The notes: generated from the letters alone by a model not told the origin. DNA of 36,730 nucleotides from Chiloscyllium plagiosum (GCF_004010195.1 NC_057752.1:10896018-10932747); one strand, 5' to 3'; positions 1-36,730 are shown, counted from the stretch's first letter. Numbers and translations are program-made.

Positions 1-1122
1 CAATTCTGGTCTCCTTCCTATCGGAAAGATGTTGTGAAACTTGAAAGGGTTCAGAAAAGATTTACAAGGATGTTAGACCATAAGACTTAGGAGTGGAAAT
101 AAGGCCGTTCGGCCCATCGAGTCCACTCCGCCATTCAATCATGGCTGATGGGCATTTCAACTCCACTTACCCGCATTCTCCCTGTAGCCCTTAATTCCTT
201 GTGACATCAAGAATTTATCAATCTCTGCCTTGAAGACATTTAGCGTCCCAGCCTCCACTGCACTCTGCGGCAATGAATTCCACAGGCCCACCACTCTCTG
301 GCTGAAGAAATGTCTCCGCATTTCTGATCTGAATTTTCCCCCTCAAATTCTAAGGCTGTGTCCACGGGTCCTAGTCTCCTCGCCTAACGGAAACAATTTC
401 CTAGCGTTCGCCCTCTCCAAGCCATGTATTATCTTGCAAGTTTCTATTAAATCTCCCCTTAATCTTCTAAACTCCAATGAATACAATCCCAGGATCCTCA
501 GCCGTTCCTCACATGTTAGACCTACCATTCCAGGGATCATCCGTGTGAATCTCCGCTGGAGATGCTCCAGTGCCAGTATGTCCTTCCTGAGGTGTGAGGA
601 CCAAAAGTGGAAACAGTACTCCAAATGGGGCCTAACCAGAGCTTTATAAAGTCTCAGTAGCACAACGGTGCTTTTATGTTGCCAGGGTTGGAGGTTCTGT
701 GCTATAGGGAGAGGCTGAACAGGCTGGGGCTGTTTTCCCTGGAGAGTCAGAGGCTGAGGGGTGACCTTATAGAGGTTTACAAAATTATGAGGGGCACAAA
801 GTCTTTTCCCTGGGGTGGGAGAGTCCAGAACTCGAGGGCATAGGTTTAGGGTGAGAGGGGAAAGATACAAGAGAGACCTACGGGGCAACTTTTTCACGCA
901 GAGGGTGGTACGTGTATGGAATGTGCTGCCAGAGGATGTGGTGGAGGCTGGTACAATTGCACCATTTAAGAGGCGTTTGGATGGGTATATGAATAGGAAG
1001 GGTTTGGAGGGATATGGGCTGGGTGCTGGCAGGTGGGACTAGGTTGGGTTGGGATATCTGGTCGGCATGGACGGGTTGGACCGAAGGGTCTGTTTCCATG
1101 CTATACATCTCTATGACTATGA
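1..1122 (+). mobile_element. CR1 (HER1-like) LINE 3' part, interrupted at 75-675
   Basis: ORF2 C-terminal peptides (QFWSP..RKDVVKLERVQKRFTRM; ..ESRTRGHRFRVRGERYKRDLRGNFFTQRVVRVWN) and the 3' tail ctgtttccatgctatacatctctatgactatga. The sequence resumes at 681 exactly where it broke at 74. Confidence 0.92.
75..675 (-). mobile_element. 5'-truncated CR1-group LINE of a second family, nested in HER1
   Basis: Minus ORF LYKALVRPHLEYCFHFWSSHLRKDILALEHLQRRFTRMIPG; different 3' UTR. Flanked by ATGTT at 70-74 and 676-680 (candidate TSD). Confidence 0.9.
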
Positions 1123-1234
1123 TAAGATCAAACGTACTCAGCTAATAATTAAACAACATGCCGGCCATAGGCAAGTTTGTCAGAAGTGGAAGGAGAAATA
1201 TTTGCATTTCAGATTCTAATTGGTATCCTGTTCA

Positions 1235-1548
1235 TTTTTTTTTTAAAACGGATTCATAGGAGACCCGCGTCACTGTACAGAGGCAGGGATAGCAGTAGGT
1301 GTACATACATAATTTTTGGCCATCCCTAATCAGCCAGAGGACAGTTAAATGACAACATGTGGGCGACACCAGGTAAGACATCAGTGAACCGGATGGGTTT
1401 TTACAACATTCAACAATGGTTGCATGGTCACTGGACTTTTAATTAAAGGTTTTTATGGAATTCCAATCCCATTTGAACCCAGGTTCCCAAACAGTAACTA
1501 CTTCTCTGGATTACTTGTCCAGCAACGATACCACGATGTTATCACCTC
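1235..1548 (-). mobile_element. Degenerate tRNA-derived SINE
   Basis: Minus strand has A-box-like gtggtat and B-box-like gggttcaaat near the 5' end, and an A-rich tail at ~1235-1244. The 3' part (ttagggatggcc..) resembles the LINE tail at ~6970-7030. Confidence 0.6.
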
Positions 1549-1586
1549 TCAATGTTTTCAGTGTTCAATGAAATGGCTGGTTTTAG

Positions 1587-1726
1587 CTGAAGATGGTACA
1601 ATTGCAACATTTAAAAGGCATCTGGATGGGTATATGAATAGGAAAGGATATGGGTCATGGATACCTGGTCGGTACGGAGGAGTTGGAGCAAAAAGAGGTC
1701 TGTTTCCATGCTGTGTATTTCTATGA
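1587..1726 (+). mobile_element. HER1/CR1 3' end fragment
   Basis: GTIATFKRHLDGYMNRKG plus the tail, as in the copy at 950-1120. Confidence 0.85.
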
Positions 1727-2659
1727 CAAAATACACAAAATCAACTGATAAATTTCAACTACTCCAGTAAGTCTTTGCAACACTAGCCGCTATCAGTTCT
1801 GCACCTGATTGTTTCCATTCACCAAGCTTCGTTCATTCTTTTCAGCCATCCGATTATATCCTACATTTCTGTTTTTGTCCCACCATTCCCAAATAAGGGT
1901 TTCGTCACTCCAGTCAGCTGCAAATCTTCCCATGCAACGACACTGAATCTAGTCAGTGAAATCACATTTTCAAACATTGTTCCATTGCAGGTGTGTGCGC
2001 ACGTGGGGTGGGGGTGGTGGCTGTCAGTTCACGTAGATAGCAAGCTCTTTATTGAACGTGTCTTTGGGAATTCTGTTGTTATCGATTTGGCTCACTGGAT
2101 TCAACCAATAGAGTTGTCGCTCATTGAAGATACGAGTGACTAATATGCTGAGGATGCAAGCCTAGTGCATGCAGAGTTTTGTATGTTTGGTTAGTTTGCC
2201 TTGGTAACTTTGACTCAAGCTCTTGACAATCCTGGTGCTGATTTGGCATCAAGGGAGTGGTTGCCAGTAATTGTTGATCCAAGATCCAAGAGAAAAAATG
2301 GGAAGTTCTTCTCCAACTGCAGAAGATCATCTAACCCAAGGGACCAGAACAATCAGATGGTAGATTCCCCAAATGACTCAGCTACTACCAACACAATTAT
2401 GATGGGGAACTCTTGGAAACCTGACTGGCTCTTAGCTGAATGTTTGAAAGACAAAGTCTCCTGATGCCCCTTTACAACTGTGGGAAAGTCACTAAAAGCC
2501 CAAGGCAATCAGTATGGACTGCATCAAAACCATTTTGGATTTAGACACCCTCATTTGAGATGATAATTGAGAATGGCAAACGCTCACACTCTAAATATAT
2601 TGAAACAGTACCGGCAAAAGCAAAAATTAGCCCTCTGATTCAAGTACCTATTAGGAACA

Positions 2660-3200
2660 GTTCAAGACAATCAGTATAGCCTTATTGGGGGAGATCACGG
2701 GTGACAAAGTTGACTGAACTTTGAGGTGGTGACTAGGTTTTGTGGATGAGGGAGTACAGTTGATGTAGTCTACCTGGACTTCGTTAAGGCTTTTGACAAG
2801 ATGTCACCCTCTGCTGAAGAAGGTAACAGTCCTTGGGATTCATGGCAATTCAGCAAATTGGATCGAAAATTGGCATTTTTGGCAAGAGGCAGAGGGTAAT
2901 AGCAGAAGATTGTTTGTGTGATTGGAAGCCTGTGTCCAGTGTAGTAACCCAGGTTCAATTCTGGATCACTTGCTGTGTGTACTGTACATCAATGACCTAA
3001 GCATAGGTATATGTGGTTTTATCACAAAGTTCATGGATGACAAAAATTAGTTGTATGGTTAATAGAGAGGAAAACTTAGATTACAGGGCAACAGATTACA
3101 GGCTGGTCAGAAAATAACAAGTGGAAACTGTGAAGTAATGCATTTTGAGAGGACTAACAAGCATACATTGAATGGCAGGACCTAAGGAAGTACATACAGT
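2660..3200 (+). mobile_element. Old CR1 RT fragment
   Basis: Decayed VDVVYLDFVKAFDK and YIND..KF.DD motifs, with many indels. Confidence 0.75.
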
Positions 3201-3858
3201 CAGAGGAAATGGGGGCTTTACTGATGGGATGACCTTCATCTGAACTGTGCTGAGACTAGTGTCCTGGTGAGTTGTAAACAGTCTAGAGGGCTTTCAACTA
3301 AATCGCTGAGGGCTAGGGAAGATTCAAGTAAGCGTATGGCATGATAAACTGAAAGAGAGGACTAAGCAAGTGAGCAAGGTTGCAATAAAGGAAATGATAA
3401 TTAAATCAAGGCAGGATGGTGCAGAACATATAAATAAGGCTAGAGGTTGCAAAACCAGTAAAAAGACAGTGTTAAAGGTCCTGCACCTGAATGCTTGTTG
3501 CATTTGTAACAAAATGGATAAATTGACAGCTCAAATAGAAATAAATACATTTGATCTGATCGCCACGACACAAACATGACTACAGTACAACTAAAGCTGG
3601 GACCCACATATTCAATGACACGACATGTTGGGAAAACAAAAAGCTATGAAAAGGTAAGAGAGGTTGCTTTGGTAAATGAAGTATGACATCAGTACAATAG
3701 AGAGAGATGAACTACGATCAAAATGTAGAATCAATTTAAGTAAACATAAGAAATGGTGAAGAAGTGATCTGTGTGACGAGTTTATTGTTTCCCCCCCTTC
3801 CCCACCAACTGTAAAATAGAGGAAACAAGGAACTGTAACTGGGCTCGAGAAAGGCATA

Positions 3859-4049
3859 CAGGGAATTTACAAACATCCATCTTGCGAACGTGATCTCATA
3901 CAGGAGTGCAATCTTAAAGATCGGACACATCTTTATCATACATACGAATAACTCTTTTATATCATCCTGCATTGCGTTCCAACCTGCGTATAGACCTGCT
4001 TACGAACATACTCCAGAACGGAACCCATTCACAACTTGGAGACTGCCCA
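3859..4049 (-). mobile_element. TcMar-Tigger-like MITE
   Basis: Flanked by TA (3857-58, 4050-51). One end reads gggcagtctccaagttgtgaatgggttccgttc on minus, like Tigger CAGGCAGTCCCC..TTACGAA termini. The other end is the decayed counterpart cagggaatttacaaacatcc. Confidence 0.6.
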
Positions 4050-4342
4050 TACTGATAATCGTGGCTGAGTTTTATCTATATATAATGACTAGATAAATCA
4101 GACTAGCAAAGGTAACCTGGAAGAGGAGTTCATCAAGTGTTGTTAGCATGGATTCTTAAAGTGAAACAGTGTAAAGTCAACCAGAGAGAGAAGGCTACTT
4201 TAGATCTGGTAATGTGCAACGAGGCAGGATTAAAGGACCTCATAGTAAAAGGGCCCATAGGGAGCAGTGAACATAACACAATTTTGCATTCAATTTGCAG
4301 GAAAGAAGAGTGGACCCAAGATGAGTCTTTCAGACTTTTAAA

Positions 4343-4709
4343 TAGAGTCATAGAGATGTACAGCACGGAAACAGACCCTTCAGTCCACCTCGTCCATGCT
4401 GACCAGATATCCTAAATTAATCTAGTCCCATTTGCCAGCACTTGGCCCATATCCCTCTAAACCCTTCCTATTCATTTTTCCATCCAGATGCCTTTTAAAT
4501 GTTGTATTGTACCGGCCTCCACCACTTCCTCTGGCAGCTCATTCTATACACGCACCACCCTCTGTATGAAAAAGTTGTCCTTAGGTCCCCTTTAAATCTT
4601 ACCCCTCTCACCCTAAACCTATTCCCTCAAATTCTGGACTCCCCTACCTCATGGAAAAGACTTTGTCTACTTACCCAATCCATTCCCCTAATGATTATGT
4701 AAACCTCTA
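4343..4709 (-). mobile_element. HER1/CR1 3' fragment
   Basis: Reverse complement of the HER1 tail (agagtcatagagatgtacagcacggaaacagaccc). Confidence 0.9.
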
Positions 4710-4761
4710 CACACACACACACGCGCACGCACACACGCACGCGCGCACACACACACACACA
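4709..4761. repeat. (CA)n/(CG) microsatellite
   Basis: Alternating purine-pyrimidine run seen directly. Confidence 0.95.
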
Positions 4762-6967
4762 GAAAGAGACCGCTAAACTGAACTCAAATTATTTTAAGGG
4801 ACAGATCAGGAGAAATGTATTGGCAAACATTTAAGGTGATATTTCAGAACACTCAATGATAAAATTCCACAAAGACGGAAGGACATTCCATCTGTACTTA
4901 ACAGAGAAAGCTATAGATTGCATCAAATTGAGAGGAAAAGCATGGTATTCTGAGAAAATTAAGACACACTGAAGAATGGGAGAAAACTAGCTTAAAAATC
5001 AAATATACCTATGAATCTATATTGGTATTTGAAAAATAAAAAAAAATTGAACATTTGTCCTCCAAACAGAGAAAAGGAGAGTGCACAAGCAAAAGAGGGG
5101 GGAGTGAGGAGTGAGAGTGAGGGAAATAGCAGTTGAATTGAACAGATATTTTGCATTTATCTTTATTCTACAGGATACAAACGGCTTCCCTGAAACTGTA
5201 AAACAAGAGGTGAAAAGGAGTGAAGAACATAAGAAATTACATTCACCAGTGAAAGGGGACTGCGAAAATTGAGGATTAATAGCTGACAAGTCGACAGGTC
5301 CTGATGAACTTCATACTAATATCTTAAAACAAGAGGCTGCTGAGCGAGTAGGTGCACTGATTTTAATTTTCCAACATTCCCTCAATCCTAGAAAGGTCCC
5401 ATCAGATTTGAAAACAGTAAATGTAATGCCTTTATTAAAGAAAGGAGAGAGACAAAAGTAAGAAACTATAATAATTAAAGCAGTCCACTTCACAACTGTA
5501 ATTGGGAAAATGCAGGAGGTGATATGAGATACTTAGAAAATCTCAATGCAATCAGGCAAAGTCAACATAGTTTCGTAAAAAGGAAATCATGTTTGATTAA
5601 ATTTTATTCAGAGTTCTTTGAGGAAATAATAATTAAGTGGATAAAGGGGAACCTGCGCACCTGGATTTCCAAAATGCATTGTAGATATGCCAAAAGATTG
5701 TGACGCAAAGGTCCATGGTGGGGTAGGTGACATAATAGCATGGATTGAGGATTGGATAGCTAACGGGAAAACAGATTGATATAACTCAGTCATTTTCAGG
5801 GTGGCAAAATGTAATGAGTGATGGGCACAGGAATCAGTGCTGAGGCCTTACTATTTACAATCTGTATCAATGACTGGATGAAGGAACCGACTACATAGTT
5901 ACCAAATTTGCTGATGACAAGGACAGGTAAATTATGAAGAGCACATAAGGAGTCTACAAAGGGATATAGGTAGGTTAAGTAAGTGGGCAAGGAAATTGGC
6001 AGAGAGAATAAAACATAGGAATGTATGAGTTTGTCCATTTTGGCATGAAGAATAGAAAAGCAGCATATTATTTACATGGAGAGAGATTGCAGATCTTTGT
6101 CCTGTACATGAAAAGTTAGTATGCAGGCATAGCAAGTGATTGTGGAAATAAAGTTAACTTTGTCATTTCTTGCACAAGGAATGCATAAAAATAAGAATAC
6201 TTTGTTACAGTTATATAGGGTGTTGGTGAGACCAAATCTATATTACTGTATTCAGTACTAGGTTCCTTATTTAAGAAAGGACATTACACCAGAAGCAACC
6301 CAGGGTAGGTTCATGTTATTGAAACCCAAGATGAAGGGGCGACCTTATGAGGAAAGGTTAGACATTTGAACCCATAACAATTTGAGTTTAGAAAATAGGA
6401 GGGGTAAGCTTATTGATCCCTTGAGGACTTGACAGGGTGGTGTTGGAAGTAAGTTTCTCTTTGTGAGAGAAATGAGAACGAGGGTATTATTTAAACACAA
6501 GACAGAGACAAAGAAAAATTTGTTCTTGGTGTCATGAGTCTATAGAATTATCTTCCCCAGACAGTGAAGGAGGTAAGGTCATTGAATATCTTTAAAGGAA
6601 GAGGTAGACAGATTCTTGACTATGAAAGGTATAACAAGTGGGCAGCAGACGGGAGTTAAATCTACAGTCAGATCAGTCATGATTTTACTGAAAAGTAGAG
6701 CAGGCTCAGGAGCCAAAAGACACAATTATATTTGTATGTTTGCGTGGTTGCAGGATCTTCTCGTAATTAAATTAGTTGCTGTGTTTTTCTAAACTACATC
6801 AATGTCTGTACTTCAAAACCATTTCATTAGCTACCAACAGCTTCAGAACATTGTGGAGATGAAAGATGTGACATAAATGCATGTTCGTTTGAACAAAATG
6901 AACACAACTATGCCTCAAGCCCTTTGGTGTGCATGGAACTCTGAAGAATGATCACTGGTCATTTGGC

Positions 6968-7487
6968 TTTTTTTTTTAAATTCACTCATGGGAATCACTG
7001 GCAAGGCCAGTATTTATTGACCCCCATCCCTTCTTGTCTTTGAGAAGGTGGGGGTGAGCTGCATTCTTGAACTGCTGCAGTCCATGTGCTGTAGGTTGAC
7101 CCACAATGTCGTTAAGGAGGGAATTCCAGGGTTTTGACCCAGCGACAGTGAAGTAACAACGATACATCTCCAAGTCAGGATTGTGTGTGGCTTAGAGGGG
7201 AACTTGCAGGGGATGGTGTCCCCTTGTATCTGTTGCACTTGTCCTTCGAGATGCAAGTGGTCATGCATTTGGAAGGTGCTCAGGAGCTTTTGTGAATTTC
7301 TGCAGTGCATCTTGTAAATGGTACACACTGCTGCTACTTAGTGTTGATGGCGGTGGAGGGAGTGGATGCTTGTAGATGTGTGCCAATCAAGCGGGCTGCT
7401 TTGTCCTGGATGGTGTCAAGTTTCTGGAGTGTTATTGGAGCTGCACCCATCCAGGCAAGTGGAGTGTATTCCAGCATACTCCTGACT
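6968..7487 (-). mobile_element. 3' end of a poly(A)-tailed CR1/L2-group LINE (family B)
   Basis: Minus peptide FTVAGSKPWNSLLNDIVGQPTAHGLQQFKNAAH, followed by AATAAA and an A tail. Confidence 0.8.
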
Positions 7488-7491
7488 TTTA

Positions 7492-8163
7492 AGCATACAG
7501 CAAGGAAACAGGCCTTTCAGCCCAACTCATCCATGCGGCCAGATATCCTAAACTAAATTCGTCCCATTTGGGCGTGTTTAGCCCATATCCCTCTAAACCT
7601 TTCCTATTCACGTACCTTCCAAATGTCTTTTAAATGTTGTAATTGTACCTGCCTTGAGTACTTCTGCTGGCAACTCGGCCCATGTACCCACCAACCTGTG
7701 AAAAAGCTGCCCCTCAAGTTCCTTTTAAATCTTTCCCCTCTCACCTTAAACCTATGCCCTCTAGTTTTCAATTCCCTTACTGAAATATCTGATTGCCTGT
7801 CACAAATTCACAGTACATAGGCTCTGACCAGCAAGTTCAGAACCAAGTCTGAGAAATGAGGTAACTCTTTGAACCTCCTGCTTATTTTATCCTTTTTTTG
7901 TGTCTTCATTTATTCCCATAGCCTATGGAGACCTCCTGAATCTACTGTTCATATATGTCAGCCAAGGCTCCCTAATGGCTACGGTTAAAAACCCCAATCA
8001 AGGATCTCAATGAGATCCACCTAACCCTTATTCTAATCACTACACAACCCTTGGGAAACAACTTTGGCCATTCACCTTATCTGTGCTCCTCATGATTTTA
8101 TAAACCTCTATAAAAGGTCACCCCTCAGCCTCCTATACTCCCAGGGAAAAGAATTTCCAGCCT
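7492..8163 (-). mobile_element. HER1-like 3' fragment split by an insertion at ~7781-8044
   Basis: HER1 tail similarity at 7492-7780 continues at 8046-8163. Confidence 0.75.
7940..8044 (-). mobile_element. Gypsy LTR 5' half
   Basis: Matches 23325-23437 (tgtcagccaaggctccct..cccc.atca.gga..tgag.tcca..aatcactaca). Begins TGTAGTGATT on minus. Confidence 0.75.
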
Positions 8164-8164
8164 C

Positions 8165-8350
8165 TTACGTACCCTGTAAATGGTGGATAAACTTGGGGAA
8201 CTCGGGAGTGGAGTTACTCGTCACGGTATTCCTAACCTTTGATTTACTCTGGTAGCCACTGTGTTTATGTGAGGAATCCAGTTGAGTTTCTGGTCAATGG
8301 TCAGTGGGGGAATTCAGTGATGGTAACATGACTGAATGTCAGAGGGTATT
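8165..8350 (-). mobile_element. Family B LINE fragment
   Basis: Resembles the post-RT region of family B (ccagttgagtttctggtcaatggt..gaattcagtgatggta). Confidence 0.55.
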
Positions 8351-8380
8351 GTCTCTTTTGTCTCTTCAGCAAGGACATAC

Positions 8381-8401
8381 ATGGATTCAGAGTCATAAAA
8401 A
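8381..8401 (-). other. Candidate 21-nt microexon
   Basis: Minus: ttctttggtcttttttggtattgcAG|TTTTTATGACTCTGAATCCAT|GTATGT. Lies in a short non-repeat island downstream of the promoter. Confidence 0.35.
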
Positions 8402-8527
8402 CTGCAATACCAAAAAAGACCAAAGAACATTATTTCATCTTCTGCTAACCTGGTGTGATACAGTGAGATTGAGTTGCTAATCAATGATTATCTACAATTG
8501 AGAAAGGAGAAGTTTGATCATAGGCTC

Positions 8528-10279
8528 CATAGTTTACTGTGGAGAAGGATATGGAAATTATAGAACATAAGGAAATAAATAGCGACATCTTGAAAAAACT
8601 GCCCACATCAGAGGTGGTAGTACTGGACATCTTACAACATATGAAGATGGATAAGTCACAGGACCTGATTAGGTGGACCCTAGAACTCTGTGGGAAGCTA
8701 GGGAAGTGATTGCTGGGATCCTTACCATGATACTTGTATCATCGATAGTCACAGGGGTGGTGCTGGAAGACACGAGGTTGGCTAACATCGTGCCACTATT
8801 TAAGAAAGATGGTAAGGAAAAGCCAGGGAACTTTTGATCGGTGAGCCTGACATTAGCGGTGGGCAAGTTGCTGGGAGGAGATCCTGAGGGACAGGATGTA
8901 CATATATTTGGAAAGGCAAGGACTGATTAGGGATAGTCAACATGGCTGTGTGGGGGAAATAATGTCTCACAAACTTGATTGACTTTTTTGTAGTAGTAAC
9001 AAAGTGGATTGATGAAGGCAGAGCAGTGGACTTGACCTATACGGATTTCAGTAAAGCATTCGACAAGGTTCCACATGGTAGACTGGTTAGCAAGGTTAGA
9101 TCACAAGGAATCCAGAGAGAACTATACATCTGGATACAAAACTGGCCCAAAGGGGAAGACAGAGGGTGGTGGTGGAGGATTGCTCTTCAGACTGGAGGCT
9201 TGTGACCAGTGATGTGCCACAGCGATTGGTGGTACATCCACTGCTTTTTGTCATATTCATATAAATTATTTGGATGTGAACACAGGAGGTATGGTTAGTA
9301 AGTTTGCAGATGACACCAAAAGTGGTGGTGTAATGGACAGCTAAGGTTACCTCAGAATACAATGGGACCTTAATCAGATGAACCGGTGGGTCAAGGAATG
9401 GCAGACGGAGTTTAGTTTAGACAAATGTGAGGTGCAGCATTTTGAAAAGGCAAATCAGGGCAGGACTTATACACTTAATGGTAAGATCCTGGGGAGTGTT
9501 GCTGAAGACCTTGGAATGCAGGTTCTTAGTCCCTTGAAAGTAGAGTCACAGGTAGATAGGATAGTGAAGGTGGTCCAAAAGAGAAAATGCTGGAAAATCT
9601 CAGCAGGTCTGGCAGCATCTGTAAGGAGAGAAAAGAGCTGACGTTTAGAGTCTAACTGACCCTTTGTCAAAGTGGTGTTTGGTATGCTTGCCTTTATTGA
9701 TCAGAGCATTGAATACAGGAGTTGGGAGGTCATGCGACAGCTGTACAGGAAACTGGTTAGGCCAATTTTGGAATATTGCATGCAATTCTGGTCTCCCTGC
9801 ATTCGGAAGGGTGTTAAACTTGAAAGGGTTCAGAAAAGATATCCAAAGATGTTGCTGGGGTTGGAGGGTTTGAGCTATAGAGGCTGAATAAATTGGGACT
9901 ATTTCCCCTAGAATGTCAAAGGCTGAGGGCTGACCTTAAAAGTTTATAAAATTAAGGACGTGGATAGGGTGAATAGACAAGGTCTCTTCTCTGGGACAGG
10001 GAAGTCCAGAACTAGACAGCATAGGTTTAAGCTGAGAAGGGAAAGATTTAAAATGAACTTAAGGGGCAACATTTTCATGCAGAGGGTGGTGAGTGTATAT
10101 AGAGGCTAGTATAATTGCAACATTTAAAAGGCATTTGGATGGGTATATGAATAGGAAGGTTTGCAGGGATATGGGCCAAATGCTGGCAAATGGGACTAGA
10201 TTAATTTAGGAAATCTAGTCCACTTGAATGAGTTGGACTGAATGGTCTGTTTCCAAGCTGTACAGCTCTATGACTCTAA
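8528..10279 (+). mobile_element. HER1/CR1 ORF2 RT to 3' end, pseudogenised
   Basis: DFSKAFDKVPHGRL, KFADDTK and LYRKLVRPILEYCMQFWSP; tail ctgtacagctctatgactcta. Confidence 0.92.
9575..9670 (-). mobile_element. Penelope pLTR fragment inserted in CR1
   Basis: tgctggaaaatctcagcaggtctggcagcatctg..gacgttt, shared with the PLE ends at ~12990 and ~20270. GTGGT occurs on both sides. Confidence 0.7.
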
Positions 10280-10719
10280 GCCCAGGCTTTAAACAGGAAA
10301 CCCGAACCTTCTTGGATGGAGTGATCTAAAATCGGACCAGAACACTGACCAGTTTATTGCCTGCACAAACATGTGCCACCTACACATGCAACTACCAGCC
10401 TTAACTGCACATTGAGAACGTCACCTGGGGAAGATTTCTAATCGCATCCCCACCTCATTTGAAGCCAAGATCACAGAACCTGGTACTCAGACATTTGCGG
10501 ATTACACGCAGAATTCTACTTTAGGCTGCCTCTCAAGAACACTGATGATTCCTATTTCCAATATGGAACAACCATGTGGAATGCAAGCCGTTAACAACAT
10601 GAGCCCAACAAGCAGGACCTCATGGAACTACTTCGTACTAAAACTTCATTTGACTGGTCAGTAAGGAACATGCCCCCAATGGTTTCAACATTTCTCCCCC
10701 AGTGCCCATTGCTGTGTCC

Positions 10720-11220
10720 CCGCCCACTGAAGGCCTCCCACCCTCTGGCACCCCACACTCACCGCCTCACACTGGGCTTCAGGCCGACGCCTCAGAAACT
10801 CCGCGCTCGGCGCTCGCACCACAAACCGTCCGTTGCCGATCCCCCCCCCACCCCCCCCTCCAAAAAAATAGCAACCCAAGGTTGTGTTTTCGAGAAGTGA
10901 TGAAGGAAGGAAGATAGGGAGGGAGGGGAAGGGAAAAGGACACAACTAAGGGAATGAGAAAGAAACCAAACTGCGGAAAAATAAAAAGAGAAAAAGAAAG
11001 AAAATAATCTGGCCGGCTTCGGCGCCTGCGTACTACGTCACGCTTTCCTGCCCACTCAGTGACGTCAACAGGTGCTCCGTGCTTGTGACATCACCGGTTT
11101 GTGCGTAGAGCCCCTGAGAGCCGGCGCTAGTCTCCAGGACGCCCCTTACATTGAGCGGAGGCGCGGCAGGTGTTTCACGCTCGTGTGTTGCTTCAAACGC
11201 AATTTTATTCCGTTCCGTCC
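10720..11220. promoter_or_regulatory. CpG-island promoter with CRE/ATF sites
   Basis: The only CpG-dense non-repeat stretch. TGACGTCA at 11060-11067, TACGTCA at 11034-11040, TGACATCA at 11086-11093, and NRF1-like GCGCCTGCG at 11022-11030. Confidence 0.75.
10763..10970 (-). other. Non-coding 5' exon of an unidentified minus-strand host gene
   Basis: CpG-rich unique sequence ending in the donor GCG|GTGAGT (10757-10762). Strong polypyrimidine acceptor ..ttttccgcAG at 10971-72. No ATG seen. Confidence 0.6.
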
Positions 11221-11697
11221 TGTCAATCAATGATTCTTCATTGCAACATTTGTACACCTTGGCTTCCCGTAATCCAATAGCATGGATTGACTCACCTCAG
11301 GCGTTGCCACAAACCAACAGTTTTTACTCAGGGTAGTAGTATTTGATTCCTTCGTCATTGAATGCCGAGTTTTTACTCAGTCACCAATTTTATACAGCAT
11401 TTGATATTTAATTTCATTAATTTAATTGCAATCAATGTCCCCTTGTGTGCACACATCAGACATGAACATGCATTTACTTTGTGGGTGGTTGTTGAATCCC
11501 CAGGAATGTCAAGGGGGCAGGGGAGGAGGTTGTCTCCTATTGGTGATGGTCATTGCCTGGCATTTGTGTGGTGCAAATATTATTTGCCACTTGTCAGCCC
11601 AAGCCTGGATGTTGTCCAGATCTGAGGAAGGGGTACCAGACCTGGAACATTAACTGATTCCACTCCACAGTTGCTGCCAGACCTGCTAAGCTTTTCT

Positions 11698-11933
11698 GGG
11701 AGAAAGTGAGGACTGCAGATGCTGGAGATCAGAGCTGAAAATGTGTTGCTGGAAAAGCGCAACAGGTCAGGCAGCATCCAGGGAACAGGAGAATCAACGT
11801 TTCGGGCATAATCCCTTCTTCAGGACAATTTCCTCATTCCTGAAGAAGGGATTATGCCCGAAACGTCGATTCTCCTGTTCCCTGGATGCTGCCTGACCTG
11901 CTGCGCTTTTCCAGCAACACATTTTCAGCTCTG
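11698..11933. mobile_element. Young palindromic Penelope-derived element (two inverted pLTRs)
   Basis: 96-bp arms at 11730-11825 and 11838-11933 with 2 mismatches. 15-bp duplication CTGCTAAGCTTTTCT at 11683-11697 and 11931-11945. Confidence 0.85.
11836..11872 (+). ncRNA. Minimal hammerhead ribozyme motif
   Basis: CTGAAGA (11840-46), stem II GGG-attatg-CCC, GAAAC-GTC (11860-67). A mirror copy lies on minus in the other arm. Confidence 0.65.
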
Positions 11934-12184
11934 CTAAGCTTTTCTAATAATTTCTATTTTTGTCTGATTTACAGCATCCCACAGGGCTTTCGGTTTTTAT
12001 TGTCCAGATATTGTTGCATTTGAATATGAACTCCTTCAGTATCTGAGGAGTCGCAAATGGTGCTGAACATTGCACAATCATCAGTGAATTTCACCACTTC
12101 TGACCTGTTGATGACTACAAGGGAAGGACAATGATGGAGTAGCTAAGGATGGTTGGGGCCATGATGATAAGAGGGCCATGAAAA

Positions 12185-12290
12185 GGGAAATCTTGTGGGA
12201 TAGCTGTAGTTTCCCTAACTGTGGACTGGGAGGCCTAGGTTCAAATCTCACCTACCCCAGAGATGTAACATCTCTGAACAGTTTTTTTTT
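12185..12290 (+). mobile_element. Short tRNA-derived SINE
   Basis: B-box ggttcaaatc and ..taacatctctgaacag. Related copies at 24885-24992 (+) and ~34285-34387 (-). Confidence 0.55.
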
Positions 12291-12481
12291 CATCTACCCA
12301 CAGCAACCCCTGCAGAGATGTCCTAGCCTTGAGATGACTAATCTCCAATAACCACAATCATGGTCTTCTGTGCCAGGTATGACTCCAAACAGCAGTTTTC
12401 CCACAATGCCCATTTACTTCAGTTTTGCTTAAATCCCTATGCAACACTCAGGGAAATGCACCTATAAATGCACCTACCACC

Positions 12482-12873
12482 GTTAAAAATTGCACAACAC
12501 CAGGTTATAGTCAAATAGGTTTATTTGGAAGCACTAGCTTTCGGAGTGCTGCTCCTTCATCTGGTAACATCAGGAGCAGGACCATAAGACACTGAAATTA
12601 TGAGCATAGATTACAGTAGCATGCAACTGAAAGGATATATTAAACAAACCTAGAGATTGGTGTCTAGCCTAGACAGCGGTTTGTTCAATATATCACTTTC
12701 AGTTGTATGACACTGTAATCTTTTGCTATAAATTCTGTGTTTTATGATCCTGTCCTGACGAAGGAGCAGCACTCCAAAAGCTAGTGCTTCCAAATAAACC
12801 TGTTGGATTATAACCTGGTGTTGTGTGCTTTTTAACTTTGACCACCCCAGTCCAACACTGGCTCCTCCACATC
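12482..12873. mobile_element. Palindromic Penelope-derived element (second family)
   Basis: Inverted arms ~12482-12650 and ~12678-12836, each with a hammerhead-like core. An extra tail runs to 12873. Confidence 0.8.
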
Positions 12874-12969
12874 ACCTCAGATGATCTACCTTAGTACAGC
12901 TGTGTTTATTTTGTTTGCTAATCCTCCTGCAGTATCTTTGATATTTTAATAAACATCAAACAGTGGAAA

Positions 12970-13735
12970 CCTGAAACAAAAACAAAGTACAAGAAAATCT
13001 CAGCAGGTCTGGCAGAATCTGTGAAGCGAAAAACCAAGTTAACATTGAGTACAGAAATGAAAGCAGTTGGGAAATGATGGTATTTACACTGATGGAGGAG
13101 GGGGGAGGGAAATTCTACAGGGACCATTCCTTCTGGGGCACCCTGGATAACTCCTCCATTCCCAGTAACTCCTTACAACCCCATGGCACCTTCCCATGCA
13201 ACCACAAAAGTTGAACATTTTTCTGTTTACCTTCTGCCTTACAATTAAAAGTCTCACACACCTTTCAAGTGAAGCAGTAATTTACCTGCACTTTGCTCAA
13301 TCTAGTCTATGATGTTCGTTGCTCACAGTGTGGTCTCCTATACATTGCAGAGACAAAATGCAGACAGGGTAACCGCTTTCTGGAACACTGATGTTCTGTC
13401 CATTAACATAGTTTTGAACTTCCAGTTGCTTGCTACTTCAACACACCACTGTGTTTCCATGCCAACATTTTTGTCTCAGGCCTGCTGTAGTGCTCCAGTG
13501 AAGTTTAGTGCAATCTGGAGGAACACACCTAAATCTTCCACCCGAGTACTTTCAACAGTCAGCATTCAACATCGAGTTTAACAACTTCAGAGTGCGAACA
13601 CCCCCCTCCACGTTGGTTACCCACTCCCAAACCACAGGACCTGTTCTGCTTGAGTTGCTCCCAGCATGACAAATCCATTTTCAACTCTTCACAGTTCCCA
13701 TTATCACCTATTCAGCATTTACTTCTTCCCTGGTA
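12970..13735 (+). mobile_element. Penelope-like element: inverted pLTR then GIY-YIG remnant; continues at 20076-20300
   Basis: FQVKQ*FTCTLLNLVYDVRCSQCGLLYIAETKCRQGNRFLEH at ~13263-13390. Confidence 0.85.
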
Positions 13736-13739
13736 GTCT

Positions 13740-14092
13740 TTTGGCCTGGCATGGCTGCAGCATGGACTTCCGGTCTTCAGGTGATTCCAGAGCGGTCTCC
13801 CGGCCTCGAGAACCTGGAGGTGAAGCTCGGCGCAGTTTGGAGTCAAGGCCCAGTGCAGACTGGAGGTTAGGTACCAGTGTGGACTAGGTTAGAAGGGCCA
13901 TTGCTCGGAACTTTTTAATTTTCTATTTACTAATTTATTCCGACAATCTGCTATGCTGGTCTTTTTATTTCTTTTTTATTTTTCTATTTTTTTTCCTAAG
14001 AACATTTAATTAAGAATTTGTACCGAGGTACTTTTGTACTTAAGATGGCGCCATAAGTGGCAGACATGTAAACATTTCACTGTACTCATTTG
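13740..14092 (+). mobile_element. Non-autonomous non-LTR element with a Rex1/Babar-like tail; tail completed at 20051-20075
   Basis: ..aagatggcgcc..tttcactgtactcattt, then caataaagctaattcagttcaatt after the CR1 insertion. Confidence 0.55.
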
Positions 14093-14176
14093 GATAATAG
14101 AGTCAGAGAGATGTACAGCACATAAACAGACCCTTCGGTCCAACCCATCCATGCTGACCAGATATCCCAACCCAAT

Positions 14177-16742
14177 CTAGTCCCACCTGCCAGCACCCAG
14201 CCCATATCCCTCCAAACCCTTCCTATTCATATACCCATCCAAATGCCTCTTAAATGTTGCAATTGTACCAGCCTCCACCACTTCCTCTGGCAGCTCATTC
14301 CATACACACACCACCCTCTGCATGGAAAGATTGCCCCTAAGGTCTCTTTTATATCTTCCCCCTCTCAGCCCTCTCACACTAAACCTATGCCCTCTAGTTC
14401 TGGACTGCCCAACCCCAGGGAAAAGACTTGGTCTATTTACCCTATCCATGCCCCTCAATTTTGTAAACCTCTATAAAGGTCACCCCTCAGCCTCCAACGC
14501 TCCAAGGAAAACAGCCCCAGCCTGTTCAGCCCCTCCCTATAGCTCAAATCCTCCAAACCTGGCAACATCCTTGTAAATCTTCTCTGAACCCTTTCAAGTT
14601 TCACAACATCTTTCCGATAGGAAGGAGACCAGAATTGCACACAATATTCCAACAGTGGCCTAACCAACGTCCTGTACAGCCACAACATGACCTCCCAACT
14701 CCTGTACTCAATACTCTGACCGATAAAGGAAAGCATACCAAACGCCGCCTTCACTATCCTATCTACCTGCGACTCCACTTTCAAGGGGCTGTGAACCTGC
14801 ACTCCAAGGTCTCTTTGTTCAGCAACACTCCCAAGGACCTTACCATTAAGTGTATGAGTCCTGCTAAGATTTGCTTTTCCAAAATGCAGGACCTCACATT
14901 TATCTGAATTAAACTCCATCTGATCAAGATCCTGTTGTACTCTGAGGTAACCCTCTTCGCTGTCCACGACACCTACAATTTTGGTGTCATCTGCAAACTT
15001 ATTAACTGTACCTCTTATGCTCACATCCAAATCATTTATATAAATGACAAAGTAGAGGACCCAGCACCGATCCTTGTGGCACTCCACTGGTCACAGGCCT
15101 CCAGTCTGAAAAACAGCCCTCCACCACCCTGTGTCTTCTACCTTTGAGCCAGTTCTGTATCCAAGTGGCTAGTTCTCCCTGTATTCCATGAGATCTAACC
15201 TTGATAACCAGTCTCCTTTGGGGAACCTTGTTGAATGCCTTACTGAAGTCCATATAGATTACATCAACCATTCTGCCCTCATCAATCCTCTTTGTTACAT
15301 CTTCAAAAAACTCAATCAAGTTTGTGAGACATGATTTCCCACGCACAAAGCCATGTTGACTATCCCTAATCAGTCCTTGCCTTTCCAAACACATGTACAT
15401 CCTGTCCCTCAGGATTCCCTCCAACAACTTGCCCACCACTGATGTCAGGCTCACTGGTCTGTAGTTCCCTGGCCTTGTCCTTACATCTTTCTTAAATAGT
15501 GGCACCATGTTAGCTACCCTCCAGTCTTCCGGTACCTCACCTGTGACTATCAATGATACAAATATCTCAGCAAGAGGCCCAGCAATCACTTCCCTAGCTT
15601 CCCACATAGTATATACCTGATCAGATCTTGGGGATTTATCCACCTTTATGCATTTCAAGACATCCTGCACTTCCTCCTCTGTAATCTGGACATTTTTCAA
15701 GATGTCACCATCTATTTCCCTATGGTCTATATCTTCCATGTCCTTTCCCACAGTAAATACTGATGCAAAATACTTGTTTAATATCTTCCCATTTTCTGCA
15801 GCTCCACACAAAAGCCACCTTGCTGATCTTTGAGGGGCCCTGTTCTCTCCCTCGTTACCCTTTTGTCCTTAATGTATTTGTAAAAACTCTTTGGATTCTC
15901 CTTAACTCTATTTGCCTAAGCTATCTTATGTCCCCTTTTTGCCCTCCTGATTTCCCTCTTATGTATACTCCTACTGCCTTTAAACTCTAAGGATTTACCT
16001 CCATTCAGCTTTTGAAAGGTCTTGTCTAATACTGTCAAAATTGTCCTTTCTCCAATTTAGAACTTCAACTTTTAGATCTGGTCTATCCTTTTCCATCACT
16101 ATTTTAAAACAAATAGAATTATGGTCACTGGCCCCAAATTGCTCCCCCACTGACACCTCAGTCACCTGCCCTGCCTTATTTCCCAAGAGTAGGTCAAGTT
16201 TTGCACCTTCTCCAGTAGGTACATCCACATACCGAATCAGAAACCTTTCTTGTAAATACTTAAGAAATTCCTCTCCATCTCAACCCTTAACACTATGGCA
16301 GTCCCAGTCTATGTTTGGAAAGTTAAAATCCCCTACCATAACCGCCCTATTATTCTTACAGAAAACCGAGATCTCCTTACAAATTTGTTTCTCAATTTCC
16401 CTCTGACTATTAGGAAGTCTATAATACAATCCCAATAAGGTGATCATCCCTTTCATATTTCTCAGTTCCACCCAAAAAACTTCCCTGGATGTATTTCCGG
16501 GAATATCCTCCCTCAGCACAGCTGTAATGCTATCCCTTGTCAAAAACGCCACTCCCCCTCCTCTCTTGCCTCTCTTTCTGTCCTTCCTGTAGCATTTGTA
16601 TCCTGGAACATTAAGCTGCCAGTCCTGCCCATCCCTGAACCATGTTTCTGTAATTGCTATGATATCCCAGTCCCATGTTCCTAATCATGCCCTGAGTTCA
16701 TCTTCCTTCCCTGTTAGGCCCCTTGCACTGAAATAAATGCAG
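14177..16742 (-). pseudogene. CR1 ORF2 (AP endonuclease + reverse transcriptase), frameshifted
   Basis: CIYFSARGLTGK, MVGDFNFPNIDW, LDLLL..SDHN, NYRPVSLTSVVGK, DFSKAF, GVPQGSVLGPLL, YIND..KFADDTK. Internal deletion near 15995. Confidence 0.92.
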
Positions 16743-17616
16743 NNNNNNNNNNNNNNNNNNNNNNNNNNNNNNNNNNNNNNNNNNNNNNNNNNNNNNNNNN
16801 NNNNNNNNNNNNNNNNNNNNNNNNNNNNNNNNNNNNNNNNNNNNNNNNNNNNNNNNNNNNNNNNNNNNNNNNNNNNNNNNNNNNNNNNNNNNNNNNNNNN
16901 NNNNNNNNNNNNNNNNNNNNNNNNNNNNNNNNNNNNNNNNNNNNNNNNNNNNNNNNNNNNNNNNNNNNNNNNNNNNNNNNNNNNNNNNNNNNNNNNNNNN
17001 NNNNNNNNNNNNNNNNNNNNNNNNNNNNNNNNNNNNNNNNNNNNNNNNNNNNNNNNNNNNNNNNNNNNNNNNNNNNNNNNNNNNNNNNNNNNNNNNNNNN
17101 NNNNNNNNNNNNNNNNNNNNNNNNNNNNNNNNNNNNNNNNNNNNNNNNNNNNNNNNNNNNNNNNNNNNNNNNNNNNNNNNNNNNNNNNNNNNNNNNNNNN
17201 NNNNNNNNNNNNNNNNNNNNNNNNNNNNNNNNNNNNNNNNNNNNNNNNNNNNNNNNNNNNNNNNNNNNNNNNNNNNNNNNNNNNNNNNNNNNNNNNNNNN
17301 NNNNNNNNNNNNNNNNNNNNNNNNNNNNNNNNNNNNNNNNNNNNNNNNNNNNNNNNNNNNNNNNNNNNNNNNNNNNNNNNNNNNNNNNNNNNNNNNNNNN
17401 NNNNNNNNNNNNNNNNNNNNNNNNNNNNNNNNNNNNNNNNNNNNNNNNNNNNNNNNNNNNNNNNNNNNNNNNNNNNNNNNNNNNNNNNNNNNNNNNNNNN
17501 NNNNNNNNNNNNNNNNNNNNNNNNNNNNNNNNNNNNNNNNNNNNNNNNNNNNNNNNNNNNNNNNNNNNNNNNNNNNNNNNNNNNNNNNNNNNNNNNNNNN
17601 NNNNNNNNNNNNNNNN
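16743..17616. other. Assembly gap (874 N)
   Basis: Run of N. Confidence 1.
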
Positions 17617-18090
17617 CAAGGGCGGAGGAGCGGGAAGTGGAGGAGATGCGGTGGAGAGCATTGTCGATCACGTCTGGGGGGAAATTGTGGTCTCTGAAGA
17701 AGGAGGTCATCTGGGTTGTTCGGTATTGGAACTGGTCCTCCTGGGAGCAGATGCGGCGGAGATGAAGGAAATGGGAATATGGGATGGCGTTTTTACAGGG
17801 GACAGGGTGGCAGGTGTAGTCTAGGTAGCTGTGGGAGTCGGTCGGTTTATAGTAAATGTCCGTGTTGATTCAGTCACCCGAGATAGAAATGGAGAGGTCT
17901 AGGAAGGGGAGGGAGGAGTCTGAGACGGTCCAGGTAAATTTGAGGTCGGGGTGGAAGGTGTTGGTAAAGTGGATGAACTGTTCAACCTCCTCGTGGGAGC
18001 ACTAGGCAGCGCCGATAGAGTCATCGATGTAGTGGAGGAAAAGGTGAGGGGTGGTGCCAGTGTAGCTGCGGAAGATGGACTGTTCCACAT
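17617..18090 (-). mobile_element. Penelope-like RT fragment inserted in CR1
   Basis: YVEQSIFRSYTGTTPHLFLHYIDDSIGAA and MTSFFRDHNFPPDVIDNALHRISS. ATGCAG occurs at 16737-42 and 18091-96. Confidence 0.88.
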
Positions 18091-18199
18091 ATGCAGTTTT
18101 GTTTGTCAGTCCTACCTTGTTCTCTGCTTTGTCCCTGCCTGCCCTGACTGTTTGACTCGCTTCTGTTCTCAACTGTACCAGTCTCAGATTGAAATCTTT

Positions 18200-19125
18200 C
18201 CACACTATCTCCCTTACTAGTTTAAATCCTCCTGAGCAGCTCTAGCAAATCTCTTTGTCAGTATATTAGTCCCCTTCCAATTTAGGTGCAATCTTGTACA
18301 GGTCACTTCTACCCCAAAACATCTTCCAATGATCTAAAATTGTGAATCCTTCTCCCACACACCAGCTCCTCAACCATGCATTCATCTGCTCTATCCTCCT
18401 ATTCCTGCCCTCACTAGCTCGTAGCACTGGGAGTAATCCAGATATTACTACCCTTGAGGACCTCCTTTTAAATTCCTGCCTAACTCTAAATCTCCCTTCA
18501 GAATCTCAACCTTTTCCCTTCCTATGTCGTTGATTCCAATGTGGACAATGACCTCTTGCTGGCCCCTCTCCCCCGTGAGAACATTCTGCACCATCCCAGA
18601 GACATCCTTGATCCTGGCACCAGGGAAGCAACACACCATTCTGCTTTTGTGTTGTTGGCCACAGAAACGTCTGTCTGTACCTCAGACTAAAGAGTCTTCT
18701 AACACAATTGATCTCTTGTAAGCCGACGTACCCCTCATTGCATTAGAGCCAGTCTCAATACCAGAAACTTGGCTGTTTGTGCTACGTTCCCCTGAGAATC
18801 CATCACCCCCTATATTTTCCAAAACAGCATATTTGTTTGAAATGGGGATAGCCACAGAACTGCACTAACTGCCTACCTCTCTTACCGTTCCTGGAGTTAA
18901 CCCATCTATGTGACTGTATCTGGACTTTTTCCCCTTCCTCAAGCTGCTGTCCATCACACCCCCTTGCTCTTGTAAATTCCTCATTGCCTCTAACTGTGTC
19001 TCCAACCGATCCATTTGATCTGATAGGATTCACAACCAACAGCATTTATTGCAGATATAATCCTCAGTAACCCGTAAACTCTCCCTAAATTCCCACATCC
19101 GACAAGAAGCGCATAAAGGCCATTT
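18200..19125 (-). pseudogene. CR1 ORF1 (Zn finger, coiled coil, SGNH esterase)
   Basis: CASCRMWE..YICNKC, coiled coil DQMDRLETQLEAMRNLQE, and CCFPGARIKDV..VIVHIGINDIG. Confidence 0.85.
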
Positions 19126-19596
19126 TGGCTCCTTCACAATCTACAGACCCAGAAAATAGCACCATCTTATTCCTCTACAAAACACTGCCCCAGGTTAAAT
19201 TAATAGTTATGGCTTATATTTTAAGTTGAATCAAGAGACATGTCTCAATAAAGCATATAACCAAGAAAGAACCCCACTCTATTAACTACTGCAGACTTAC
19301 TGTAAGGCCACATTTAAAAAATATTCACTTATCTGTTTCTGTGCTGTGACCTCCCAAACAGGTTCCTCCAAGATTAGTTGTGAATCTCACTGTTAGTTTT
19401 CCCAGATGCACTCCGATGTCCAGCAATACATGAATTCAAACAGCAAAAGCAGTAACTGTGCAGCTTCACTGCTGTCAGTTTCTTTCTCTCTCTCTCTCTC
19501 TCCTGCACTGTCCTCATCATGTGCTTCCTTTGTCTGTTCCTCTCGCTTTTAAAACTGCTGTTGTTTTGACTTTTTTTCTCCAAAGTTCCCAAACAA

Positions 19597-19920
19597 GGGT
19601 GGCACAGTGGCTCAGTAGTTACCACTGCTGCCTCACAGCACCAGGGATCCAGGTTCAATTCCCACCTTGGGCAGCTGTCTGTGTGGAGTTTGCACGTTCT
19701 CCCAGTGTCTGCGTGGGTTTCCTCCGGGTGCTCTGGTTTCCCTCCCACATTCCAAAGATGTGCACATCAGGTGAATTGGCCATGCTAAATTGCCCGTAGT
19801 TACGTGCATTAGTTAGGGGTAAATATCGGATAGGGGAATGGGTCTGGGTGACTTCTCTTCCTAGGGTCGACATGGACTTGTTGGGCTGAAGGGCCTGTTT
19901 CCAAACTGTAGGGAATCTAA
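19597..19920 (+). mobile_element. HE1-type V-SINE
   Basis: tRNA head (ggcacagtgg..ggttcaattcc), V-domain gtggagtttgcacgttctcccagtgtctgcgtgggtttcctccgggtgctctggtttcctcccac, and a HER1-like tail. Confidence 0.92.
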
Positions 19921-20075
19921 TGCAACAGCATATAAAACAGTAATTGCTGCTCCTGGAATTCGAGAAAATCACCTCCAACACCTAAAATACCTCAAGAAAG
20001 GAACAGCCAGAAATTTTTCCCATTCTCCATCTTGGATTACCCAGAATCCATCAATAAAGCTAATTCAGTTCAATT

Positions 20076-20310
20076 ATCAGTAATTCCCTTGTCTGCTTCA
20101 CTATTTTCTCTCTCTCTCTCTCTCCAAGCACTGTCTCCATCTACTTATCTCACTCCTTCCCCACCCCATCCCTGTTATCAGCAAAAATACCATTACTTCC
20201 TAGCTGCTTTCAGCCCTGATGAAGGGTCACTGGACTCAAGACATTAACTCTGTTTTTCTCTCTACAGATGCAGCCAGACCTGCTGAGTTTCACCATTACT
20301 TTTTTTTTTT
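20076..20310 (+). mobile_element. Penelope 3' pLTR (remainder of the 12970-13735 element)
   Basis: ctgatgaagggtcactggactc..cagatgcagccagacctgctgagttt, the inverse of 12990-13050. Degenerate hammerhead core at 20216. Confidence 0.75.
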
Positions 20311-20526
20311 ACTTTTCCTTTGACTATTTTGCTCGGTTAATAGTACTCTATATGCCTTTAATGAACTGTTACAAAGTTGGCGTGTGTAAAATTGTAAAAG
20401 CACTGCATGGTCCCTTTTTTCTCAGCGCTTAGTGTTAAAATGAATGTCTGATAAGCAGTTTAAAGTGCTGGTGCACAGAGAGAGCCCAAATTGAAACATT
20501 TTGTATCGAATGATCAAGCAGCAGGT

Positions 20527-21142
20527 TGATAGCTCCTTGAAAGTGGAGTCACAGGTAGATAGGATAGTGAAGAAGGCGTTTGGTATGCTTTCCTTTATTG
20601 GTCAGAGTATTGAGTACAGGAGTTGGGAGGTCATGTTGCGGCTGTACAGGACATTGGTTAGGCCACTGTTGGAATATTGGATGTTGCCAGGGTTGGAGGA
20701 TTTGAGCTATAGGGAGAGGCTGAACAGGCTGGGGCTGTTTTCCCTGGAGCGGAGGCTGAGGGGGTGACCTTATAGAGGTTTATAAAATTATGAGGGCCAT
20801 GGACAGAATAAATAGACAAAGTATTTTCCCTGGGGTAGGGGAGTCCAGAACTAGAGGGCATAGGTTTAGGGCGAGAGGGGAAAGTTATAAAAGAGACCTA
20901 TGGGGCAACTTTTTCCACACAGAGGGTGGTACGTGTATGGAATGAGCTGCCAGAGAAAGTGGTGCAGGCTGGTACATTTGCAACATTTAAGAGGCATTTG
21001 GATGGGTATATGAATAGGAAGGGTTTGGAGAGATATGGGCTGGGTGCTGGCAGGTGGAACTAGATTGGGTTGGGATATCTGGTCGGCATGGATGGGTTGG
21101 ACCAAAGGGTCTATTTCCGGGCTGTACATCTCTATGACTATA
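20527..21142 (+). mobile_element. HER1/CR1 3' fragment with internal deletion at ~20680
   Basis: SLKVESQVDRIVKKAFGML..RPLLEY|MLPGLEDL; full tail. Confidence 0.92.
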
Positions 21143-21144
21143 TC

Positions 21145-23437
21145 AGGTGTCCCTGACTTCTTTGATAGTCCCTAGACCTTCCAGAAAATCTTCCAGGTAT
21201 TTAAGTAGGACTTCACTCAGGCAGACATTTTCTAAATCAAAAAATGTTGGGCCAATCAAGGTGAATCTGTCTCAACCAATTCTGCCCCATCCAACCTGGG
21301 CCTGTGCCCTTTACTACAATCAGTGGGAACTGAACCAACTGCTTCTCCTAAGAGACCAGAACCGAAGTTGTACCCTTTAATCTGGAAAGGTTCCCCAGTA
21401 TAGGTTCTCAGTCTAACCGAGGTCCAACGCAAACTTAAAGGTTGGAGTCCAGAGCAAATTTTGTTAAAGACTGGTTCTACGATCACTGATATGGCTGTGT
21501 CAATATTAACCTCCATTAGAACCAGGTGACCATTTAACCATGCGTTAATTTTGATTGGTTCCTGTTTGGATGTTGCTAAGCAATTTAACTGCTCCAAACC
21601 AGATGTAAGTGGGCTTTCCAGGGTGTGCTCTCTCCTGAATATCAGCCCAAGAGTTCTCTTACTCAATTTAGGTCTAGTAGGATTCTTTTACTGTCTCGAG
21701 TCTGCACACAACTACAATGGCTTACTGGCTTGGAACCAGAAGGAAAAATGTTAACTGTTTGGCCGAGGCTTGAATTTGTTTTGGGGTTTTGCTGTGGGCT
21801 GACCTCGACTCCCTCTGTTCAGGATATGGCCTGAGTGAGGCTGTGTAATTGCCGTCACTCAAATAGTATCCCCCAAACTCAGTCGGCCTGGCGAGGGAGT
21901 TCACTTCCATTGGAATACCCTGTAACTCATGCTCCATTTGCCAAATTTCCTAATGACAACGCCAGTTGTAGGGCCTGTTTGAAGTCCAGTTGGGCTTCAA
22001 CTAGTGGGGACTTTTGCATGGATACATTAATCCCACATCCCAAATGGGCTCTTAGCATCTCATTAAGAGTTACATCAAAAACTCATGCCTCTGCCAGTCA
22101 TCATCACCTCATCAAAAATCCCAATCCTGATTCCCCTGGTTCTCAAATTGCCAAGTAAAATCAATAGTGATTCAGAATTAGATGAGGCATGGGGTCATAA
22201 TATTCTTGAACTAAATCTGTTAACTCTTGAAAAGTTTTAGTATCTGCTGGTGCCTCAGGGGAAGTTAGATTCCTAATAACTGAAAAAACCTATTGGTCCA
22301 CAAACTGTCAGGAGAATTGCTTGTTGCTTTTTATCTGCCCCAATATTATTGGCAGGATCAAATAAGTCAAGCTTCCCAAAAAATGGCATAATGCCAGAAA
22401 TGCTTACCCCAATACAAAGTTGACTGTTGCCAGCAAAATTTCTTCAGGAGCCTATTTTCTTCTCTCGTTGCCACGGAAATAACTTCCCAGAGGCCAATAT
22501 CCTGTCACCAAGTCACCCTTTTGTTTTGTGCAAAGTCCCTGACACTGACTCAGCTCCCTTAGAGCCAGCTCTTAGAGTGAGCAGAACCTCTGACGCTCTT
22601 GTTTCTGTTTTTCCCCAGTCAGTCCCATTATTCATTATGCCATTGTCCTGCAAATCTATTTCTTTCAATGGCACATCCAACTTCTTTTTGAAATCTCTGA
22701 CTGGCTCTGCTTATATGTCGATATAGCAATTTAGTTGTCCCGTGAAAAGGGCATCTGGTTAAAGGTGATTTAGGGTGTGCTTCCAAAATTCTAGAATAAC
22801 TCTAGCACCTAAACAATAATAATGTAATTTGATTAAAGTGAGGTGTTAAGCAAATTTAAAACGTATACCACTTTTGTCCATAAATAGCACAGAGACACTC
22901 CTGTTTCTTTTTTTTTGTAAGACTCCTGTTTATTATTTTTTGCTGTGTGAACTCCTGTTCTTTTTTTTTAAATTTAACCCCCACACTACCGCCTAACTGC
23001 GGTAGTGCTCCTCTCCTGATTATATATTTTTTCTTTTTCTTTTATTTAACCTCCACACTACCGCAGTTAGGCGGTAGTGCTCCTCTCCTGATTATATATA
23101 TTTTTTCTTTTTTTTTTTTAAATTTAACCCCCACACTACCACCTAAGTGCGGTAGTGCTTATCTTACACTCCTGTTTCTTTTTTTTTGCAGTCACCTGTT
23201 TATTTTTTTTCTTTCTTTTGTTTTCTTTTTTTTTTCTTTTTTTTCTTTAATCTCCTGTTTATTTATTTTTTTTTCTTTTTTAACCCCCACACTACCACCT
23301 AAGTGCGGTCGTGCTTATTTTACACTCCTGTTTCTATCTGTCAGCCAAGGCTCCCTGATTGGATCAGGTTAATAGCCCCAGTCAGGGAACGTATCTTTTA
23401 TGAGGTCCATTTGGACTACCTCATTACAATCACCATA
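21145..23437 (-). mobile_element. Truncated Ty3/Gypsy LTR retrotransposon (split 5' LTR, PBS, gag, protease)
   Basis: LTR halves at 23322-23437 and 22475-22605. PBS-like tggcaacgag at 22464-22473. Gag start MPFFGKLDLFDP at 22389. Protease-like PIKINAWLNGHLVLMEVNIDTAISVI..RLRTYTGE. Confidence 0.85.
22891..23333 (-). repeat. Array of poly(A)-tailed short inserts separated by ACTCCTGTTT-like motifs
   Basis: About 9 motif copies; four hairpin units at 22984, 23056, 23134 and 23290. Confidence 0.85.
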
Positions 23438-23449
23438 ACTTAATTGCTC

Positions 23450-24060
23450 AGACCACCGGATATAAGAATTAGTACATCATATTGAGGTTGTATAGGATGT
23501 TGGTGAGACAACTTTTGGAGTACTGTGAACAGTTTTGGTCGTCCTGCTATAGGAAGGATATAATTAAATTGGAGAGGGTTCAGAAAGGATTTACCAGAAC
23601 GTTGCTGGGACTGGAGGGTTTGAGTTATAAGGAGAGGCTGGATGCCCAGGGGCTTCTTTTACTGAAGCATAGGAGGCTGAGGGGTGACCTTATAGAGGTT
23701 TATAAAATCATGAGGGGCATGGATAGGGTGAATAGCAGAGGTCTTTTTCCCAGGGTGTGGGAGTTCAAAATTAGGGGTATGTTTTTCAGGTGAGAGGGGA
23801 AAGATTTAAAAAAGGACCTGAGGAGCAACTTTTACACACAGAGGGTGGTTTGTATGGGGAATGAATTGCCAGAAGAACTGGTAGATGCAGATACAGTTAA
23901 AACATTTCAAAGACATTTGGACAGGTACATGAATAGGAAAGGTTTAGAGGGATATGGGCTAAACACAGGCAAGTGGGACTAGTTTAGTTTGGGAAACTTG
24001 GTCAGCAGGGATGAGTTGGACTGAAGGATCTGCTTCCTTGTTGCATAACTCTATGGTTCT
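23450..24060 (+). mobile_element. HER1-like CR1 3' fragment
   Basis: ORF 23482-23793 (LYRMLVRQLLEYCEQFWSS..) plus the tail. Confidence 0.9.
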
Positions 24061-24141
24061 ATAACCTTCTGCATAGCTTGCTGAAGCTGCACGTTAGTCT
24101 TCAGTGATTTGTCAATGAGGACCCCCATGTCCCTTTGTACA

Positions 24142-24464
24142 GGCTTAGTGGTTAGCACTACTGACTCACAGTGCCAGGGACCCAGGTTTGATTCCAGCCT
24201 CTGGTGACTGTCTGTGTGGGATTTGCACATTGTCCCCATGCCTGCATGGGTTTCCTCCCACAGTCCAAAGATGTGCTGGTTAGGTGACTTGGCCATGAGA
24301 AATTGCCCATCATGTTCAAGGATGTGTCGGTTAGGTGCATTAATCAGGGTTAAATATAGAGTAATAGGGTAGGGGAATGGGTCTGGGTGGGTTACTCTTC
24401 GGAGGGTCGGTGTGGACTTGGGCCAAATGGCCTGTTTCCACACTGTAAGGAGTTTATGATTCTA
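24142..24464 (+). mobile_element. HE1-type V-SINE
   Basis: Similar to 19597-19920 throughout. Confidence 0.9.
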
Positions 24465-24884
24465 TAAATACTCTGCACATCTGTTTCTCCTCCCAAAGTG
24501 GATAATCTCACTTCTTTACAGAATATTCCATCTGCCCACTCACTAAACCTGTCCAAACCCACTTGAAGCCATTTTATATCACCTTCCTACAACACAGATT
24601 CCCTCTTAGCTTTATATCATCTGAAGATTTGGAAATATTATGTTTGCTTCCCACCTCCAAGCCATTGGTTGTTTTGTGAACAGCTGGGGTTCTGATCCTT
24701 GTGGTACCTCACCAGTCACAGCCTGGCAATGTGAGAACGACCCATTTATTCCTACTCTCTGTCTGTTAGCCAATCATTAATCCATTCCAGTACATTACCT
24801 CCTATCCCATCCATGCAATTTAATTTTTAACCAACGTCCTATGGGGTACTTTATCAGAACCCTCATGAAAATCTACACCCATCA

Positions 24885-24992
24885 GGAGCGGGTTCTTGTG
24901 GGGCCGTAGTAGTAGATCCAGGAGGTCCTAGCTTAAATCCGACATAGTGTAGAGCTGTGTAATAACATTCCTGAACAGGTTGATTATAAAAC
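24885..24992 (+). mobile_element. Short tRNA-derived SINE
   Basis: Related to 12185-12290 (cttgtggg..ggagg.cctag..aaatc..taaca..ctgaacag). Confidence 0.55.
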
Positions 24993-25167
24993 ATGTTGAT
25001 TCGTTTTCCTTTCTCAATTTTGTTTGTAGCACCATCACAAAACTCCAAGTTCATCAAGTATGATTTCCCATTCACAAATCCATGTTGACTATGCCTAATC
25101 AGATCATTCTCAATCAGGTGGCCATTCAGTCCATGCTTTATAATAGATTCTAGCATTTTCCCGAATG

Positions 25168-25390
25168 CTCATTTTTGATAAATCGGTTAGCTGATTTGGC
25201 TGGGTGTTTCGTATGCAATGTAGAGTATTGCCGGCTGTGGTGGGTTCAATTCCTGCACTAGCTGAAGTTGCCAAGAAGGAGCCCTTCTCAACCTCTCCCC
25301 TTGCTGGAGGCATCATGACCCTCATGTTAAACCACCACACATTATCTCTCTAATGAGAGAGCAGCCCTATAGTCCAGTGGGACTATACCT
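25168..25390 (+). mobile_element. tRNA-derived SINE (third family)
   Basis: B-box gggttcaattcc and the tail hairpin tctctctaatgagaga. Interrupts the CR1 frame. Confidence 0.6.
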
Positions 25391-26477
25391 TTTCTGCTAA
25401 TGTAAGGCTAACAGGTCTGTTGTTTCTCTCTCCCTCTCTCTCCCCCCTCCCCCCTTCTTGAATCATGGGCAAACTTCCAATCATTCCAGAATCTGTAGAA
25501 TTTGGGAAGAGAATCACCAAAGCATTGACCATCGCAATAGCCACCTCCCTTCAACACTTTTGGGCTGGAGACCATCAGGTCTTGTGGATCGATCAAGTTC
25601 CAGCCCCATTAATTTCTCCAGTGCAATCTTATTGCTGATACTAATTTCCTTCAACTCCTCATTCTCCATAGCCACTTAGCTCTCAGGTTCTAGGAGATTT
25701 CTGATATCTGCTTCAGTGGAAAGTATGCATTTATCTTCTCTACTCCCCATTAGAAATTCTCCTCACTCTGCTTGTAATGCATCCACATTCATTTTTAGCC
25801 AAACGTTCCCTATCTATAGAACCATTTTCATACATTTTGCACGATCACATTCATATGTACTCCCCCTTTCCGTATCAGTTTCTTGACCCTCCTCTGTTGT
25901 ATTCTCTAAACCTCCCAATTCTCAAAAGTTCTGGTATTTTTTTTTCGGTCTTTTGTTTTGATTGTATATAATCCTGAATTTGCTTAGTCAGCAACGATTG
26001 ACTGACCTTTTGAGGTTTTGCAGGTTGACGGAATGTATAGTTCCTGTAAATTATGTAATATTCCTTTAAGGACCATCCGTTTACCTATTTACGATCATGC
26101 CTTTTTTTTTTAAAATGTACTTTCCCAATCCAGCTCATGCTTTCATAATTTCCCTCATCCCAATTTAACACTCTTGCTTCAGATTGAACTGCCTCACTTT
26201 CCAACAGAATGTAAAATGCTACCACGTTGACATCGAGCGACTTGCACAGAGATGACCAGGCTGGTCTGTTGAAAATCCATGTATCACTTTAGTTTTTTTT
26301 ATTCCCCTTTTAGTAGGATTAAAACTTCTGTCTAGCAGCCTCTGTAAATCTCACCTAATTTCAAAACTCTGTACCCCATATCATAATTTACATTAAATAC
26401 ATTTCAGCCATTGCTCCTGTGTTACCCCTGCATAAACTGCTTCATCCTTTTTCATCAAATCTCTTCGAAATTTCTCT

Positions 26478-27288
26478 TCGATGATCCATCTCAGCCTCCT
26501 CCAGTGGTCCCCAGCGTCACAGATCCCAGTCTTCAGCCAATCCGATTCACTCCATGTGATATCAAGAAATGGTTGGAGACACTGGATACTGCAAAGGCTA
26601 TGGGCCCTGACAACATTCCAGCAATAGGACTGAAGACTTGTGCTCCAGAACTTGCCGCTCCCCCAGCCAAGCTGTTCCAGTACAGTTACAACACTGGCAT
26701 CTACCCAACAATGTGGAAAATTGCCCAGGTATGTCCTGTACATAAAAAGCAGGACAAATCCAACCCGGCCAATTACCGTCCCATCGGTCTACTCTCGATC
26801 ATCAGGAAAGTGATGGAAGGTGTCACCAACAGTGCTATCAAGCAGCACCTGCTCAGCGACACCCAGTTTGGGTCCCACCAGGGTCACTCAGCTCCTGACC
26901 TCATTACAGCCTTGGTTCAAACATGGACAAAAGAGCTGAACTCCAGAGGGGAGGGGAGAGGGACAGCCCTTGACATCAAGGCTGCATTCGACCGAGTGTG
27001 GCATCAAGGAGCCCTGGCAAACCTGGAACCATTGGGCATCAGGGGGCAAACTCTCCGCTGGTTGGAGTCATACCTGGCACATAGGAAGATGGTTGTGTGG
27101 TTGTTGGAGGTCAGTCATCTCAGCTCCAGGACATCTCTGCAGGAGTTCCTCAGGGTAGTGTCCTAGGCCCAACATCTTCAGCTGCTTCATCAATGACCGT
27201 CCCTCCACCATAAGGTCAGGAATGGGGATATTCGCTAACGATTGCACAATGTCCAGCACCATTCGTGACTCCTCAGATACTGAAGCAT
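26478..27288 (+). mobile_element. Family B LINE RT fragment
   Basis: KAMGPDNIP, NYRPIGLLS, LDIKAAFDRVWH, GVPQGSVLGP, FIND..FAND. Confidence 0.92.
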
Positions 27289-27309
27289 GATGTTATGCCA
27301 AGCATTTAT

Positions 27310-27428
27310 CTTCATCTCTGATCCTGATGAAGGGTTTTTGCCCGAAACGTCAATTTTCCTGCTCCTCGGATGCTGCCTGACCTGCTGTGCTTTTCCAGCA
27401 TCACTCTAATCTAGACTCTTCATCTCAG
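27310..27428 (+). mobile_element. Penelope pLTR with an intact minimal hammerhead motif
   Basis: CTGATGA at 27324-30, stem II GGGT-tttt-GCCC, GAAAC-GTC at 27344-51. Confidence 0.78.
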
Positions 27429-27434
27429 ATCAAC

Positions 27435-27735
27435 CTAACCTACACACTCCTCAACTTACTGCTATCCAAGTGCTTGTCCAGCACTCGCTTAAGCGTCCCT
27501 CATGTCTCTAATCCCGGTACCACTGCTGGCAGTGCATTCCACACACCCACCACTCTGGGTAAAGAACTGACATCTCCCCTTAACCTTCCTCCAAGCACCT
27601 TAAAACTATGCCCCCTTGTGATAGACATTTCTGCTCTGGGGAAAAGTCTTTGTCCATCCACTCTATCCGAGCCTCTCATTACCTGGTACACCTCTATCAA
27701 TTCACCCCGCTTCCTTTTTCTCTCCAATGTGAAGA
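27435..27735 (-). mobile_element. CR1 3' fragment
   Basis: RGELIEVYQVMRGSDRVDGQRLFPRAEMSITRGHSFKV..VWNALP. Confidence 0.85.
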
Positions 27736-28529
27736 TTCTGAGCCAGGACAGCTTGGATAGAAACCTTCAAGTTTCAAAGCTGAGAAAGTTTGGGCTATCA
27801 GAATTGAGAACAGGCCATGACATCAGACTCTGAAAGAAGTGGTTCAAAAAGATATTATCTTAGCAGGCCAAGGGACGAAAGCTGGAATAGGCAAAGCAAA
27901 TCGAAGGTCACCTCCAATCCCACTACAGGCATTTGGCTGCAGTGATCTCAGTCATTGTCTGTGTTTCTACAGCCCAGGGAGTAGGTCACAGTCAGTCCAA
28001 CGGCTCCATAGCAATATCTGGGGGCAGGACTAATGTGGTCAGGGGTCTGGACACTTCTCATCTGGTCAGGTCACTCAAGGGGATGCAACGCAGTCAGTCC
28101 ATCGGGTTCATCCACAGGTGTTGAGGGAAAGGGGAGGGTGATGACCAGGGGAATGGCTGCAATGGGAGGAGAACTCACAAACCCATTCTTTGAGATGGGA
28201 CTGTCGGAAGAGGGTAATCTGGAGGCTGTAAGGAAGGGAAGGGTTACAGTATCTGCCAGGGGTGAGGGGGGTATGAGAAAACCCTGCTGGAGGTAGGATT
28301 GCCCAGGGTCAGGAGCACTCTGAATAACTGTATTTGGCATAGTCCTATGCCAAGGTCTGGGCGGACAGGTGTACGGGCATTTCAACATGTTGGGTGGTGA
28401 TCAGAGAGTGTGTAAAGCCTTTCCTGTACATCCTGTGGTCGATGGCAGGAAGGGGATGTGGATGTTCAGGGCTCACTGACATGTAGAGGCAGGGACTCAG
28501 CCATTGGCTGAGGAACATGGTCTCCTGCC

Positions 28530-29134
28530 GTTGTGGTTCTGTTCGCCGAGCTGGAAGTTTTTGTTGCAAACATTTCGTCCCCTGGCTAGGCGACATCATC
28601 AGTGCTTGGGAGCCTCCTGCGAAGCACTTCTTTGATGTTTCCTCTGGTGTTTATACCATGCAAGGACTGCACAAAACACTATATAGGACAAACAGGAAGA
28701 CAGCTAACAATCCGCATACATGAACATCAACTAGCCACGAAACGACACGACCAGCTATCCTTAGTAGCCACACAAGCAGACAACAAGCAACATGAATTCG
28801 ACAAGGACAACACTACTATCATAGGGCAAGCCAGACAGAACAGCCAGGGAATTCCTAGAGGCATGGCATTCATCCACAAACTCCATCAACAAACACATCG
28901 ACCTGGACCCAATATACCAACCACTACAGCGGACAGCTGAAACTGACAACCGGAAGCGGCAGGGACAGACCACTATAAAACCGGAGGAAACATCAAAGAA
29001 GCGCTTCGCAGCAGGCTCCCAAGCACTGATGATTTCGCCTAGCCAGGTGGACGAAACGTTTGCAACAATAATTTCCAGCTCGGCGAACAGAACCACAACA
29101 ACGAGCACCCGAGCTACAAATCTTCGCACAAACT
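28530..29134 (+). mobile_element. 5'-truncated Penelope element with inverted pLTR, GIY-YIG remnant and TSD
   Basis: IPCKDCTKHYIGQTGRQLTIRIHEHQLA. Inverted arms ~28530-28655 and ~28973-29100. 13-bp TSD ATGGTCTCCTGCC (28517-29, 29135-47). Hammerhead cores at 29026-29060 (+) and 28573-28602 (-). Confidence 0.92.
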
Positions 29135-29999
29135 ATGGTCTCCTGCCATTGTGTTGGGTTTCTGAAGTGTACAATGGGGAAGAAAATGGCCGTAACCACA
29201 CGGAGTGAGGTTATATCGCTGACCTATGGTGGGGGGGGGGGCTCACAATTGGAAAGAACTTTGCACACAGACCCATGTAGTGCACATGATATACAGTTTT
29301 GGGGGAAGAAGTGAAAGGTCCTTTAATCTCCACCCTAATGTAATGTATTCCTCTCCCCAGCCCAGATCTGCAACACAGTGTCCAAACCTAACCTCAGCAA
29401 GTTGGTTCACAGAAGCCAGGAAAGCGGAGATGTTGTTGAACAAGGGCCAGAAGGTGTCAGCAGTGGCCTTTGCCTTCAATATGCAAATACATGATATACG
29501 TGGCTCTCAGTCCAGGCTTCTGTCTGTGGGACATTGTCTGAAGCTGTAACAATGTCAATTGGGGCTACACTGAAATCAAACAACTAGGTGCAAGGTACAG
29601 TGACATTTCCACAATTACAGAATGACACTCTGCATTGTGATTCATGTCTCCAAAGTGCCCTCCGGTTCTCTTTCTCTCCTCCCTCCCACCACATCAGTAT
29701 ACGCCCTGGTTCTCCAGCTGGGGTTGAGGGAGCCTGCTCGACAGTGGAATCTGTTGTCCCTGAAGATTTGGTCTGGTGATCCCATGGGGCACCTAGAATG
29801 TATGGGCAATCAAGATAAGGGTAGTCTTTCCTGGGGCAGATGGAACCTCATCAATGTGAACTTCCCAAGGTTGGAGGGAGATCAGGCATGATAGAGGACT
29901 TGGCCCCCTCGATGTCCTGAGAGAAGACTGAAGGGTGGTTCCTCCCCTGGCACTACCCAGTCTCCTCCTGATGAGCCTTGCCAGGTTCCCTGACCCTCT

Positions 30000-31570
30000 G
30001 CCATGCCATTGGCCATGAGGCTGGAGTGCAGACCCAGGAGGTGCTGGACCTGGTTCTTGATGACTATGCTAACCTGTCCATGCAGATGGACAGATCAGAT
30101 GGTTTGCTGCAGTTTCTGAGCCCAGAGGGTCACTGTGTCCACAGTCCTGTCTGCTGCTCCTGTTCCACCCTTTTGTGTGCAGCCAAAGTACCTGATTTCT
30201 GACGCCACAGGTTCCTCTCCTGCCTGGGGCTGAGCAGGCGCCTGATCCCTGGCATTTCTGGCTGTTGCAAATGATAGTCACCAAATTGTGTGCCCTGCAT
30301 TCTGTCTAAGCCTAATATTCCCACTGAGGTGTCAGTATCGGGGCTGGTAAAGAGGCACGTTTCTCTCTGCGGCCTTGGTACACGTTAACCAAATCCTCAA
30401 TTTCTTTAGTCATCCAGCATTCCCTATACCTACCAGCCTTTCCTTTCACCCTGACAGAAATATACTTTCTCTGGATTCTTGTTATCTCATTTCTCTGCGG
30501 CCTTGGTACACGTTCTCTGGAGTTCAAACAGGTGTTGTCTGGGGGAGTGAACATCCACCTGTGGAAGTGGTAGATGTGCTGGTGCTACCTGCAAGACAAA
30601 AGAGCATCATGGCCAGTGGTTCGAAGGACTAACGCCACCCTGTGGCAATGTGGGTTACAGTGGAATGGATTCAGTTGGGGAGGCATGGATGTCTCAGCAT
30701 CTCCATAGGAGTGGCCCTAGTCCTCGGCACGGAACAAGATTCTCTCTGGCGTTTACTCTTCTTTCCAGTTGCACAGGCCCTTCCAGGTCCATGTGTGGCA
30801 GAGACTGGTCAATGCTGTGAGAACTGTTGAAACCTTTGGAGCAAGTATGTGTGTGCACACACACACAGGTGTCTGTATGTGGGTGAGTGGCTATGTCTAC
30901 ATGCATGTGGGTGAGTGGGGGGGCTGTGTCTACCCACATGCGTGTGTATGTGTGCGTGCGAGACAGAGTGTAAATACCTTTGAGGGAATACTGCCTTCTG
31001 TGTACAGTGTGACAAACCAAACGCACATACCCCTCCACCTGGATGGCTGAACTTTGCATTGTTTGGAGCGGTCTCCTGTAACGAGAGAAAGGGGGGGGGG
31101 GGGAAATTGAGCAATCAAGGTGGGAGCCCTAGCTGCTGGTTCAGGTGGTACTCAATGGGTGTGAGGAGGTAGCAGAGGGTGGACAGGGTTAGTGGTGTGA
31201 GGGGTTGGGTAGGCAGGGGAAGGTGAGGGAAGGTGTTGCGTGCAGTCAGGAGAGTGGTAGGACAGTAGAGAGTAGCAGATTTGGAGGGAGCTGGCAGCAG
31301 GAGCAGAGATTGAGTGAGTGATAGCAGAGAGGAGTGGGGTCCTTACTCTGGCTCAGCAGAGAAGGCCATTGAGCTTCTTCTACACTACTGACCATTTGTC
31401 TGGACCATGGAGACAGCACTGACCCAGATGGTGACCTTGGACCAAGCTGCTAGAGTCAGGTGGCATGGTCTCCTTTGCCAGTTCTCAAGGAAGAAGACTC
31501 CTCTCCCTTGCACCAGGACCTTTTGGGTCCTGTTGGAGAATTGCAGTGCCAAATCCACCTTCTCTGACAT
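30000..31570 (-). pseudogene. Harbinger-type Myb/SANT-like accessory gene, spliced and decayed
   Basis: Exon 31570-31347 reads MSEK..QFSNR..KVLV..VFFLE..AWSKV..VSAVS..Q*C(fs)KKLNGL..AR|gtaag. The next exon from 31075 (ttacag|) reads ETAPNNAKFSHPGGG, TGGG-like. Further acceptor at ~30590. Lower boundary uncertain. Confidence 0.65.
30387..30491 (-). mobile_element. Internal CR1 ORF2 fragment flanked by a 23-bp duplication
   Basis: NEITRIQRKYISVRVKGKAGRYRECWMTKEIEDLV; repeats at 30364-30386 and 30492-30514. Confidence 0.85.
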
Positions 31571-32353
31571 CTTCTGGAACCGTCCGAGTGAGCAGGGCAG
31601 CTTTGGAATGTCAGAGCCTGTCTCTGGGTGCACAGCAGCCTTTTAAAGATGGCAAGGGCATTAAAAACTGTCTGTCTTTTGGTGGATATGTGTGGAGTGG
31701 GGAGTTGTTCTGGGAACAGCGCATTGGTAAGATTGGTCTGGAGTCCAGCTTTGAGAGATACCATGGGGCAGGCTTGGGAATTAATGAGTTGAGTTTGGTA
31801 AGATAGTGGTGAGAGAATTCAGTCAGTTTCATGGAGAATCCTCAAAACAACTCACACTTAACCAAAACAAATTCAACTTGTCTGAACAGGTCAGTGACTA
31901 ATCACCATGTTAACTACCTACAAAACTAAACTGAACCCAGGTTTCATTCTGTGAGCTAACTTGTCCAGTATTACCATGAGTTGGGATCAGAACACTCACT
32001 GGGCTAAATGTTTGCTGAGAATGATTTTTTTTTAAAATGTATTTCTCCTGTCCTATTTTTAAAACCTAGTTTCCCAGTTCAGGAGCTTGTAGCCCAGCCC
32101 AGTTTCCACCCTCTGCTAGCCTGTTACTTCATGGAAGTAAGTGTCAGGGAGTAGTCATGGACATACTGAACTGCTGTGCTCTTCCAGCGCCACTAATCCA
32201 GAATCTGGTTTCCAGCGTCTGCAGTCATTATTTTTACCACACTGAACTCCAGCACAAAGTGGCATTTTATTCTCCAAGGGGTAGTTACATGCATTGCCAC
32301 CAGATGGCAGCATCTACCCAGTGATTCAAACTCAAATTCATAAGCGAGCACAG

Positions 32354-32950
32354 ATAGAGTCATAGAGATGTACAGCACGGAAACAGACCCTTCGGTCCAA
32401 CCCGTCCATGCCGGCCAGATATCCCAACCCAATCTAGTCCCACCTGCCAGCACCTGCCCCATATGCCTCAAAACCCTTCCTATTCATATACCCATCCAAA
32501 TGCCTTTTAAATGTTGCAATTATACCAGCCTCCACCACATCCTCTGGCAGCTCATTCCATACCTGTACTACTCTGTGGAAAAAGTTGCCCTTTAGGTCTC
32601 TTTTATATCTTTCCCCTCTCACCCTAAACCTATGCCCTCTAGTTCTGGACTCCCCGACCCCAGGAAAAGACCTTGGCTATTTATCCTATCCACGCCCCTC
32701 ATGATTTTGTAAACCTCTAAGGTCACCCCTCAGCCTCCAACGCTCCAGGGAAAACAGCCCCAGTCTGTTCAGCCTCTCCCTGTAGCTCAAATCCTCCAAC
32801 CCTGGCAACATCCTTGTAAATCTTTTCTGAACCCTTTCAAGTTTCACAACATCTTTCCGATAGGAAGAAAACCAGAATTGCATGCAATATTCCAACAGTG
32901 GCCTAACCAATGTCCTGTACAGCCGCAACATGACCTCCCAACTCCTGTAC
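32354..32950 (-). mobile_element. HER1/CR1 3' fragment
   Basis: YRSWEVMLRLYRTLVRPLLEYCMQFW.. plus the tail. Confidence 0.92.
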
Positions 32951-32979
32951 TTGTCTTGGAGGGGATCTTGCCAGGCCAC

Positions 32980-33320
32980 TCAGCTGAGTGGCCCTGGGGG
33001 AGCCCAAACTGGTGCTGCTTGATAGCACTGTTGGTGACACCTTCCATCAATTTCCTGATGATCGAGAGTAGACCGATGGGACGGTAATTGGCCGGGCTGG
33101 ATTTGTCCTGGTTAATGTGTACAGGATATACCTGGGCAATTTTCCACATTGTCTGGTAGATGCCAGTGTTGTAACTGTACTGGAACAGCTTGGCTAGGGG
33201 AGCGGCAGGTTCTGGAACACAAGTCTTTAGTACTATTGCTGGAATGTTGTCAGGGCCCATAGCCTTTGCAGTGTCCAGTGTCTCCAACCGTTTCTTGATA
33301 TCACGTAGAGTGAATCAAAT
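32980..33320 (-). mobile_element. Family B LINE fragment
   Basis: ETLDTAKAMGPDNIPAIVLKTC..NYRPIGLLSIIRK. Confidence 0.9.
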
Positions 33321-34456
33321 CACCACCTTCTCCCTCCAACCCTTGCATAACTGTTCCTGTTTCAGACAGTTCAGTGCAGAATGGTATTTCAAATCCCATC
33401 GAAACCACCTGGTGACGATATTCGGAGCATTCCCAGGGTTCATTCTTCTGTTGAAGTTCCTCAAATCTCTGTTTTCATAGCCAGAGGGATCCTTATCTCT
33501 GCTTTCATATTGATAGAGTCGGCTTGTATCGAGGTGGTCTCAGATTGCCACAGTGACTGAACCCTCCATTCCTTGTGTTACTGCTCAGTGTTCCATTTCA
33601 GCCATGAAGGATGCTGGGAAAGAATTATTTCTCAGGCTCTCTTTTAAATTCAGACTGACATCTGTTCCTAAAATGTGGTTTTCTCTGAAAATGTCACTAT
33701 GGTTGATAGTAAGAGTCTGTCCATGTTCAACAGTGGAGCACAGTCCAGCAACGTAAAGGCAAGCACTGCGTGTGGAATATCCCAGTCACATTTTTGCAAT
33801 CTTCTACACAATCTGTTAAGTTCTATTATATATTCATTAACAAAATATCTATACTGCTTTCTAAATTTATCAGAGTCTGATCATGTCCCATAACATGTCA
33901 TCTTCCCTAAATATTCAGTCTGTAAATTTTAAGTTTCTAAACCCTTCTCAGTGTTCAAATGTTGAGCCTTTAGCTTAGAGTGCACTTCATAAGTGATCTT
34001 ATTCTTCATCAGGAATGACAGTACCAAGGTCACACCTTATCTTTTTTCCTGGAAAGGATGTGGCCAGTGTCTACATATCTACTTCAGTTTTCCATTTAGC
34101 TTCACAGAGCATCATTGGGAAGTTATATCTTCTCCAAACAGAGAGGCAGAAACCATGACTCCATTGTGGATAGAATTTATTAACTACTCAGTTTTAAGGA
34201 TCCAAACACACCTTTATATCTCCCCAGTCAATTAATTCATCAATTAACCCCCAATCACATGGTCAGGACAAAGTCCTTTTTAATTCAAATCAGCCGATTC
34301 AGTCATGTTATGTGACACATCCAAAGCAGGTGAATGCAGACCATCTGGCTCAGAGGTAGGGACACTGGCACTGTGCCACAAAAGCCTTGCATAACCACAT
34401 GCTCTGCTGTCAGTGACTGTGAGGTGCTCTCTCTCTCTCTCTCCTCATTTCAATTT

Positions 34457-34750
34457 CCTGATTGGGGTCCTTGTCTTGCCTGCCCCATTGAGTGTCGCTG
34501 ACTGCCTGATTGGGGTCCTTGTCTTGCCTGCCCCAATGAGTGTCTCTGACTACCCGATTGGGGTCCTTGTCTTGCCTGCCCCATTGGGTGTCGCTGACTG
34601 CCTGATTGGGGTCCTTGTCTTGCCTGCCCTATTGAGTGTCGCTGACTGCCTGATTGGGGTCCTTGTCTTGCCTGCCCCATTGGGTGTCTCTGACTGCCTG
34701 ATTTGGGGTCCTCGTCTTCCAACTGCTGTTCTCGGTGATGCTGACTGTCT
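34457..34750. repeat. 48-bp minisatellite, 5 full copies plus 1 diverged copy
   Basis: Unit cctgattggggtccttgtcttgcctgccccattgagtgtcgctgactg starts at 34457, 34505, 34553, 34601, 34649 and 34697. Confidence 0.95.
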
Positions 34751-34962
34751 GAAAGCAGTCGGAAAAGAGACAGCAGGGACTCTGACCACATTATGACAGT
34801 TCCCAATAAATATTCAAGCTATGCAATTAGACTGGGGGGAATCCAATTTCGCTGCGTTTTTCCCCCAAGGATACACTGGGGAACAATAGCAAATAAATAC
34901 ACGGAGTTTGGACTTAGCAATGTATGGGTTAAACCAAGCTCTGGGAAGATAAAGGGAATATA

Positions 34963-35573
34963 CCGTATATACGTGCGTAAAAATCAATCTCATGTGAAAA
35001 GTCGAGCCCCTATTTTTGGCCAAAACATCTCGAATTTTCCATGTGTCTTGTGTAAATGTTGACCCTAGTTCTGCACAGATAACAGATCAACATTTGAGAG
35101 TCAAGGCATTGTCCTGTACATAAATGTTACAATGAATGTTGTTGATAACATCTGATCACATAACAATGATGAAGCTGTAATTCCCGCTGGATTTACAAGT
35201 GTTTTGCAACTAACAGATGTTAGTATCAATAAGCCATTTAAGGACATGATGAGAAAGAAATGGAACAACTGGATGCATGATGGAGCAAAAACCATTCACC
35301 AAAGGAGGTGGTATGCATAAATAAATTGTATAAAGTAAAGCTGACTAATTCATTTTTGGTTCTATTGTCTTTACCCAGTAATTACCGTTAATTCAATGTG
35401 TGTTTTTTCTTTATTCATTTCGAGATCAATTGACCTTCTGCTAATGATACAGTATTTTGGACTGTCCCATGAATTTCAACCCCTCGAAAGTAGTATCCCT
35501 GTAATAGTTGAACCTTATAACTTTAACCTTAAAAATAGTCTAAAACATTTGACTTTTACAAGAGTATATACGG
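34963..35573 (+). mobile_element. pogo/Tc2-like non-autonomous DNA transposon
   Basis: TIRs CCGTATATAC..GTATATACGG with TA on both sides. Internal DDE fragment AVIPAGFTSVLQLTDVSINKPFKDMMRKKWNNWM from 35174. Confidence 0.9.
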
Positions 35574-35999
35574 TAGTAGGTGTTTTCAGATGGTGTGAGA
35601 TAAGAGTTCTCATAACATCTTTTTGCTAAAGATTCCGATGCTAGGTGTAAGACCAACTGCAGCAGCAGAATGAGAGGCATGGTCAATTGGCCAGAACAGA
35701 AGCTTAATGAGCTGCTGCTGCTGCCAGTGGAGACCTGGTGTGTTCCAGGGCTCAGTGCTGAACTGGATTTGGCCAGCAGGATGCACCAGTGAGCTGGCTT
35801 TGGGCACAGAGAACACCACCCCAGAATTTACTGCGTCCATTGAAGGATTAGTAAACCAGTGAAGAATGTTCTCTAAGAGTTTGAAGGGGTTCATACTGAG
35901 GAGCATCTTCAGCAGCACTCTCTACGCTAATATCCGCATTGGTTTGTGGGCAGAACAGCTTGGAATCGGAAATATAGAAATATTTCAGCTACAGTAATA

Positions 36000-36192
36000 G
36001 CTGGTGAAGCTCAGCAAGTCTGAGAAAGGAAAGGAGAGTGAACATTTTGAGTCCAAGAACATAACTTTGAAAAGGAGTCACTGGATTTGAAACATTAACT
36101 CTGTTTCTCTCTCCACAGTTGTTGCTGAGATACTTCAGCGATTTCTGTTTTTCTTTCAGATCGTCACGATCTGCAGTTTCTTTGTTTGGTTT
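36000..36192. mobile_element. Degenerate inverted Penelope pLTR pair
   Basis: gctggtgaagctcagcaagtctg..gagtcca followed by gagtcactggatttgaaacattaactctgtttctctctccacag. Confidence 0.6.
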
Positions 36193-36278
36193 CAGCTCAG
36201 GACCTCGATGGAGCGGAATCCAATATTTGATCCTCCTTAAAGTCTCTGTAGCTGTGTCCATCATTTTAATAAAAACCA

Positions 36279-36730
36279 AAAAGCAAATCTTAGCAGGACC
36301 TATACACTTCATGGTAAGGTCCTGGGGAGTGTTGCTGAACAAAGACACCTTGGAGTGAAGGTTCATAGCCCCTTGAAAGTGGAGTCACAGGTAGATAGGA
36401 TAGTGAAGAAGGCGTTTGGTATGCTTTCCTTTATTGGTCAGAGTATTGAGTACAGGAGTTGGGAGGTCATGTTGCGGCTGTACAGGACATTGGTTAGGCC
36501 ACTGTTGGAATATTGCGGGCAATTCTGGTCTCCTCCTTATCGGAAAGATGTTGTGAAACCTGAAAGGGTTCAGAAAAGATTTACAAGGATGTTGCCAGGG
36601 TTGGAGGATGAGCTACAGGGAGAGGCTGAACAGGCGGGGGCTATTTTCCCTGGAGCATCGGAGGCTGAGGAATGACCTTATAGAGGTTTATAAAATCATG
36701 AGGGGCATGGATAGGGTAAATAGACAAAGT
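36279..36730 (+). mobile_element. HER1/CR1 fragment running off the window
   Basis: VHSPLKVESQVDRIVKKAFGMLSFIGQSIEYRSWEVMLRLY. Confidence 0.92.

Follow-up and report, generated by a model that had tools for sequence, protein, structure and literature searches.

The long terminal repeat (LTR) whose two parts lie at 22475-22606 and 23322-23428 of the window (the whole stretch of 36,730 nucleotides that was analysed) is interrupted by 729 bp, and the explanation that we prefer, with a probability of roughly 0.55, is that this interruption arose by three local target-primed insertions, two of which would have carried mini-stacks copied from other copies of the LTR. The earlier note on this DNA had proposed a local log with one insertion for each interval. 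Judging from the sequence, most intervals were probably not made one by one at this LTR.

Outside evidence came from four public runs, compared with positions 22420-23480 at 80% likeness: contigs of organism A from two studies (X1 and X5), contigs of organism B (X8) and poly(A) RNA reads of organism A (X21, about 2% of the run). The results refer to the best 40 of 133 differences, 15 of 206 joints, 12 of 124 between-letter rows, 24 of 1032 loose ends and 24 of 20265 pieces. The host element consists of the following features:

23322..23428, minus strand: 5' part of the LTR, with target copy c1 at its end; alignments with related copies cover 23322-23435, and the 5' edge is approximate (23428-23435)
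22475..22606, minus strand: 3' part of the LTR, recognised from joints skipping 729 bases; the LTR ends at 22475/6
21903..22392, minus strand: broken gag-like gene with stops and a frame change (stops read as X)
21358..21600, minus strand: retropepsin-like protease piece, held as a lead (Atlas feature score 0.94, peptidase A2/retropepsin clusters)

Before 22476, between 398 and 682 contigs per DNA run turn loose, and the stretch directly after the LTR end (22463..22474, minus strand) is what we take to be primer-binding-site-like. Two motifs of the LTR promoter are presumably a CCAAT box at 23362 and a TATA-like box, TAGAAA, at 23336. The gag piece resembles a cloudy catshark "retrotransposon gag domain-containing" protein (61% identity, 93% of 129 residues, E 1.1e-31), while Pfam gave no match for the gag piece, the protease piece or the catshark relative, and a search among longer proteins gave no match. 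The element is broken off near 21140 by another repeat (families D2/D5) and its RT region is missing. The order of LTR, primer-binding-site-like stretch, gag and protease lead is that of a Ty3/Gypsy host element, and the host is likely Gypsy, a label that we assume from general likeness. The LTR family reaches a summed contig depth, which is not a copy number, of about 2-3 x 10^4 times the single-copy depth.

The setting is repeat-rich vertebrate DNA. A related LTR-like piece at 7942-8004 (minus strand), with 80% likeness over 64 nt to the LTR 5' part, has a diverged target and is uninterrupted; as an uninterrupted control it was judged too weak. Elsewhere in the window there are a near-perfect inverted repeat at 11730-11933 (96-nt arms, 98% complementary, 12-nt spacer), a tandem array at 34409-34755 (48-bp unit, about 5.4 copies, 92% matches), a CpG-rich region at 10770-11200 with several TGACGT-like motifs, some 11.5 kb away from the array and resembling a host promoter, and a tRNA-Ser(AGA) called by ARAGORN at 25188-25265 (plus strand), which may be a SINE head. 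An assembly gap of 874 N (16743-17616) adjoins another retroelement fragment at about 17617-18080.

The extent of the interruption can be seen from empty copies of the LTR family, in which 22592 is joined to 23322 with 729 bases skipped (1, 3 and 3 contigs of X1, X5 and X8); a second empty-site joint runs from 22601 to 23331 (one contig in each of the three DNA runs), and 162, 182 and 244 contigs of these runs pass from 23322 straight into the LTR 3' part. An interruption of 443 bp (22891..23333) had been assumed before, but the LTR is not resumed at 22891. Since the joints skip 729 bases, two parts that had been overlooked also belong to the interruption, namely a decayed tenth target copy at 22593-22606 and a 288-bp single-copy insert at 22607-22894. 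The nine target-like motifs listed in the earlier note were all recovered by a search for the 10-mer in the array (22897, 22922, 22951, 23012, 23084, 23168, 23192, 23251 and 23324), as were the T-runs after the first eight of them and the continuation of the ninth into the LTR. The 12-nt target with at most one mismatch has four matches in the window, all four inside the array, with a chance mean of 0.30. From the LTR 5' part to the LTR 3' part, target copies and inserted blocks alternate as follows:

23322..23335, minus strand: target copy c1, full 14 nt, with G four bases before CAGG
23180..23321, minus strand: block A, 142 bp, made up of unit 4 (variant B) with its tail, c2, an A-rich tail, c3, filler and A8
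23249-23262, minus strand: inner target copy c2, short, followed by a 44-nt A-rich tail
23190-23203, minus strand: inner target copy c3, short, followed by filler and A8
23166..23179, minus strand: target copy c4, full 14 nt, the same as c1
22909..23165, minus strand: block B, 257 bp, made up of unit 3 (variant B), c5, unit 2, c6, unit 1, c7, filler and tail, c8, filler and A8
22895..22908, minus strand: target copy c9, full 14 nt, the same as c1
22607..22894, minus strand: block C, a 288-bp single-copy insert with a short A-run at its 3' end and a 15-nt target duplication
22593..22606, minus strand: target copy c10, decayed, with two mismatches to c1, both private

The copies c1, c4 and c9 are identical 14-mers, c10 carries two changes, and in all four there is G four bases before CAGG. 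At the two changed positions of c10 (22595 and 22599), about 90% of the family depth has the other base. Counted from a fixed start, the target duplications of blocks A, B and C measure 14, 14 and 15 nt, and this start lies inside the TATA-like box, 26 nt behind CCAAT. Block C, covered by one contig per run over 22744-22815 at depths of 8.61, 2.81 and 10.1 in the three DNA runs, is found in both organisms, an X8 contig matching 22608-22889 with three differences (3/282); no donor at 80% likeness was visible for it, with one contig per run. Its last 110 nt or so resemble what we take to be a decayed CR1-type 3' end. The depth over block C rises to 62-65 at 22672-22707, and in X8 extra contigs lie over its other end, with a depth of 56-68 at 22852-22890.

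Blocks A and B contain the hairpin units, of which the earlier note had counted four, and the four are indeed present:

23287..23314, minus strand: unit 4 hairpin core, variant B, with a private change at 23310 (99% of the depth has otherwise)
23131..23158, minus strand: unit 3 hairpin core, variant B
23053..23080, minus strand: unit 2 hairpin core, otherwise variant A, its loop being that of unit 1 in reverse complement
22981..23008, minus strand: unit 1 hairpin core, of variant A, a frequent form in organism A as well as B

The 28-nt unit pattern has four matches in 36.7 kb, all in the array (22981, 23053, 23131 and 23287, one with 1 mismatch), a number reached by 0 of 100 shuffles. Folding of the minus strand gives a stem of 11 bp in units 1-3 and of 7 bp in unit 4, with z values of -4.35, -3.44, -4.56 and -2.71. 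The 6-nt loops of units 1 and 2 are exact reverse complements, as are the 24-nt hairpins at 22984-23007 and 23056-23079, and the inversion of a loop inside a perfect stem is a known outcome of template switching (PMC8794818). That these two units share their flanks, as had been noticed, was confirmed: their 25-nt heads are identical, including a changed target and the same filler, the shared sequence amounts to about 36 nt when the tail sequence upstream of the target is counted, and Tandem Repeats Finder reports a 72-bp period with 82% matches. Units 3 and 4 share a head too (54 of the first 56 letters). Moreover, blocks A and B are collinear, A resembling B minus two inner hairpins. Each closes with a target copy of the T type and a short filler whose last letter is C, after which comes an A-run that is the same in both; the two last fillers disagree at roughly 4 of their 8 letters.

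The unit had been described as a 3'-end piece, which the outside runs support. Among the RNA reads on unit 4 none runs into the LTR, while 66+40 continue behind 23321/2 into one other sequence, and behind unit 1 eight X1 contigs likewise continue into a longer sequence, with about 30 nt of 5' extension visible. Because these reads and contigs extend the unit, it is the cut-off 3' end of a longer and very abundant element. Relative to the single-copy piece, the unit has a summed depth of some 1.07 x 10^5 in each DNA run of organism A and 2.6 x 10^4 in organism B, figures that give an order of magnitude and not a copy number. Variant B accounts for 0.75 and 0.80 of the depth over the unit in the two DNA runs of organism A, against 0.14 in B, whereas the depth of variant A relative to the LTR is similar in both organisms (0.87, 0.99 and 1.14), and for this reason variant B is probably a younger expansion, enriched in one lineage.

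The parent would be a poly(A)-tailed LINE of the L1/Tx1 group. A SINE is also conceivable, about 30 nt of the 5' extension being seen and no Rfam head match being found in 21000-25000. The parent's 5' extension was absent from the rest of the window, which holds no other copy of the unit, and no parent ORF was found in the window or in the extension of the unit by contigs and reads. In a metagenome scan the 3' half of the unit gave 14 matches, none with the hairpin arm or the tail, as expected by chance, viral contigs gave 0 matches to the unit, and Rfam gave four matches in 21000-25000, all far below the gathering score, so that no known small RNA was recognised there. A different A-rich-tailed 3' end lies at 13960-14080 (minus strand), directly behind a long LINE copy, and has no hairpin unit and no target. 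Two further ideas were dropped. The poly(A) library shows a strand bias on the unit, but oligo-dT priming on A-tails gives the same bias from any transcript, and the bias was not taken as a sign of transcription driven by the element. A transcription start in the host LTR had also been considered as setting the 5' end of the unit; transcription starts roughly 30 nt behind a TATA box, and since the unit's 5' end is only 15 nt behind the TATA-like box, this was rejected.

The LTR site is hit at other copies of the family too, in agreement with the earlier note, and the unit is found at or near it in both organisms. Joints from the tail to the LTR 3' part are represented by 4, 3 and 8 contigs (four of the best 15 of 206 joint rows); the exact site is fixed for one X8 row, the intervening letters are not given in two rows, and in one X1 row some 9 nt of the target are missing. 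Junctions from the LTR 5' part to the unit occur in X1 (two rows) and in an X5 contig of 1.9 kb, and the target prefixes before the unit at other loci are 7, 10 and 12 nt long. The window has 13 other A-rich runs, with no unit before and no target after any of them. The unit thus prefers this LTR site. It also occurs outside the LTR, since 30 X5 contigs lead from the unit tail into other sequence and, in organism A, the unit has 3.4-5.1 times the depth of the LTR; the preference need not amount to a dedication. Among the rows displayed, uninterrupted LTR contigs number 162-244 per run and interrupted ones 3-8. One published criterion for target specificity is that more than 20% of copies be flanked by the target (PMC4494074); set against it, both same-site copies and non-LTR flanks are seen here, among the best 15 of 206 joints and 24 of 1032 loose ends.

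That the intervals were not each made at this LTR is suggested by the inner target copies. While c1 has its full length, the six inner copies (c2, c3 and c5-c8) are short, with 4-7 of the 9 bases from CAGG on matching the target and duplications of 11-12 nt. Five of the six have T four bases before CAGG, and the sixth has G one base later. This T is the family's other common variant at 23334, where it makes up 44%, 44% and 54% of the depth in the three DNA runs. The local target has G, and its duplication therefore cannot give T, which makes these inner copies of a non-host allele. The tails are 82% A, yet every inner copy has at most three A before CAGG (p about 4e-5), which means that the base before CAGG was templated by a target and not by the tail. 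The chance of obtaining the inner T pattern from the tail composition is 1e-4, or 1.5e-3 to 5e-3 with neighbours collapsed, for a marker picked post hoc, and the case for import depends on a single base, seen in roughly three copies that count as independent. With a full-length c1, short inner copies and a base absent from the host LTR in five of six of them, the log of one local event per interval was not borne out. A polarity like that of a CRISPR-like log is present for the three blocks, not for every interval.

The course of events that we prefer would begin with a LINE that nicks the LTR family at a fixed point within the TATA-like box, probably GAT/A(G/T)AAACAGG, where the slash marks the presumed position. 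The A-tail would then prime reverse transcription, and the target would be regenerated as a 14-15-nt duplication. Three such events would have taken place beside the LTR 5' part, in the order C, B, A, an order that agrees with block C being common to organism B and blocks A and B being headed by the young variant B. Also, the duplication lengths of 14, 14 and 15 nt never increase towards the LTR 5' part, as growth there requires. Block C would be the oldest insert, 288 bp of non-LINE sequence that predates the split of organisms A and B. Blocks A and B may each be the copy of a read-through RNA (3' transduction) that began in a young variant B LINE at another LTR, continued across the older tails and target copies stacked behind it and was primed at its last A-run; the short inner target copies would then be cargo from donor LTRs of the T type. 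Reverse transcription would have halted 7 nt past the 3' hairpin of the variant B LINE. The same unit 5' end is found at another locus on a different target end (contig row 23006-23350), which means that the stop point recurs independently; this also weakens the identical heads of units 3 and 4 as a proof of duplication, a role for which they had been considered. The shared head of units 1 and 2 could come from a duplication reaching into an earlier insert, or from a short (72-bp) local duplication, and the flipped loop from a later template-switch inversion. The matches of the inner copies of block B shrink towards the head (7, 7, 6, 6), with older variant A downstream, a gradient that would be expected of serial growth at the donor. 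No donor locus for blocks A and B was seen among the contig rows displayed. Counting against import, the inner duplications are shorter than the local ones of 14-15 nt, and the likeness of A and B also fits local duplication. Read-through with copying and priming of this sort has been described for L1, R7Ag and R1Bm (PMC7265360) and for R2Ol (PMC6530143).

A bolder version of import, which we put forward only tentatively, is that the stacks are mobile cassettes that home between LTRs via read-through RNA and nest within one another, the hairpin stop setting their 5' end and the site being chosen for its place directly behind an LTR promoter. A full-length insert would sit directly behind that promoter and might make use of it.

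A purely local series of up to nine target-primed events, many of them behind an earlier tail and with variable short duplications, is unlikely in our view. It can appeal to the variation in duplication length elsewhere (the prefixes of 7, 10 and 12 nt), to an arrangement of block B as a series of events that needs a single G-to-T change, and to tandem SINEU-3 copies round one duplication, which have been read as sequential (PMC4494074). The same G-to-T change would, however, be required twice, in A and in B, each time matching the family's other allele, and the shared variant A units would have to postdate unit 3, which is of the variant enriched in organism A. Nine events on the LTR-proximal side alone are impossible, since a proximal copy cannot match the target beyond what an earlier copy left, and c1 is full length while the inner copies are short. 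Somewhat more improbable is a history in which local tandem duplication, A-tract slippage and hairpin deletion reworked two or three original insertions, so that A and B would derive from one block and unit 2 from unit 1. The 54/56 head of A and B, their same ending and the likeness of A to a block B without inner hairpins are as this explanation predicts, as are the approximately 36 nt shared by units 1 and 2 with their 72-bp period (82% matches), and a single mutation could account for all T copies. Against it, the last fillers of the two blocks disagree at some 4 of 8 letters, more than would fit a duplication that came after the variant B expansion (between the organisms, block C has 3/282), and other loci show the unit 5' end that A and B share on other target ends.

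Gene conversion or unequal exchange at the DNA level, without RNA, among tens of thousands of LTR copies would explain the foreign T equally well, given an LTR depth of about 2-3 x 10^4 times single-copy; we hold it to be quite improbable, as the LTR halves retain private differences up to the site (22595 and 22599), and the blocks are bounded by the host G-type 14-mer and end in an A-tail, as target-primed insertion predicts. An assembly artefact has almost no weight with us. No piece spans the whole array, and 23019-23290 was skipped as a repeat in the contig comparison, units 2-4 being known from the assembly alone; independent contigs nevertheless cover 23323-23480 (one X1 contig) and 22565-22965 (one X5 contig from the other study, with 1 difference), which makes an artefact unlikely for the latter half, and the units differ from each other in family-level variants. 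A possibility of another kind, compatible with any growth model and in our opinion doubtful rather than negligible, is that there is no dedicated targeting, and that a promiscuous element of the L1 type uses T-rich/A steps, with the TATA region and the A-tails as a hot spot. The probable nick on the bottom strand, TTTCT/AT or TTTAT/AT, resembles the consensus TTTT/AA of human L1 (PMC1950540), the unit depth exceeds the LTR depth, and 162-244 uninterrupted LTR contigs stand against 3-8 interrupted ones in the rows displayed. On the other side, the window has its four units at a single site and all in the same direction, its 13 further A-rich runs have neither unit nor target, the three blocks share the nick, and other LTR copies are hit there in both organisms.

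Several known systems come close to this locus, which works like a target-preferring Tx1/L1 system. In crocodilians, the Tx1-clade LINEs Tx1-8_Crp and Tx1-4_AMi prefer LTR retrotransposons (PMC4494074); the portion of that text drawn on here gives for them no site within the LTR, no link to the TATA box, no tail hairpin and no imported stacks. The host here is a cartilaginous-fish-like genome, and membership of the LINE in the Tx1 clade is presumed. In the same paper, tandem copies of SINEU-3, which is paired with Tx1-Mar, sandwich the target duplication in Mariner-N4_AMi and are read as sequential local insertions. There, as here, one site in an abundant old transposon is hit repeatedly (with a duplication of 16 nt, against 14-15 nt here), 5' truncation is frequent, and 5' additions by template jump or transduction are discussed; Kojima also proposed that SINEU is transcribed from the flanking target (PMC4494074). 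The differences are that the SINEU-3 target is a DNA transposon, that the unit there is an snRNA-headed SINE and here a LINE-like tail of 31-40 nt, and that the stacks there are read as local, whereas the inner target copies here carry a non-host allele. Tx1L of Xenopus laevis, found in Tx1D, is likewise a sequence-specific APE-type LINE that lands in another transposon (PMC1950540, PMC4494074), although its target is a piggyBac-type DNA transposon and the specificity of its endonuclease has been demonstrated biochemically, while that of the parent here is presumed. In L1, R1Bm, R7Ag and R2Ol, read-through RNA is copied along and downstream target sequence aids priming (PMC7265360, PMC6530143); the cargo here would differ, since it would consist of tails and target copies that had been stacked before at another LTR and were inserted again at a site of the same type. 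Outside mammals, Tx1 and CR1 are stated to drive retrocopies (bioRxiv 10.64898/2026.06.26.734816).

In outline, both the targeting of LTR elements by Tx1 and tandem stacking round a target duplication are already published for crocodilians. The openly licensed literature yielded no shark Tx1 at an LTR TATA box and no stacks moving between LTRs. The new twist is a hint, taken from one base of the inner repeats, that parts of a stack arrived ready-made from other LTR copies. Should the parent prove to be a LINE with sequence specificity for the TATA box of an LTR, a promoter-adjacent target would join the Tx1 repertoire, together with an endonuclease that has a defined 14-nt site. Repeat-spacer-like stacks of LINE tails are not necessarily local chronologies, as the diagnostic base indicates that inner repeats can come from elsewhere, and the same base would make 3' transduction between LTR copies countable genome-wide. 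Should homing cassettes be real, inner repeats marked by their allele would allow donor-to-recipient genealogies to be read from the genome.
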